NCBI GenBank assembly: GCA_965262715.1
Contig: OZ253553.1
Span: 1,760,001 to 1,824,000 of the forward strand
Source: Bdellovibrionales bacterium
GTDB taxonomy: Bacteria > Bdellovibrionota > Bdellovibrionia > Bdellovibrionales > JAUICD01
DNA length: 64,000 bases
Reading direction: 5' to 3'
Positions 1 through 64,000 of the stretch are shown piece after piece. Numbering within the stretch: position 1 is the first letter of the stretch; each line of letters begins with the position of its first letter. Position numbers and translations under genes: made by a program. Below the pieces are notes generated by a model. The model did no database searches, was not told the origin of the DNA, and worked only from the letters and a program-made list of their open reading frames with translations.

Positions 1-115
1 AGGAGGAAACTTTTAGATATAAGCGTTCAAATTATGGAGTTGAACCTTCTTTATTTATTTTGACCATATCGTATAAGGATAACTTATCTTGACTTAGTTG
101 ATTGAAAGTAGGAAA

Positions 116-200
116 TGGTGCGGGCAGAGGGATTCGAACCCCCACGCTGTAAAGCACTAGATCCTAAGTCTAGCGTGTCTACCAATTTCACCACGCCCGC
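116..200 (-). tRNA. tRNA-Leu (anticodon TAG)
   Basis: Reverse complement reads GCGGGCGTGGTGAAATTGGTAGACACG-CTAGA-CTTAGGA-TCTAG, a long variable arm, GTTCGAATC T-loop and an encoded CCA end. Confidence 0.97.
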
Positions 201-226
201 CCTCCTCATCACTTTAGTGGCAATTG

Positions 227-637
227 TTAATTGCTTTGTTCTTTTAAATATTTTTTGTATTCACTTGCTTTCATAAGACTTGTCAGCTCTCTTTCATTTT
301 CTATTTCTACTCGGATCAACCAACCTTCATCCATAGGATCATCGTTTAACATTCCTATATCTTCTGTTAGAGTACTATTAACTTCAAGTATTGTACCTGA
401 TAGGGGAGAGTATAGGTCCAAAGCAGCCTTGACACTTTCGATAGCTCCAAATGGCTCATTTTGGACTACCTTTTGACCTTCATCTGGTAAATCTACATAC
501 ACAATTTCACCCATTTGCTCTTGCGCAAAAGAGGTGATTCCTATTGTTGCAGTGGTTTCATCCATATGAGCCCACTCATGATCTTTTGTATAATAATACT
601 CATCAACTATACTCATTTTAAACTTCCTTTTATTCAA
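227..637 (-). CDS. gcvH: Glycine cleavage system H protein (true start probably the internal MSIVDEY)
   Basis: YTKDHEW, GITSFAQ, ESVKA lipoyl-Lys motif, LNDDP..GWL. Confidence 0.95.
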   Translation of the reverse strand: MNKRKFKMSIVDEYYYTKDHEWAHMDETTATIGITSFAQEQMGEIVYVDLPDEGQKVVQNEPFGAIESVKAALDLYSPLSGTILEVNSTLTEDIGMLNDDPMDEGWLIRVEIENERELTSLMKASEYKKYLKEQSN

Positions 638-1010
638 GTTATTGTTTGTAATTTTTAACTGTAAAAAGCTATCAGATTAATACTTTTTTATCTTATATCC
701 CTATTAAAAGTCAAAATGATTTAAGTATTTTAACATGATAGGTGGAGATAAATATCTTATTTATTAACCCCTTTTATTATTCTATTTTATTGATAATAAG
801 TAAAATATAAACCATAACGCAAGCACTTAGTTTTAGCTAATATGATCTTTTAAGAGGAGATAAAAAGATAAATAGTCATTTTATTCTAAAAAAAGACATA
901 CTTTTAGGTAACAAGTCCTAAAATTCGCTATCTATAAATGCTTATTTATAATAAGTTATAGAGCAATAAAAGATAAGCTTTAATAAAAGACTTTTGTAGT
1001 TAAATTAAGT

Positions 1011-2057
1011 ATGAAGAAATCACCATGTTCAATTCGAACAGTATTGAGTATTGAAACCAGTTGTGATGACACATCTGTAGCTATTATTCAAGATGATCAA
1101 AACTCCAAAAATGTATGTGTCAATTTTGTTTTAGATCAAAATAGTGTTCATTTACCTTTTTCTGGAATTGTTCCAGAGATGGCAGGAAGGAAGCATTTAG
1201 AAGTTCTATTACCTCTTATAGATAAAGGGCTTTCAGCAACAGGATTATCTTGGGAGGAGATTGATGGTATTGCTGTAACTGAAGGACCAGGCCTTATTGG
1301 TTCACTTCTAGTAGGAATTTTAACAGCAGAGACTCTTGCCTTAACGAAGCAAAAACCTCTAATTGGAGTGAATCATCTTGAAGGTCATGTCCTATCTCCA
1401 TTTTTAAAAGATCAAAATTATGAGCCTTCTTTTAATTACACAGAACCTTTTTTAGCACTCATTGTCAGTGGAGGTCATACATCTCTTTATAAAGTAGATG
1501 GTCTATTTCAATATACTCTTTTGGAGACAACATTAGATGATGCGGCAGGAGAGGCCCTTGACAAACTAGCGCAGATGTTGGGGCTTGGTTTTCCTGGAGG
1601 TGCTAAAATAGATCGTTTAGCTAGAGATGGAGACATTAAGGCATTTGAGTTTCCTCGTCCTCTTATCAAAAGTCATAACTTTAGCTTTTCAGGGCTTAAG
1701 ACAGCTGCTTTGCGTCTTATTAAGGGCATGAAAGAATCAGATATACAAGATCAAATACCTTCTATTTGCGCATCTTATCAGGAAGCGGTTGTTGATGTAC
1801 TACTTACAAAGTTAATTTCTGCATCTAAGAAATGCTGTATTAAGAATATAGTTATTACAGGAGGAGTCAGTGCTAATAGCCGACTTAGGCAGAAAGCTCA
1901 AGAGTGGACAGAGCAAGATCATATCAGTTTAGCTTTGCCTCCTGTTTGCTATTGTACGGATAATGCTGCTATGATTGGACTTGTTGGATTATTACGTTTG
2001 CAATCTGGTTATAGAACTATATCTCCTTTAATCCCTCAACCTACACTCCAGCTTTAA
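1011..2057 (+). CDS. tsaD: tRNA N6-threonylcarbamoyltransferase TsaD
   Basis: IETSCDDT, GPGL, VNHLEGH, VSGGHT, DDAAGEA, FSFSGLKT, CTDNAAMI motifs. Confidence 0.97.
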   Translation: MKKSPCSIRTVLSIETSCDDTSVAIIQDDQNSKNVCVNFVLDQNSVHLPFSGIVPEMAGRKHLEVLLPLIDKGLSATGLSWEEIDGIAVTEGPGLIGSLLVGILTAETLALTKQKPLIGVNHLEGHVLSPFLKDQNYEPSFNYTEPFLALIVSGGHTSLYKVDGLFQYTLLETTLDDAAGEALDKLAQMLGLGFPGGAKIDRLARDGDIKAFEFPRPLIKSHNFSFSGLKTAALRLIKGMKESDIQDQIPSICASYQEAVVDVLLTKLISASKKCCIKNIVITGGVSANSRLRQKAQEWTEQDHISLALPPVCYCTDNAAMIGLVGLLRLQSGYRTISPLIPQPTLQL

Positions 2058-2062
2058 ATAAA

Positions 2063-2896
2063 TTGAAAAAACAAGAAGTACTTTCCTTACTTAAAGACCT
2101 TGATACTTACCCTAAGAGATCGCTAGGGCAGAATTTTTTAGTCAATCCACAGATTTGTCAACAGATTATCTTTGAGGTTTATAGAGAGAAGGTAGATAGA
2201 GTGATCGAAATTGGACCTGGACTGGGTGTGCTCACAGAGGCTTTAAAAAAAGTATCAGATTTAATTTTGATTGAAAAAGACAAGGTATTTGCTGAATATC
2301 TAAGGCAAAAAGGATTTCTTGTTTTAAATGAAGATGCTTTACTTTCAAATTGGAATGACCTTATCAAAGGAAGTACATTATTAGTAAGTAATCTTCCTTA
2401 TCAAATATCTTCTCGTCTTTTAGTAGAAAGATCTTTAGATAAGAAGCCATTGCAAAAAATGATTTTAATGTTTCAGACAGAAGTTGCTCAAAGAATTCTA
2501 AGTCAATTTGGCTGTCGTCGGTCAGAAACATTTGGATTGCTCAGTGTGATGGCACAAAATCATTGGCATATAGAAAAAGTGTTGAATGCAGGTCCAAAAG
2601 ATTTTTATCCCTCACCTAATGTAGGTAGTCAGGTTTTGAAGTTCACTCCAAAATCTTTTTCTGATCCCTTTAACTCTAAATGGTTTTTAAATTTTCTTAA
2701 AATAGGGTTTTCTCAAAGGAGAAAAATGCTTCAAAAAGTTCTGTTATTGAATATAGATAAATTAAAAACAGATAATGTTATCGCAAAAGATCAAGTTAAA
2801 GAAGCCTTTAAATCTCTTAATATTGCAGCAACAGTAAGGCCACATGAACTGTCTTCTCAGAAGTGGTTGGATTTATTTACTTTGCTGTTTCCCTAG
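2063..2896 (+). CDS. rsmA: 16S rRNA adenine dimethyltransferase RsmA/KsgA
   Basis: LGQNFL, EIGPGLG, SNLPYQIS, MFQxEVA, FSQRRKML motifs. Confidence 0.96.
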   Translation: MKKQEVLSLLKDLDTYPKRSLGQNFLVNPQICQQIIFEVYREKVDRVIEIGPGLGVLTEALKKVSDLILIEKDKVFAEYLRQKGFLVLNEDALLSNWNDLIKGSTLLVSNLPYQISSRLLVERSLDKKPLQKMILMFQTEVAQRILSQFGCRRSETFGLLSVMAQNHWHIEKVLNAGPKDFYPSPNVGSQVLKFTPKSFSDPFNSKWFLNFLKIGFSQRRKMLQKVLLLNIDKLKTDNVIAKDQVKEAFKSLNIAATVRPHELSSQKWLDLFTLLFP

Positions 2897-3037
2897 AAAT
2901 GAACTGGCCTCTCGAGGCAAGTCTCTCGAGGCGAGCCTCTCGAGGCGAGCCTCTGACCATTTTTGGGCAATCAGTGCAGGCGGTTAGCACCGTCAGCAAA
3001 ATGCTGATTGCCTCAAAAATCTGTTCATTTTAAAGGG
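2884..3037. repeat. Family A structured repeat overlapping the rsmA stop codon
   Basis: AAATGAAC...GTTCATTT outer stem, three (C/T)CTCTCGAGGC mini-hairpin units, GGCAATCAG/CTGATTGCC inner stem. Confidence 0.85.
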
Positions 3038-3143
3038 TGTTGTCTATTACATAAATGAACTCATTTTATTTATCTAGGCATTACTTGTAGTAAGATTCAC
3101 TAGACTTTGAAAAAGTTAATGCTTTATATGCAGTTGGCAAAGC

Positions 3144-3464
3144 TTAGGATAGAGCTTCTGCACATTCTATGTCTTCATTGATATCTTCATGAAGCTGCTC
3201 AAGTTTTTCCATAGAAAAGTTTAAAAAGATATTTTGTAATCTTTCTTTCCATATTTCTCTTATTTCTAAATCGTAGTTTGTGGATTGAAGAGATGTATCA
3301 ATTGATTTTAATAAATCATTTAATTTGTCAAAAATAAAAGAACGAGTCTTTGACTCATCAAGGTAAGATTCTGTGGCAAATAAATCCATAGATATCATTA
3401 TCTCTTTTATAACTATTTTTCTTTCATCATCTTTATCAATGTGCTTTTCTATGTATTCTACCAT
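3144..3464 (-). CDS. Hypothetical protein, possibly 5'-truncated
   Basis: 106-aa ORF with plausible composition; the frame stays open upstream into the prfA end. Confidence 0.45.
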   Translation of the reverse strand: MVEYIEKHIDKDDERKIVIKEIMISMDLFATESYLDESKTRSFIFDKLNDLLKSIDTSLQSTNYDLEIREIWKERLQNIFLNFSMEKLEQLHEDINEDIECAEALS

Positions 3465-3521
3465 AGTCTTTAACTTTTCAATCTCTGTTACAGCAAGTCC
3501 ATTAAAGTATAATTTTATATT

Positions 3522-4598
3522 TCAGGATTCTTGCGTTTTAAGTTGTTGAGCTTGAAAGTAAGTTTGAACAGCCTCTATGAGGTCTGTTAGTTGGCCGTTC
3601 ATAATTTGATTGAGTGTATGAGTTGTTAGGCCAATGCGGTGATCTGTTACACGTGATTGAGGAAAGTTGTAAGTTCTAATACGCTCTGATCTGTCACCTG
3701 TTCCAATTTGTGAAAGCCTTTGGTCAGAGGCCTCTCGTTGAACTTTCGCCTGCTCCATATCAAGAAGTCTTGCGCGTAAAACTTTCATAGCCTTATTTTT
3801 GTTCTTTAATTGAGACTTCTCATCTTGGCAAGATACAACCATTCCCGTTGAGATATGAGTGATTCTAACAGCAGAATCTGTTGTGTTCACATGTTGTCCT
3901 CCACTCCCACTAGACCGGTAAACATCAATGCGTAAATCATTCTGATCAATATCAATATCCACATCCTCAGCTTCAGCTAGCGCAACAACAGTAACAGTGG
4001 ATGTGTGGATGCGTCCTTGACTTTCTGTTTTTGGAACTCTTTGCACACGATGTACACCACTTTCATACTTTAGCCTGCTATAAACTTGATGACCACTCAT
4101 CATAGCAATGACCTCTTTATAACCTCCAGCATTACCTTCAGATATGGATAAAATTTCTATCCTCCACTTTTTTTCAGCAGCATAAAGACAGTAAGCACGG
4201 AATAGCTCCTCTGCAAATAAGCTAGCTTCATCTCCTCCAGCACCAGCGCGTATTTCTAAAATAATATTTTTATCATCCTTTGGGTCTTTAGGTAGAAGAA
4301 GCTGCTTTAAACTGTGAGTTAAATCTTCTAAAGTTTTTTGAAGTAATTCTATCTCCTCTTTTATTAAAACAAGAAGTTCCTCATCTGATTCTTCTTTTAG
4401 TAATTTGTTATTTGTTGTAATATCTTCTTGCGTTTTTTTATATTTGCGATAGATATCTATAATTTCTTTTAACTGAGAGTGTTCTTTCATTAATTTAGTA
4501 TAAAGCTTCTGATCCTTAATAATATTAGGATCTTGTAGTTGCTGGTGGATGTCTGTAAAATGCAAGTGAATATCTTCAAGCTCTTTAAATAAACTCAT
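3522..4598 (-). CDS. prfA: Peptide chain release factor 1
   Basis: GGQHVNTTDSAVR, RVQRVPKTE (PxT motif), IRTYNFPQ. Confidence 0.98.
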   Translation of the reverse strand: MSLFKELEDIHLHFTDIHQQLQDPNIIKDQKLYTKLMKEHSQLKEIIDIYRKYKKTQEDITTNNKLLKEESDEELLVLIKEEIELLQKTLEDLTHSLKQLLLPKDPKDDKNIILEIRAGAGGDEASLFAEELFRAYCLYAAEKKWRIEILSISEGNAGGYKEVIAMMSGHQVYSRLKYESGVHRVQRVPKTESQGRIHTSTVTVVALAEAEDVDIDIDQNDLRIDVYRSSGSGGQHVNTTDSAVRITHISTGMVVSCQDEKSQLKNKNKAMKVLRARLLDMEQAKVQREASDQRLSQIGTGDRSERIRTYNFPQSRVTDHRIGLTTHTLNQIMNGQLTDLIEAVQTYFQAQQLKTQES

Positions 4599-4689
4599 TT
4601 TTTTTACCTCTTAAATATAAATTATTGTATTGATTTACTATTGATTATGTAAAGTTACTATAAATAAAATGAAAAAAATATTGTTAAAA

Positions 4690-4852
4690 ATTAAAATTGG
4701 TTCTGTGGTATTTAGATATTTCCTTTATGCGATCCTTTGTTATAGCAGGTTCAAATTCTAAAGTGCCCATGTAACATAATCTTTCAACAGGGCTGAAATC
4801 AGCTTTTGAGCGTCCCTCTTTAACAAGCCATGTATCTTCAAGCTGTTTCCAT
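4690..4852 (-). pseudogene. hipA: Heavily deleted hipA toxin remnant
   Basis: ATG-GAA-ACA-GCT just after the HTH stop, then (frame-shifted) DTWLVKEGRSKADFSPVERLCYMG-TLEFEPA, matching the HipA N-terminal motif W..xGR...fxPvERLcYiG.rgmGALEFeP. Confidence 0.75.
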
Positions 4853-4855
4853 TAT

Positions 4856-5170
4856 TTATCTCTTTTTTGATCTCGAAGATGAAGCGCGTTTGCGAACAGA
4901 GCCCTTTAATTTTAAAAGCTGTATTGGGCTTAAGCTTTTCTCTGGAAAAAGTAAATCTAAATTTTCTAAACTTTTTAAAACTCTCAAAATGCAAATGATC
5001 ACTTTGAAACCAACGCAACCATTTGACTCTGCTAAACTAATGGTTCTGCGAGAAAGTCCTGCCCTGCTTGCAAGGTCATCTTGAGACATATTTTTATTTA
5101 AACGTTTCCTCTTTATTCTTTGACCAATCTCTTTCAAAATTTGATGATTCGTCATTTCATAAAACTGCAT
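4856..5170 (-). CDS. XRE-family HTH regulator (HipB-like antitoxin)
   Basis: IGQRIKRKRLNKNMSQDDLASRAGLSRRTISLAE HTH_3 pattern; lies directly upstream of the hipA remnant. Confidence 0.85.
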   Translation of the reverse strand: MQFYEMTNHQILKEIGQRIKRKRLNKNMSQDDLASRAGLSRRTISLAESNGCVGFKVIICILRVLKSLENLDLLFPEKSLSPIQLLKLKGSVRKRASSSRSKKR

Positions 5171-5181
5171 AATATTTCCAA

Positions 5182-5252
5182 ATTTAATGTGATAATATCT
5201 TATTATTAAAGCTCTTTTTTGTTATTTATGATAAAATATTATCACATTAAAT
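5182..5252. promoter_or_regulatory. Probable autoregulatory operator of the HTH gene
   Basis: Perfect 17-bp inverted repeat ATTTAATGTGATAATAT (5182-5198) / ATATTATCACATTAAAT (5236-5252) just upstream of the start codon. Confidence 0.65.
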
Positions 5253-5382
5253 ATATTTAGAAAAGAGTTGTTTTAAAGACTTTAAAGAAATATGGAATTA
5301 AAAGCAAAAGAGATTTAAATCAATCTGATTGATGTTGGGCAGGTTTCTTGATAAAAGGACAATGACTTCAAGGTAGGTAAAC

Positions 5383-6153
5383 ATGAATACACATTCATCT
5401 CTTAAAGGAAAAAATGCTTTAATTTTTGGGCTAGGCAGTGATAAAAGCTTAGCTTGGGGTATTGCTAAAGCACTTCATCAACAAGGATGTACACTTGGGT
5501 TTAGTTTTCTCAATGAAAGATTTAAACGTCGTGTTCTTCCCTTAGCTGAGAGCTTAAATGCTAAACTTATAGAGCCTTTAGATGTCAATAACCCTGAGGA
5601 GATGAGAGACTTTTTTCAAAAGAGTAAAGACACATTTGGTCACATTGATATTTTAATTCATTCTTTAGCTTATGCTCCAACTGAAGACTTAGAGGGTCGT
5701 TTTATAGATACTTCTTGTGAAGGGTTTTTAACAGCTATGAAAACCAGTGTTTACTCTTTAATATCTCTTACCAAATTTGCACAGCCTCTTATGAAAAATG
5801 GTGGAAGTATTGTCACTTTAACTTATCTAGGCTCTCAAAGGGTTGTACCTCATTATCATGTGATGGGTGTTTGTAAGGCGGCACTTGAGGCATCTGTTCG
5901 CTATCTAGCTTATGATCTTGGTCCTCAAAATATTCGTGTCAATGCTATTTCAGCTGGTCCTATAAAGACACTTTCTGCATTAGGAGTTAAAAACTTTAAA
6001 GAAATGCTTTCCAAAAATGAAAATCATGTACCTTTAAGAGAAAATATCACTATTGAAGATGTAGGAAATATGGCAGCTTACCTTTGTGGCGATACTGGAA
6101 AACATGTGACTGGTACAACTATGTACTTAGATAGTGGGGCTCATATTTTATGA
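5383..6153 (+). CDS. fabI: Enoyl-ACP reductase FabI
   Basis: SLAWGIA, YHVMGVCKAALE, VNAISAGPIKTL. Confidence 0.95.
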   Translation: MNTHSSLKGKNALIFGLGSDKSLAWGIAKALHQQGCTLGFSFLNERFKRRVLPLAESLNAKLIEPLDVNNPEEMRDFFQKSKDTFGHIDILIHSLAYAPTEDLEGRFIDTSCEGFLTAMKTSVYSLISLTKFAQPLMKNGGSIVTLTYLGSQRVVPHYHVMGVCKAALEASVRYLAYDLGPQNIRVNAISAGPIKTLSALGVKNFKEMLSKNENHVPLRENITIEDVGNMAAYLCGDTGKHVTGTTMYLDSGAHIL

Positions 6154-6890
6154 AAAGGCCTTCAATATTATCTTCAATTGCAAATTATTATAGAGTTTGT
6201 CCTGTCTGCCAAATAGGTGGTGGTTCTTTAAGCTTGCACCTGATAGAATGGCTTTGCCCTTCATGCTATAAATATTTTTTACAAGGGACGCGTATTTTCT
6301 CATATAAGGCACCCATGTATGATCGGCCTGTGCATTGTTTGGTATTATGGGATGAAGAAAACCAAGAATTTATCTCTCACTTAATGCAAAGTTTGAAAGG
6401 AAACTATAATTATCCTGGCTGGCAAGTTGTTTCTAATATCTTGATACGTGAAATGGTCTTGAGTAATTTATTTTACTGGAAAAAAGCAGAGGTGATTGTG
6501 CCTGCTCCTTCTCATAATTCTGATCGTCGGCATGCTCAAGTCTTCGCACAAGCTTTAGGCCGTCAATTAAATATACCTGTAGACTTAGACCTTTTAAGCT
6601 TTAAAGAAGAACAAAAACCGTGGTTTCATTTAAAAAAAACACAGAATGAAAGACAGGCTTTTAAATCAAAAAATCAAAGAACAAAAATCCAAATTATAGC
6701 AAAAGAACATAAATATAAAAAGATACTATTTGTTGATGATATTTGTACAACTGGCTCTACAATATCTGCAGCTAGGCAAACCTTAACAAGGCAAGCCTTA
6801 ACAAGGCGGGCCTTAACAAGGCGAGCCTTAGGTCGTCTTTCTTACTTTCAACCTCTTGTACTTACTTGTAAAAGTAAAACACCTATATAA
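6150..6890 (+). CDS. comF: ComF-family phosphoribosyltransferase-like protein
   Basis: N-terminal CxxC...CxxC, IVPAP, LFVDDICTTGST PRPP loop. Confidence 0.75.
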   Translation: MKRPSILSSIANYYRVCPVCQIGGGSLSLHLIEWLCPSCYKYFLQGTRIFSYKAPMYDRPVHCLVLWDEENQEFISHLMQSLKGNYNYPGWQVVSNILIREMVLSNLFYWKKAEVIVPAPSHNSDRRHAQVFAQALGRQLNIPVDLDLLSFKEEQKPWFHLKKTQNERQAFKSKNQRTKIQIIAKEHKYKKILFVDDICTTGSTISAARQTLTRQALTRRALTRRALGRLSYFQPLVLTCKSKTPI

Positions 6891-6915
6891 AAATAAATGA
6901 AACATCTTTTGTTAA

Positions 6916-7644
6916 GTGATAGAAATGAAGGCTTTTATGAATCAAGCAAATTCTTTTTGGCAAAAATATTTAAAATGGTGTCTTTTTGTTTTTTTATTAC
7001 TAACAATTTCATCACAAGCTGTTTTAACTAAAGAAGAAAAGGCCTCTATTCCAGATAAAAAAAATTTGGAAGTGTTAAAATCTGTCGAAGGCAAATATAT
7101 TCAGATGCAAAACCTTCAATCGGAATTAAAGAAAACAACGACTTTAAAAGTTTTACAAAGAGAAACTATCTATACAGGAACATTGAAAGTTAAAAAGGGT
7201 GGGTATTTACGTATAGATATGACATCTCCAGTAAAATCTATTTTACTCATAAATCCAGAAGGAACATGGCACACTCAGTATCCCGAAGTACCTGAGTTTG
7301 ATGATAAAATAAGAGTTATTAAAACAAAAACAAAATCTGCTTTGCAAATAGCCTTACTTTCTATTTTGGAAGAAGGCAAAATATTAGAACACTTTCATCT
7401 TTTATCTTCTGAAAATGCGAAAACATCACATATTTTTAAATTAAGCACTAAAGAAGAAGCTAATATGATTCCTCAATTAGAAATTGTCGTTGATACTCTT
7501 TTTTTAATCACAAAAATCACTTATTGGGATAGCCTGCAAAATAAAACAGTATTGGAGTTTCATGACATTTTACTCAATAAAAATATTGAAAATGATATTT
7601 TTGAATTTAAAAAACCTCCAAATGCTGAAATCATAGAAAACTAA
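6916..7644 (+). CDS. lolA: Outer-membrane lipoprotein carrier LolA-like protein
   Basis: Signal peptide, D.lgN.T.l.F-like segment, C-terminal FEFKKPPNAEII. Confidence 0.75.
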   Translation: MIEMKAFMNQANSFWQKYLKWCLFVFLLLTISSQAVLTKEEKASIPDKKNLEVLKSVEGKYIQMQNLQSELKKTTTLKVLQRETIYTGTLKVKKGGYLRIDMTSPVKSILLINPEGTWHTQYPEVPEFDDKIRVIKTKTKSALQIALLSILEEGKILEHFHLLSSENAKTSHIFKLSTKEEANMIPQLEIVVDTLFLITKITYWDSLQNKTVLEFHDILLNKNIENDIFEFKKPPNAEIIEN

Positions 7645-7745
7645 AAACAGATTCTGTGACCAGATACTACTTTGCTAGTTACCTACTTGCCAGATACCGG
7701 AATAGAGATGTTGTAAAATGCAGATATTTATTTTTGAAACTGGTT

Positions 7746-10361
7746 CTAATGTCTTATCAGTTTTTGTAGATCTTTTTCCCATGAATTTTCCATTAAAATT
7801 TTAAAAACCATTTTCTGCTCAGAAGATGTTGCTGTTTCAAACTCTCCCACATCAATAGGCTTTTGACAGTAATGTTGCAAAAGTCGAAATAACTTTTCCT
7901 TGTATTGTGTATCTTCATTTCCTTTAAGGTGATCACCTTTAGTCTCTAAAATAATATATTTGCTTTTAGATTTGTTAACTGAAGTTTTAGGTTCTGAGAC
8001 ATAATAAGCTAAAAAATCTGGCCAAACTTTTCTCTTCTGCCAACCTTGAAGATGGTAATCTTGCTTAGAGATCATTCTATGCCACCATTTAATAGCTTTT
8101 TGTTCATCTAAATACCAGGCTACTTGCTTTTCAAAGTTGTTATAATTCTTTTCATAAGTTTTTTCAAATAAACTGAGCTGTAAAGGACTGTCATCTTTCT
8201 TTCTTAAAACCTTATTTGTATTTGATATTATAAAGCCTATTTTTGTATTCAGTGTCCAATTGATATCAATACGATCTTTAAAAATTTTAAAACAAATTTC
8301 CCCATTCTCTAATTTCTGTCTAAATAAGTCCTCTGATAGTTTATCAATCTGACCTTTTATATCTTTTTCTATTTCATTAAGTAAAAAGTTCCTATTCAAA
8401 TATATTGTTTCATCGGGCATTCCTTGAGATTTTAAGGAATCTATAACCTCATCTAGTATTCTTCCAGCTTCTATGGGATTTGGGATAAAATGACAAAGCC
8501 TCCTTGTCATTAAGGAAAAATTGATAGAGGTGTCATATTCGTTGTGAGTTTGTCTTTGGACTTCAGGTAAATCTAAGTTGCCATATTTATCTTCAATATC
8601 TATCTTTATGAGATCTGTCTTTAGAGATTTTATGTTTTCTATTGTCATCTTATCTTTTTTAGAGTAAGAAATTTTGGCATAGTCTATATTTTGAAGAATA
8701 TCTGATTCATAAATAATATTTCTCCAAAAACCTTTGTCTTTATACAAAACACGAGGCAAGAAGACTTTAGTTTTCTCAAATCCTTTTCGTCGGGCTATAG
8801 GTTGTTTTTTTAAAGAGTTGTCATCATATTTGATGTGATCAATCACATCGTCCATACCTTCTTTTTGCAAACCTTTTTTTATGTCTTCTACAATCTCTTT
8901 AACAATCCTATTATAACAAAACACATAACTTTCATTCAGGTCAGGAAAAGATTTTATTTCTTTTGCATAAGGTTGTCTTAAAACTCGACCTATTAATTGA
9001 GTTAAAGCTTGTTTGGATTGAGAATTACCTAGTATTGCCAAAACATAAGCAAAAGGGCAATCCCATCCCTCTTGTAAGGCCTTATTAGTAATAATATACC
9101 TCACAGGAGATACATCGCTTAATAAATCTTCATCTTTTATTTCATTTCTGCCAGAAGTCTTGATGCGGACAGCAGTAGGTAAAACAGCAAGATGATTGAT
9201 TAAATAATCTTTAGCATCCTCCGAATGAATAAATTGACCACCTCTTTGATCTTTTCCCGTTCGCTCTACTTGAATCAGCATAATAGGTCGAATATAGCAA
9301 TCGGAGTTTTTAAAGTGTTCCTGAGATTGTTTATCTAATTCTAAACATTTTTCATAAGCTTGATATAAAGTTTTTTTCCAATCCCCTCTTTCGGAGTTTA
9401 AGATATTAATAGGGATTTTAATCATCTCTTCTTCTTTCAACCTCACTCCTGAAACATTCACCAAGACATTACTTTTATGTTCTTTCATATTAGGTGTGGC
9501 CGAGAGCTCTAATATAAAACGAGGATTTAACTTAGAAATAGTATCTTTAGCTAGTTTAGAATAGGCTTTATGACCTTCATCTAAAATAATAAGAGGTCTC
9601 ACAATTCTTAAAGCATTCCCTAAGCTGTGTTTTATAGATATATTTTTGACTCCTCCAAAATTTTGAGAGAGGTCTCCGTGAAAATCAAGATTTTGTATTT
9701 GGGAGAGCAATTCATTATTGGCTTTATAATTATCTGGTTGAGGAAAAAAGTTAATAAAATGACCTGAGTCTTTAAAAACTCTTAAAGATTCTTTTGTTTC
9801 GCGATTTGCTGATTGCAGCATAAGTAACATAATACATAAATGCTCTTTTATATCTTGATGAGAAAAGGCAGATGCTTTTTCCAATATCTTAACTCGCTGA
9901 CCACTAGCTCTTTCTAAAACTTGCCGGTAGGGATGACTTTTATTTTTAAAGCTTTTGATAGTTTGCCTATAAATAGCTTCTGTAGGCACAATCCATAAAA
10001 TCAATCCTGTATTTTTCTCAAAATAATCAAAGTTAATAGATTCAACTGCATTTACTCCAATAAGAGTCTTTCCACCTCCTGTAGGTATTTTTAAGCAAAT
10101 GTGAGGGATACTGTTATCAAGACCATCTGTTTTAGATAGGTAGGGAAGGCTTTGAATGCAGCCTTTTTGATCTTTGGATATAGGAAGTTTACTTTCTAAT
10201 TTCTCCCATGCTTTTTTACAGAAATCTGTAAATTTTCTTTCTTGTCCTTTTTGTCTGTAATGTTCTACAAGTATATTCTCTTCTTGATAAGCCTTTTTAA
10301 GGATACCTAAATATTCACTTAACCTTTCTAAAACAGCAGATTGAAAATCTTTAAGCTCCAT
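7746..10361 (-). CDS. res: Type III restriction endonuclease Res subunit
   Basis: PTGGGKT Walker A, DEGH, SATP, LQEGWDCP, QLIGRVLR, C-terminal PDF...ILETKG nuclease motif; coupled to mod. Confidence 0.9.
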   Translation of the reverse strand: MELKDFQSAVLERLSEYLGILKKAYQEENILVEHYRQKGQERKFTDFCKKAWEKLESKLPISKDQKGCIQSLPYLSKTDGLDNSIPHICLKIPTGGGKTLIGVNAVESINFDYFEKNTGLILWIVPTEAIYRQTIKSFKNKSHPYRQVLERASGQRVKILEKASAFSHQDIKEHLCIMLLMLQSANRETKESLRVFKDSGHFINFFPQPDNYKANNELLSQIQNLDFHGDLSQNFGGVKNISIKHSLGNALRIVRPLIILDEGHKAYSKLAKDTISKLNPRFILELSATPNMKEHKSNVLVNVSGVRLKEEEMIKIPINILNSERGDWKKTLYQAYEKCLELDKQSQEHFKNSDCYIRPIMLIQVERTGKDQRGGQFIHSEDAKDYLINHLAVLPTAVRIKTSGRNEIKDEDLLSDVSPVRYIITNKALQEGWDCPFAYVLAILGNSQSKQALTQLIGRVLRQPYAKEIKSFPDLNESYVFCYNRIVKEIVEDIKKGLQKEGMDDVIDHIKYDDNSLKKQPIARRKGFEKTKVFLPRVLYKDKGFWRNIIYESDILQNIDYAKISYSKKDKMTIENIKSLKTDLIKIDIEDKYGNLDLPEVQRQTHNEYDTSINFSLMTRRLCHFIPNPIEAGRILDEVIDSLKSQGMPDETIYLNRNFLLNEIEKDIKGQIDKLSEDLFRQKLENGEICFKIFKDRIDINWTLNTKIGFIISNTNKVLRKKDDSPLQLSLFEKTYEKNYNNFEKQVAWYLDEQKAIKWWHRMISKQDYHLQGWQKRKVWPDFLAYYVSEPKTSVNKSKSKYIILETKGDHLKGNEDTQYKEKLFRLLQHYCQKPIDVGEFETATSSEQKMVFKILMENSWEKDLQKLIRH

Positions 10362-10362
10362 T

Positions 10363-12150
10363 CTATGATCCTACCAATCTGTAAATATTAAAAGGAATTT
10401 GACAAAATACAATATTGTCTTTTAGAAGGTCTTTTTGAGGGATAAAACAGGCCATAGCAAAGACATAAGCTTTTCTGCAATTTTTACTCTGCATTATTTT
10501 TAAAATTTTAGATTTTCGATCAAGATGTAAAGCGGAATCATTGTTTTTCAAAAAGTTCTTGTTTGGTTTATACACAACAAAAACAGCTATATTTTGTTTT
10601 GTTTTTCCTACATAAAAATCTTTATTTTCATTTAAGTTTTTGAGAGTTTCCCCTGTAGCTGTATGAAATATATATCTAGCAAGAATATCATAACTTGGTA
10701 GGGACTTTCCTCTTATAAAGTTTTCTTCATCAAATTCCTTATCCAGTTTGCAATAAGTAAAGGATCCACCTAAGCCTTTTTGAAGCTTTTCATCCTTAGC
10801 TGTGGAAACCCCTTTGATAATACGGCGAACACGCTCTGCTGTAATTCGATCTGCGTAATCTTGACATTCTACTAAAATAAACTTGCGGTGACCTCCGTCT
10901 TCTTTATTAAGATCTAGTACGGCTTGAGCTGTTGTGCCCGATCCTGCAAAGGAATCTAAAATAATGGCACTTGGAGAACTTAAACTTTCTAAAAGATATT
11001 TGATCATACGAGATGATTTAGGATAAGGAAATTCAATATTAAGGTCACTTAACTCCTTGGTGCCTTCTATGGTTCCTCCTACAGCATCTTGACTTAAAAA
11101 GCTGTTTAGTTTTTTATCTTGTTTATTTAACTTCTGTTTAAAGTGAATGCTCCATTTATCGTTTATTTTTTCAAATTTGATTTTACCTGATAAAGAATTA
11201 AATGAAGAAAACTTTCTAAGAGGAAAATCAATGTTAAAATCACTCAACTCTTGACTATCTTCTGTATCTTGGTTTAAAAGACTTCTTAGTTTTTTACCTT
11301 GCTCATTTAATCTTTGCTTAAATTGAATGCTCCATTTGTTTTTTATTTTTTCAAATTTGACTTCACCTGATAAAATATCCTTTCGAACGCGATCTTTTGA
11401 ATGTATCCAAGATCCGTTGATTTTTGTTCCATCTGGGGCTTTAATATCATATTTTTGACCTTTAAGTCCGGGACGGTTTAACGTGTCCCAAAAGAATCTG
11501 CCTTTTTCATCTTCCTCTGTATATCTGCCTAAATATTCTTGCTCATGCTTTACAAACATAGGAGGTAATGATTCTTTATCTTTAGCATAAACAATAATAT
11601 ATTCATGGCTCTTTACGATATGCTTTGTGTTGCTACCTCCTCCTATTTTTGTGGGCTTAACAATGGTTGCAAGATGATTGTCTTCTCCAAAAATTTCATC
11701 CATGATAAGCTGTAGATGACGTTGTTCATTATCGTCAATGGAAATACAAATGACTCCATCATCAGCAAGCAACTCTTTAAGTAGTTGCAGTCTTGGCCAC
11801 ATCATACAAAGCCATTTATCATGTTTTTCTAAGTCTTCGATACCAACTTCTTTTCCAAGCCATTCTTCTATTATAGGACTATTCATATTATCATTAAAAA
11901 CCCAGTTTTCATTACCTGTGTTGTAGGGTGGGTCAATGTAAATGCATTTAATTCGACCAGCATATCTTGGCATAAGAGCTTTTAGGGCATGAAGGTTATC
12001 TCCATAAATGATTAAGTTATCCTCTAAAGAAGGGCTTTCTTGTGATGAATTTACAAGAGATTTGTTTTTATTTATTTTTAATGGGTGAAAAGGCACACTA
12101 AGATGGTGAGAATAAATAATAGACCTTCCTTTAAAGTTTAAAATCGGCAT
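10363..12150 (-). CDS. mod: Type III R-M N6-adenine methyltransferase Mod
   Basis: GDNL, IYIDPPYNTG, ISIDDNE, FPYPK, LDSFAGSGTT motifs. Confidence 0.93.
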   Translation of the reverse strand: MPILNFKGRSIIYSHHLSVPFHPLKINKNKSLVNSSQESPSLEDNLIIYGDNLHALKALMPRYAGRIKCIYIDPPYNTGNENWVFNDNMNSPIIEEWLGKEVGIEDLEKHDKWLCMMWPRLQLLKELLADDGVICISIDDNEQRHLQLIMDEIFGEDNHLATIVKPTKIGGGSNTKHIVKSHEYIIVYAKDKESLPPMFVKHEQEYLGRYTEEDEKGRFFWDTLNRPGLKGQKYDIKAPDGTKINGSWIHSKDRVRKDILSGEVKFEKIKNKWSIQFKQRLNEQGKKLRSLLNQDTEDSQELSDFNIDFPLRKFSSFNSLSGKIKFEKINDKWSIHFKQKLNKQDKKLNSFLSQDAVGGTIEGTKELSDLNIEFPYPKSSRMIKYLLESLSSPSAIILDSFAGSGTTAQAVLDLNKEDGGHRKFILVECQDYADRITAERVRRIIKGVSTAKDEKLQKGLGGSFTYCKLDKEFDEENFIRGKSLPSYDILARYIFHTATGETLKNLNENKDFYVGKTKQNIAVFVVYKPNKNFLKNNDSALHLDRKSKILKIMQSKNCRKAYVFAMACFIPQKDLLKDNIVFCQIPFNIYRLVGS

Positions 12151-12394
12151 ATTTCACCTTTTGTATTTTTATTGATAATCTCCAATACCTATAACAAATA
12201 TATTTATCAAAATATCATAACAAAAACTTTTATAAAAAATCAAAAAAATCCTGAGTTTATAGATAAAACGTAACGCGCCGAATCATATATTTGTGAAGGT
12301 TGGATGTTATGATATTTTTTCTTTTGTTAACTTTTTATTTGAGTTGTAACATATCATGATTATAAGGAATCAAAATATAATTCACTAAGGTCAT

Positions 12395-13591
12395 TCAATA
12401 AGAGGAAAGTATATCTCTATAAAGGCAATGCACACCCCAGAAAGCATAGGAGCCAATTTCTTTTGGTATTGTTAAATCATTCAGTGTATTATATGTACTC
12501 TCTTCCATTAAGGGTCGCCTTACATCTGGTCTTGGGGGTATATGGGGTAAGCCCAGTCCATGTCCCATTTCATGCGTGATAGTGTTGACTAAAGTGGTTG
12601 AACTTTGAGTTTCCATCATTTCTATGTCCACGTTCAAGAGTCTTATAATTCCATCATATTTAAAAAACCGAACCCTTTCGGACTCCATACTTCGAAGGTC
12701 TTCAATATCTTGATCAAGCCCTTTTGAATCAATTCCTTTTATTAAGTTTGTTGAATTTATACTATTTATGGTATCTCGTCTTTTTTCCAAATTTTCTAAG
12801 ACTAAAGATCTGTATTTTTCAACAGTTATATTTTCAAGATGAAAAAAGACCATCCTACGAAGATCACCTATACTTACATCAAAAAGAGGCACTTCAACTC
12901 CCAACTGCTGCAAATTTCTAATGAGACTATATCTATAATATTCTAAGTCAGTTAGTGCCTCCTCTCTAATCATCATATCCGTTTCAACAATAGGCAAAAA
13001 AGGTAAAGACTCATCAATGATTTTTGGAAAAACATTTCTTGAAAGCCCTGGCAAAAAAAGGTCAGTATCTGTTAATTGATTTTGATTAAAATCTGTTGAT
13101 ATTTCCTGAAAGGATTTTCCATCAACTAAATAAATAACACTCTTTTGATCTAAACGATTATGCTCCGTGTTGATAGGATTTCGATCTATTTCACTACTGA
13201 TTCTGATAACATCTTCTCTAAGTTTCATGTTCCATGCATCTGCCGCGACATAAAAGAATGGCCTATATTCTCTAGGAATGCTCTCGTGTAGGTAATATTC
13301 TTTTGGAAGGGATATTAAAGCCATAGGCTTAACGCGACCATCTTTAGCGAGATGAACAGTGGTCAGAAATGGACATATTCGGTTATTTCTAAACCATGAA
13401 AAGGATCGTTCTAAAGGTTGTAATAAAGATATCATATTTACTGTAGAAAAGCTTGAAGAGCTTGTTATGTAAATTAGAAAAAAAATGACTATTATTTTAA
13501 AATGTGCTGTTTTCATTGTACATCCTTGGTTACTTGTAGCTGGTTTATGATACCCCTCAAATAAAAAAAGCTCATAACTAGTTTCTAGCAA
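12395..13591 (-). CDS. Secreted metzincin/matrixin-like zinc metallopeptidase
   Basis: HEMGHGLGLPH followed by a Met-turn (PLM); signal peptide from the internal MKTAHF start. Confidence 0.75.
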   Translation of the reverse strand: MLETSYELFLFEGYHKPATSNQGCTMKTAHFKIIVIFFLIYITSSSSFSTVNMISLLQPLERSFSWFRNNRICPFLTTVHLAKDGRVKPMALISLPKEYYLHESIPREYRPFFYVAADAWNMKLREDVIRISSEIDRNPINTEHNRLDQKSVIYLVDGKSFQEISTDFNQNQLTDTDLFLPGLSRNVFPKIIDESLPFLPIVETDMMIREEALTDLEYYRYSLIRNLQQLGVEVPLFDVSIGDLRRMVFFHLENITVEKYRSLVLENLEKRRDTINSINSTNLIKGIDSKGLDQDIEDLRSMESERVRFFKYDGIIRLLNVDIEMMETQSSTTLVNTITHEMGHGLGLPHIPPRPDVRRPLMEESTYNTLNDLTIPKEIGSYAFWGVHCLYRDILSSY

Positions 13592-13645
13592 TAGTTCTTA
13601 GGAACTGAATGCTGGACTGCCCAGTTGCTAAATAAAAATAAACAC

Positions 13646-14215
13646 TTAAAGCTGAATTTCTCTGGTAGTTTGTTCAAATCCTTTTTTTAAAATATCTTCA
13701 ATACTATCTTTGATCTTCTTCATTAAAAGAGGAAGCTTTTCTTGCTCTTCTTTTGAGAAATGACTTAAAACATAATTTCTTCCATTTAGATGCCCTTGTG
13801 ATTTTCCTATACCAAATCGCAATCTTATATAATCTTTGCTGCCTAATTGATCATGGATATGCTGTACCCCATTGTGAGAGGCTGCGCCTCTGTTTTTTTG
13901 AAACTTACATATCCCAAAGGGTAAGTCCATTTCATCATGGACTACAAGTAAATGTGCCAATGGGATTTTGTAATATGTCATGAGGGCTTGAACAGCAAGG
14001 CCTGAAAGATTCATGTATGTTAAAGGCTGACATAAAATAAGATGCTCACCATTTGATTTGATATGGTAGGTTTGAGATTTGCATTCTTTTTTAGAGATAA
14101 TATGAATATCAGAAGGTAAGTTATCCTTACAATAATCTATAAACATAAAGCCTATATTGTGCCTTGTGTTTTGATACTTTTGATCAGGATTACCAAGTCC
14201 CACGATTAACCACAT
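13646..14215 (-). CDS. pth: Peptidyl-tRNA hydrolase
   Basis: LIVGLGNP, TRHNIGF, PLTYMNLSG, HNGV, RLRFGIG. Confidence 0.97.
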   Translation of the reverse strand: MWLIVGLGNPDQKYQNTRHNIGFMFIDYCKDNLPSDIHIISKKECKSQTYHIKSNGEHLILCQPLTYMNLSGLAVQALMTYYKIPLAHLLVVHDEMDLPFGICKFQKNRGAASHNGVQHIHDQLGSKDYIRLRFGIGKSQGHLNGRNYVLSHFSKEEQEKLPLLMKKIKDSIEDILKKGFEQTTREIQL

Positions 14216-14240
14216 TATAAGTATCCTTTAATTCTTACAA

Positions 14241-15068
14241 TCAACCAAAACAAAAAGGGGTATTGGAATTGAACAGCAAGCATTCCATAAAAGATAATGA
14301 ATTTTTAATTTGGTTTACAAGAGATTTTCTCCGTGCATAACAGATAGTATCATTTCCTTGTTCATGGCAAATAAGAGGTTGAAATAGAAATCTTGGATCA
14401 GAACATCCTTCATAAAGATGAAAGTTTTCCTCAGAACATACAATGACTTTATCTTTTTCGTGCATTACGAAAAATTCTTCATAGAGTGGCTGCCAGTCTA
14501 TTGTTTTTCCATGAAGTAAGCCATCTATCCAAGCGATGTTCATAATATCATTGTGGCCATGTTTTTGTCTTAAATCACAATGTCCTAATTCATGAAATAA
14601 AACCACCTCTCTTATTTCATCATTGTCCTGATAATATTCCCAAAATCCGCGGTCTATTATTACCACAGAATTATAATAGAAACTCACTGCAGCTCCTATT
14701 AGACTTTCATCATAGCCGACTGATCTTGGAAATGGGGTTATACTTAGAAAGATTTTAACATCTGGATGAATAGACATAGGTTGACCGTTGCCCAGATACT
14801 GGCCTTTTAAGGTCTCATATTTTTCAATATAAGGCTCAAACTCAGGATCAGTTTGCATTTCTGGAAGAGTATTCAATAAAAAATCTGAGTGTGGTTGCAG
14901 TACATCCTGAATATCTGTCAATAAACCTAAGGTTTCATCTGGATTTTTAATATCACTCATTATTTTTCGAGCAAGTTCTTGTAAGCTTTGCTCTGATGAT
15001 TGAGCAAAAAGAGTTTGAGTATTTAGTAAACACAGAATGAATAAAAAAATAAAAATAATTTGTTTCAT
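14241..15068 (-). CDS. Secreted HEXXH zinc metallopeptidase-like protein (paralog 2)
   Basis: Signal peptide, VLFHELGHCDLRQKH..IM, Cys-rich C-terminus; clear paralog of 15608-16435. Confidence 0.7.
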   Translation of the reverse strand: MKQIIFIFLFILCLLNTQTLFAQSSEQSLQELARKIMSDIKNPDETLGLLTDIQDVLQPHSDFLLNTLPEMQTDPEFEPYIEKYETLKGQYLGNGQPMSIHPDVKIFLSITPFPRSVGYDESLIGAAVSFYYNSVVIIDRGFWEYYQDNDEIREVVLFHELGHCDLRQKHGHNDIMNIAWIDGLLHGKTIDWQPLYEEFFVMHEKDKVIVCSEENFHLYEGCSDPRFLFQPLICHEQGNDTICYARRKSLVNQIKNSLSFMECLLFNSNTPFCFG

Positions 15069-15225
15069 AATTTATACTTTTGCAGATGCCACTACATGCC
15101 ATGTTAATCATAAGCTTCAGACAAACTCAATATAATGTTATTTATATGTGCGTTGTGTTGCTATGCGTGTTACCTTATAATAAAATGTTACCGAGAGGTT
15201 GAACGTGAATGATAATGCCTGATAC

Positions 15226-15301
15226 TGATGCCAGATTGCTTGAATGCCAGATCCCGGAAAAAAGATGCTTAAAATGCAAAATTTATTTTTGAGACCAGTT
15301 C
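15226..15301. repeat. Family C repeat followed by a family D terminal repeat
   Basis: GATGCCAGA...GCCAGATCCCGGAAAAAAGATGCTTAA then TTATTTTTGAGACCAGTTC; the same C motif occurs at 16546 and 44085. Confidence 0.7.
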
Positions 15302-15577
15302 GGGCGTCAAGAAGGAAACAAACAGTTTCCATGCTTTGCAAAGGATAAACAGGGTACTGGTAAAGTGGGTAAGAAGGACCTTAAAGAGTATGAGAAGAAG
15401 TTTTAGAAGGTCCAACAGATGGTTAAAAGGATTTGCGAGAGCAAACCAAGATTTATTTGCACACTGGAAGCTGGTACTGCCATAACAAGGTTTGGAATGA
15501 TAAGAGCCGTGTGGCGGGAGACTGTCACGCACGGTTCTGTGAGAGCTTAGGGGTGAAATTCCTCTATTCTACTGGAC
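15302..15577 (+). mobile_element. 3' remnant of a bacterial group II intron (class D-like): maturase C-terminus plus domains V and VI
   Basis: The frame encodes LQRINRVLVKWVRR...RWLKGFARANQDLFAHWKL* (stop 15483-15485); domain V GAGCCGTGTGGCGGGAGACTGTCACGCACGGTTC (15504-15537); domain VI ends CTACTGGAC. Confidence 0.88.
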
Positions 15578-15607
15578 TATCTGTAAATTCAAAGACAAGT
15601 AGAGCTG

Positions 15608-16435
15608 TCAGAAACCTAAGCTGTTAATCAAAACAGGTAATCCAGACCTAAGTCCATCTATAAAATCTTCTTTCCATCTATAACAATTGGTATCATTTTC
15701 CTCTTCAAAGCAGGTTCTACTTCCACGTGGGACTCTTAGAGGAGGAGGAGAAGAGCATTTTTCATAAAGATGCATGTTTTCTTCAGAACACATTATATCT
15801 ATATCTAGCTCTCCTATCATGAAAAATTCTTCATAGAGTGGCTGCCAATTTATTGTTCTTGAATTAAGGAGATCATCTCCCCAGGCCGTACCCATAATGG
15901 CATTATGACCATGCCCTTGTTTTAAATCACAATGACCTAACTCGTGAATTAACACAGCTCCTCTGATTTCATCATTGTCTTGGTAATATTCCCAAAATCC
16001 GCGATCTATTATAATGAGACCAAGCGCATCATCAGCATCAAAACAAACTCCAGAATTTTCTAAAGTTTCATCGTAGCTTGGCGCAAAGAAAAATGGTGAT
16101 GCAGTTAGAACTATCTTAATATCTGGGTTAATAGGCATAGGTTGGCCACTGCCCATATATTGCCCTTTTAAAGCTTCATATTTTTCAATATAAGGCTCAA
16201 ATTCAGGATAAGTTTGCATTTCTGGAAAGATATTGAAAAAGAAGTCTGAATGTGGTCGTAAATTATCTTGAATATCTACCAATAAACTTGAATTTTGTTC
16301 TGGATTCTTGATATCACTCATTAGTTTTTGCATTAGTTCTTGAGCAAGTTCTTGTAGTGCTTGCTCTGATGATTGAGCAAAAAGTGTTTGAGTGGTTATT
16401 AATATTAAACATAAAATAAATAAAGTTTGTTTCAT
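15608..16435 (-). CDS. Secreted HEXXH zinc metallopeptidase-like protein (paralog 1)
   Basis: Signal peptide, LIHELGHCDLKQGH..IM; tandem paralog of 14241-15068. Confidence 0.7.
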   Translation of the reverse strand: MKQTLFILCLILITTQTLFAQSSEQALQELAQELMQKLMSDIKNPEQNSSLLVDIQDNLRPHSDFFFNIFPEMQTYPEFEPYIEKYEALKGQYMGSGQPMPINPDIKIVLTASPFFFAPSYDETLENSGVCFDADDALGLIIIDRGFWEYYQDNDEIRGAVLIHELGHCDLKQGHGHNAIMGTAWGDDLLNSRTINWQPLYEEFFMIGELDIDIMCSEENMHLYEKCSSPPPLRVPRGSRTCFEEENDTNCYRWKEDFIDGLRSGLPVLINSLGF

Positions 16436-16545
16436 AATTCACCATTCTAATAAAAATTACAGTACGTCCTAAGTCCAAAAAAGGCCTTTATACCACTAGA
16501 TAAGCAATGAGTCAAATAGAACTTAGATGCAAAATTCAAATTAGA

Positions 16546-16620
16546 GATGCCGGATACTTTAATTCCGGGTACAGTATGCCAGACTGCTGGATTGCTAGAT
16601 CCTGGAAAAAAAAGATGCTT
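16546..16620. repeat. Family C repeat
   Basis: GATGCCGGATACTTTAATTCCGGGTACAGTATGCCAGACTGC...GATCCTGGAAAAAAAAGA, nearly identical to 44085-44153. Confidence 0.8.
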
Positions 16621-16649
16621 AAGTAGTTATGAACCTTATTTATAATATT

Positions 16650-17339
16650 TTATTTCTTCTTTTGAGCTGCTTCTTTTGGTTTTTGAGCCTCTTTATCTTT
16701 ATCTGCAGCAGGTTTGGCATCAGAAGTAGGAGCCGCTGCTGTTTTTTCAGATGGAGTAGGAGTTTCAACAGCAACTTTCTTAGGTTCTTTTACAGCGCAT
16801 AAGGGCAGATCTGTAGACACAATAGATTTAACTCCTGCAGGAAGCTTAAGATCAGAAATATGATAAACATCACCCACTTTTAAAGAACTTACATCTATTG
16901 GCATTTGTTCAGGAATTTGGCCTGGCAAACAAGATAGCCTAATACTTCTTTGCATAACTTCTAAAACACCACCTTCTTTTTCTCCAATGGCCTTTCCTGT
17001 AAAATTAAGTTCAATGGTGACAGAAACTTTTTTGGTCATATCAGGAGCATAAAAATCTAGATGCAAAGGACTTCGAGTGACAGGATCTCTTTCAAGAGCC
17101 TTAATCAAAACAGGAGCATCATGAATTTGACTATTTTCTTCACACTGTAGGTAGAAAATAGTATTTTCAAAATGCTTATCTAAATATTTAGTAAAGGTTT
17201 TGTGTGTTAGCGCAATCAAATTGTTAGGAATGGCTCCATATACAACAGCTGGGATCTTTTCCTGCTTGCGTAAGGCGCGTGTAATACGCTTCCCAACAAC
17301 TCTCATCTCAACATCTATTTTTATAGAAGATTCCATCAT
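16650..17339 (-). CDS. rplY: 50S ribosomal protein L25 / general stress protein Ctc
   Basis: LRKQEKIPAVVYG, HLDFY, GEKEGGVL, IDVSSL; follows prs. Confidence 0.93.
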   Translation of the reverse strand: MMESSIKIDVEMRVVGKRITRALRKQEKIPAVVYGAIPNNLIALTHKTFTKYLDKHFENTIFYLQCEENSQIHDAPVLIKALERDPVTRSPLHLDFYAPDMTKKVSVTIELNFTGKAIGEKEGGVLEVMQRSIRLSCLPGQIPEQMPIDVSSLKVGDVYHISDLKLPAGVKSIVSTDLPLCAVKEPKKVAVETPTPSEKTAAAPTSDAKPAADKDKEAQKPKEAAQKKK

Positions 17340-17345
17340 TACACC

Positions 17346-18308
17346 TCACTGAAATAAAGAACTAATAGATTTATTTTTATTAAGTCGATCTATTGCTTCT
17401 GCCAAAACTGAAGCAATAGAAATAACTTTTAATTTCTGACAATGTTTTATATTTTTCATTTGTGGTATAGTGTCTGTCACCCAGACCTCTTTTATATCAC
17501 TTTTTTCTAAACGTTCAATAGCAGGACCAGATAAAACTCCGTGAGCTGCTATAGCAATAACCTGCTTTGCGCCATTTTTCAATATGCAATTTACAGATTC
17601 TACGAGTGTTCCTGCTGTGTCAATCATATCATCTACAATGATAGCTGTCTTGCCTTTAACCTCTCCAATTAAATGATAGGCTTTTGTCTGGTTAGGTTGT
17701 GTTCTACGCTTATCAATGATTGCAATAGGAGCATCAAGCTGTTTAGCAAAAATACGTACTCTTTCGACGCCACCAGCATCAGGGCTGACTACAACACAAT
17801 TTGAATGTGTATCATTTTGATTCTTCCACTGTCTTGCTAGGGTAGGGGTTGAAAAAAGATGATCAAAAGGAATGTTGAAAAATCCTTGGATCTGTGCTGC
17901 ATGAAGATCTAAGGCCATCACACGGTTAGCACCAGCAGTTGAAAGCAAATCGGCCATCAATTTTGCTGAAATTGGAGCCCTAGGAGATGCTTTTCTATCC
18001 TGTCTAGCATAACCATAGTAAGGGATAACAGCTGTTATGCGAGCTGCTGAAGCTCTCTTTAAGGCGTCCATAAGAACAAAAAGTTCCATAGCATTTTCAT
18101 TAACAGGAGGGCAAGTGCTCTGAATCACAAATACATCCTGGCCCCGAATATGGTCGTGAATATCAACACGGACCTCTCCATCAACAAAACGATTCACATT
18201 GCAATGACCTAATGAATGACCAATGTGATCAGCAATATCCTGAGCAAGTTTTGGATTAGAGTTTCCTGCAAAGATTTTTAATTCCGTATTCTTCAAAGTG
18301 CCTCCCAC
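17346..18308 (-). CDS. prs: Ribose-phosphate pyrophosphokinase
   Basis: IFAGNSN, PYYGYARQDRK, SPDAGG, VDDMIDTAGT. Confidence 0.98.
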   Translation of the reverse strand: MGGTLKNTELKIFAGNSNPKLAQDIADHIGHSLGHCNVNRFVDGEVRVDIHDHIRGQDVFVIQSTCPPVNENAMELFVLMDALKRASAARITAVIPYYGYARQDRKASPRAPISAKLMADLLSTAGANRVMALDLHAAQIQGFFNIPFDHLFSTPTLARQWKNQNDTHSNCVVVSPDAGGVERVRIFAKQLDAPIAIIDKRRTQPNQTKAYHLIGEVKGKTAIIVDDMIDTAGTLVESVNCILKNGAKQVIAIAAHGVLSGPAIERLEKSDIKEVWVTDTIPQMKNIKHCQKLKVISIASVLAEAIDRLNKNKSISSLFQ

Positions 18309-18496
18309 TGACTTATCGCTAAGGAGTTTTTTTAAAAACCAGAGTGATTTTTTGACAATAATGTAGTTTAGGTAACTCGAACAAGAAGATAAATCAATAA
18401 CTTTTTGAGTATAGACATGTATGCTTCAGCCTTTTTTAGAGAGTAATAATATGGAAGCTATAGATTTTATTTTATAAAAAAATTGAAAGTGCTGAT

Positions 18497-18961
18497 TTAT
18501 TTACGACCTGATCTCATCTTAGATTGTATTCTAGAGATCAGACTTACAGCCATTTTTTCATGAACTTCACACATTTTAAGCTCATCCCTGCGGTAGGACT
18601 GTTGGCTAGGAGTTAAAGTGCCCATCTCAAGCTCCCACTCATAATCTAACTTATGAGATCTAATGTCACTTAATTCTTTTTTCTGTTGTTTAAGAAGAGT
18701 CTGGGTTGCACTCAAAGGAGCAATCTCTAACCACTCCTGCTTTCCCTTATACCAGTTGATCATACGGTAAAAACGAGCTTTGTTTTTAGCTAAAGTGAAT
18801 TGAGGGTAGTCCTCTTCATCTAATGATAAAATGTTTTCATGTTTCCAAAGTTCTTGGGTGTCAGAGGCGTCTTCCCAAGGCTTTTTACGTTCCCATGGCT
18901 TAAGCTTCTTTACAGATTCTTTTTTAGAAGTTTTTTCAAAACTTTGCATTTTTATATCCAT
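18497..18961 (-). CDS. Hypothetical protein
   Basis: 154-aa ORF with gene-like composition and no recognised motif. Confidence 0.65.
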   Translation of the reverse strand: MDIKMQSFEKTSKKESVKKLKPWERKKPWEDASDTQELWKHENILSLDEEDYPQFTLAKNKARFYRMINWYKGKQEWLEIAPLSATQTLLKQQKKELSDIRSHKLDYEWELEMGTLTPSQQSYRRDELKMCEVHEKMAVSLISRIQSKMRSGRK

Positions 18962-19580
18962 ACTTTTTTACTTTCTTAACTTACACTCTTACATTAAGAG
19001 TACATATAAAGTCAAATCCTCTTTATGCAGTGAGCTACAACTCAAAGCACTCATTATTAAACATGTCGTGTATAATTCATTTTAACTTCTATAAATGACC
19101 TTGTTGCGTGAACACTTGTTGTGTATGAAGATTGCCGCTAATAGTTTGAAACTAATGCCTCGATACGAGTGCTTTGTGACAGACTTCTTAATTTGGCTTA
19201 GTAAGTAGCTTATAAGACATAGGTTTTAAAAGAAACTTTTCTATAAATAAAATCATTGAATTTGCAATAAATACAATATTCGCAAATCCCTCTTTATTAC
19301 CTCTAAAAACCTGTCGCAAGCTACTAATAATAACTTCAATATATAGCATAAAGCTAATGTTTATACAGTGACACTATACCAAACTATCTGCCTAGAACAA
19401 AGATAAATAAACAAAATTGTCAAATTTATAAGGAAGTTTTTCAAAAGCTTCACTTTTTTACAAGGTCTTTATAAGATAATATATTATAAGTACATAAAAT
19501 TATAAATATTTCATAGTTGGTTATTGTAAACCATATATAAATTATAAGGTGTAAGAAATAAGAAGTGAAAGGCAAGTTTA

Positions 19581-21371
19581 TTGGATACTATACTCTTTAA
19601 TTTTTTAATATTTACTGTTGCGTCTGTCGTTTTTGTCCCTCTTTTTAGAAAGCTGCAAATGGGAGCTATTATTGGCTACATGTTTGCTGGCGTTGTTATT
19701 GGTCCTTATTTGACAGGCTTAATCACTGATACAGAACTGATCATGCATTTTTCAGAACTAGGGTTAGTTTTTCTTTGGTTTTTTATTGGATTAGAAATAA
19801 CACCTGCTCGTATTTGGAGACTAAGGCGATGGATCTTAGGTTTAGGACTTTCTCAAGTCGTTGTTACTGGGCTTATATTTACAATTATTGCTAAGCTTTT
19901 AGGTTGGACTGTAGGAGCATCCTATGTCATAGGTTTTGGGCTAGCTTTATCATCTACAGCCTTCGCCTTGCAACTACTCAAAGAACATCACCAATTTGAT
20001 ACAACTCATGGACAAGGATCTTTTTCTATCCTTATGTTTCAAGACCTAGCTATCCTTCCTCTCCTTGCTTCTCTCTCGTTTTTTACCGATGGCCAATTTG
20101 CTTTTCCTACTATAACCAACTTACTACAAATCATAGTTATTATTGCCATTTTGATACTTATAGAGCAATATGTGATCCGTCATGTTCTGCATCTTGTCGT
20201 TGAAAGTCAAACACATGAAGTGTTTACCGCTATGTCTCTTTTATTAGTTATAGGCGCGGCTTTGCTTTTTCAAGCTGTTGGATTGCACATGGGTATGGGA
20301 GCCTTCTTGGCAGGGTTGCTGCTTACAAAATCAGAATACAAACATGAATTTGAAATCAATCTGCTACCCTTTAAAGGTCTGTTAATGGGGCTTTTCTTTA
20401 TTTCTGTTGGAATGTCATTGAATCTTCACGTTCTCCTTACATCATGGCACGTAGTGATACTTATCACATTGGGTTTTATGATATGTAAAGGTCTTATTAT
20501 TTTTGTATTGGGTCATCTCTTTCGTTTTCCAAAGCAAGCAACACAAAATATGACATTTACTCTGTCGCAAGCTGGTGAGTTTTCCTTTATTCTTTTTAGT
20601 TCAGCTGTCAGTACAGGTATTATGGACATAGAGTCTAGCTCTCTATTCACAGCTTCTGTTATTATAAGTATGGCTATCACTCCATTTATATTTGCTTTTA
20701 ATCAAAAATATCTCCCAATTGATGAAGCCTCACAATCTGATCTGAAAACTGTAAAAAATAAAACAGAAAAACTCAGTAGAGAAAAAGAAGCAGAAATTAT
20801 TATTGCTGGGTTTGGTCGTTTTGGACAAACTATAAGTCGAGTTCTAAAAATGGAAGGTATCAGGCACATTATTTTAGAACATAGTGCTTCCCAAGTAAAA
20901 GCAGCTCGTAAATTCAATAATGAGGTCTACTATGGTGATGCTTCAAGAGCAGATATTTTAAAATCTGCAGGAGGAGATCGTGCAAAGATTTTTGTCCTTG
21001 CGATTGATGATGTAGACAAGTCTCTTGAGACGGCACAGATGGTGCGCCAAAACTTTCCGGATATTAAGATCGTAGCCAGAGCTCGCCATAGAAGACATGC
21101 TATGGATTTGTTGAAACTGGGTATATCTATTGTACATCGAGAAATTTATTTCAGTGGATTGGAAATGGCTAGAGAGGTTTTGCTTCTTAAAGGGAAAAGT
21201 GATTCTCTTATTAATTATAGATTAGATAAGTTTCGTCAGTATGATGAAAAGATTTTACAAAAACAAATGCATGTAAAAGACGAAGAAAAATTCATGTCAT
21301 TGACTCATCAGATGAATCAAGACCTGATCAAACTTTTAGAAGAGGATGAAAAAAATCAAGATAAAAAATAA
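19581..21371 (+). CDS. CPA2-family K+/H+ antiporter with TrkA-N (KTN) domain, KefB/KefC-like
   Basis: Multiple TM segments, LALSST, LMFQD, PFKGLLMGLFFISVG, QAGEF, IAGFGRFGQ, YGDA. Confidence 0.92.
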   Translation: MDTILFNFLIFTVASVVFVPLFRKLQMGAIIGYMFAGVVIGPYLTGLITDTELIMHFSELGLVFLWFFIGLEITPARIWRLRRWILGLGLSQVVVTGLIFTIIAKLLGWTVGASYVIGFGLALSSTAFALQLLKEHHQFDTTHGQGSFSILMFQDLAILPLLASLSFFTDGQFAFPTITNLLQIIVIIAILILIEQYVIRHVLHLVVESQTHEVFTAMSLLLVIGAALLFQAVGLHMGMGAFLAGLLLTKSEYKHEFEINLLPFKGLLMGLFFISVGMSLNLHVLLTSWHVVILITLGFMICKGLIIFVLGHLFRFPKQATQNMTFTLSQAGEFSFILFSSAVSTGIMDIESSSLFTASVIISMAITPFIFAFNQKYLPIDEASQSDLKTVKNKTEKLSREKEAEIIIAGFGRFGQTISRVLKMEGIRHIILEHSASQVKAARKFNNEVYYGDASRADILKSAGGDRAKIFVLAIDDVDKSLETAQMVRQNFPDIKIVARARHRRHAMDLLKLGISIVHREIYFSGLEMAREVLLLKGKSDSLINYRLDKFRQYDEKILQKQMHVKDEEKFMSLTHQMNQDLIKLLEEDEKNQDKK

Positions 21372-21523
21372 TATTTTTAAAAGCTTAAGTTTGTTTTAGC
21401 AATTAAAAGCTATCTCAGAACTAGAGTTTCATAATACTGGGGAGTTTGAATTGCAAAATATTTTTTTATAAGAAGGGTTCTGCTCACAGATGTTTAATAA
21501 AGATATAGAAAAATAAGAGGGAA

Positions 21524-23299
21524 ATGATGTCATCTGCAATCTATGGATTTACTTTATCAATATTGTTAATACTTTTCTCTTGGATATGGTTGCAGACAGA
21601 TTCAGATGAGAATGTCCAAAAACAACAAGTAAAGCTTTGGGGTGAAATTTATGAAAGAGAAAACCAAGTCTATATCAATACAGGCCCTCAATCTTTTTGG
21701 CAGATTGCTAGAGCAAGAACGCCATTATCTTCTGAAAAAGTGCAGGTGCAAGCTTTAAACACAGCTTTTTTATCTATTCTTTTGCAAAAAAAAGGAAGAC
21801 TAGAGATCAGTGAAAATTCTCATATAGTGGTTCATATTGTACAAAATAGAAAGAAGAACTTTATTTGTGAGATAGAGCTTATAGAAGGCGATATGTATAT
21901 GAGTTTCTTCGGACAAGAAGAGCATCTGTGTCATTTGATATGGAGAGGGCAAAAGGTCGCTTCTTTAAAGAATGCAGATATCACAATTAGCAGAAGTCAA
22001 TCACAGATGAATGTTCATGCTCATCGAGGATTGGTCACATTTGCTGATCTGGATAAGGAACTATCTAATGGTATGTGGGCAAGAGTTGGGCCTGAAGGCA
22101 CACAATTATTTGAAAATGACTTTTTTATACTAACTCCACTTGCTAACGACAAAGTCTACCAATCTGAAAAAGGTAGGGTTCGATTTAAATGGGCGCATAC
22201 TCCGAAAAATTCTCAATTGCAATTGTTTGTAGGAAGTAAAAAAAATAATCTAAAACCTGTGTGGAAGGTTCCTGTACCTGCAGATAGGGATCAAGGGTAT
22301 TTCAAATTTCCTTTAGGCACTTATTATTGGCAATTAGTAGCTCGTCAAAGTCAAAAACAATACAAATCCCAGATATATAAAATTTTTATTAGACCTCAGA
22401 TACATCCTATTTTGGTATTTCCGAGTCTTGGGTCTACTAGGTTTGTAAGTCGTGGTCAAAAGGAAATGTATCGATTTGCTTGGTTGAATCAATCTCGTCT
22501 TGAGAATCTTTTTATTGAAATTGCTAAAGATATTAACTTTTCAACAATTGTATTTAAAAAGCCTGTTGGAGAATTTGGATTTATAGAGTTTCTAAACACA
22601 TTCCCAGAGGGTCAATATTTTTGGAGAGTCAGTGGATTTCGGCATAACTCTTCAGAGCTTCTAAAAAGTCATGTAAGGCATTTTTTTGTTACAGGTCAAA
22701 ACACTGAGTTTAAAAAAATTCAGTCGTGGCCAAGGGATAGAGAAAGGGTCCATTGGTGGGATTTGCATTGGAAAGAATCTAAGTTTATATGGGATGCTTT
22801 TTACGGATTTCAAAATGTCCGTATAAGTATTACAGACTTGAACTCTCAGTTTGTACAGTATTTTCTAGTAGATATCAGTAAAAATCGCATGGATATTCCT
22901 TTATTGAATGTAGGTTTGTATGAGTGGAAACTGCAAGGTAAAAGCCAAGCAGACAAAGATTTGTGGATAAATATCACTGAACCTAAGAGGATAACAGTGA
23001 CGGCAAGTCCTTCTATTGATTGGCAGAGGATTATAAATAGACGACTTTTTTGGACTGATGGACCAGATAGTACGGACCACTACATGATCCGTATTCGTCA
23101 ATATCAAATCCTTGCAGGTTCTAAATCCTCTCAGATTGTTATTAGAAAAGTAAGACATAACCGTTGGACTGTTCCGCCTGCATTTACTGGTTTTATTTCT
23201 GTCAAGGTTATGGCAATGGATCATAATAACCAAATCATAGCACTTTCACCAGAAAAAGATTTTGTTTTTGAGGCTCTTAATACTTCTTTACAAGAATAG
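21524..23299 (+). CDS. Membrane-anchored beta-rich protein (FecR-like N-terminus plus Ig/Fn3-like repeats)
   Basis: N-terminal TM segment, LEISENS..I FecR-like segment, repeated GxYYW motifs. Confidence 0.55.
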   Translation: MMSSAIYGFTLSILLILFSWIWLQTDSDENVQKQQVKLWGEIYERENQVYINTGPQSFWQIARARTPLSSEKVQVQALNTAFLSILLQKKGRLEISENSHIVVHIVQNRKKNFICEIELIEGDMYMSFFGQEEHLCHLIWRGQKVASLKNADITISRSQSQMNVHAHRGLVTFADLDKELSNGMWARVGPEGTQLFENDFFILTPLANDKVYQSEKGRVRFKWAHTPKNSQLQLFVGSKKNNLKPVWKVPVPADRDQGYFKFPLGTYYWQLVARQSQKQYKSQIYKIFIRPQIHPILVFPSLGSTRFVSRGQKEMYRFAWLNQSRLENLFIEIAKDINFSTIVFKKPVGEFGFIEFLNTFPEGQYFWRVSGFRHNSSELLKSHVRHFFVTGQNTEFKKIQSWPRDRERVHWWDLHWKESKFIWDAFYGFQNVRISITDLNSQFVQYFLVDISKNRMDIPLLNVGLYEWKLQGKSQADKDLWINITEPKRITVTASPSIDWQRIINRRLFWTDGPDSTDHYMIRIRQYQILAGSKSSQIVIRKVRHNRWTVPPAFTGFISVKVMAMDHNNQIIALSPEKDFVFEALNTSLQE

Positions 23300-23378
23300 T
23301 TTTCTTCGGCGTTGTTGCAGAAGGATTTAGCTAGAGAGATATTGTTGAGTATTTTTTATATTTTTGCAATTAAGTTAT

Positions 23379-24287
23379 TTAGGTTATGATGGAGTTAGGA
23401 GTTTTCATTTGATTAAGGATTTTAGATTTAATAAATACTTCATTTGCTTGACGTTTAAACTCTCTAGAAGATAATTTATCCCCTAATAAAGTTTTGAATC
23501 TATACATAGCTGTTTCTGATATGGATCTTCGATGATAGTTATTTTTTTCTTTCCACTGTTTTTTTCCAATTCTTCTAATTTCTCTAATATGAAGATCTCT
23601 AGGAGTAGGTGATCCTCTACAATTGCCATGCTTCTGAATAACTGCTGTCTTCCTGAGTGGAACAACAAGCTTTATACCTTTAGCTTCTGATATAATATAG
23701 CAATTCTTAGAATCATAAGCCCCATCAGCAGATACTTGGCTTATTGAATCATCAATACCTGTGATAAGCTCTTCAAATAACTCACTATCTTTAAAAGAAC
23801 TATTGCTCAATGCCACTGACTTAACATCAGAATTAGACTCATCTACTGTTAAATGCAGCTTCTTCCATGTCCTTCTCTTAGAATAACCATGTTGACGAGT
23901 TTTCCACTCTCCTTCTCTGTAAACTTTAAGACCTGTTGAATCAATGACTATATGAAGACTTTTTTTAGAAGATAGCTTCTTTTGTAGTTTTACAGGTAGC
24001 TTCTGTAATCCTCTACAAAGAGTCGTATAGTTAGGTATCTCTATATCAAGACACATTAATTCAACTAGTGATCTAGCAAAACCTTCTGTAGATCTCAATC
24101 TTAAACCAAAGACAGATCTTAATGTATTAAGAGTTTCAATAGCTCTATCAGAGTAAACTTGTTGACACCCTTGCTTTAAAGAGCGTTTTGCATACCAAGA
24201 TTTAACGATATCTGCTGAAAACCAAAAAGTGATTTGACCTCTATTGACCAGAGACTTATTATAAAGACTCCAATTAATCTTACTCAT
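23379..24287 (-). CDS. IS903-group DDE transposase
   Basis: NWSLYNKSLVNRG, PNYTTLC, IDSTGLK, RRTWKKLH, ADGAYD, YHRRSISETAMYRFK. Confidence 0.95.
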   Translation of the reverse strand: MSKINWSLYNKSLVNRGQITFWFSADIVKSWYAKRSLKQGCQQVYSDRAIETLNTLRSVFGLRLRSTEGFARSLVELMCLDIEIPNYTTLCRGLQKLPVKLQKKLSSKKSLHIVIDSTGLKVYREGEWKTRQHGYSKRRTWKKLHLTVDESNSDVKSVALSNSSFKDSELFEELITGIDDSISQVSADGAYDSKNCYIISEAKGIKLVVPLRKTAVIQKHGNCRGSPTPRDLHIREIRRIGKKQWKEKNNYHRRSISETAMYRFKTLLGDKLSSREFKRQANEVFIKSKILNQMKTPNSIIT

Positions 24288-24412
24288 CTCTGACTCCTTT
24301 ATCTGGAAATTGGGGAACTTAGTGATGGGTAAATTTTATAATCACTAAAACTAAAAAATCAAAATAATAGATATATTAAATCAATAAACAAAGTTTATTG
24401 CATAAACATGTA

Positions 24413-24570
24413 AGAGAATTATGGCAGGCTTCTGGAATAGGATTAGGCCAGTGCCTTAGGGAATAAATATTCCTTAAAGTATCTTATTCTATAATAAAAT
24501 CTTAAAGTGAAAGCAATACAAGGCGCGGGGGTTGCCTAGAGCCTATGGAAGATGCCTGCCATAATTCTCT
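24413..24570. repeat. Family B hairpin element inside the IS903-like end
   Basis: AGAGAATTATGGCAGGC...GGCCAGTGCC...GGCGCGGGGGTTGCC...GCCTGCCATAATTCTCT. Confidence 0.88.
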
Positions 24571-24619
24571 AATCTTTTATATACTTCCTTAAATCTTTCT
24601 GCAACAAAGCCATACAAAA

Positions 24620-24951
24620 CTAGTAGCGGTCTCAAAAATAAAAGTTTAATAAATATTGCCAGAAATTCATAACTTTATCTAACTATAATATATCTCTGTG
24701 TTCACCTTCGTCTATAAACGTTTGTACCTATTACCTCTAATTTCTTATATAAAAGGGCTGTCTTCCTCAAAATGAATCACGCCGCTGGCGTGCTTTCTGG
24801 CACTGATCCGATGGTGAAAAACCATCGGATCAGTACCTAGAAAGCCTATTCATTTTGAGTAGAAGCCATCTCATGGGCTGTTTTGTATAATGCAAAACTG
24901 GTATCTTTTTTAAAACTGTTATCTCTAGTAGCATTTTTGAGATGGCTTCTA
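24620..24951. repeat. Composite of family D terminal repeats and a family A element (24757-24860)
   Basis: TAGTAGCGGTCTCAAAAAT; CTCAAAATGAAT...ATTCATTTTGAG enclosing a perfect CTGATCCGATGGT hairpin; TAGAAGCCATCTCA...TGAGATGGCTTCTA. Confidence 0.75.
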
Positions 24952-25145
24952 TTATTGTCATTTCTTTCTTATTGTCTCAATCAAAATAAATAACATGCCA
25001 AAGAGAGACCTTTTTTGTCTGTATTTCAGTAAAATAAACACTTTGATATCCCAAAACCCATTTTTAAGGGTTTTCATGAGTTTCAATTTGGCACGAAATG
25101 TGAATTTAAAAAGTGTAACAGGAAAAATTAAAAAAGGAATATCTT

Positions 25146-25928
25146 ATGAAAAAGCTTATGAAAAAAATAATGACGAAACAAATATGGATGTTTATTGTGA
25201 CTGTTTTTAGTGTGTTCACTCTATTTTCTTTATCTATAGGTTGCTCGCAACAATCACAGTGGCAAAATAGGGCTTATCCCCCAGGGGCTCAGGTTCCAGG
25301 AGGATATTTTCCACAAGGTGGTGGCCAAGGCCCATATTATAACCCTTCTCTCTATTTATCTACATTTGATTCTGTAAGTATAAGAGATACAGAGGCTTAT
25401 GGTCGCTTTTTAGAAGAGGTGATGAATCTCTGTCGTCAAAACCGGTTTAATGGAGCGTATGGAGAATGGCATGGTGGTGGATCATTTGGAAGCTCTATTA
25501 GCTCTTGTGGATGGGCAACACAAAACTACACTCAATTTGCTGTGGATTTATCTATGGATATTGACCCACAACAAAACTCGCCAGTTGATATAGAATTCTT
25601 TGTCGGATACCAAGGTGGGTTTAATGGTACTCAATGGATATCCTCGTCATCTACACAATGGGGTTCTGTTACTGGAGAACTAAGGTTTGAAGAAGATGGT
25701 GATTTTAGAATTCTTTATAGACCTGTAGGTAATAGTCAATCTAGAATCACTATCCGTGTGAATGGATCACTTGAGGATCTTCAAAATAATAGGCGTGATC
25801 TCTCAGTGAGTATAGAATATGGTGGTGATGAGATAGGAAAAGGTAGAACTTCTATTGTTGATCCATCAGATAATGATTATTATGATGAATATTCTTATTC
25901 TAACTATCACAGCCCTTATGGATACTAG
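25146..25928 (+). CDS. Putative lipoprotein
   Basis: Hydrophobic signal ending LSIGC lipobox; Gly/Gln/Tyr-rich segments. Confidence 0.65.
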   Translation: MKKLMKKIMTKQIWMFIVTVFSVFTLFSLSIGCSQQSQWQNRAYPPGAQVPGGYFPQGGGQGPYYNPSLYLSTFDSVSIRDTEAYGRFLEEVMNLCRQNRFNGAYGEWHGGGSFGSSISSCGWATQNYTQFAVDLSMDIDPQQNSPVDIEFFVGYQGGFNGTQWISSSSTQWGSVTGELRFEEDGDFRILYRPVGNSQSRITIRVNGSLEDLQNNRRDLSVSIEYGGDEIGKGRTSIVDPSDNDYYDEYSYSNYHSPYGY

Positions 25929-26271
25929 AAGCCATCTCAAAGATACATGATAGCAGTAAATAATACGAAATTCCAAAACACAAAACATAATATAACTAAA
26001 GATGGCTTCTTACTCAAAATGGACAGATTTGACGAGAGCCACGATAGTGGCCCTGCGGAAGCCGGAAGGGCCTATTACCCTTCGAGTTCAATGCTTCGAT
26101 TTGCAAGCACTTTATTTGAATGCAAAAATAATTAAGAAATGATAATAGCCAATGATAAGAATGGGAAGAGGCTCGCCTCGAGAGGCTTGCGTCGAGAGGC
26201 TGGTCTATTTTTAGGGAAACAGCTTATTTTGAAAATGTGGACATTAAGAATTAATTTTGAGATGAGTTCTA
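25926..26271. repeat. Family D terminal repeats enclosing a family A element (26012-26223)
   Basis: TAGAAGCCATCTCAAAG at the gene stop ... TTTTGAGATGAGTTCTA; the inner element ends GCCTCGAGAGGC...TTTTTAGGGAAACAGC. Confidence 0.75.
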
Positions 26272-26634
26272 ATAAACGGACTTATTCCATAAATACTCTA
26301 TTAAACTCTTAAAGCGCATAAAACTACTTTCCAATTTATGAAAGATACTAGTTTAGGTGTTTTGGGGTTTATAGGCCTTTACTTGTTGATCTTACTTTTC
26401 TTATTATCATTTTTGCAGGCATTTTCACTGATGCCATAATTTAACTCAAAAAAGGCTGAATATGAGCATTGATAGTGTGATGTATCATTTTTTTGTAAAA
26501 ATCCTAAAAATATGCATTTTTTATTTGACGGATAACACTAATATCCTTTCTTATCTAAGAATGAAACTACTGTAATAAAAAGGACAGTATAAACTTATAA
26601 TAAATTTAAACCTTAACACAAGGAGGATCGTGTT

Positions 26635-26907
26635 ATGAATAAAGCAGAACTAGTTGAAAAAGTTGCTAAAGGATGTGAACTACCTAAGGCTCATGTTGAG
26701 CGGGTATTGGAAACAACTATAGAAACTATTAGAAAATCTGTGAAGCGAGGTAATGAGGTTAAACTTATTGGTTTTGGTACTTTTGCTAAATCTAAGCGTA
26801 AAGCTCGTACAGGCCGTAATCCACAGACTGGACAAGCTATTAAGATACCAGCATCTTGGTATCCTAAGTTTCGCCCAGGAAGTGAATTTAAGCATTTATT
26901 AAACTAA
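26635..26907 (+). CDS. hup: DNA-binding protein HU
   Basis: MNKAELV, LIGFGTF, ARTGRNPQTG, PKFRPG; AAGGAGG Shine-Dalgarno. Confidence 0.96.
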   Translation: MNKAELVEKVAKGCELPKAHVERVLETTIETIRKSVKRGNEVKLIGFGTFAKSKRKARTGRNPQTGQAIKIPASWYPKFRPGSEFKHLLN

Positions 26908-26928
26908 GTTAAAATTTATATTCGTTCT

Positions 26929-26968
26929 AATAAGATAGGGGCTTATATTTACTAGCCCCTATTTTATT
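26929..26968 (+). terminator. Rho-independent terminator after HU
   Basis: ATAGGGGCT / AGCCCCTAT stem followed by a T run. Confidence 0.7.
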
Positions 26969-27117
26969 AATAAGCTGGAGATATCGGTTAGAATTAAATT
27001 TTGTAATAATAGATTGTGATATTGGATTCTACAAAGTATCTTCCAATTTTGATAAGCGATTTCTGGTCAAAAAGTAATACTGCAAGAAATAATGAGTGAA
27101 TGGTATGGAGATAAAAC

Positions 27118-27663
27118 ATGAGAGAGGATATATTAAAAAAGCAAACGAAGAGTAAAAATATTATTCATAAGAAAGCTCAAATAAAAACTATAATGAATAA
27201 AAATCATTTAAGAAGTAAGCAGCAAAACATATCTATTCAAACACAAGAAGTCACTCGTGAGATAAGAGGAGTCAGTAGGAGAATTAAAAAAATATCTGTA
27301 GAAAATTATTGGGGAGAGCTTATTGATAGCTTAGCACATCATGCGTTAATTCCTCTTTTACATGAACAAGACATCTTTTTGAACAAAGCTTGGACTCATT
27401 GTAGAGATAGAAGTACAAATAACCATTGGCAGGTTGATATATTGGCGCATTCTGATACAGAGATGGTGGCTGTGAATTTTTACCCATTTTTAGAGAAAAA
27501 AGATGTAGATAATTTTATAGAAACTATAAAAAAATTTAAAAAATGGTCTTTACTTTCTTCTGGAAAAACTCTGTATGGAGCAGTCGCATATATAAAAACT
27601 TTTAAAAAAGTAGCTGTTTATGCAGAAGATCAAGGCTTATTTGTAATTGGTGTTCCAGGTTAA
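27118..27663 (+). CDS. DUF3782/PD-(D/E)XK-fold-like protein
   Basis: Coiled-coil N-terminus, WGELID, VDIL, LYGAVAY...YAEDQGLFVI C-terminal pattern. Confidence 0.55.
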   Translation: MREDILKKQTKSKNIIHKKAQIKTIMNKNHLRSKQQNISIQTQEVTREIRGVSRRIKKISVENYWGELIDSLAHHALIPLLHEQDIFLNKAWTHCRDRSTNNHWQVDILAHSDTEMVAVNFYPFLEKKDVDNFIETIKKFKKWSLLSSGKTLYGAVAYIKTFKKVAVYAEDQGLFVIGVPG

Positions 27664-27670
27664 GTCTATA

Positions 27671-28317
27671 TGGAAGCTATCTCAAAAATAAATATTTGCA
27701 TTTATTTCATTTCCCTAAAAATAAACCTACCTCTCGAGGCGAACTTCTAGCAGTTTTTGGGTAGTCAGCATGAAGGCTCACGCTACGGGATGTATCCTCT
27801 TCAGTAAAAAGCTGACTACCTCAAAAATCCGTTTATTTTTTAGGATGGAGATACTGCTTGTTCTTTACATCATGTTAAGGAAAATATTTTTATTTCTTTT
27901 TTCCTCCTACGCCACTAGCGGCCACTGCCTTATGGCTCAAGGTAAAGGAGGAAAATTTTATTATATTAGCCTTGGCTTTCTTAGTTTGGACATAATTCAA
28001 ATGATTTCCTTAACATGGTATAAAAGAATGAGGATTATCTTCTTATTCAAAATGAACAGGTTTTCTAGGAAATGACTTATTTGTCGAGGGTGTTAGCCGT
28101 CGCAGTCATTGCCAGAAAATGGCCAGAGGCCCGCCTCGAGAGGCCAGTTCATTTTGAATGAACAGCTCAAGCTATATGAATATGATAAGTCATGTTGACT
28201 TAGCAAAACAGGCAGATCAACTAGGAGCTTATTTATATAAGCTATGTCAAAATACTTAAGTCTTATTTGAGTTTTACTTTATTTATAGGACAAACAAGAT
28301 TTTTGAGATGGCTTCTA
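27671..28317. repeat. Composite element: family D terminal repeats enclosing two inverted family A elements (27709-27885, 28003-28166) and a central hairpin
   Basis: TGGAAGCTATCTCAAAAAT...TTTTGAGATGGCTTCTA; inner CCTAAAAATAAAC and TTCAAAATGAAC stems; TTTTCCTCCT...AGGAGGAAAA hairpin at ~27899-27955. Confidence 0.75.
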
Positions 28318-28485
28318 GTTATATTTCATAAAATTCACCTTTTTGCATTTTTTATCATTTTATGCTTTAATATCTTGATACACGTCATATATTTTAAGGG
28401 AGCAAAGAAAAATAATTGAGGCGTGTTTTTATAACTTTGGCCTTAAAATTCAAGTCATATCAGGTAAAATACCTTCAATAATTTA

Positions 28486-28983
28486 TTGAGAAGTGAAAAT
28501 AGAAGGCAGAAGAAAAGCATGGATAAAAATATTTCAAAAATACGAGTAATTGCTCAAAATAAAAAAGCTCGTCATGACTATCATATTTTAGATGTTTATG
28601 AGGCGGGACTTGTGTTGACAGGCAGTGAGGTCAAGTCTCTAAGACAAGGACAGTGTCAATTAAAAGACTCTTATGTTGATATTCATCATGGGCAAATGTT
28701 TTTGTTAGGCACCCATATTAGTAGATACCTTGAAAGCAGTTATAATAATCATGAACCTGAAAGACCTAGAAAACTCTTAATGCATAAAAAGCAAATCCAT
28801 CGCTTACAAGGATCTATAAAACAAAAAGGACTGACTATTATTCCATTAAAAGTTTATTTTAAGTCAGCTAAAGCTAAAGTAGAAATAGGAGTTGTTAAAG
28901 GCAAAAAACTCTATGATAAACGTGAAGTTATTAAGCAACGTGATATACAACGTGAAATATCTTCAAAATGGAAATATAAATAA
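28486..28983 (+). CDS. smpB: SsrA-binding protein SmpB (start may be ATG at 28519)
   Basis: NKKARHDY, EAGLVLTGSEVKSLR, RKLLMHK, GKKLYDKR. Confidence 0.97.
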   Translation: MRSENRRQKKSMDKNISKIRVIAQNKKARHDYHILDVYEAGLVLTGSEVKSLRQGQCQLKDSYVDIHHGQMFLLGTHISRYLESSYNNHEPERPRKLLMHKKQIHRLQGSIKQKGLTIIPLKVYFKSAKAKVEIGVVKGKKLYDKREVIKQRDIQREISSKWKYK

Positions 28984-29195
28984 ACTTGTCTTCCTTTAGT
29001 AATCATTGAACTTTTATAATACACTTAATTTCTCAACCACCAAAAAACCTCAAATTTTATTTTAAATATGAAATAAAATTAAGGTCAAATTACAAAATGA
29101 CGATAAGAGTGGGTATACAAAATAGTAATTAAAACCATCATTTATTTAAAGATTATATATTTATATAATAATTATTTTTTTAGGAGGTAAGTGAC

Positions 29196-29573
29196 ATGAC
29201 AGATCGTGCAATGAATGCAATAAAAACCCGCTATAAAATGACTGGAATAGGAAGCAAAATGATCCTTACAAACATAGAGGTTGTACCAGGTAAGACAATA
29301 GTTGAGCATTATGGGTTGGTTCAAGGTAGTACAATAAGAGCAAAGCATGTAGGCAGAGATATAATGGCAGGCTTTAAAAATATATTAGGTGGAGAACTCC
29401 GTGGTTATACAGAGCTTTTGCAAGAAAGCCGAGAAGAAGCTACATCTCGTATGATCCAACAAGCACAAATGTTAGGGGCTAATGCTATTGTAAATATCCG
29501 ATTTGCGACGTCTTCTATTGTATCAGGAGCAGCAGAGCTTTTTGCTTATGGTACTGCTGTAAAGGTTGAATAA
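29196..29573 (+). CDS. YbjQ/UPF0145 family protein
   Basis: GRDIMAGFKNILGGELRGY, GANAIVNIRF, AYGTAV. Confidence 0.9.
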   Translation: MTDRAMNAIKTRYKMTGIGSKMILTNIEVVPGKTIVEHYGLVQGSTIRAKHVGRDIMAGFKNILGGELRGYTELLQESREEATSRMIQQAQMLGANAIVNIRFATSSIVSGAAELFAYGTAVKVE

Positions 29574-30031
29574 TGAATCTTCTCTTTATTTTATCTTTAC
29601 TTATTATTGGATATAGTACTGGTAAATTTTTTGAAAGCGCGCATTATTCCAAAATACGCCAAAGAGAGAAGAGACTTCAATCTATTCCAGTTATTGCAAG
29701 TAGGTGGCAAGATACTATTGAAGGTGGAGAAGTGGGACATTTATTTGATGGGTCTGTTGTGATTTCTTCAGACTACTTTAAATCTTTTGTATCTAATTTA
29801 CGTCTTATATTTGGTGGTAGATTGCGTGAATTTGAACCACTTTTAGATAGAGCGCGTAGAGAAGCTATTTTAAGGATGAAGGAAAAAGCTGTCCTTTGGG
29901 GAGCAGAAAGGATTATTAATTTGCGAATAGAATGTTCATCTGTATATGGTCGTAGTGGTGGTCAGCAATATTTACCTGTTGTAGAAGTTTTGGCCTATGG
30001 CACTGGTATTAAGAAAAATACTGAAAGATAA
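29573..30031 (+). CDS. YbjQ-like protein with N-terminal TM segment
   Basis: GSVVISSDYFK, LLDRARREAILRMKE, VEVLAYGT. Confidence 0.85.
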   Translation: MNLLFILSLLIIGYSTGKFFESAHYSKIRQREKRLQSIPVIASRWQDTIEGGEVGHLFDGSVVISSDYFKSFVSNLRLIFGGRLREFEPLLDRARREAILRMKEKAVLWGAERIINLRIECSSVYGRSGGQQYLPVVEVLAYGTGIKKNTER

Positions 30032-30064
30032 AAATATTCCTAATTTTATATCTTATGAGATTTT

Positions 30065-30895
30065 ATGTTTTATATTCCAAAAGATATTCCTAAAGAAGTT
30101 AATGTATCAAAAGCTCATACTTTTAGGAGCTTTATACTACCGGTAGGTATTTTTTTTGGTGGTTTGTCTGTTTTAATTTATTTGGTTGTTCCAACTTTGA
30201 TACAAAGAATTTCTCCAGAAACAGAAATTCGATGGAGAGAAGACTATCAACTACTTGAAATAAACAGTGATGACTTTACAAAAGAAGTTCCTAAAGGGTT
30301 AACTGATTTAGCCAATCAATTGTGGCATCCTTATACATCTGCAACTAATTTAAAGTTAAAAATAGACATTATAGAAAGTAAAGTGGAAAATGCTTATATG
30401 GGTTTTGGTGGACAGATGGCATTTACAGAAGGACTCATTCAAAACGCTGAATCTGAAAATGAACTGGCTATGGTTATTTGTCATGAGTTGGGACATCTAT
30501 ATCATCGCCATCTTATCAATAGATTAGCTCAAATGCTCATCTGGTCAGTCGTAGACTTTTTTCTTTCAGCTTCTAGTTATTATTCTTTCTATAATGGTTC
30601 AATTAACTTTTTAACAAGTCAAAAATTCAATAGAGGTCAAGAGAAACAAGCAGATAGCTTTGGCTTAGATTGTCTTCATAAAAAATATAATCATGTCAAT
30701 GGAGCAAATACATTTTTCCAAAGAATATCTACAAAGCAGGGAAGTGATGTAATAAGTCAAATACCAGAATTTATAATGACACATCCAAATTTCGAAAATA
30801 GGATAATATATCTAAAAAATTACGCTTTGAAAAAAGGTTATTCTTGGAATGGCCCTCTTTCTTTAAATAATTTTAAGGCAGATCAGTCGAATTAA
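30065..30895 (+). CDS. M48-family metallopeptidase
   Basis: NAY..FGG, ELAMVICHELGH, EKQAD, THP...RI. Confidence 0.88.
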   Translation: MFYIPKDIPKEVNVSKAHTFRSFILPVGIFFGGLSVLIYLVVPTLIQRISPETEIRWREDYQLLEINSDDFTKEVPKGLTDLANQLWHPYTSATNLKLKIDIIESKVENAYMGFGGQMAFTEGLIQNAESENELAMVICHELGHLYHRHLINRLAQMLIWSVVDFFLSASSYYSFYNGSINFLTSQKFNRGQEKQADSFGLDCLHKKYNHVNGANTFFQRISTKQGSDVISQIPEFIMTHPNFENRIIYLKNYALKKGYSWNGPLSLNNFKADQSN

Positions 30896-30943
30896 CAGAG
30901 AAGATAAAAATTCCATAAATTATAAGAAAGGTTGAGGTAAATT

Positions 30944-32338
30944 ATGAGGGTTAAGCTTTTTGGTACAGACGGCATTCGAGGCAAGTCTAATCAATACCCT
31001 ATTTTACCTGATACTGTTGTGCGTATTGGACAAGCCTTAGGAGTATTGCTTAATAAAAAAGAAGAATTAAAAAAAAATAAAGAAGATGTCTATAAGAAAA
31101 AACAATATGTATTGATTGGTAAGGATACGAGGCTTTCAGGTTATATGGTCGAGATGGCCCTAGCTAGTGGATTAAACTCTATGGGAGTTCATGTGTTATT
31201 AGTTGGCGTTCTTCCAACTCCTGCTATTGGATTTTTAGCAAGAAATATGCATACACAGGCAGGTATTATGATTTCAGCTTCTCACAATCAATATTATGAT
31301 AATGGGATTAAGATTTTTGATAAAAATGGTTTTAAAATATCTAAACAGTGGGAGGGAGAGATTGAAGGGATGCTCATAAACATGTCTCTAGAAAATCATG
31401 TTGTAGATGCAGAGGATATAGGTTTCACTAAAAGAACTAAAAAAATAGAGGATGCAACTGATAGGTATATCTTACATGTGAAGAGCTATTTTCCTTCAAA
31501 TCAAACATTAGAGGGTATGCGCATTGTTTTGGATTGTGCTAATGGGGCTTGTTATAAAGTAGCACCGAAGATTTTAGAAGAGTTAGGCGCGCAGGTCATT
31601 GCCATTAATAATCAACCAAATGGTTTTAATATTAACAAGGAATGTGGTGCTTGCAATCCAGAAAAAATAGCTACTGCTGTGAAAACATATAAGGCAGATT
31701 TAGGCATTAGCTTAGATGGTGATGGTGACCGTCTTATTATGGCAGATGAACTTGGTCAGATTATAAATGGAGATCACATCTTAGCCATATTGGCTTTGCA
31801 TGCTAAAGAAGTAGGGTATTTAAAAAACAATACAGTTGTGATTACTGAGATGAGCAACTTAGGTTTGGAAGAGCTGCTTTGTAAAAATGGTATTACTACT
31901 ATTAAGGCAGATGTAGGAGATCGTTATGTCGCCGAGCAGATGCAGATTTCTAATTGCTACTTGGGAGGAGAGTCTTCTGGCCATATTATGTTTCTAGAAG
32001 ACATTGTAACAAGTGATGGGCTTGTTACAGCTTTAAATGTTCTCAAAATAATGAAAGACAAAAATAAGCGATTAAGTCAGCTTAAATTATTTCAAGATAT
32101 GCCCCATGTTTTATACAATTTACGTGTATCTATAAAGAAGGAATTAGAAACAATAAAGGGATATCAAGATGTAATACAATCTGTGAAAAAGCAAATAGAA
32201 CCTAATGGAAAAGTTTTTGTAAGATTTTCTGGAACAGAACCACTTGTAAGAATATCACTACAAGGCACTTCTCAGGAAAAGTTACAGCTCTATGCTCGTC
32301 AAATTGCAGATCATATTAGAAGCCATCTTAAAATATAG
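30944..32338 (+). CDS. glmM: Phosphoglucosamine mutase
   Basis: FGTDGIRG, MISASHN, DGDGDR, GGESSGH, RFSGTEP. Confidence 0.97.
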   Translation: MRVKLFGTDGIRGKSNQYPILPDTVVRIGQALGVLLNKKEELKKNKEDVYKKKQYVLIGKDTRLSGYMVEMALASGLNSMGVHVLLVGVLPTPAIGFLARNMHTQAGIMISASHNQYYDNGIKIFDKNGFKISKQWEGEIEGMLINMSLENHVVDAEDIGFTKRTKKIEDATDRYILHVKSYFPSNQTLEGMRIVLDCANGACYKVAPKILEELGAQVIAINNQPNGFNINKECGACNPEKIATAVKTYKADLGISLDGDGDRLIMADELGQIINGDHILAILALHAKEVGYLKNNTVVITEMSNLGLEELLCKNGITTIKADVGDRYVAEQMQISNCYLGGESSGHIMFLEDIVTSDGLVTALNVLKIMKDKNKRLSQLKLFQDMPHVLYNLRVSIKKELETIKGYQDVIQSVKKQIEPNGKVFVRFSGTEPLVRISLQGTSQEKLQLYARQIADHIRSHLKI

Positions 32339-32549
32339 TTTTATATTTTGCAATTCTAGTTATGAACCTTGCTTCTTTTTGGTACACTTATTTGATAATG
32401 TTGAGAAAGTATCTGTTTCTATTTTGAAAAGTATTGCAATGAATAAAATAAGAATAGATATGTTGTTATTCCAATAACATAATATACATAGTGCTTTTAT
32501 GAGATATTAAGGTTAAAATATTCGACTTTTTTAATTTAGGTTATTTAAA

Positions 32550-35500
32550 ATGTTGAAAATAAGTCATCTTCATTCCTACTTAAATTTAGGAAATAGGTTT
32601 TATATTTGTTCTTGTCAACGAGGATTCATGTTATTAGAGTCCCTTTTGATAGCTGTTTTTTTAGGAGCTATGGCAGTAGGTGTGACTTACTTTTTTACTC
32701 AGAATAGAGTTACAATGAGTTCTTCTTCCCAAGTGATGGGATGTCAGACTATTGTAAAGCAAGCTTTAGAAAGAACAGTATCTTTAGGAACCCGTTTATA
32801 TGGATATAAGATTAATAATAATGAGCCTGATTTGCAATACAGTCCACTTTTCATTAAAGGGAGTGGTAGTCATATATCAGATGTAGGTGATGGGAGTTAT
32901 TTAGGAAGAGGAGCTTCTAAATTTCCTCCAAAAATGTACACAGATTTGTTTACCAATCTTGTTGGTGTAGCTACACCTTCATCAAGGGCAGGTCCTTTAA
33001 ATAGTGCATTAAATCCAGAGAAGAATTCACAAATACCTATTATTAGAAACCCATTAAGTCCGACAGATTTATTTGAGTTTGGAACATCTGCGCTTTTTAT
33101 TAACTCTGTAAATGCTTTGCAATATCTGTATAATGCTGATCCTGCATATTTTGATGTCAGGAACTCAAGTCACCCTGAGAGATGGTTAGGTAAGAAGTAT
33201 GGATCTGATGTCATGTCTAATGGTTTAATATCAGAAGTATTAGGACGATATAAGAGGAAATTTAATTTAAAGAATGTAGAGCTTTATATAAGGATTGTTC
33301 CTATAGATTTAAATACAGATAAGCTTATTACATCTTATGGTGATATTAAGTGTCAGAAGACAACTTACAATGGGACGTCTTTTGATATTCAAGATTACAG
33401 CTGCCCTGTAGATTCAGGTCACATTTTGATTTTAAGTCGTCCTCATTTTTTAGTTTCAGACCCTAACTTGCAAGATCAAATATCTAGAGACTTGGTAGTT
33501 GTGGGTAATAAGAATATTGGATTTGAGATTAAGGTACATTTGAAGTATGAAAGTGGTGATGAACAGTTTTCTTGCAATGCTATGCATAGATTCAGTCATC
33601 AAAATAAGACGATTACAGGCAGACTGGCAGAGACGAGTCCACTTTCGGTGCAGGTGACTGGTTTAAGAAATGGAACTGGTAGAGACTTATTTAATTCTAA
33701 GTGGAAACAAACTTCTTGTGATCAATTCAATGGTGTCAATGAGCTTAATTATAAAAACATCACTTTAGATCTTGATTTTAATGGATTTAGGAGAAGTGGG
33801 AGTGGAGGAGAAGAATTTGGGACATTGATTTTATGTAAAGGTAAGATGGCTTGTAGAAGTGGTGGAGATGGTAGTTATCCGGGTTGTAGTGTGAAGGAAA
33901 CAGGTTGGCAGCGTTGTCATGAGCTAAAATTTCCAGAGCAAAATGGAGATACAAAAGCAGAACTCTTAGGTGATGATAAGTTAAAATTGACATTTAATGA
34001 TCTGACAGAAAATAGGAGATATGATCTTTCTATTACAGAGATTTCTATGTTGGAGTGGTCAAAGAGGTCTGTTGAATTGCAGCCTAATAAGAATCAGACC
34101 AATATTGGTATAGGTGGTATAAAAACAGTTCGATTCTATATTGATGCTTTAAGACCTCAAGCCGCTTCACATGAAATTCCAGATGGTGATGTAGGAGAGC
34201 CGAATGAAGGAGGAAGAGGAGGAAGAAACTATTTAGGTCCTTTAGCAGCTTGGCAAAAACCGTTAAATTCTTTACCGGATCAATGGTTACAATGCAATAC
34301 TTCGAATGTAAATTTTAATACGACAGTGTTAGATCAATTCACACATAATTTGAAGCCTTGTATTTATAAAGGTCAGCGGAAAGATGGACATGGTACAACA
34401 AATACAACGGGAGATATCACAAATCAAGTATTCAATCGTAATAAAGGTGAGTGTGTAGGAAGGCTCATGGGTATAGATCATGGCCGTCAGACAATTTCAG
34501 CTGAGCCTCGGGACACTTGTGGATTGGGACCAAAGAAAGACCTGGTATGGGACACAGATCTTCCTGGTACATTTATAGCGCAAGATGTAGGTAGTGAGTG
34601 GTTCTACAGCACTTCGAAAATACCTTATGCGATAAAGACGAAGGTCCCTTCTATTAATTCACAAGTAGCATTTCCTAAGCATTACAGTGTGGATTGTGTT
34701 GAGAGAGAGTATAGTTCAAATATAAGGACTGACGGGAATGGTGGAACAATATCATGTGAATTTGTAAATGGGAGTGCAAGTCGAGATGATGGCTGCAATC
34801 CAGAAAAAGCAGGTATCAAATATTACCATGTGTGTGGAGTGAGTCAATGTAAAGGGGGCGAGTGGGGTGTTTTTGCTGCTTATTCAAAGAGTTGTCAGAA
34901 TGTACAATGTGAGCCAGGCTTAATATGCTGTGATGGTTTTAAAGGAGAATGTGGTGGCGTTAGCAAAGCACAGTGCGCAAGGAACACTTATTCTCCATCT
35001 TGTAGTGATCCTAAAGGAGGTGGCAGAGCTCAACAAGACAATCAATCAGGTTGTCCACCATTAGGACTTTATAATTGTAGTTATGAGATTCCATGTTATG
35101 CTACAAGGCCTTATCCAAAGATTGAGGCTTGTTCGAGCTGTATTGGTAAGAGAAATCGAAATAGTTGCAGTTTCAAAAGAAAATTTATATGCCAGGTACA
35201 AGGCTCACGTGTTCGTTCTGACAATAATTTTACTGGAATATGTATGACAGATGGAGCTCAAAGGCTTACGTGCAATAATATCAAAAGCCGATGTTCAAGT
35301 TGGGAGGCCTATTCAGTTACAAAGCAATGTAAAGGGGGCACTTCTTGTAATGAGACTCATTACCGTTGCAATCAATACACAGCATCAGATGGGATTTGTG
35401 AGGTGACATTTAGTGGGAGATGTGGTTCAGCCACAAAAGGAAGTTGTGTTAGGTTAGGAGTGGGTGGAGGCAACACTTCACAAGATAAGTGTGATGTAAG

Positions 35501-35921
35501 GTCTCCTACATGTTCTTCTTATACAAAACTGGGAAGAACAGGGCCTTCGAATTCTACGAATTCTCTTACTTGTAATACGATTGTAAATAATCCTATACTT
35601 CCTCCTGAACCTCCTTTAGTGCGACCTCCTTCTATTATATCTTGTAATTGCTCAACGACTCCTACAATAACAACTATAACAACTCCTATAATTACAACAC
35701 CGACTGTAACTGCAACTACTTCTACAACGACTCCTACAAATCCTACAACAACACAACCAACTCCAGATCCACAATGCGGCGGTTCATCCCCTTCAATAGG
35801 TACTTGGTGTAATGTAGGTAGAGCTACAGATTGTCATTGCTCTACTAGTACTGCTTGCTCATATTTATGTAGTAGTGGTGGAAAGATCGTAAGTTGTTCT
35901 TGTTATGTTTCTGATAGGTAG
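32550..35921 (+). CDS. Very large type IV pilin-like/prepilin-type Cys-rich surface protein
   Basis: Class III signal QRG|FMLLE plus hydrophobic helix; Cys-rich C-terminal half; Pro/Thr linker; small Cys-rich tip. Confidence 0.7.
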   Translation: MLKISHLHSYLNLGNRFYICSCQRGFMLLESLLIAVFLGAMAVGVTYFFTQNRVTMSSSSQVMGCQTIVKQALERTVSLGTRLYGYKINNNEPDLQYSPLFIKGSGSHISDVGDGSYLGRGASKFPPKMYTDLFTNLVGVATPSSRAGPLNSALNPEKNSQIPIIRNPLSPTDLFEFGTSALFINSVNALQYLYNADPAYFDVRNSSHPERWLGKKYGSDVMSNGLISEVLGRYKRKFNLKNVELYIRIVPIDLNTDKLITSYGDIKCQKTTYNGTSFDIQDYSCPVDSGHILILSRPHFLVSDPNLQDQISRDLVVVGNKNIGFEIKVHLKYESGDEQFSCNAMHRFSHQNKTITGRLAETSPLSVQVTGLRNGTGRDLFNSKWKQTSCDQFNGVNELNYKNITLDLDFNGFRRSGSGGEEFGTLILCKGKMACRSGGDGSYPGCSVKETGWQRCHELKFPEQNGDTKAELLGDDKLKLTFNDLTENRRYDLSITEISMLEWSKRSVELQPNKNQTNIGIGGIKTVRFYIDALRPQAASHEIPDGDVGEPNEGGRGGRNYLGPLAAWQKPLNSLPDQWLQCNTSNVNFNTTVLDQFTHNLKPCIYKGQRKDGHGTTNTTGDITNQVFNRNKGECVGRLMGIDHGRQTISAEPRDTCGLGPKKDLVWDTDLPGTFIAQDVGSEWFYSTSKIPYAIKTKVPSINSQVAFPKHYSVDCVEREYSSNIRTDGNGGTISCEFVNGSASRDDGCNPEKAGIKYYHVCGVSQCKGGEWGVFAAYSKSCQNVQCEPGLICCDGFKGECGGVSKAQCARNTYSPSCSDPKGGGRAQQDNQSGCPPLGLYNCSYEIPCYATRPYPKIEACSSCIGKRNRNSCSFKRKFICQVQGSRVRSDNNFTGICMTDGAQRLTCNNIKSRCSSWEAYSVTKQCKGGTSCNETHYRCNQYTASDGICEVTFSGRCGSATKGSCVRLGVGGGNTSQDKCDVRSPTCSSYTKLGRTGPSNSTNSLTCNTIVNNPILPPEPPLVRPPSIISCNCSTTPTITTITTPIITTPTVTATTSTTTPTNPTTTQPTPDPQCGGSSPSIGTWCNVGRATDCHCSTSTACSYLCSSGGKIVSCSCYVSDR

Positions 35922-35930
35922 TGTAAAGTA

Positions 35931-36198
35931 TTAGGAGTGGTCTCAAAAATACTATATCTGCTATTTTATTTGAACTTACCTTAATGTAGTGATTTAGAGT
36001 TATAGCAGGCTTCTTCCATAAGCAAACAGGCAACCCCCGCACCCTGCATTCTTGTTATTTTATAATTTTATTATAGGACAAAGTACTTTTTAAAGGAACT
36101 TTATTTTTTAAGGCGCTGGCCTGAGCTTATTTCAGAAACCTGCTATAACTCTATCTCAACATTACAAAGTGCAAAACTTATTTTTGAGACTGCTTCTA
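35931..36198. repeat. Family D terminal repeats enclosing a family B hairpin (35995-36153)
   Basis: TAGGAGTGGTCTCAAAAAT...TTTTTGAGACTGCTTCTA around TAGAGTTATAGCAGG...CCTGCTATAACTCTA. Confidence 0.82.
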
Positions 36199-36540
36199 GT
36201 ACTACATTGGCAAGTTAATTCATTTATATCACAATATAGAGTTATTACACAAAACCTTGCTTTATAATAGCTATGACAGACTTTTGATCTAGCTCAGGCC
36301 AGTGCCTTATGGGATAAAAGTTTTCAAGACATCTTATTCTATAATAAAATCATAAATTTATATAGGTGCAAGGCACGGGGGTTGCCTGCTGCTAGTGAAG
36401 AAGCCTGTCATAGCTATTATATCATTAAATTGAATGGCTTTTGCAACAACAAATTCAAAAAAGTTATAAAAACAACAATTCCACAAATGCGTTTTTTTAT
36501 TAAGATTCATGACACTGGATAACTTGCCAATGTAGTACTA
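36197..36540. mobile_element. Family E MITE with a perfect 21-bp TIR, enclosing a family B hairpin (36263-36421)
   Basis: TAGTACTACATTGGCAAGTTA ... TAACTTGCCAATGTAGTACTA. Confidence 0.82.
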
Positions 36541-36611
36541 GTTAAATTTTTTTTCCGGGAAACATATATGGATCTGTCCGATAAGCAAGTAAAAAATACA
36601 CTATTGCAAAC

Positions 36612-37553
36612 TTAAAGACCTAATTTATTTTTTCGTTCATCTAAAAGGTGAATGTATTTTTTCTTAAGTTCCTCTGATAAAAAAGAACTATTTATAAGTT
36701 CTTTCCATTGGCTGACTTGATTTGAAAATTGACTAAGCACCTCATCTATGACCTTAGAGGTTAAATTCAATTTTTCCACACCATAATATGTAGTTAAATC
36801 CTCTTTCGTTAGACCGCGTCTTTTACTATTTAAAGGAAGAGCAATCTCTTCTAAGTTAGAAAGATCAACTATTGTAGAGTTGATTAAGTTATAAACAGGA
36901 CTTAACATCACAACACTATTGATAGTGATAAGAGAAAAGTTTTTTAGATGCATATCTTGATGACCGGTCAGGTAAATAAAAATAGTTCTTTTAAAAAGCT
37001 CTTTCTTTTCAACAGTTGGAAAAGCGCAATATTGCTCAATTGTCTTTGCCACTTTTTCCATAGAAGAATCGTATTTACCTTCTCTCGTCTTTCCTTGCAA
37101 CTGCGCGAAGTTTTCTAAAGGGATTTTGTAAGGATAATCTCCTCTATCAAATCTTCTAATGAAATAAAAAAAATAATCACCTTTGCAATATAAAAGTCCA
37201 TGCTTTGGTGTTTCTATACCAACACGATCAGCTAATTTCATTGTTAAGTCTTCGTTTTCGGGCATCTGTGGCCAGTTAGGGCTCTGTGGTTTAAGTATGT
37301 ATTTCCCACCTGGCATTGTAATTTCAAATTTCTTTTCATCTTTATTAAGATTAATAAGTAATTTAGGATTCTCTCCGGAGATGGATATTCTTGTTTCAGG
37401 TTTTGTAATTTTATCTAGTAATTCATCTTGTGTGTATTCAAACTTTTTTAATGTATCTAATTTTTTATCTAAGTGATGTAATCCTTTTAGGGAATAAGGA
37501 GATGAAGTCTTTTGATGAGAATCTACATTTTCATAAGTGATAGGACATTTCAT
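36612..37553 (-). CDS. hipA: HipA-family kinase toxin
   Basis: RISISGENPK, YILKP, ENEDLTM, IRRFDR, DMHLKNFSL, LSPVYN. Confidence 0.88.
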   Translation of the reverse strand: MKCPITYENVDSHQKTSSPYSLKGLHHLDKKLDTLKKFEYTQDELLDKITKPETRISISGENPKLLINLNKDEKKFEITMPGGKYILKPQSPNWPQMPENEDLTMKLADRVGIETPKHGLLYCKGDYFFYFIRRFDRGDYPYKIPLENFAQLQGKTREGKYDSSMEKVAKTIEQYCAFPTVEKKELFKRTIFIYLTGHQDMHLKNFSLITINSVVMLSPVYNLINSTIVDLSNLEEIALPLNSKRRGLTKEDLTTYYGVEKLNLTSKVIDEVLSQFSNQVSQWKELINSSFLSEELKKKYIHLLDERKNKLGL

Positions 37554-37569
37554 AAATACCTCAATAGGG

Positions 37570-37932
37570 CTAAGCAGCGGATAAGGAAGAAGGTTTTATT
37601 GTCACAGCACCTATGATATCTTCTCCCATAGCTACCAATTGGCCAAGGTAATCTGTTAAACTAAGTTTGTGTTTTTTGAGCAGTATTTCTAATTGTCGTC
37701 CTTCTGGCAAAAGCCCTTCAAAAAAAGGAGGGAAGTTTTTATAAATGTAAGTTTTTCTCAATGTTGGCATAGCTAATGATATTTTTGAACCTTTATAATT
37801 TTGATCATACTTGAATTCATAAAGGCTATCATCTTTTTTTGTTAAGATACCAGCATAGCTTCCTTGAAAATAAACTTCTACAAATGATGGTGGAGTTGTA
37901 TTCTTCATTTTTTTCATTTTTAACTCACTCAT
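37570..37932 (-). CDS. HipA N-terminal (couple_hipA / HipS-like) protein
   Basis: AGIL...YEFKY...ISLAMP...FPPFFEGLLPEG...D.IGAV; directly upstream of hipA. Confidence 0.85.
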   Translation of the reverse strand: MSELKMKKMKNTTPPSFVEVYFQGSYAGILTKKDDSLYEFKYDQNYKGSKISLAMPTLRKTYIYKNFPPFFEGLLPEGRQLEILLKKHKLSLTDYLGQLVAMGEDIIGAVTIKPSSLSAA

Positions 37933-38500
37933 AAAGCACTAAAAAAAGAAACAAAAGTGTGTAAAAGATAATAAGTTAAGAGGCTTTTATAGCAAAGCCA
38001 TATCATCTACTAGTACTTACTATTTTAATATGAAATGTCTTTTATAACAAGTAGTTTAAAGCAAAAAGATAAATAACAAGTTTCATTGAAAAACTATCGT
38101 TAAATACTGCTTACATAAAAAATTAATATTTTAAATTTTGGAGTAACACAAACTATATACACTCAAATTGATACAATAGCCTTCTATGAAATTAACCAGT
38201 GAACTTATTCATCACTATCACTGGCATATTCTTTATCTGAAAAAAACAGTGCTTTATTTACTAAAAAGCTCCAAAAAAGAAGACCTTGTCTTCTATCATA
38301 CTTAAGGAAACTTACGACCTTGTTGCACAAACATCGATTGTAACTTCTTATATATACTAAGATTTGCAACAGGCTTATTCACTAGCAGCAGAGTGTCTCT
38401 GTGTCATATATTACTGTGGTTTTATTATCTGAAAGAAGATATCAAAATCTAAAATTCAGGCTAAGTTGAAATAGAAATCACCATGGTTGTCTTTGAAAGA

Positions 38501-41185
38501 TCACAAAACTTCTTGAGCTATTTCTGATAGAATATCTTCTGCAGCTCTGATAACAGAATCTTTATCAATTCCATGATACTTATAAATATCACTTGGTTTG
38601 CCGCATTTGGAATGCTTTCTCACAGCAAGAGCCTTTTGCTGAACACCTAATATAGATCCAATATTATCTAATAAACCAGGCTCTCCATCATGCACACTTA
38701 CAACTGGGATACGGGTTATTAAATCCACAGATGTGATTTGGTTACACTTAAAAAGAGTATCACATTGTAAATGCTTTTTAAGGTGATAATAGTTATCTGC
38801 AAAACCTAAATGGCCAATAAGTAGATCTGGGCTGGTAACAACAATAACATTGGCATAAATACCTTTTTCCAGTAGGGCATCTGACGCGCAAATGGCTTCG
38901 GTTGTGGGAGAGCCCATCGCAAAAATATTCACTACGTTATCTCCCGGTTCATAACCGATATACTCGCGGTAATCTATGAGATAATATCCTCCTTTTAAAA
39001 CTTCATATCGAATTTTTTGAAGGATTTCATTTTCTGATAAAGTATCAAGTGTTTTTTCATCAATAGCTCCTTTTGTAGATAGATGATGTGGGTGTAGAGG
39101 CTTTGAAGTTTTATCTATTTTAAAGCGGTGTTGCATTTTGAGACGGTTTAAAAATTGTTTTTGGTCAAACCCTCTGGTTGTTGCACGAATGAGAACACCT
39201 GTCCTTTGCGCTTCATTATTATTTTCATCATTAAGGAAATGTCTTTTAAGAGCATCTACAAATATCCAATCAAGTTCTTGGCAGAAAAAAGGCTCCCATG
39301 TAATCTGATGAGGTATTTGAAAATCTGACTTCCAACCATGTTGTGCCCCTTCAGCAGATAAGGTGATTCCTGAAGGTGTACCAAATAAGACAAAACTTGA
39401 ATCCCAATACAAATTATAAAAATATTGATCTAATGCCCTTTTGATAAAAAAGTCATAGACTGTCATTAAAGGCATTAAAGGGATGCCTAAAAGATCTTTT
39501 ATTTTTCCAAAAGCTCCCATACAAGACATGCTATTGGCTTCTGTAATTTCAAATCTAAAAAATCTATTTTCGGTTGTTCTTTGAGGAAGTAATGTTGGGG
39601 ATTTCTTATCTTTTACATTCAGATTTGATTCATAATCTGGAATACTTATCTCTCCAAAAATCTTTTTATCCATTGTGTATTGAAGGTTTGTGGAGGTGCC
39701 TACATCGGGAGACATTAAAGTGATGAGCTGACTTAAGGCTTGAAAGGCTTTTTCTGTAGGGCTTTTATATTCATTGGCTATACGAGTAAGTTTTGCAGCC
39801 AATTGGCCAAGCATCCATTGTGTATGGGGATAATTGACCATTTTTAAATTAATATCTAAAGTGTCTGGAACTTGGGAGAGGTTGTTTTGAAAAATGGATT
39901 GATTATGTTTTTTAATAGATTGTTTTTCTGTAAACTGTGCAAATAGATCATCTCCACGTTTTTTAAGAAACTGTCCTTCTAAAGAAGACCTAGAAAATCT
40001 CTCAAATGGATGTTCTAAGGAAAGTCCATGCTTTTGTGTCAGTTCTATTATTTCCTGTTTATCTGGCAGGGCATTGTGATTTGATGACTGCGCTGCAGAT
40101 TTTAACCCAAAACCTTTAATTGTGTGAGCTATAATAAGGCAGGGCCTTTTAAATGTTTTGCTTTTTTGGAGTGCTGGAATTAACTCTTGATAATCATGAC
40201 CGCCTAAATCTTGCAAACCAAGATGCAGTTCTTTATCAGTAACTTTTTTTAGAAAATTATCGATTTTAGGATCTACTTTAAGAAGTTCTTTTCTTACCAA
40301 ATCAGGATCTTTGCTAAGCAAAAGGGCTTGTAATTGAAGATCTTCAAGTTTATTTTCTAAAATATCTTGAAAAACTCTACCCCCATCTTTTTGAAAAAGC
40401 TGTTTTCGAAGATGTCCATGTTGAACTGAAATAACATCCCAACCATTGGCCATAGCTGTTTTTGCAATTCGATGATAATCATGGCCTCCTATAACATCGG
40501 TGTTAGTAATTCTTTGTCCATCCAGGCTCTGCCTGTTGTAGTCAATGATCCAAGTGAGATTACTAATTTGTCTTTCTGCAAAGTCGGGTATAGCCTCAAA
40601 CAGAGACCCTTCTCTAAACTCAGAGTCTCCAATCAATGCCCAAAAGTGGGCAGATTCTGGAACTTTAAAACCTTCTATTTGCTGAACATAATCATGAGCC
40701 AGCGCTAAATAACCTAAGTTGACAGGAGGAATCCCAACTGTTCCTGATGGAAGATAACCCTCATGATCAGGATCATACTTTGAATGATAAGATTGAAATA
40801 CGGGTTCACCTTCTTTAGAAAAAGCTCTAAGTCCATACATAGCTTTTTCGCACAAATCTTCACTCATGCGGTTTTTATCTTTATTTAAAAAAAGATCTAA
40901 TAGGTAATTAAAAGCATGATCTGTAGGTGATGTGTGAGGCTTAATAGCCATATAATCAAATCCTGATTTAACCATTAAATGCAAAGCGCCTAAAATATGA
41001 AGACTGCTTGCAGAGGCTGTAGGATGACCACCTACTTTTGGATCCCCTTTTTCTTGATCGTCTCGGTGATTTGCTAAGTAAATCATCATAGTTGCAAAGT
41101 AATGCGCTCTTTTTGTAATAGAGTTAAGTGTATTTAGAGTATTCGCACTTAGGTTGTTTGTTTGACTTTGACCTGTTTTGATCAC
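38501..41185 (-). CDS. aceE: Pyruvate dehydrogenase E1 component (homodimeric AceE type)
   Basis: KVGGH, GDSEFREG...YNRQSLD ThDP-binding motif, HTIKG, EITEAN, GTPSGITLSAEGAQH. Confidence 0.85.
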   Translation of the reverse strand: MIKTGQSQTNNLSANTLNTLNSITKRAHYFATMMIYLANHRDDQEKGDPKVGGHPTASASSLHILGALHLMVKSGFDYMAIKPHTSPTDHAFNYLLDLFLNKDKNRMSEDLCEKAMYGLRAFSKEGEPVFQSYHSKYDPDHEGYLPSGTVGIPPVNLGYLALAHDYVQQIEGFKVPESAHFWALIGDSEFREGSLFEAIPDFAERQISNLTWIIDYNRQSLDGQRITNTDVIGGHDYHRIAKTAMANGWDVISVQHGHLRKQLFQKDGGRVFQDILENKLEDLQLQALLLSKDPDLVRKELLKVDPKIDNFLKKVTDKELHLGLQDLGGHDYQELIPALQKSKTFKRPCLIIAHTIKGFGLKSAAQSSNHNALPDKQEIIELTQKHGLSLEHPFERFSRSSLEGQFLKKRGDDLFAQFTEKQSIKKHNQSIFQNNLSQVPDTLDINLKMVNYPHTQWMLGQLAAKLTRIANEYKSPTEKAFQALSQLITLMSPDVGTSTNLQYTMDKKIFGEISIPDYESNLNVKDKKSPTLLPQRTTENRFFRFEITEANSMSCMGAFGKIKDLLGIPLMPLMTVYDFFIKRALDQYFYNLYWDSSFVLFGTPSGITLSAEGAQHGWKSDFQIPHQITWEPFFCQELDWIFVDALKRHFLNDENNNEAQRTGVLIRATTRGFDQKQFLNRLKMQHRFKIDKTSKPLHPHHLSTKGAIDEKTLDTLSENEILQKIRYEVLKGGYYLIDYREYIGYEPGDNVVNIFAMGSPTTEAICASDALLEKGIYANVIVVTSPDLLIGHLGFADNYYHLKKHLQCDTLFKCNQITSVDLITRIPVVSVHDGEPGLLDNIGSILGVQQKALAVRKHSKCGKPSDIYKYHGIDKDSVIRAAEDILSEIAQEVL

Positions 41186-41198
41186 AAAAACTCCTTTT

Positions 41199-41409
41199 GG
41201 CTTTATTGCATAATTGATTCAACTTAACAATAGCTATGACAGGCTTCTTCACTAGTAGCAGGCAACCCCCGTGCCTTGCATTGCTGTAATTTTAAGATTT
41301 TCTTATAGAATAAAATATTTTTAAAATTATTGTTTCTTAAGGCACTGGCCTGAGCTAGATCAGAAGCCTGTCATAGCTCTTACATTTTAGTGTTTTTTGC
41401 GACAAGACC
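41199..41409. mobile_element. IS903-type MITE carrying a family B hairpin, with a 9-bp target duplication
   Basis: Ends GGCTTTATTGCA / TGCGACAAGACC; flanks ACTCCTTTT (41190-41198) and ACTCCTTTC (41410-41418). Confidence 0.85.
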
Positions 41410-41480
41410 ACTCCTTTCTGTCTTAAATAGATCAACATCTAGTTATTTGTATTTATCAAGGATTCTGGCAAATGTTTGCT

Positions 41481-41547
41481 GGCAACTGTTGACGGGAACT
41501 GATTGCCCGACTGCCGGTTTCCCGGATTGCCCGATTCCCGGAAAAGA
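41481..41547. repeat. Family C repeat
   Basis: GATTGCCCGACTGCCGGTTTCCCGGATTGCCCGATTCCCGGAAAAGA. Confidence 0.65.
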
Positions 41548-41729
41548 TAAATTACCTCTTAATTTATATCATATTAAAAAATTCTTCACTTTTTACTTTC
41601 TGTTTTCACCTCTTATTTTAAGAGTGTATCATTTTAAACTATTTATTAGCTCTTATCAAGCAGTATTCTTATCGGTTGACTTAACAGTGAATCTTAGGTT
41701 TTAGGACTCTGTTTTAAATAGGTACAATA

Positions 41730-41759
41730 TTGACTTTTTGCTCTTTTGTAGGCTAAGAT
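41730..41759 (+). promoter_or_regulatory. Putative sigma70 promoter; predicted +1 coincides with the ATG at 41766
   Basis: TTGACT-18 bp-TAAGAT; no Shine-Dalgarno before the ATG. Confidence 0.45.
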
Positions 41760-41765
41760 TGGAAC

Positions 41766-43277
41766 ATGACAAAGAAGCAAAAACCCTTACAAATTGAAGT
41801 TTCCAACTTTGGCCCTATAACTAAAGGTAAGGTTTGTACTAAGCCTTTAACAATATTTACAGGCCCCAGCAATACAGGCAAAACCTATTTAGCTAAACTG
41901 CTATATTCTGCCTTAAAGACTTCTGGAGATCATATTGATCCTTCAAATATTTCTAGAGGTGACAAGGACCCTTCAAATTTGCCTATAGAAGACATACTTT
42001 TGTTTAAGGGTTCTTTTATAAAACAGAATAAATTTGAAAAGTATTTAATAACAAATAATATTGATGATCTTTCTAAAGATCAAAGTCTTTTTGAAAAAAT
42101 TTTAAAAGAGTGTTTCGATCGTGAACAAGTTAAGGACTTCTTGATTAAATATTTTCTTCTATACACTCGAAGATTGAATAAGAAAATCCTTGGATATCTA
42201 AATACTCTCTATAAGCTCGTTAAAATTGGTCAATCGAATTTAAGTATTACTTTAAATGATATGATGTGTTTTGTTCAAAAAGATGATTTCCAACAAATTT
42301 GTTTAAAAGTAACAAAAAAGCCATTTGAAAACTTTATCGAAATGTGCACTGAAGAAGTTTGTAATTGCATTTGTGCTGATCTCTTTCCAAAAATATCTAA
42401 TGACCAAGATTTAGATAAGGAAGTTTTTTTAAAAAAAATTAACCAAAATATCTCTGATTTTTGTTGTGATTATGGAAAATCCTATTTACCTGCTGATTTT
42501 AATATATATTATCTTCCAGCAGCGCGTACAGGTCTTATAAAAACCCATAGATTGATTGCAGCAAGTGCGATAAAAAGGTTAGCTGGTACGCATAAGGCTT
42601 CTAAATTAATTAATGGTGAAGATGTAGATCTTTTAGAACATTTAATTACTATTGATACGGATAAAGGAACACTTGAAGGAGTATTAGAAATTGTTGATAA
42701 CATTGAAGCACATATTTTAAAAGGAAAAGTAGAGGTTGTCTTTGATGAAACAAATTATCCTGATTTTATTTTTAAGCAAGATAATCGTTCATTTAATATG
42801 CAAGAAGTATCCTCTATGGTAACAGAACTTGCTCCTATTGTACTTTTTTTAAAATATGGTTCTTCGGTGAAATCAGGTGATACTCTTATTATTGATGAAC
42901 CAGAAGCTCATTTACATCCAAAAGCTCAAAAGGATATGGCTGGGATCCTTGTTGCTCTTGTTAAAGCTGGAGTCAATGTCATTATCACCACTCACAGTGA
43001 AACCTTATTGCAAGAAATAAGTAATTATCGCATGGAAAATGTTCCAGAAGAAAAAAGAAAAGAAATTATAGGTAATACACTTAATTTAAGTGAAGATGAA
43101 TTGGCTGTTTATAGTTTTAAAAGAAATGGCAAAGATGTGATTATTGAAGATGTTCCCTTCGACAAAGAAGATGGTATTTCTATCAAAGATCACAATGAAG
43201 TGAGTACTAAGCTTTACGATCAAACGACAGATATATATGATGAAAGTCATAAAGATGAATCAAAATCATCCGCCTAA
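41766..43277 (+). CDS. ABC/AAA_21-type ATPase
   Basis: VSNFGPI, GPSNTGKT Walker A, YLPAAR, SSMVTEL signature-like segment, LIIDEPEAHLHP, IITTHS. Confidence 0.85.
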   Translation: MTKKQKPLQIEVSNFGPITKGKVCTKPLTIFTGPSNTGKTYLAKLLYSALKTSGDHIDPSNISRGDKDPSNLPIEDILLFKGSFIKQNKFEKYLITNNIDDLSKDQSLFEKILKECFDREQVKDFLIKYFLLYTRRLNKKILGYLNTLYKLVKIGQSNLSITLNDMMCFVQKDDFQQICLKVTKKPFENFIEMCTEEVCNCICADLFPKISNDQDLDKEVFLKKINQNISDFCCDYGKSYLPADFNIYYLPAARTGLIKTHRLIAASAIKRLAGTHKASKLINGEDVDLLEHLITIDTDKGTLEGVLEIVDNIEAHILKGKVEVVFDETNYPDFIFKQDNRSFNMQEVSSMVTELAPIVLFLKYGSSVKSGDTLIIDEPEAHLHPKAQKDMAGILVALVKAGVNVIITTHSETLLQEISNYRMENVPEEKRKEIIGNTLNLSEDELAVYSFKRNGKDVIIEDVPFDKEDGISIKDHNEVSTKLYDQTTDIYDESHKDESKSSA

Positions 43278-43740
43278 AGTAACTATACAAGAACACTTAA
43301 AAAATCTTGGCGTTGTTATGCAATTACCACAAACCCTCACACAAGACGGGTGTAAAGTTAATTTAGAAGGCTTTAAACACGATCAAAATAGTTTTGTTGT
43401 AGATGTCGATAAAGAAATAGAGAAAAAAAACTCAGAAGTTGAGTGTAAAGGGAAGAGATGTGATTTAGTTTTATGTGCTAATAATAAGGACTGTGTTCTT
43501 ATAGAAGTTAAAAGGGGACAGGCACGGAACAGTGCAAGAGAACAACTTTTAAATACACGTGAATGGTTTAAAAAGCAGAAAAATATTTCTCCTAAAATGA
43601 CATATTACCTTGTACTTATTGCTGAAAGCATAACCCCATATCAACTCAGAAGTAAGAGATTTCAAAAAGCAGGCATTTTACATATAAAACATGGAAAAGA
43701 TATATTTAAGTATTTAAAAGATAGACTAAAAAATAACTAG
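43237..43740 (+). CDS. Putative PD-(D/E)XK nuclease-like partner of the ATPase
   Basis: KRCD...VLIEVKRG...A.EQL pattern; overlaps the ATPase stop. Confidence 0.6.
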   Translation: MMKVIKMNQNHPPKVTIQEHLKNLGVVMQLPQTLTQDGCKVNLEGFKHDQNSFVVDVDKEIEKKNSEVECKGKRCDLVLCANNKDCVLIEVKRGQARNSAREQLLNTREWFKKQKNISPKMTYYLVLIAESITPYQLRSKRFQKAGILHIKHGKDIFKYLKDRLKNN

Positions 43741-44195
43741 AAGTAGTTTGATAAAATAGGTTTTGCAATATAGAGATAGAGTTATGACAGGTTTCTGGAG
43801 TAGGTCTAGGCCAGTGCCTCAAGAGACAAAGTATATATAAGGTACTTGATACTATAACAAAATCTTAAAATAACAGAAATACAAGGCACGGGGGTTGCCT
43901 AAGACCTATGGAAGAAGCCTGTCATAACTCTAGATATTAGGATACTTTCTTTTATCATGACATTGGATAACTTGCTGATGTAGTACTAGAGATAACCTCA
44001 AAGATAAGTTTTGTATTTTAAAACATATCTATTTAAAGGGTCTGGCAGTCGGGCAGGCTGGTAAACTGTAACTGGTAAATTAAAGATGCCAGATATTTTG
44101 ATTCCGGATACAGTATGCCAGACTGCCGGATTGCCAGATCCCGGAAAAAAAGAACATTTAAGTAATTATAAACTTTTATTTTTGAACCCATTTCT
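43738..44195. repeat. Stacked repeats: D end, B hairpin (43777-43932), E end (~43967-43988), D end, C repeat (44085-44153), D end
   Basis: Matches to the other copies in this window. Confidence 0.78.
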
Positions 44196-44243
44196 TTAAG
44201 ATTTACCTTGCTTAAAATCCATAAATAATTTAGATAGTAATAG

Positions 44244-45764
44244 GTGATGGAAATGGAAAAAGCAAGACATAAAATATTTGTCCGTTATAGCTCAGAAATG
44301 TCTCTTAAGGGTAATAAGGCTAAAAATGATCTTATTAAAGTTTTAAGCAAAAATATTTTAAAACAAGCAAAAACTTATGATCCAAATATACAAATTATCA
44401 AAAGATTTAATTATTTAGAAATACAAACTCTTTATCATGAAAAAGTGATTTCTATCCTTAAAAGAACTTTTGGTATTGGTAGTATTTCTCATATACTAGC
44501 AGAAACTACAGAAGATTTAGATGGCATTATCTCACTTGGGAGAGCTGTTTTTAAAGATGTTGTAAAAGATAAAACTTTTGCTGTTATTATGAAAAGAGCA
44601 GGGTCTAAAAACTTTAGTTCTCAATCACTAAGGGAAAAATTAGGAGCCGCACTTTTGCCTTATTCTAAAGGTGTTGATTTAAAAAAGCCTCAACAAGAAG
44701 TAAGAATCGATTGGATCAATGGCACATCTTATTTTAGCCTCAATAGAATAAAAGGACAGGGAGGTTTCGCAAGCGGTTCTCAAGGAACAGTTGTCGTGCT
44801 TATATCTGGAGGTTTTGACTCATGTGTTGCTGCTTGGATGCTTATGAAAAGAGGGGTTTTATGCCATCTTGTTTTTTGCAATCTAGCTGGAAAAGCCTAT
44901 CAACGCCTTGTATTACAGATAAGTAAGTTATTAATAGATCAATGGGGAGGAGGAGGAAGGGAACAAAAGTTCATTGCAGTTGATTTTAATAAAATCTTAG
45001 AAGATATGATTAAAAATGTAAAAGATAATTATAGGCAAATTATTTTAAAGAGAAAAATGTTTAAAGTGGCTGAATATTTTGCTAATAGCTTCAAAGCAGA
45101 TGCTATTGTAACAGGAGAGGCTCTTGCTCAAGTGAGTTCTCAGACTCTTAAGAACTTAAGAGTTATAGAAAGCGCAACATCACTTCCTGTTTTAAGGCCA
45201 TTAATTGGTATGAACAAGCAAGAGATTATTGATCTTTCTTATAAGATTGGTACAGGATTTCTCTCTGAGCATGTAAAAGAAAGATGTAATATCACAAATA
45301 CGTTTCCAGTACTTGCAGCAAATCTTAAAGAGACTCAAGGTGAAGAAGATAAAACAAATCTCAATATTTTTCATGAAAGTTTAAAGTTTAGCAAGATGTT
45401 TGATTTAAATAAAATAGAACTTAAAAAAGTTAGAGAAGATTCTTTATTTAAAGTTGAGGTTACAGAGAATGATCATATTATTGACTGTCAACCAGAGCAT
45501 TTTTATAAAGTTCATCATTTTATAGGAGCTTCACATATTGAGTTTGATAAAATCCAAACACAATTTAAATCTTTAGATCCTAAAAAATCTTATTTAATCT
45601 ACTGTACTTACGGAACTCAATCTGCAATGGCAGCTGAATACTTGCAACAGATGGGACTGGAGGCCTACGCTTTTTTAGGTGGTATAAATAGCTTAAAAAA
45701 AAGCTATCCTGACAAAATGACAAGTCTTCACGAAAGGAAAAAAAGCCACTTATATGTCAAGTAG
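44244..45764 (+). CDS. thiI: tRNA 4-thiouridine synthase ThiI with C-terminal rhodanese domain
   Basis: THUMP region, LISGGFDS PP-loop, TGEALAQVSSQTL, LRPLIG, YCTYGTQS rhodanese Cys. Confidence 0.92.
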   Translation: MMEMEKARHKIFVRYSSEMSLKGNKAKNDLIKVLSKNILKQAKTYDPNIQIIKRFNYLEIQTLYHEKVISILKRTFGIGSISHILAETTEDLDGIISLGRAVFKDVVKDKTFAVIMKRAGSKNFSSQSLREKLGAALLPYSKGVDLKKPQQEVRIDWINGTSYFSLNRIKGQGGFASGSQGTVVVLISGGFDSCVAAWMLMKRGVLCHLVFCNLAGKAYQRLVLQISKLLIDQWGGGGREQKFIAVDFNKILEDMIKNVKDNYRQIILKRKMFKVAEYFANSFKADAIVTGEALAQVSSQTLKNLRVIESATSLPVLRPLIGMNKQEIIDLSYKIGTGFLSEHVKERCNITNTFPVLAANLKETQGEEDKTNLNIFHESLKFSKMFDLNKIELKKVREDSLFKVEVTENDHIIDCQPEHFYKVHHFIGASHIEFDKIQTQFKSLDPKKSYLIYCTYGTQSAMAAEYLQQMGLEAYAFLGGINSLKKSYPDKMTSLHERKKSHLYVK

Positions 45765-46270
45765 AAGCAGTTTCAAAAATACTAGAAGCCATCTCAAAAA
45801 TAAAGTTTTATATTACCCGTTGAGAAATAAAAGCATTTCCCTTAACATTGCTTAAAAAAATGAGAGATATCTACCCTACTCAAAATAAACAGATTTTTGA
45901 GGCGGTTAGCATCCCCTTGAAGGGGACACATCCCGTAGCGTAAGCCTTCAGGCTAACTGATAAACAACAACAATTTCCCTAACATGGTGTAAGAGAATGA
46001 GGAAACTCTTTCTACTAAAATACATCTTTCTTTCTAGGCGATAACCATTTTCTGATGGAGCCTCAGGGTTATCGCCAGAAAGTGGCCAGGGACTTGCATC
46101 GAGAGGCCAGATGCATTTTAGTGAACAGAGGTTGGTTTATTTTGAGTGAAATAAATTAAACACAAAACATAACATATAACTAAAGATGGCTTCTTACCTG
46201 AGTCTACTCCAGACGCCTGTTATAACTCTATTTCAGTATTGTAAAGTGCAAAGCTTATTTTTGAGACCAC
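45762..46270. repeat. Composite: D ends, a nested family A dimer (45835-46150) and a half B element
   Basis: Outer ACTCAAAATAAAC/GTTTATTTTGAGT stem interrupted by an inner ACTAAAATACATCT/AGATGCATTTTAGT element. Confidence 0.78.
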
Positions 46271-46301
46271 GTAACTTCAAATTACTTTGAAGTATTTTTA
46301 T

Positions 46302-48014
46302 TTATTCTCTAAAAATAACGAAAATTTGATTTTGCTCTACACGAGCTTTATTTATGTCACTCTCTGAGAGAACATAATCCTGATATCCTTTAGCTTTTAA
46401 GACGATAAATTGACCTTCATGAAATCTTATTTGTTTAGGTGTTCTTTGATAGTCCCATACTCCATCTATAAAAATCTTAGCTCTACTTGGATGGCTAGAA
46501 ATAAAGATGCTCATGTAAGTGGGGGTTGCTTTTTCTGATGTAAGTGTTTTGTCCTTTTCATCTTTCCCATCTATGAGTTTTGTAATTTGTTTTTTTGTGC
46601 TTTGAAATAAAGTGCTTATTTTTTTAGTCAATTTATTTGTATCTTCTGGATATTTTGTCTTGAGATGAAGAGTAAAAATAACACCAATGGAGAACATTAA
46701 AAGCATGCCAAGTTTCATGCAGATAGAGCTAGTTATTTTTTTTGGAGAAAATAGGTTGTTAGGTTTTTTTACATGCTGATATTTTTGAGGACTCTTTTTT
46801 CTTTGTTGTATGAATTTATTAGGTGTTATTGCTTTTACTTGATTAGTTATAGTATGCATAGGAACTTGAGCGACAGCCTTAGATGCTACTTTAGAACTAG
46901 AGAACTTGCCTGATGATAATGACTGTGCTACATTTCCTTCTTGAGTAAGAGTGATTGTTTTTGTTTTTTCATCAAACTCTATACCTTTTTTTTCTAATTT
47001 CTCTAGTGAAGATTTTATAACTTTATTGATATCATCAAACTCTTTCTTATAAAAATTTTGAATCTTGTAACCAAGATGAATAGGATTGAAATTTGGATAT
47101 TTGGCATTGAGAAGACTAGATAACTCTTGATGAAAGTCGTTTGCTGTCATTTTCCTAAGGTTTCTATCGCGAATCAGAGCCCTACTCACAATTTTTTCTA
47201 TATCTGCGAGATATGGGGTTTCAGGACTTATGCTTTTTAATCTAGGAATATGAGCTTCTTTGACTTTTTTTAAAATTTTGGCTTGAGTGTTTGCATAAAA
47301 AAGACGTTGTTTGGAGAGTAGTTCCCAAAGAATAATACCTAAAGAAAAAATATCTGTTTTTTGGTTTATCTCCAACCCATCAGCTTGTTCTGGGCTCATA
47401 TAACTAAACTTGCCTTGAAGTTTCTTAGCTCGCATTTGAGCCATTTGAGTTGGGTCATTACGTTTAGATATACCAAAATCAATGAGCTTTACTTCTCCTT
47501 CGATACTCACCATGGCATTTTGGGGACTGATGTCACCATGTACTAGATAAAGCTTTTCTCCTGTTTTAGGATGAACAAACCTATGCGCATAATCTAAACT
47601 GGCAGCAAGTTCTTTAATGATATAGATTTTTTCTTCAAAAGCAAGATCTGCTTGGGCTGTATAAAGGTCCTTTAAAATCTGTCTAAGGTTTTTTCCTCTA
47701 ATGAACTCTAATTCTAAGACTAATTTTTGTTTTTTTTCTCCTTTTATCATCTCGTCAACGGTATTATAACCAATAACAGATGCGATATTTTTATGTGACA
47801 TATTCATCACTATGTCTGTCTCTTCCTCAAACATCTTGATGAACTCTAAACTTGAGGAAAAAGAGGAGATCATTGTTTTGATAGCCATTAATTTAGAGGC
47901 TTTTGGTTGACCTTTAGTTGTTTTAGGTCTCTTAACGGCTAAATGAACCTCGGCCATGCCTCCTTTACCGAGTTCATGAATTAAAATATATTCTTTACCA
48001 AGCTTTTTTTCCAT
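46302..48014 (-). CDS. Hanks-type Ser/Thr protein kinase with TM segment and C-terminal PEGA-like domain
   Basis: LGKGGMAEV, AIK, HGDISPQN, DFG, GKFSYMSPEQ, DIFSLG; TM segment; ISSHPSRAKIFIDG..TP. Confidence 0.92.
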   Translation of the reverse strand: MEKKLGKEYILIHELGKGGMAEVHLAVKRPKTTKGQPKASKLMAIKTMISSFSSSLEFIKMFEEETDIVMNMSHKNIASVIGYNTVDEMIKGEKKQKLVLELEFIRGKNLRQILKDLYTAQADLAFEEKIYIIKELAASLDYAHRFVHPKTGEKLYLVHGDISPQNAMVSIEGEVKLIDFGISKRNDPTQMAQMRAKKLQGKFSYMSPEQADGLEINQKTDIFSLGIILWELLSKQRLFYANTQAKILKKVKEAHIPRLKSISPETPYLADIEKIVSRALIRDRNLRKMTANDFHQELSSLLNAKYPNFNPIHLGYKIQNFYKKEFDDINKVIKSSLEKLEKKGIEFDEKTKTITLTQEGNVAQSLSSGKFSSSKVASKAVAQVPMHTITNQVKAITPNKFIQQRKKSPQKYQHVKKPNNLFSPKKITSSICMKLGMLLMFSIGVIFTLHLKTKYPEDTNKLTKKISTLFQSTKKQITKLIDGKDEKDKTLTSEKATPTYMSIFISSHPSRAKIFIDGVWDYQRTPKQIRFHEGQFIVLKAKGYQDYVLSESDINKARVEQNQIFVIFRE

Positions 48015-48168
48015 ATGAAAAACCCATAATTTACCATAATCTATATCGGATTATGGCATTTAGTTCTTAACTTAAGTGGGGTCTAGTTATAGCTTAAAAG
48101 GGCTATTATCATCAAAAAGGTAATGGTTATAAAATGAAACAGTATAGAAGATTTTCGATTTTAGGTAC

Positions 48169-48196
48169 TTGACAGGTGCTTTAGAAATGATATGGT
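48169..48196 (+). promoter_or_regulatory. Sigma70 promoter of the 5S rRNA gene
   Basis: TTGACA-16 bp-TATGGT with an extended TG, ending 5 nt before the 5S start. Confidence 0.6.
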
Positions 48197-48201
48197 GTAT
48201 T

Positions 48202-48319
48202 TACTGGTTTTTATAGCGGTGGGGGTACACCTGATCCCTTTTCGAACTCAGAAGTTAAGTCCGCCAGCGGCCATGGTACTACAGTGATCTCACTGCGGGA
48301 GAGTAGCACGATGCCAGTA
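48202..48319 (+). rRNA. rrf: 5S rRNA, not linked to 16S/23S
   Basis: TACTGG...CCAGTA helix I; CACCTGATCCCTTTTCGAACTCAGAAGTTAAG; ATGGTACT; GGGAGAGTAG. Confidence 0.92.
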
Positions 48320-49276
48320 TTTTTTCTTTTTATAGTACATATCTTGCAGAAGTAAACCTTTAAGCTGATTAATAGACAACAACAATTTCCCTAACATAAT
48401 GTAAAAAGACGAGGATATCCTTCTAGTAAAAATGCCTCAGGCTTTCTAGGCATTGCCCTATTTGCCAAACGGCGTGAGCCAGTTTGGGGGCAATGCCAGA
48501 AAGTTGCCAGAGGCAAGAGGCATTTTTAGTGAAACAGAGTAGCACGATGCCAGTATTTTTTCTTTTTATAGTACATATCTTGCAGAAGTAAACCTTTAAG
48601 CTGATTAATAGACAACAACAATTTCCCTAACATAATGTAAAAAGACGAGGATATCCTTCTAGTAAAAATGCCTCAGGCTTTCTAGGCATTGCCCTATTTG
48701 CCAAACGGCGTGAGCCAGTTTGGGGGCAATGCCAGAAAGTTGCCAGAGGCAAGAGGCATTTTTAGTGAAACAGAGTAGCACGATGCCAGTATTTTTTCTT
48801 TTTATAGTACATATCTTGCAGAAGTAAACCTTTAAGCTGATTAATAGACAACAACAATTTCCCTAACATAATGTAAAAAGACGAGGATATCCTTCTAGTA
48901 AAAATGCCTCAGGCTTTCTAGGCATTGCCCTATTTGCCAAACGGCGTGAGCCAGTTTGGGGGCAATGCCAGAAAGTTGCCAGAGGCAAGAGGCATTTTTA
49001 GTGAAACAGAGTAGCACGATGCCAGTATTTTTTCTTTTTATAGTACATATCTTGCAGAAGTAAACCTTTAAGCTGATTAATAGACAACAACAATTTCCCT
49101 AACATAATGTAAAAAGACGAGGATATCCTTCTAGTAAAAATGCCTCAGGCTTTCTAGGCATTGCCCTATTTGCCAAACGGCGTGAGCCAGTTTGGGGGCA
49201 ATGCCAGAAAGTTGCCAGAGGCAAGAGGCATTTTTAGTGAAACAGAGTAGCACGATGCCAGTATTTTTCTTTTTAT
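48300..49276 (+). repeat. Tandem array of four identical 236-bp units (5S 3' end + T tract + family A element) plus a closing 5S 3' end
   Basis: GAGTAGCACGATGCCAGT starts at 48301, 48537, 48773, 49009 and 49245. Confidence 0.95.
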
Positions 49277-49298
49277 TAAGATATTCAATAAATATAAT

Positions 49299-49513
49299 GG
49301 CATTGTTGCATATTGGTGATATATAAAGTCTAGAAAATTATGGTAGGCATCTTCACTAGCAGCAGGCAACCCCCGTGCCCTGTATTGCTGTTATTTTGTG
49401 GTTTTATTATGGTATAAAAACTTTATACAAATTTTTATCTCCTGAGGCACTGGCCTGAGCTAGATCAGATGCCTACCATAATTTTCTATACATATTTTTT
49501 ATGCAACAAGTCC
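49299..49513. mobile_element. IS903-type MITE carrying a family B hairpin
   Basis: GGCATTGTTGCATA...TATGCAACAAGTCC ends; B element at 49331-49488. Confidence 0.82.
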
Positions 49514-49653
49514 ATAAATAATGGATAATTTTATATAAAAAATATCTGTATTTTTATGCCTATTCTTTGTTGAATATGATAGAAAAATCATATAATCATA
49601 TATTTATAATAAAAATAAGTCAGACACACTAAGTAAAAAATAAAGTTATTATT

Positions 49654-50226
49654 ATGATTAAATCCATTAAATTTCAGAATTTTACATCACTTTATCATGA
49701 AGGTGAGGTCAATTTTGTAGTTGATGATGATGCTCCAGATATAAACGATTTTAAAAAGTGTGGTTCTCACCGGCTCTCAAAAGTATCAGTTATTTTAGGA
49801 GCCAATGGTTCAGGTAAAAGTAATGTGCTTTATGCGATTGCTTTTTTAAGAAGATTTATAGCGCATTCGTTTTCAGAAGCTTCAGAAGGGATAAATATAC
49901 CTCCACATGCAGCGCAAACAGATAAGCCCTCTTATTTCGAAGTGGAATTTTATATTGAAAAGCAGTTATATAAATTTTCTTTAAGACTTAATCAAGAAAG
50001 AGTGCTTTTAGAGACTTTACAATGTCTCAGTCAAGATACAAAGATGTTGTATTCAAGAGAATATGATTCTTCGAAAGGTTCTTATGCATTTGATGGTAAG
50101 AATTTAGAGGTAGAAAGTGATTTTATAAGTAGAGTGCGACCTAATGCTTCTGTTGTATCTACAGGATCACAATATAATTATAATAAATTCATTCAAATTA
50201 AAAGTTATTGGATATGCTTTTATTGA
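49654..50226 (+). pseudogene. N-terminal half of a RloA-like ATPase (truncated duplicate of 51701-52861)
   Basis: Aligns with the full copy up to QIKSYW, then breaks; has Walker A only. Confidence 0.85.
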
Positions 50227-51211
50227 TATGATCAAATTCTTTCTTATAAAAGTTTTGAATTTTATAGCCAAGATGAATGGGATTAAAACTTGGGTATTTT
50301 GCGTTGAGAAGACTAGATAACTCTTGATGAAAGTCGTTTGCTGTCATTTTCCTAAGGTTTCTATCGCGAATCAGAGCCCTACTCACAATTTTTTCTATAT
50401 CTGCGAGATATGGGGTTTCAGGACTTATGCTTTTTAATCTAGGAATATGAGCTTCTTTGACTTTTTTTAAAATTTTGGCTTGAGTGTTTGCATAAAAAAG
50501 ACGTTGTTTGGAGAGTAGTTCCCAAAGAATAATACCTAAAGAAAAAATATCTGTTTTTTGGTTTATCTCCAACCCATCAGCTTGTTCTGGGCTCATGTAG
50601 CTAAACTTACCTTGAAGCTTCTTAGCTCTCATTTGGGCCATTTGAGCTGGATCATTCCGTTTAGATATACCAAAATCAATGAGCTTTACTTCTCCTTCGA
50701 TACTCACCATGGCATTTTGGGGACTGATGTCACCATGTACTAGATAAAGCTTTTCTCCTGTTTTAGGATGAACAAACCTATGCGCATAATCTAAACTGGC
50801 AGCAAGTTCTTTAATGATATAGATTTTTTCTTCAAAAGCAAGATCTGCTTGGGCTGTATAAAGGTCCTTTAAAATCTGTCTAAGGTTTTTTCCTCTAATG
50901 AACTCTAATTCTAAGACTAATTTTTGTTTTTTTTCTCCTTTTATCATCTCGTCAACGGTATTATGACCAATAACAGATGCGATATTTTTGTGTGACATAT
51001 TCATCACTATATTTGTTTCTTCTTCAAACATTCTAACAAACTCTAGACTTGAAGAAAAAGAAGGAATCATAGTTTTGACAGCTAGTAGCTTAGAGGTTTT
51101 TGGCTGGCCTTTAGCTGCTTTGGGTTTCTTTACAGCCAGATAGACTTCGGCCATTCCTTCTTTACCGAGTTCATGGATTAAAATATATTCTTTACCAAGC
51201 TTTTTTTCCAT
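50198..51211 (-). CDS. Truncated duplicate of the Ser/Thr kinase (kinase domain only; possibly a pseudogene)
   Basis: Near-identical to the N-terminus of 46302-48014; lacks TM/PEGA; Gly loop GKEGMA. Confidence 0.8.
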   Translation of the reverse strand: MEKKLGKEYILIHELGKEGMAEVYLAVKKPKAAKGQPKTSKLLAVKTMIPSFSSSLEFVRMFEEETNIVMNMSHKNIASVIGHNTVDEMIKGEKKQKLVLELEFIRGKNLRQILKDLYTAQADLAFEEKIYIIKELAASLDYAHRFVHPKTGEKLYLVHGDISPQNAMVSIEGEVKLIDFGISKRNDPAQMAQMRAKKLQGKFSYMSPEQADGLEINQKTDIFSLGIILWELLSKQRLFYANTQAKILKKVKEAHIPRLKSISPETPYLADIEKIVSRALIRDRNLRKMTANDFHQELSSLLNAKYPSFNPIHLGYKIQNFYKKEFDHINKSISNNF

Positions 51212-51297
51212 ATAAAAAATCCATAGTCTACCATGATTTATATCGGATTATGGCATTTAGTTCTTAACTTAAGTAAGGTCTATTTTGTGTGAGCCAA

Positions 51298-51314
51298 AGT
51301 AGCACGATGCCAGT
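51298..51314 (+). pseudogene. Residual 3' end of a second 5S rRNA copy
   Basis: AGTAGCACGATGCCAGT followed by the same downstream sequence as at 49263 onward. Confidence 0.8.
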
Positions 51315-51351
51315 GTTTTTTCTTTTTATTAAGATATTCAATAAATATAAT

Positions 51352-51565
51352 GGCATTGTTGCATATTGGTGATATATAAAGTCTAGAAAATTATGGTAGG
51401 CATCTTCACTAGCAGCAGGCAACCCCGTGCCCTGTATTGCTGTTATTTTGTGGTTTTATTATGGTATAAAAACTTTATACAAATTTTTATCTCCTGAGGC
51501 ACTGGCCTGAGCTAGATCAGATGCCTGCCATAATTTTCTATACATATTTTTTATGCAACAAGTCC
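51352..51565. mobile_element. IS903-type MITE with family B hairpin (duplicate of 49299-49513)
   Basis: Near-identical sequence. Confidence 0.82.
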
Positions 51566-51700
51566 ATAAATAATGGATAATTTTATATAAAAAATATCTG
51601 TATTTTTATGCCTATTTTTTGTTGAATATGATAGAAAAATCATATATTTATAAATAACAATGAGCTGAAATGTACCTAAATAAGGATTACAGTTATTATT

Positions 51701-52861
51701 ATGATTAAATCAATTAAATTTCAGAATTTTACATCCTTTTATCATCAAGGTGAGGTCAACTTTGCAGTTAATAATGATGCTCCAAACACGTCTCATTTTA
51801 AGAAATGCGGCACTCATCGACTCTCAAAAGTATCAGCTATTTTAGGAGCCAATGGCTCAGGTAAAACTAATGTTCTTTATGCATTTGCTTTTTTAGGAAA
51901 CTTTATAGCACATTCATTTTCAAAAACTTCGGAAGGAATAAATATGCATCCACATGCAGCGCAGGCAGATAAGCCTTCTTATTTCGAAGTTGAGTTTTAT
52001 ATTAAAAAACAATTGTATAAGTTTTCTTTAAAACTTGATCAAAAAAGAGTTCTTTTAGAGACTTTACAGTGTCTCAGTCAAGATACAAAGATATTGTATT
52101 CAAGAGAATATGATTCTTCGAAAGGTTCTTATGCATTTGATGGTAAGAACCTAAAGGTAGAAAGTGATTTTATAAATAGAGTGCGGCCTAATGCTTCTGT
52201 TGTATCTACAGGATCACAGTTCAATTATGAGGAACTTCATCAAATTAAAAGTTATTGGGATCATATCATTTTTTCACCTTCTTTTAATGTTTTTAAAGCT
52301 TCTAAGTTTTATTTTGAAAATAAAGATTATTTTGATAATGCTAAAGAATATCTTAAAAAATTAGACCTTGGGTTATCAGATATCGATATAAAAAAAACAG
52401 AACAGAAAACATCAAAGGATAAAATAAAAACTGTTTATCTTCCTTATGGTATCCATAAACACAAATCTAAGGAATTTAAAATCCCTTTTATTTTTGAATC
52501 TTTTGGAACACAGAAATTATACACTACGCTTAGAATGATTTTACCTACTTTAGGTACAGGTTCACTTTGTGTTATAGATGAGATAGAATCTTCTCTTCAT
52601 CCAAAGATGTTGCCATTTATTTGTGATTTATTTGTATCGGAGGAGAGTAATCCTAAAGGGGCTCAACTGCTTTGTACAACACATGCGCCTATCTTGGTGA
52701 ATGAATTATCACAATATCAAATATTTTTAACTGAAAAAAATAAAGATTGTGAGAGTGAAATCTATCGATTGGATGATGTTGAAGGTGTAAAATCAGATGA
52801 CAACTTTCTTGGAAAATACTTAGCGGGAGCTTACGGCGGAGTTCCTCAGATTGATGTATAA
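51701..52861 (+). CDS. RloA/AbiLi-like AAA_21 ATPase
   Basis: IKFQNF, GANGSGKT, ESFGT, VIDEIESSLHP, QLLCTTH, YLAGAYGGVP C-terminus. Confidence 0.88.
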   Translation: MIKSIKFQNFTSFYHQGEVNFAVNNDAPNTSHFKKCGTHRLSKVSAILGANGSGKTNVLYAFAFLGNFIAHSFSKTSEGINMHPHAAQADKPSYFEVEFYIKKQLYKFSLKLDQKRVLLETLQCLSQDTKILYSREYDSSKGSYAFDGKNLKVESDFINRVRPNASVVSTGSQFNYEELHQIKSYWDHIIFSPSFNVFKASKFYFENKDYFDNAKEYLKKLDLGLSDIDIKKTEQKTSKDKIKTVYLPYGIHKHKSKEFKIPFIFESFGTQKLYTTLRMILPTLGTGSLCVIDEIESSLHPKMLPFICDLFVSEESNPKGAQLLCTTHAPILVNELSQYQIFLTEKNKDCESEIYRLDDVEGVKSDDNFLGKYLAGAYGGVPQIDV

Positions 52862-52863
52862 CG

Positions 52864-53373
52864 ATGGTAAAGAAGAGAAAACAAAAACACACTATATTTA
52901 TTTATTGTGAGGGCAAAGATGATCGTTTATTTATTCAACATCTGAAGCGTGCTTTTGCTAGTCTTAAAAAAAGTATTGAATCTAAAAAAGGAGGAGGAGG
53001 TGGACCTTCTTGGATGATTCAAAAGACTACTCGTGAGCCTGGCGAATATGATGAAAAATATATTTTTTTAGACTTAGATCAAGGTAAAGATAAGGAAAAG
53101 CATGAGAGTGATGCTAATAAACAAAATATCACATTGATTTGGTCTACTCCATGTTTAGAAGGATTATTTCTACAGATATTAAATGGTCATCCTCAAATGT
53201 CTGATTCGCAAAAATATAAAAATCACTTTAAGAAGGAATATAATTCAAATAAAAGACAATATGATCCTACAATGTTTGAAAGATTATTCCCTAAGGAAAA
53301 GCTTGTTTCTAAAAAGGCAAAGATTCCAACACTCAATCAATTGATTCAAATAATAAATAGCATAGGAGATTAA
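52864..53373 (+). CDS. RloB/AbiLii-like TOPRIM-fold protein
   Basis: IYCEGKDD, FLDLD, STPCLE motifs; directly follows the ATPase. Confidence 0.82.
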   Translation: MVKKRKQKHTIFIYCEGKDDRLFIQHLKRAFASLKKSIESKKGGGGGPSWMIQKTTREPGEYDEKYIFLDLDQGKDKEKHESDANKQNITLIWSTPCLEGLFLQILNGHPQMSDSQKYKNHFKKEYNSNKRQYDPTMFERLFPKEKLVSKKAKIPTLNQLIQIINSIGD

Positions 53374-53382
53374 AAAAAGCTT

Positions 53383-54243
53383 ATGACAGATATATCTGAT
53401 ACAACTACCCATAATATAAATGAAATAAAAATTCCTCAACCGACACCACTTCCTGAAAGAAATCTTGTTTATAAACCGTTTTTGTTTTTTTTGTACAAAG
53501 AGATTAGACGATTTTGGCGTGTTAAAGGTCAAACTATTTTTAATCCTCTTGTACAAAGTTCTTTATATCTTTTAATTTTCGGTGTGAGTTTAGGAGGGAG
53601 TATTGTTTTAGATAATGGTCTAAGTTATATGGAATTTTTAATCCCGGGGCTTGTTATGATGGCCGCATTGAATAACGCTTTTTTAAACTGTGCAGGTTCT
53701 ATTGTAACCTCTAAATTTCATGGAGATATTCAAGACCTCAAAGTTATTCCTCTATCTGATTATTTGATCTTAATAGCTTTTGCTTTAGGAGGTCTGATAA
53801 GGGGAATGGTTGTTGGATTGCTCACGTTGGTTGCTTGTCAAATATGTTTTTTTATTATAAATGACCGTTTGCTACCTATTTTACATCCTGGACTTTTTCT
53901 GATTTTTTTAGCTCTCGGAGGACTTTCTTTTGGCTTTTTAGGTGCCTTTACTGGATTTTGGGCAAAAGGATACGAGCATGTCAGTGCTATCGGAGGATTT
54001 ATTGTTTTACCTTTGTTGTATTTAGGAGGGGTTTTTTATTCAATAGCTAATCTTCATCCTGTCTTGCAGATTCTTTCAAGGCTTAATCCTATGCTTTACT
54101 TTATCAATGGCATACGTTACGGTTTTTTAGAACAAAGTGATGTTGGATGGATACAGTGTCTCTGGATTGCAATATTATCAATGATGGTATGTATGTTTTT
54201 AAGTGTGACGTGCTTTCGTACCTCTTCTTTTCAACGCTGGTAA
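53383..54243 (+). CDS. ABC-2 type transporter permease (YadH-like)
   Basis: KEIRRF, LYLLIFG, YMEFLIPGL, YLGGVFYS, NPMLYFINGIRYG. Confidence 0.9.
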   Translation: MTDISDTTTHNINEIKIPQPTPLPERNLVYKPFLFFLYKEIRRFWRVKGQTIFNPLVQSSLYLLIFGVSLGGSIVLDNGLSYMEFLIPGLVMMAALNNAFLNCAGSIVTSKFHGDIQDLKVIPLSDYLILIAFALGGLIRGMVVGLLTLVACQICFFIINDRLLPILHPGLFLIFLALGGLSFGFLGAFTGFWAKGYEHVSAIGGFIVLPLLYLGGVFYSIANLHPVLQILSRLNPMLYFINGIRYGFLEQSDVGWIQCLWIAILSMMVCMFLSVTCFRTSSFQRW

Positions 54244-54710
54244 GATTTAGGTTTTGTTGAAGTTTCTTCAAGATACTTAAATTTTACACCCGGCTTGATT
54301 TTGTTTTTTGAAAACCACCCCTTATTCATTTCTAAGGCATATTTGGCAGGAAGATGGCTCTTATATGTCCTTCTGGGCTCTTTTAAAAGAATACTTTCAG
54401 GTTGCATCTCTTGAACTTCCAATAACTCCTTTTTAGAATTAAAAAATCCAATACTCAAAGGAATGTATGTATTTTTCATCCAGAAAGAAAGAGGCTGTGA
54501 AGAAGGAAATACAAATAACATACCTTGATCATTTGGAAGAGATTTGCGGTACATCAGTCCACGTGTTCTTTTTTCTGTTGTATCTGCAATTTCAGCTTGT
54601 ATAATCTTATGCCCAACTTTTAGTCTTTTTAAAGATGGGGTATCTTGGCTGTAAGCCCTATCATAATCTAAATTGATAATAAAAATAGAAAATAAAAAAA
54701 TAAATTTCAT
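54231..54710 (-). CDS. DUF192 family protein
   Basis: AEIADT..R.RGLMYR, GMLFVF, FWMKNT.IPL, YALE. Confidence 0.9.
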   Translation of the reverse strand: MKFIFLFSIFIINLDYDRAYSQDTPSLKRLKVGHKIIQAEIADTTEKRTRGLMYRKSLPNDQGMLFVFPSSQPLSFWMKNTYIPLSIGFFNSKKELLEVQEMQPESILLKEPRRTYKSHLPAKYALEMNKGWFSKNKIKPGVKFKYLEETSTKPKSYQR

Positions 54711-54756
54711 CTATACACTTTTAACTGAGAGCTTTAACTAGATTTTGAAATATCTT

Positions 54757-55221
54757 TTATTTAAACTCAAACCTTGTACCTATTTTAATTTCATTTTTTT
54801 CAAACTATCCTTGATTCACTTCTAAAACATATTGGCAAGGGTAATGAGACATATACCTCCTTCTTCTAAGGGTATCTACAAGAGGGCTATCTGGTTGCAT
54901 TTCCTGAACTTCTAATAATTCTCTTTCAGCATTAAAAAACCCTACGTTGAGAGGAATATATACATGGTCCGTCCACAAAAAAAATGTTTCTTCAGAAGGC
55001 ATGACGAACAATATACCCTGATTTTCTGGAAGATTTCGTCGATATGTTAATCCATGTTTTATTTTTTCTTCTGTATCTGCGATTTCTACATATATATCCT
55101 TATCTCCTATTTGCAATAATTGCAAATTGTTATCTTGAGAATATACATTATCATAAACTAAACTGACAACAATAAAAAGATTTATTGAAATTAATAACTT
55201 ATAATTTATTAGAGCCTTCAT
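54757..55221 (-). pseudogene. DUF192 paralog with a premature TAG at a conserved Trp codon
   Basis: ...VLEVNQG*FEKNEIKIGTRFEFK* aligns with GWFSKNKIKPGVKFK of the neighbouring paralog. Confidence 0.75.
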
Positions 55222-55260
55222 ATCCTTAAGCCCTCAAATATCCGATCACTTACACTTAAT

Positions 55261-55890
55261 TCAGTTTGTTCTTTTAGTAATATTATTAAGATGTGTTATT
55301 CTATTTTTTTCCACTGTAAGAAGATAAATGATAACCGCTTGAACTGGCCAATCTCTTAATATAGTAGTATCGGGTAATTGTTCTGGGTCTATTTTAGCAA
55401 AAGTGGTTACATTTCTCACATGGCTGTTGATAGCTATGTCATGCGCTGTATCACCATCAGCATTTAAAACACTTAAGTCAGCTCCACTTGCTAAAAGCCC
55501 ATTGACAATGGCATCACGGCCAGGGATACCGTCCTTACTGGCTACCATAAGTGGCGTTATACCAGACTTGGTTTGAAAGTTAACATCCGCTTCTGCACCT
55601 ATCAAAATGTGAAAGATTTCTTGATGACTGTGATCAATTGCTATCATAAGTGCTGTAAAGTGACCAAATGGGTCTTGAGCATCCACATCAGCACCTTGAT
55701 GTAGTAAATCTTGAACAGCTTGTACATCACCTCGTGTGACAGCTTCTATAAAGGATCCATTTATGTCCGATCCCTCTTTAGCTATTGAAGTGAAACTTAT
55801 AACAGAAGTTAAAATAAAAAGTACCAATATATTTTTAAATAAAGGAAATAACACAATAAACATCCTTGATTTTATACAGGTTATATTCAT
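55261..55890 (-). CDS. Secreted ankyrin-repeat protein
   Basis: GADVD, TALMIA, GITPLMVA, GAD...GDTA repeats after a signal peptide. Confidence 0.9.
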   Translation of the reverse strand: MNITCIKSRMFIVLFPLFKNILVLFILTSVISFTSIAKEGSDINGSFIEAVTRGDVQAVQDLLHQGADVDAQDPFGHFTALMIAIDHSHQEIFHILIGAEADVNFQTKSGITPLMVASKDGIPGRDAIVNGLLASGADLSVLNADGDTAHDIAINSHVRNVTTFAKIDPEQLPDTTILRDWPVQAVIIYLLTVEKNRITHLNNITKRTN

Positions 55891-56116
55891 TTAAACCTAT
55901 TTATCTTCATCAGGAAGAAAAATAAATAGCAATCATCTTTTTATTACAGAGTTTCTTTTTGAGTATCAATGAAAAATATTGAGCTTTCTTAAATAAGTAA
56001 TAAATCAAAGCAAAATGGGGTATTAAATAATGCAGTCAGTTAAAACTCAATTTTTCAAAAATTTCTTTAAGATAGTTTTGAATTTTTTCATAAGAAATAG
56101 AGAGAGAAATAAAACG

Positions 56117-56452
56117 ATTTCCTTAACATGTTGTTAAAAAATGAGGGGAGTCTCCTTACTAAAATGCATCATACTTTCTAGGCATTACCCTATTTGCCAG
56201 ACGGCGTGAGCTAGTTTGGGGGCGATGCCAGAAAGTTGCCAGAGGCTTGCCTCGAGAGGCTCGCCTCGAGAGGCAAGATGCATTTTAGTGAAAATTGAAA
56301 CAGTTTCCCTAACATGAAGTAAAGAGATGAGGGGAGTCTCTCTCCTAAAAATAAACGGATTTTTGAGGCAGTCAGCATTTTCTTGAAGATGTGAATCTTC
56401 AGGCTGACTGCCCAAAAACTGCCAGAGGCAGGTTTATTTTTAGGGAAATAGA
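56117..56452. repeat. Two tandem family A elements
   Basis: Each has a TTTCC(C/T)TAACATG leader, an ATGAGGGGAGTCT segment and a long hairpin ending TTTTAG(G/T)GAAA. Confidence 0.85.
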
Positions 56453-57505
56453 TCAATTACATTTTTCCTGATCGTACCTGCAAATTCCAAAGCGGCCCAG
56501 TTCTGCTACATAAGCTAGAGCTAGCTTAACAAAGTCAACAGAATGCTCAGCATTGCCACCAGACGCTTCAAAAGTGTCTGTGACTTTATGTATATGAGGA
56601 GTGATCTCACGTAACCTGGCTTCTATAAACATGGAAGCAGGATAGCCTGCATTATGCCAAGAGGCATGATCTGAACATCCACGTTCACAATAATCGTATT
56701 CCCATGTTATTTCTGGGAGATAAGTTTGAATGAGTCGTTCTAAAAATGCATTTTGCCCAGGATCTGTATAATCACCAATCATAACAAGATCAAGATCTTC
56801 AGAGCCTCTAAAGTTTGTCATATCAAAATTCAGAACACCAATGACATTTTGACCCTCTGCTGCAAAAGAGTTGGCAATATGCTCTGATCCTTTTAAACCT
56901 AACTCCTCTGCTGCAGACCCTACGGCTTTAACGGTTCTTGGCAGACAACCATTGTTATGAAGCATCAGGACTCTAACCACTTCTGTAATGACGGCTATTC
57001 CAGAAGCATTGTCATCAGCTCCTGGTGATCTTTTCCCTAGATTCTCTTCATCATTAGCAGGTGTGCCAACTCTTTCTTTAAGAGCAGAGTCAGCATGAGC
57101 TCCTAGGACGATTATTTCTTCTGGGATAATGCAGCCTTCTATAGTAAGTATTAAAGAAGGTTGCAGGGGACTGAATTCTGGATGGTAAAAATAATCTATA
57201 CTAACATTATTTTTACCTTGTGTTATTTCTTCCACTTGGGATTTTAAGCCTTCACCTTGTGCTACCTCTTCCCACTTGGATTTTAACCATTTCTGTGCCT
57301 CAATAGCTTTTGGACTATTATAATATCTTGTTTCAAATGCTGAAAAAGCTTGTATGGTATTTGCTATCTCTGCGGCATCTACACTCTCTAACATCTCAAC
57401 CACTTCTGGTAATGGCTCTTGAGCTAAAACCGGTTTATAGAACAAAACAGAAAAAGATAACCCTATCAATCCAAAAACAATATGTTTCATATTATTAACC
57501 TCCAA
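56453..57505 (-). CDS. M28-family (leucine aminopeptidase-like) zinc peptidase, secreted
   Basis: LGAHADS, PGADDNASG, AAEELGL, NFDMT, CSDHASW, IH. Confidence 0.9.
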   Translation of the reverse strand: MEVNNMKHIVFGLIGLSFSVLFYKPVLAQEPLPEVVEMLESVDAAEIANTIQAFSAFETRYYNSPKAIEAQKWLKSKWEEVAQGEGLKSQVEEITQGKNNVSIDYFYHPEFSPLQPSLILTIEGCIIPEEIIVLGAHADSALKERVGTPANDEENLGKRSPGADDNASGIAVITEVVRVLMLHNNGCLPRTVKAVGSAAEELGLKGSEHIANSFAAEGQNVIGVLNFDMTNFRGSEDLDLVMIGDYTDPGQNAFLERLIQTYLPEITWEYDYCERGCSDHASWHNAGYPASMFIEARLREITPHIHKVTDTFEASGGNAEHSVDFVKLALAYVAELGRFGICRYDQEKCN

Positions 57506-57692
57506 ATAAATAACTAAAGAACCTAATTAGAACTTATCAATAACATAGAACCTCACCATAAGTCTAGACCCTTTGTAAAGTTTTCATAGCTCTTTGTAAA
57601 ACTTTCATACCTTACTATCTCTATTGTTAAAACTTACAGCACAGAATGATGTTTTAGACAGTGCAGCGAGTTAAACCTCTCTTTTGACCAAC

Positions 57693-57911
57693 TTATAGGT
57701 CAGTTTTTTCAATACCTTGATGTAGTAAATCTTGAACAGTTTGTGCATCATCTCGTGTGACGGCTTCTATAAAGGATTCACTTATATCCGATTCCTCTTT
57801 AGCTATTGAAGTGAAACTTATGACAGAAGTTAAAATAAAAAGTACTAATATATTTTTAAATAAAGGAAATAACACAATAAACATCCTTAATTTTATACAG
57901 GTTATATTCAT
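57693..57911 (-). pseudogene. Truncated ankyrin duplicate fused to the last codons of gpmI
   Basis: Matches 55261-55890 up to DLLHQG, then IEKTDL* resembles the gpmI end IEKSDL*. Confidence 0.85.
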
Positions 57912-58107
57912 TTAAGCCTATTCATCAGTAAGGAAAATAAATAGCAATTATCTTTTTACTACAGAATTTCTTTTTGAGTATCAATGAAAAATATTGAGGT
58001 TTCTTAAATAAGTAATAAATCAAAGCAAAATGGGGTATTAAATAATGTAGTCAGTTAAAACTCAATTTTTCAAAAACTTCTGTAAGATAGTTTTGAATTT
58101 TTTCATA

Positions 58108-58225
58108 AGAAATAGAGAGAGAAATAAAACGATTTCCTTAACATGTTGTTAAAAAATGAGGGGAGTCTTCCTCCTAAAAATGAACAGATTTTTGAGACAG
58201 TCAGCATTTTCTTGAAGACATAAGT
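58108..58225. repeat. 118-bp direct repeat (left target duplication of the IS1634 element)
   Basis: Identical to 60182-60299. Confidence 0.92.
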
Positions 58226-60181
58226 CCTGAGTTTGACACTTAATTTGAATTTTCGTGATATTTTTTTCAAGGAATGTTGTATTTATAGTCATTAGCGGTT
58301 ATTGTGTTTGTATTTTGGTCAAAAAGTGTAGTGTACTTATTTATCATACACTACGCGTCATATACCTTATTTTCTTTTATTTTTTATATTTTTCTTGTAA
58401 TGTATTTTTATGTTCATAAGGTCTACAAGAAATCCGAGAGGAGACATATATTATCATCTTGTTGAGAGCTACAGATTAGGTTCTCAAGTGAAGCAAAGGA
58501 TTCTAATGTCTTTAGGTAAAGCCGCGGATAAGGAAGTTAACTTGAAGAAGCTTCTAGAAGTATTATCTAAAGAGTTAGAGATAATTCCTGCTAGTAAGTT
58601 ATTAAAAGAGATTGATGTTAAAGACACTTTTATATTAGGTCCCTTACTTATAATAGATGCTATTTTCAAACAATTAAATCTCTATGAATTATTAACAGAT
58701 TTAAAACAAAAGCACCCTAAAGTACAATTTGATTTTGTTAAGATTATTTTTACATTGGTTATAAGCCGTTTTGTAGAGCCATGTTCTAAGCTTAAAGTAT
58801 TTTCACACTGGCAGAAGTTATTTTACCCTGATTTTTTAGAAGAGGAGCTTCATCTTCAAGACATTTATCGTTCTTTAGATATTCTAAGTAAGCATAAGGA
58901 AGATATAGAGAAGACTCTTTATACACAAGGTAAGTCTCAGTTAAGTTTTTTCAATGAGTGTGATGTTATTTTGTATGATTTAACGACATTGAGATTTGAG
59001 AGTACCCGAGAGGATTTAGATAATCTTCGAAGATTTGGTTATAGCAAAGAGAAGAGGAGTGATTGTACCCAGGTGGTATTTGGACTTTTAGTAGATAGAG
59101 AAGGTATGCCCTTAGGCTTTGATGTTTATCCTGGAAATACCTTTGAAGGTAAAACCATACCTTCAGTTATGGAGAAACTAAAAAAGAAGTTTAAGATCAG
59201 AAGATTTATATTAGTAGGAGATAGAGGTTTATTTTCTAATGAGAATTTACAATCTGTAAAAGCAAAGGGAGATGAATTTATAGTAGGATTAAAGCTAGGT
59301 TTATTAAAGGATCGTCATTCAGAGATATACAATTTAAAGAATTTTAAATTTATAAATGAAGATTTAGCTATATACGAGACGAGTTATAATGATAATCGTT
59401 GTATAATTACCTGGTCAAGAAAGAGAGCAGAACGAGATAAGAAAGTAAGAGAAGATATTCTATCTAAGTTAGAAGATAAGCTTTCAAAATCGTCATCAAG
59501 CACAAAGGATTTTGTATCTAATAGCAATTATAAGAAGTATATTATTCATCCTAAGAGTAAAGGCAAGCCTACTTTAAATAAGTCAGCCATAGAACAATCA
59601 GAGAGGACAGATGGTTTTTTTGGAATCATTACAAATACAGATAGTTTAAGTTCTGAAGAGATTATAACGAACTATAAGCAATTATGGAAGGTAGAGAATT
59701 CATTTAGAGAATTGAAAGGTACATTAAAGACACGTCCTATGTTCCACTGGACAGATAAGAGGATCTTAGGACATTTAGTTGTGTGTTTTTTATCTTACTT
59801 ATGTGAGGCTTATTTTTCAAAGAAGTTACATCAGAGAAACATCACATTAAAAGATAAAGCAATTACAGACAAGAGAATAAAGTCAAGGCCATTGAGTGTG
59901 GCAGAAGCTATGTCAAAGCTGAAAGAAGTACGAGCTATACCTGTGAGGGTAAAGGATAAGACACTTTGGATCAGAACAGATATTAACGGTAACAATGCTG
60001 ATGTATTTAAAGCTATAGGAGCAAAGATCCCATCAAAACAACTTAAAGTAGAATCTACTTAGACCTACAAACAATCTCTTAAATCTCTACCACAAAATCA
60101 AAATGTAGTGGTACAAAATCACACATCCACTGTAACTAACTAAAATAACTTAACTTTATTTTCGCAACTGTCAAACTCAGG
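58226..60181 (+). mobile_element. IS1634-family insertion sequence
   Basis: 13-bp perfect TIR CCTGAGTTTGACA / TGTCAAACTCAGG; long flanking direct repeats. Confidence 0.92.
58410..60062 (+). CDS. IS1634-family transposase
   Basis: YYHLVESYR..VKQR, LYDLTT, GYSKEKR.D..Q, PGNTFE, VGDRG, YKQLWKVE.SFR, RPMFH. Confidence 0.94.
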   Translation: MFIRSTRNPRGDIYYHLVESYRLGSQVKQRILMSLGKAADKEVNLKKLLEVLSKELEIIPASKLLKEIDVKDTFILGPLLIIDAIFKQLNLYELLTDLKQKHPKVQFDFVKIIFTLVISRFVEPCSKLKVFSHWQKLFYPDFLEEELHLQDIYRSLDILSKHKEDIEKTLYTQGKSQLSFFNECDVILYDLTTLRFESTREDLDNLRRFGYSKEKRSDCTQVVFGLLVDREGMPLGFDVYPGNTFEGKTIPSVMEKLKKKFKIRRFILVGDRGLFSNENLQSVKAKGDEFIVGLKLGLLKDRHSEIYNLKNFKFINEDLAIYETSYNDNRCIITWSRKRAERDKKVREDILSKLEDKLSKSSSSTKDFVSNSNYKKYIIHPKSKGKPTLNKSAIEQSERTDGFFGIITNTDSLSSEEIITNYKQLWKVENSFRELKGTLKTRPMFHWTDKRILGHLVVCFLSYLCEAYFSKKLHQRNITLKDKAITDKRIKSRPLSVAEAMSKLKEVRAIPVRVKDKTLWIRTDINGNNADVFKAIGAKIPSKQLKVEST

Positions 60182-60352
60182 AGAAATAGAGAGAGAAATA
60201 AAACGATTTCCTTAACATGTTGTTAAAAAATGAGGGGAGTCTTCCTCCTAAAAATGAACAGATTTTTGAGACAGTCAGCATTTTCTTGAAGACATAAGTC
60301 TTCAGGCTGACTGTCCAAAAACAGCCAGAGGCTGGTTCATTTTTAGGGAAAC
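60182..60352. repeat. Right 118-bp direct repeat continuing into a complete family A element
   Basis: CCTAAAAATGAAC...GACAGTCAGC loop GCTGACTGTC...GTTCATTTTTAGGGAAACA. Confidence 0.88.
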
Positions 60353-60355
60353 ATA

Positions 60356-61438
60356 TCAATTACATTTTTCTTGATCGTATCTACAAATTCCAAAGCGATC
60401 TATCTCTGCTATATAAACTAGAGCTAATTTGGCAAAATTGACAGAGTGTTCAGCATTACCACCTGATTCTTCAAAAGTATCTGTGACTTTATGCATGTGA
60501 GAAGTAACTTCATGCACCCTTGCTTCTACCAACATGGAAACAGGAAATCCTGCATTATGCCAAGAAGCATGATCTGAACATTCATAGCCACATTCATCAT
60601 ATTCCCATTTTATTTCTGGAAGATAAGTCTGAATAAGTTGCTCTAAAAATGCATTTTGTCCAGAGTTCGTATAATCAGAAATCATGACAAGGTCAAGGTC
60701 CTCAGAGCCTCTAAAGTTTGTCAGATCAAAATTAAGAACACCAACAATTTTTTGATCATCTTCTACAAAAGATTTAGCAATATGCTCTGATCCTTTCTGG
60801 CCTATCTCTTCTGCTGCATACGCCATGAACATAATGGTTCTTGTAGGACGATAATTGTGGAGCATTAAAACTCTAAGAATTTCTGTAATGACTGCTATTC
60901 CAGAAGCATTGTCATCCACTCCTGGTGAGCTTGTTATTGGGTCTAGATTCATATTTCCTATAATAGTTTTAATAATGCTTATTCTAGAAGCATTGTCATC
61001 GCCATCCTCTTGTGCCTCTTCTTGCTGGTTTTCCTCATTAAGAAGCTTCTCAATAACCTCTTTCTCTGGGTACATAATAGAATCAGCATGAGCTCCTAGC
61101 ACAATTTTTTCTTCTGGGATAGTACTACCTTCAATAGTGAGGATTAAAGAAGGCATAGGACTGAACTCTGGATGATCAAAAAACTCTATACGAACATCAT
61201 TCCTATTTTGTGTTATCTCTTCCCATTTAGATTTTAACCATTCCTGTGCTTTAATGGCCTCTAGGCTTCTATAATACCTTGTAAATCCCGAAAAAGATTT
61301 CATGGTATCTTCTATCTCTAGAGCATCTACACTCTCTAACATTCTAGTGATTGGAGGTTTTTGGTCACCTTGACTGCAACCGGTTATAAAAAGTACCCAT
61401 ATTGAGCTTAAAACGACATTTTTCATATTAACGTCCAA
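60356..61438 (-). CDS. M28-family zinc aminopeptidase, lipoprotein
   Basis: FITGC lipobox, LGAHADS, PGVDDNASG, YAAEEIG, CSDHASW. Confidence 0.9.
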   Translation of the reverse strand: MDVNMKNVVLSSIWVLFITGCSQGDQKPPITRMLESVDALEIEDTMKSFSGFTRYYRSLEAIKAQEWLKSKWEEITQNRNDVRIEFFDHPEFSPMPSLILTIEGSTIPEEKIVLGAHADSIMYPEKEVIEKLLNEENQQEEAQEDGDDNASRISIIKTIIGNMNLDPITSSPGVDDNASGIAVITEILRVLMLHNYRPTRTIMFMAYAAEEIGQKGSEHIAKSFVEDDQKIVGVLNFDLTNFRGSEDLDLVMISDYTNSGQNAFLEQLIQTYLPEIKWEYDECGYECSDHASWHNAGFPVSMLVEARVHEVTSHMHKVTDTFEESGGNAEHSVNFAKLALVYIAEIDRFGICRYDQEKCN

Positions 61439-61628
61439 TAAATAACTAAAAAACGTAATTAGAATGTATCAATAGCATAACACGTCACCATAAGTCTATA
61501 CTCTTTGTAAAACTTTCATAACTCTTTGTAAAGTTTTCATACCTTACTATCTCTACCCTCTATTAAAACTTAAAGAGCAAAATAATGTTTTAGGCAGCGC
61601 AACGAGTGAAACCTCTCTTTTGACCAAC

Positions 61629-61985
61629 TTATAAGTCAGATTTTTCAATTAAGTTATGTCCTGTCATCTCTTTTGGGACAGGTAAGTTAAGAAGGGTTAA
61701 GAGAGTAGGTGCAATATCAGAAAGTTTTCCATTAGAAAGCCTGTAAGGTGTTTGATCAGATCGAGATATCCATATCAGAGGGACAGGATTTGTCGTGTGT
61801 TGAGTTAAAACCTGAGATGTCTTAGGACAGATCATCTCCTCACAGTTGCCATGATCAGATGTGATAAAAATTTCATGATTTGATTTTTCTGCCTGAGATG
61901 CAATACGGCCTAAACATTCATCAATCACTTCTATAGCTTTAATAGCTGCTTTTTCATTGCCCGTGTGGCCTACCATATCTCCGTT
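61629..61985 (-). pseudogene. gpmI: C-terminal fragment of 2,3-bisphosphoglycerate-independent phosphoglycerate mutase
   Basis: NGDMVGHTG, ITSDHGNCE, TQHTTNPVP, LSDIAPT..L..P.EMTG; the N-terminal portion is absent. Confidence 0.9.
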
Positions 61986-64000
61986 TTATGTAGATGTAAT
62001 AGCAAGCCAGCAAATTAATTTAATATCCTCTTCTAAAATAGAAGGTAATGGCTGTGGTGAACCTGCAGGCTCTAATCCAGTCTCAATAATCCAATTAATA
62101 AGCTTTTTAGATTTTTCTATTCCTTTATTCTCAATACGAAATTGTTCTCTTAGAAGAATCTCATCTCTTCTTGGCCATGGAGATTCCACAATATCAAGAG
62201 CTCTGTTTATTTTTTCTTCATCTATATCAATAGGTTTAAAAGACCGGATGAATTGTGCCACATCTCTATTGAGTTTTCTTATTTTTGGCTGTAAATTAGC
62301 AGGATCGGTTTCAAAGTTCCATGATTCTAAGATATCTGCTTTGGCTATATCCCAAAAGTTATAAACTGATTTTCGAGCTTCTTCTGGTAAGACAATATCG
62401 GTTTCTTTTTCAGATTCAATAAGACGAAGGCAAGTTGCAACTTCCTTAATAATCTGTTTGTTTTTCTGTGGACCCCATTGATGATCTGAAGGAACAAATC
62501 TTAAGTAGGTTCTTTTTTCACCAATTGTAGCACAAAAGAATATTCCTTGTTCTTTCCCTTTTTTCATCCCAGAAAATGATTTCCATGGGAGATTAATAAT
62601 TTTTTTCTTATTTTCTTCAAGAGCCTTTCTTAATGTTTGACGATACTCCTCCCCTGTTTGTACAGAACTAACTGTTCCACCTCTTTCAAACAGAATTGGA
62701 TTTTCCTTTAGAAGTTGATTGATTTCTTCTCTTGTTTCACTAAAGACTTGTTTCCCCTCTTGCCCCTCTTCTATAGGAGAAGTAACTCCAATGCTTCTTG
62801 CAGCCAAAGCTAGTTTATTTAAAATACGTTGTTTTAAATCCAATAAGGCATCCAATCTATCTGTAGGGAAAACTGTTCTTAGGAAGACCTCTGTATGCTG
62901 ACTTCCAATTCTGTCAATTCTTCCATGACGTTGAACAAGCCTCATAGGATTCCAAGGCAAATCATAATTAATGATATGACAACATTGCTGTAAGTTGACT
63001 CCTTCTGCTAAAACATCAGTAGTAATTAAAATATCATAGTCGTCAGAATGATGGGATTGCATAGACTCAGGAGCAAATCCATTAACTGCTGACTTTGTAT
63101 AATCAGATCCTGTAATGGTTGCTATCCTTTCCTGATAATGTTTAAGTTCTAGATCCTTTTTAATCTCATCGTTAAGAAAATTAAAAATCCATTCCACTGT
63201 ATCGGAAAAAAAGGAAAATATTAAGACTTTTCTTTTGTTTTTTTCTTCATTTGCATAACCTTCCTTTTCGGACTGTTTTAATATAAATTTTAATTCCCTC
63301 ATAATGGCTTTGAGTTTTTGATCTTTATCTTTGGTGACTTGATCTGCTTCTTCTTTCAATCTTTTAAGGGTTTTTAAATCTTGAATGACATCATCCTTCA
63401 TTTTTTCAACATCATATCTACTTGTTGTGTCTGTGTCTTCATATTTTTGTAAAAGGTCTTCAAACGCCGTTTCATCATCACCTGATAATTCTTGCAGAAA
63501 TTTTGTTGAAATGACTTTTTCCTTATCTAAGGCCTTTAAAAAAAGTTCATGTTGCTTGATCATTCTTTGCAAGCTTTTTGAAAAAGCGTAAGCAGATGAT
63601 TCAAATCGTTTTAACAGGTTAGAACGCAACAAACCAGAAATCCCTTCTGCCAAGTAGTTTTGTTCCTCTGCTTCTGGTTGTTTTAAATAAATTTTAGGTG
63701 TGTATCTAGAAAATTTAATTTTTTGAGAACTATCAGGATCAAGAGCTTTTTCAATATGATCAAAAGAGAGAACTTCATTTATTTTATAACGAACAGTAAT
63801 GGCTTTTGGACGAGGAAAAACAATTTTTTTAGAAGAACCGTCAGAATCTTTTATGGTATCATTGGCATAATGATGCTGTATAAATTGACGAGTTCTTTTG
63901 ACAGTGGTGGCATCAATTACAGGAAAAAGCTTATCAGGACTTAGATCAGAAGGATTTTCACACATAGCTTCATGAAAAACTTCTTTGATAGATAAAATGC
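61986..64000 (-). CDS. SF2 (SNF2-like) helicase, C-terminal part; runs off the window
   Basis: VKRTR, LLKRFESS, KVLIFSFFSDT, TDVLAEGVNLQ, NYDLPWNPMRLVQRHGRIDRIGS. Confidence 0.85.
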   Translation of the reverse strand, partial: ILSIKEVFHEAMCENPSDLSPDKLFPVIDATTVKRTRQFIQHHYANDTIKDSDGSSKKIVFPRPKAITVRYKINEVLSFDHIEKALDPDSSQKIKFSRYTPKIYLKQPEAEEQNYLAEGISGLLRSNLLKRFESSAYAFSKSLQRMIKQHELFLKALDKEKVISTKFLQELSGDDETAFEDLLQKYEDTDTTSRYDVEKMKDDVIQDLKTLKRLKEEADQVTKDKDQKLKAIMRELKFILKQSEKEGYANEEKNKRKVLIFSFFSDTVEWIFNFLNDEIKKDLELKHYQERIATITGSDYTKSAVNGFAPESMQSHHSDDYDILITTDVLAEGVNLQQCCHIINYDLPWNPMRLVQRHGRIDRIGSQHTEVFLRTVFPTDRLDALLDLKQRILNKLALAARSIGVTSPIEEGQEGKQVFSETREEINQLLKENPILFERGGTVSSVQTGEEYRQTLRKALEENKKKIINLPWKSFSGMKKGKEQGIFFCATIGEKRTYLRFVPSDHQWGPQKNKQIIKEVATCLRLIESEKETDIVLPEEARKSVYNFWDIAKADILESWNFETDPANLQPKIRKLNRDVAQFIRSFKPIDIDEEKINRALDIVESPWPRRDEILLREQFRIENKGIEKSKKLINWIIETGLEPAGSPQPLPSILEEDIKLICWLAITST

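Follow-up and report, generated by a model that had tools for sequence, protein, structure and literature searches.

The only 5S rRNA gene of this Bdellovibrionales genome is followed by identical tandem units, each made of the tail of the gene and a copy of family A, a hairpin repeat that is dispersed through the genome. The array is a 5S-linked tandem repeat that, on balance, probably arose when the right end of a family-A copy was joined to a position 86 bases upstream of that copy's left end, and that was then probably multiplied by recombination. What is new here is the joint: the right end of the repeat is joined 82–86 bp upstream of its own left end, a regularity that is good in one genome and weak in a second. 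The joint falls exactly at the right end of the repeat, recurs at this distance at eight unrelated loci and has no preference for 5S genes. Positions refer to the window, the whole stretch of 64,000 nucleotides that was analyzed, unless a genome is named: G000 is this genome (contig C1), G001 is a relative in the same genus and G004 is another relative.

The 5S gene and its tandem array

Tandem Repeats Finder places a tandem array at 48300–49276, with a period of 236 and 4.1 copies, that starts 20 nt inside the 3′ end of the 5S gene (Table 1). The gene is the only one of its kind in the single-contig assembly and is well separated from the 16S gene. The four units are identical letter for letter, and the array closes with a 33-bp piece that is one T shorter in its T tract, after which different DNA follows. 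A preliminary description had reported four identical units of 236 bp, with the last 20 or so nucleotides of the 5S gene and the T tract recurring every 236 bp, and both points are confirmed. It had also taken the interval between two tails for a single hairpin-rich family-A unit of about 202 bp. The strong fold stands (on both strands, the interval folds better than all 200 of its shuffles, z −5.1 and −5.1), as does the involvement of a dispersed structured repeat, but the interval is not one element: it consists of a 52-bp decayed piece and a core of about 150 bp. Unit 2 resumes at a position in the 5S gene that precedes the left end of the core by 86 bp.

Table 1. Features of the 5S locus and of its duplicated flanks (window coordinates)
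Feature	Position	Strand	Remarks
Putative sigma-70-like promoter of the stand-alone 5S gene	48169..48196	+	Consensus match only: 10/12 matches, extended −10
Sole 5S rRNA gene of the genome, not linked to 16S	48203..48319	+	
Unit 1: 20 nt of 5S tail, a 14-nt T tract, a decayed 52-bp piece of family A and the core of family A	48300..48535	+	
Decayed 52-bp remnant of a preceding family-A copy, the same in every unit	48334..48385	+	Alignments to three compound copies
Family-A core, hairpin repeat of about 150 bp	48386..48535	+	Further cores at 48622, 48858 and 49094
Unit 2, identical	48536..48771	+	Starts at the joint: repeat right end to 5S position 98
Unit 3, identical	48772..49007	+	
Unit 4, identical	49008..49243	+	
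Terminal 5S tail and T tract, one T shorter	49244..49276	+	
Second copy of the 5S flanks, without the 5S gene and most of the array	50231..52258	.	Sequence comparison
Diverged remnant of the joint (decayed family-A right end and 5S tail) in the duplicated segment	51277..51329	+	

The array is real, and its four units are the probable copy number, because contigs are all that could be placed on the locus and none of them spans the array. This lack of a bridging contig would fit a cell with one unit that was multiplied in the assembly, but such an artifact is highly improbable: the genome was assembled as a single contig, perfect arrays of 3, 7 and 8 units stand at other family-A loci, and a contig from another study that covers most of one unit has a depth of 5.95, versus 2.3 for a single-copy contig (one contig, at low depth). 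The adjoining duplicated segment is confirmed by a contig of 1812 bp.

The units might be kept as functional RNAs, by analogy with RrA/B/F of Escherichia coli: transcripts reading through from the 5S promoter would be cut at each tail, and the array would be under selection. The layout is indeed that of rrA/B/F, which are transcribed and processed according to the accessible text of PMC8144298; no terminator-like site was found downstream of the 5S gene; and the stems of family A co-vary, with at least two Watson–Crick types in 19 of 25 consensus pairs. However, the array is not conserved. Neither family A nor a tail array is present at the 5S loci of 25 relatives (0/25, with 1.7–3.1 kb fetched for each), the same-genus genome included, and the strand preference of the family-A fold is weak and differs between G000 and G001. 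Selection for such RNAs is therefore a very improbable origin of the array. The preliminary description had suggested that read-through could yield a 5S precursor offering several alternative 3′ strands for helix I. An equilibrium fold prefers the last tail copy, in a model that missed the canonical 5S fold.

The surroundings of the array are themselves rearranged. The stretch from 47034 to 52258 is a mosaic segmental duplication that holds truncated copies of a Ser/Thr kinase gene (50198–51211) and an AAA ATPase gene (49654–50226). In the duplicated segment, the 5′ part of the kinase matches 47034–48088 at 93.6%, and the downstream part matches 49230–50211 at 89.7%. Nested inverted-repeat elements, whose outer ends resemble the IS5-type ends of this genome, lie just downstream of the array and of its duplicated counterpart (49299–49513 and 51352–51563). 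Elsewhere in the window, at 15335–15578, is an internally deleted piece of a group II intron, and a full intron with a maturase is found at G000 C1:1928475–1929872.

The duplicated segment had been read as preserving the empty site at 51298, where a 5S tail runs straight into downstream sequence. On closer comparison, the copy at 51298 has neither the 5S promoter nor the gene's first 97 nt, so that the 5S body is absent, and the 21 bases that precede the tail (51277–51297) are a decayed family-A right end. The stretch 51282–51329 aligns to the unit junction with 87.5% identity over 48 nt, and 20 of the 28 genome matches of the 21-mer (up to four mismatches, itself counted) are at family-A right ends. 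The site at 51298 is thus a deleted filled site rather than an empty one, which makes the joint older than the identity of the units suggests. A true empty 5S allele was not found. In run X6, one contig jumps back from 51328 to 51277, with unknown letters in between, which hints weakly that a related strain has this arrangement too.

Family A and the joint at its right end

Family A gives 444 profile matches in this genome, of which 303 are full length; they form 218 clusters and make up 2.0% of the genome. There are 1264 matches in the same-genus G001. Among 30 relatives searched, only G001 and G004 matched, and in G004 the matches are confined to three contigs (C1, C4 and C11). These contigs are probably mis-binned and derived from a sister organism of G000, because their average identity to G000 is 85–87% versus 68–69% for the main contigs, and G004 was therefore rejected as a third carrier. 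In a pattern scan, most of the matches listed came from one Bdellovibrionales genome. No Rfam family reached its gathering score, the only matches being two chance ones to mir-3160 at E 4. The accessible literature that was searched yielded no account of the repeat in Bdellovibrionota and nothing relevant on a small element that targets 5S.

The two ends of family A share an imperfect likeness of 10–12 bases, judged by eye, and 29 of 85 tandem arrays with a period of at least 60 overlap the repeat. In the array between rpsQ and rplN (G000 C1:2842754–2843519; L032 in the sister), the 51-bp flank is constant and the internal repeat varies, both from unit to unit and from G000 to the sister, which suggests that repeat copies have been replaced in place. 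Other repeats occur as well. A second family in G001 forms tandem units of 229–247 bp with a right-end motif like that of family A (C1:73910, 614613, 688112 and 317186) and was not found in G000, and another repeat of about 212 bp, seen at G000 C1:1927735–1927950, has many copies at 93–98% identity.

Among 209 full copies of family A that were tested, 34 right ends run into sequence from the copy's own upstream flank. Once flanks derived from the family, later units of a locus already counted and three paralogous positions had been removed, 18 junctions with a unique flank remained. Eight of these start 82–86 bp before the left end is reached, and the distance at the 5S locus is 86. Under four settings of a uniform null, the cluster has a p of 1e-5 to 1.2e-4, values to be read with a "unique flank" filter that was the analysts' own and a window of 82–86 that was picked after seeing the data. 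The remaining ten of the 18 have different spacings, and in some arrays the break is at another place. Three further joints (30, 56 and 241 bp) fell outside the filters of the script; with them, the count is 8/21. The eight flanks are mutually unrelated; several are the 3′ ends of protein genes, and most have no RNA gene nearby.

The mirror-image test, made on the left end, yielded 13 matches, mostly array ends or the same loci. Without the 82–86 cluster, the joint distances have no significant helical phasing (p about 0.05–0.2, n = 10). The captured flanks of about 80 bp do not appear to move to new loci in G000, as there was no peak at 80 in the shared upstream flank. In G001, unique flanks were found at 7 of 71 junctions, and four of the seven fit 82–86 only once unaligned bases are added. 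These four share one dispersed module and so count once, and replication of the joint in G001 is weak; a second 5S tail was not found there. The joint itself is old: besides the diverged copy at 51277, the rpsQ–rplN joint is common to G000 and a sister contig of about 90% identity. No prior account of a fixed capture distance was found in the accessible text of the literature searched.

The preliminary description had proposed that an element inserted at the 5S end, with a long target duplication. Specificity for 5S is not supported, as none of the 25 relatives is filled at 5S and seven of the eight loci with the joint at 82–86 have no 5S gene. In a version of the model without such specificity, a 202-bp piece would have entered at the end of the 5S gene and duplicated 34 bp of target, whether by insertion with long target duplication or through an IS1634-type transposase acting in trans, and would then have been amplified between the duplicated tails. 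This is rather unlikely but is kept alive by the long repeats that IS1634 makes in this genome. Long variable duplications, of about 52–578 bp, flank 11 of its 19 true copies here, a known behavior (PMC2266710, available text). The array does end in a tail copy followed by different DNA, as such an insertion would leave it, and a few solo copies of family A have complete flank duplications of 24–32 bp (C1:937540, 2252917, 482268 and 490607).

Nevertheless, long duplication is not a habit of family A. Flank duplications scoring at least 20 were found at 12 of 173 clusters with intact outer ends, against 3 of 173 shuffled pairs, and 62 solo copies have no short target duplication of fixed length (lengths 2–10, best z 2.3 over many offsets). 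The ends of family A match neither IS1634 nor the other listed multi-copy IS, which were rejected as its helpers. Further points against insertion are that the supposed empty site is a remnant of a filled one, that the fit of the 5S locus to the 82–86 peak would be left to chance, and that three such arrays either are missing the final copy of the flank or have the repeat itself as their end. Within the window, an IS1634-family element at 58226–60181 has inserted into a family-A copy, and its direct repeat measures about 120 bp.

The right end of the repeat is also found at tRNA genes and gene ends. In G000, the right end adjoins tRNA CCA ends, in antisense, at 0–3 nt in 4 of 39 tRNA calls, and in G001, it lies 3–8 nt behind CCA in 4 of 38. 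In 15 of 64 cases, the right end meets a facing stop codon at −2 to +9, whereas the left end has one within 10 nt in 3 of 48. These right ends at gene ends could alternatively be deletions that were halted by selection. In G000, tail-linked arrays follow tRNA-Arg and tRNA-Pro as well, and the sister contig has two tail-linked units of 246 bp behind an intact tRNA-Pro(GGG) gene (L321 19150–19900). At G000 C1:2823900–2824120, the anticodon arm of a tRNA-Pro(GGG) gene is deleted and its halves flank family A.

A process with no dedicated enzyme has also to be weighed, in which replication would stall at the folded repeat and the new strand would prime again further upstream, on 1–3 bases of microhomology, the distance being set by fork geometry or selection. 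It would accommodate the lack of a helper among the candidates searched, the AG microhomology at several joints, 5S included, and the duplications of the repeat's last 8–28 bases, which are common. However, slippage predicts neither a peak five bases wide nor exact CCA joints, and there is no leading/lagging bias (126 versus 116 clusters; 5 versus 4 among nine hand-picked loci), all of which makes this process quite improbable. The preliminary description had held that copies without flank duplications, together with relatives lacking the repeat at 5S, would reduce the case to one-off slippage. Both are largely what was found, but a one-off it was not, because the joint recurs at a fixed distance.

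Proposed origin and candidate helpers

According to the preferred reading, that of a joint followed by recombination, the right end of a family-A copy was joined 86 bases upstream of its left end, a point that would by chance have fallen within the last 20 bases of the 5S gene. A stretch of about 230–240 bases ending at the right end would have been copied out, as a circle or by a jump back during synthesis, and put back by homology. The 5S tail is then likely the captured flank of a copy unit of about 230–240 bp that was amplified later. Unequal crossing-over or rolling would have turned the older joint into four identical units, and later amplification, as the preliminary description had it, is the simplest account of them once the first joint existed. 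The shorter last tail may mark insertion into an allele without the repeat, or a later deletion. If the copy can re-enter the same allele or one without the repeat, both kinds of array would follow, those closing with the repeat and those closing with a partial flank. Rolling-circle elements use one-ended single-strand transfer, and such a transfer of the right end is the most likely mechanism, being the best fit. Capture of flanking DNA by rolling-circle elements is described in the available text of PMC3333891.

A mobilizing enzyme for family A was sought among Y1 enzymes, reverse transcriptases, IS110, IS1634 and other multi-copy IS, and none was found. The lone Y1 match in G000 is the TnpA of IS200, and IS110 has no match in this genome. 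Neither Y1 nor a reverse transcriptase was found in G001 with all its matches to the repeat. Searches for IS91 were blank, and their controls equally so. No split family-A element enclosing its own transposase was found, and an IS256 inside one G001 copy, considered as a helper, proved to be an insertion into the repeat. At G000 C1:2650522–2652294, a retron reverse transcriptase of the St85 type, with an effector-like domain fused to it, lies behind a tRNA-Asp gene and a family-A copy.

A possible partner is a four-helix-bundle protein (PF05635), related to the diversity-generating DGR protein Avd (PMC10053308, available text). In G000, 18 of 29 loci with pieces of this gene are within 300 bp of family A, versus 37 of 401 small-ORF controls, and in G001, all 24 of 24 are, versus 100 of 356. 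As an obligate partner, the gene was rejected: 12 of 12 loci from the main contigs of G004 are without the repeat. Seven of the eight fixed-distance loci are more than 15 kb from such a gene. Since the genes also stand without the repeat, they are a lead, not a result. Genes and fragments of this kind crowd beside family A at G000 C1:157286, 2438229, 2622800 and 2870300 and in G001, where many fragments begin right at the right end of the repeat and stop about 78 bp before the next copy.

Taken further, family A may be a transposase-free mobile repeat whose right end is transferred by dedicated machinery, perhaps with an Avd-like four-helix-bundle protein, that reaches about 84 bases beyond the left end, for a copy unit of about 230–245 bases. 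This extension is doubtful. If it held, tRNA- and 5S-linked repeats as a class would be a side effect of repeats of this kind settling behind RNA genes.

Comparison with known repeat systems

Repeats linked to tRNA and 5S genes have been known since 1978 and were said in 2021 to have no known function (PMC8144298). The accessible text of that paper describes 22 tRNA-linked repeats (TLRs) at ten loci of E. coli. A locus has one to five of them, and the final 18–19 bp of the upstream tRNA or rRNA form the end of each. Three of them, rrA, rrB and rrF, lie behind 5S and repeat its last 18 bp at a spacing of 150 bp, which overturns the earlier statement that no comparable small bacterial element at 5S was known (PMC8144298). 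The literature searched, so far as its text was accessible, holds no account of how such repeats originate. The present array stands directly behind its RNA gene, has 20 nt of the gene tail with the T tract in each unit and, with four units, falls within the range of the TLRs. By itself, it is an instance of a known layout. In contrast to the TLRs, its body consists of a repeat that is dispersed in hundreds of copies, it is not conserved at the 5S loci of relatives, and its joint is also found at the ends of protein genes; in a comparison made through Rfam only, there was no sequence homology. The layout thus agrees without homology, and the array is TLR-like rather than a member of that group by descent.

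Family A also resembles REPINs and BIMEs. The clusters of REPINs in Pseudomonas fluorescens are tandem units that include flanking DNA (PMC3116915), and for BIME-2 arrays, amplification by TnpA-REP has been modeled (PMC3333891). From the available text of these papers, the likenesses are a high-copy extragenic hairpin repeat, near-identical tandem units that include flanks, and local amplification as a second step. However, no RAYT or TnpA-REP was found in G000 or G001, genomes that are 90–93% complete, and on inspection, the family-A consensus lacks the inverted doublet of 20–40-nt REPs with a GTAG-type tag that REPINs have. In the accessible parts of the two papers (PMC3116915, PMC3333891), no counterpart to the preferred capture length of family A was found. 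Unlike a MITE, family A has no target duplication of fixed length, and no autonomous IS with the same ends was found.

Insertion with a long target duplication is documented (cited in PMC3457768), and IS1549/IS1634 make long variable direct repeats (PMC2266710). The 5S tail on both sides of the inserted DNA looks like the product of such an event, and an IS1634 of this kind is present in the genome. Unlike these elements, family A lacks IS1634 ends and is mostly without duplication, and the quantity that is conserved is the distance from the repeat, not the target. With the same tail-capturing joint present beside RNA genes as well as ordinary ones, and with its preferred distance, the origin of such repeats becomes testable.
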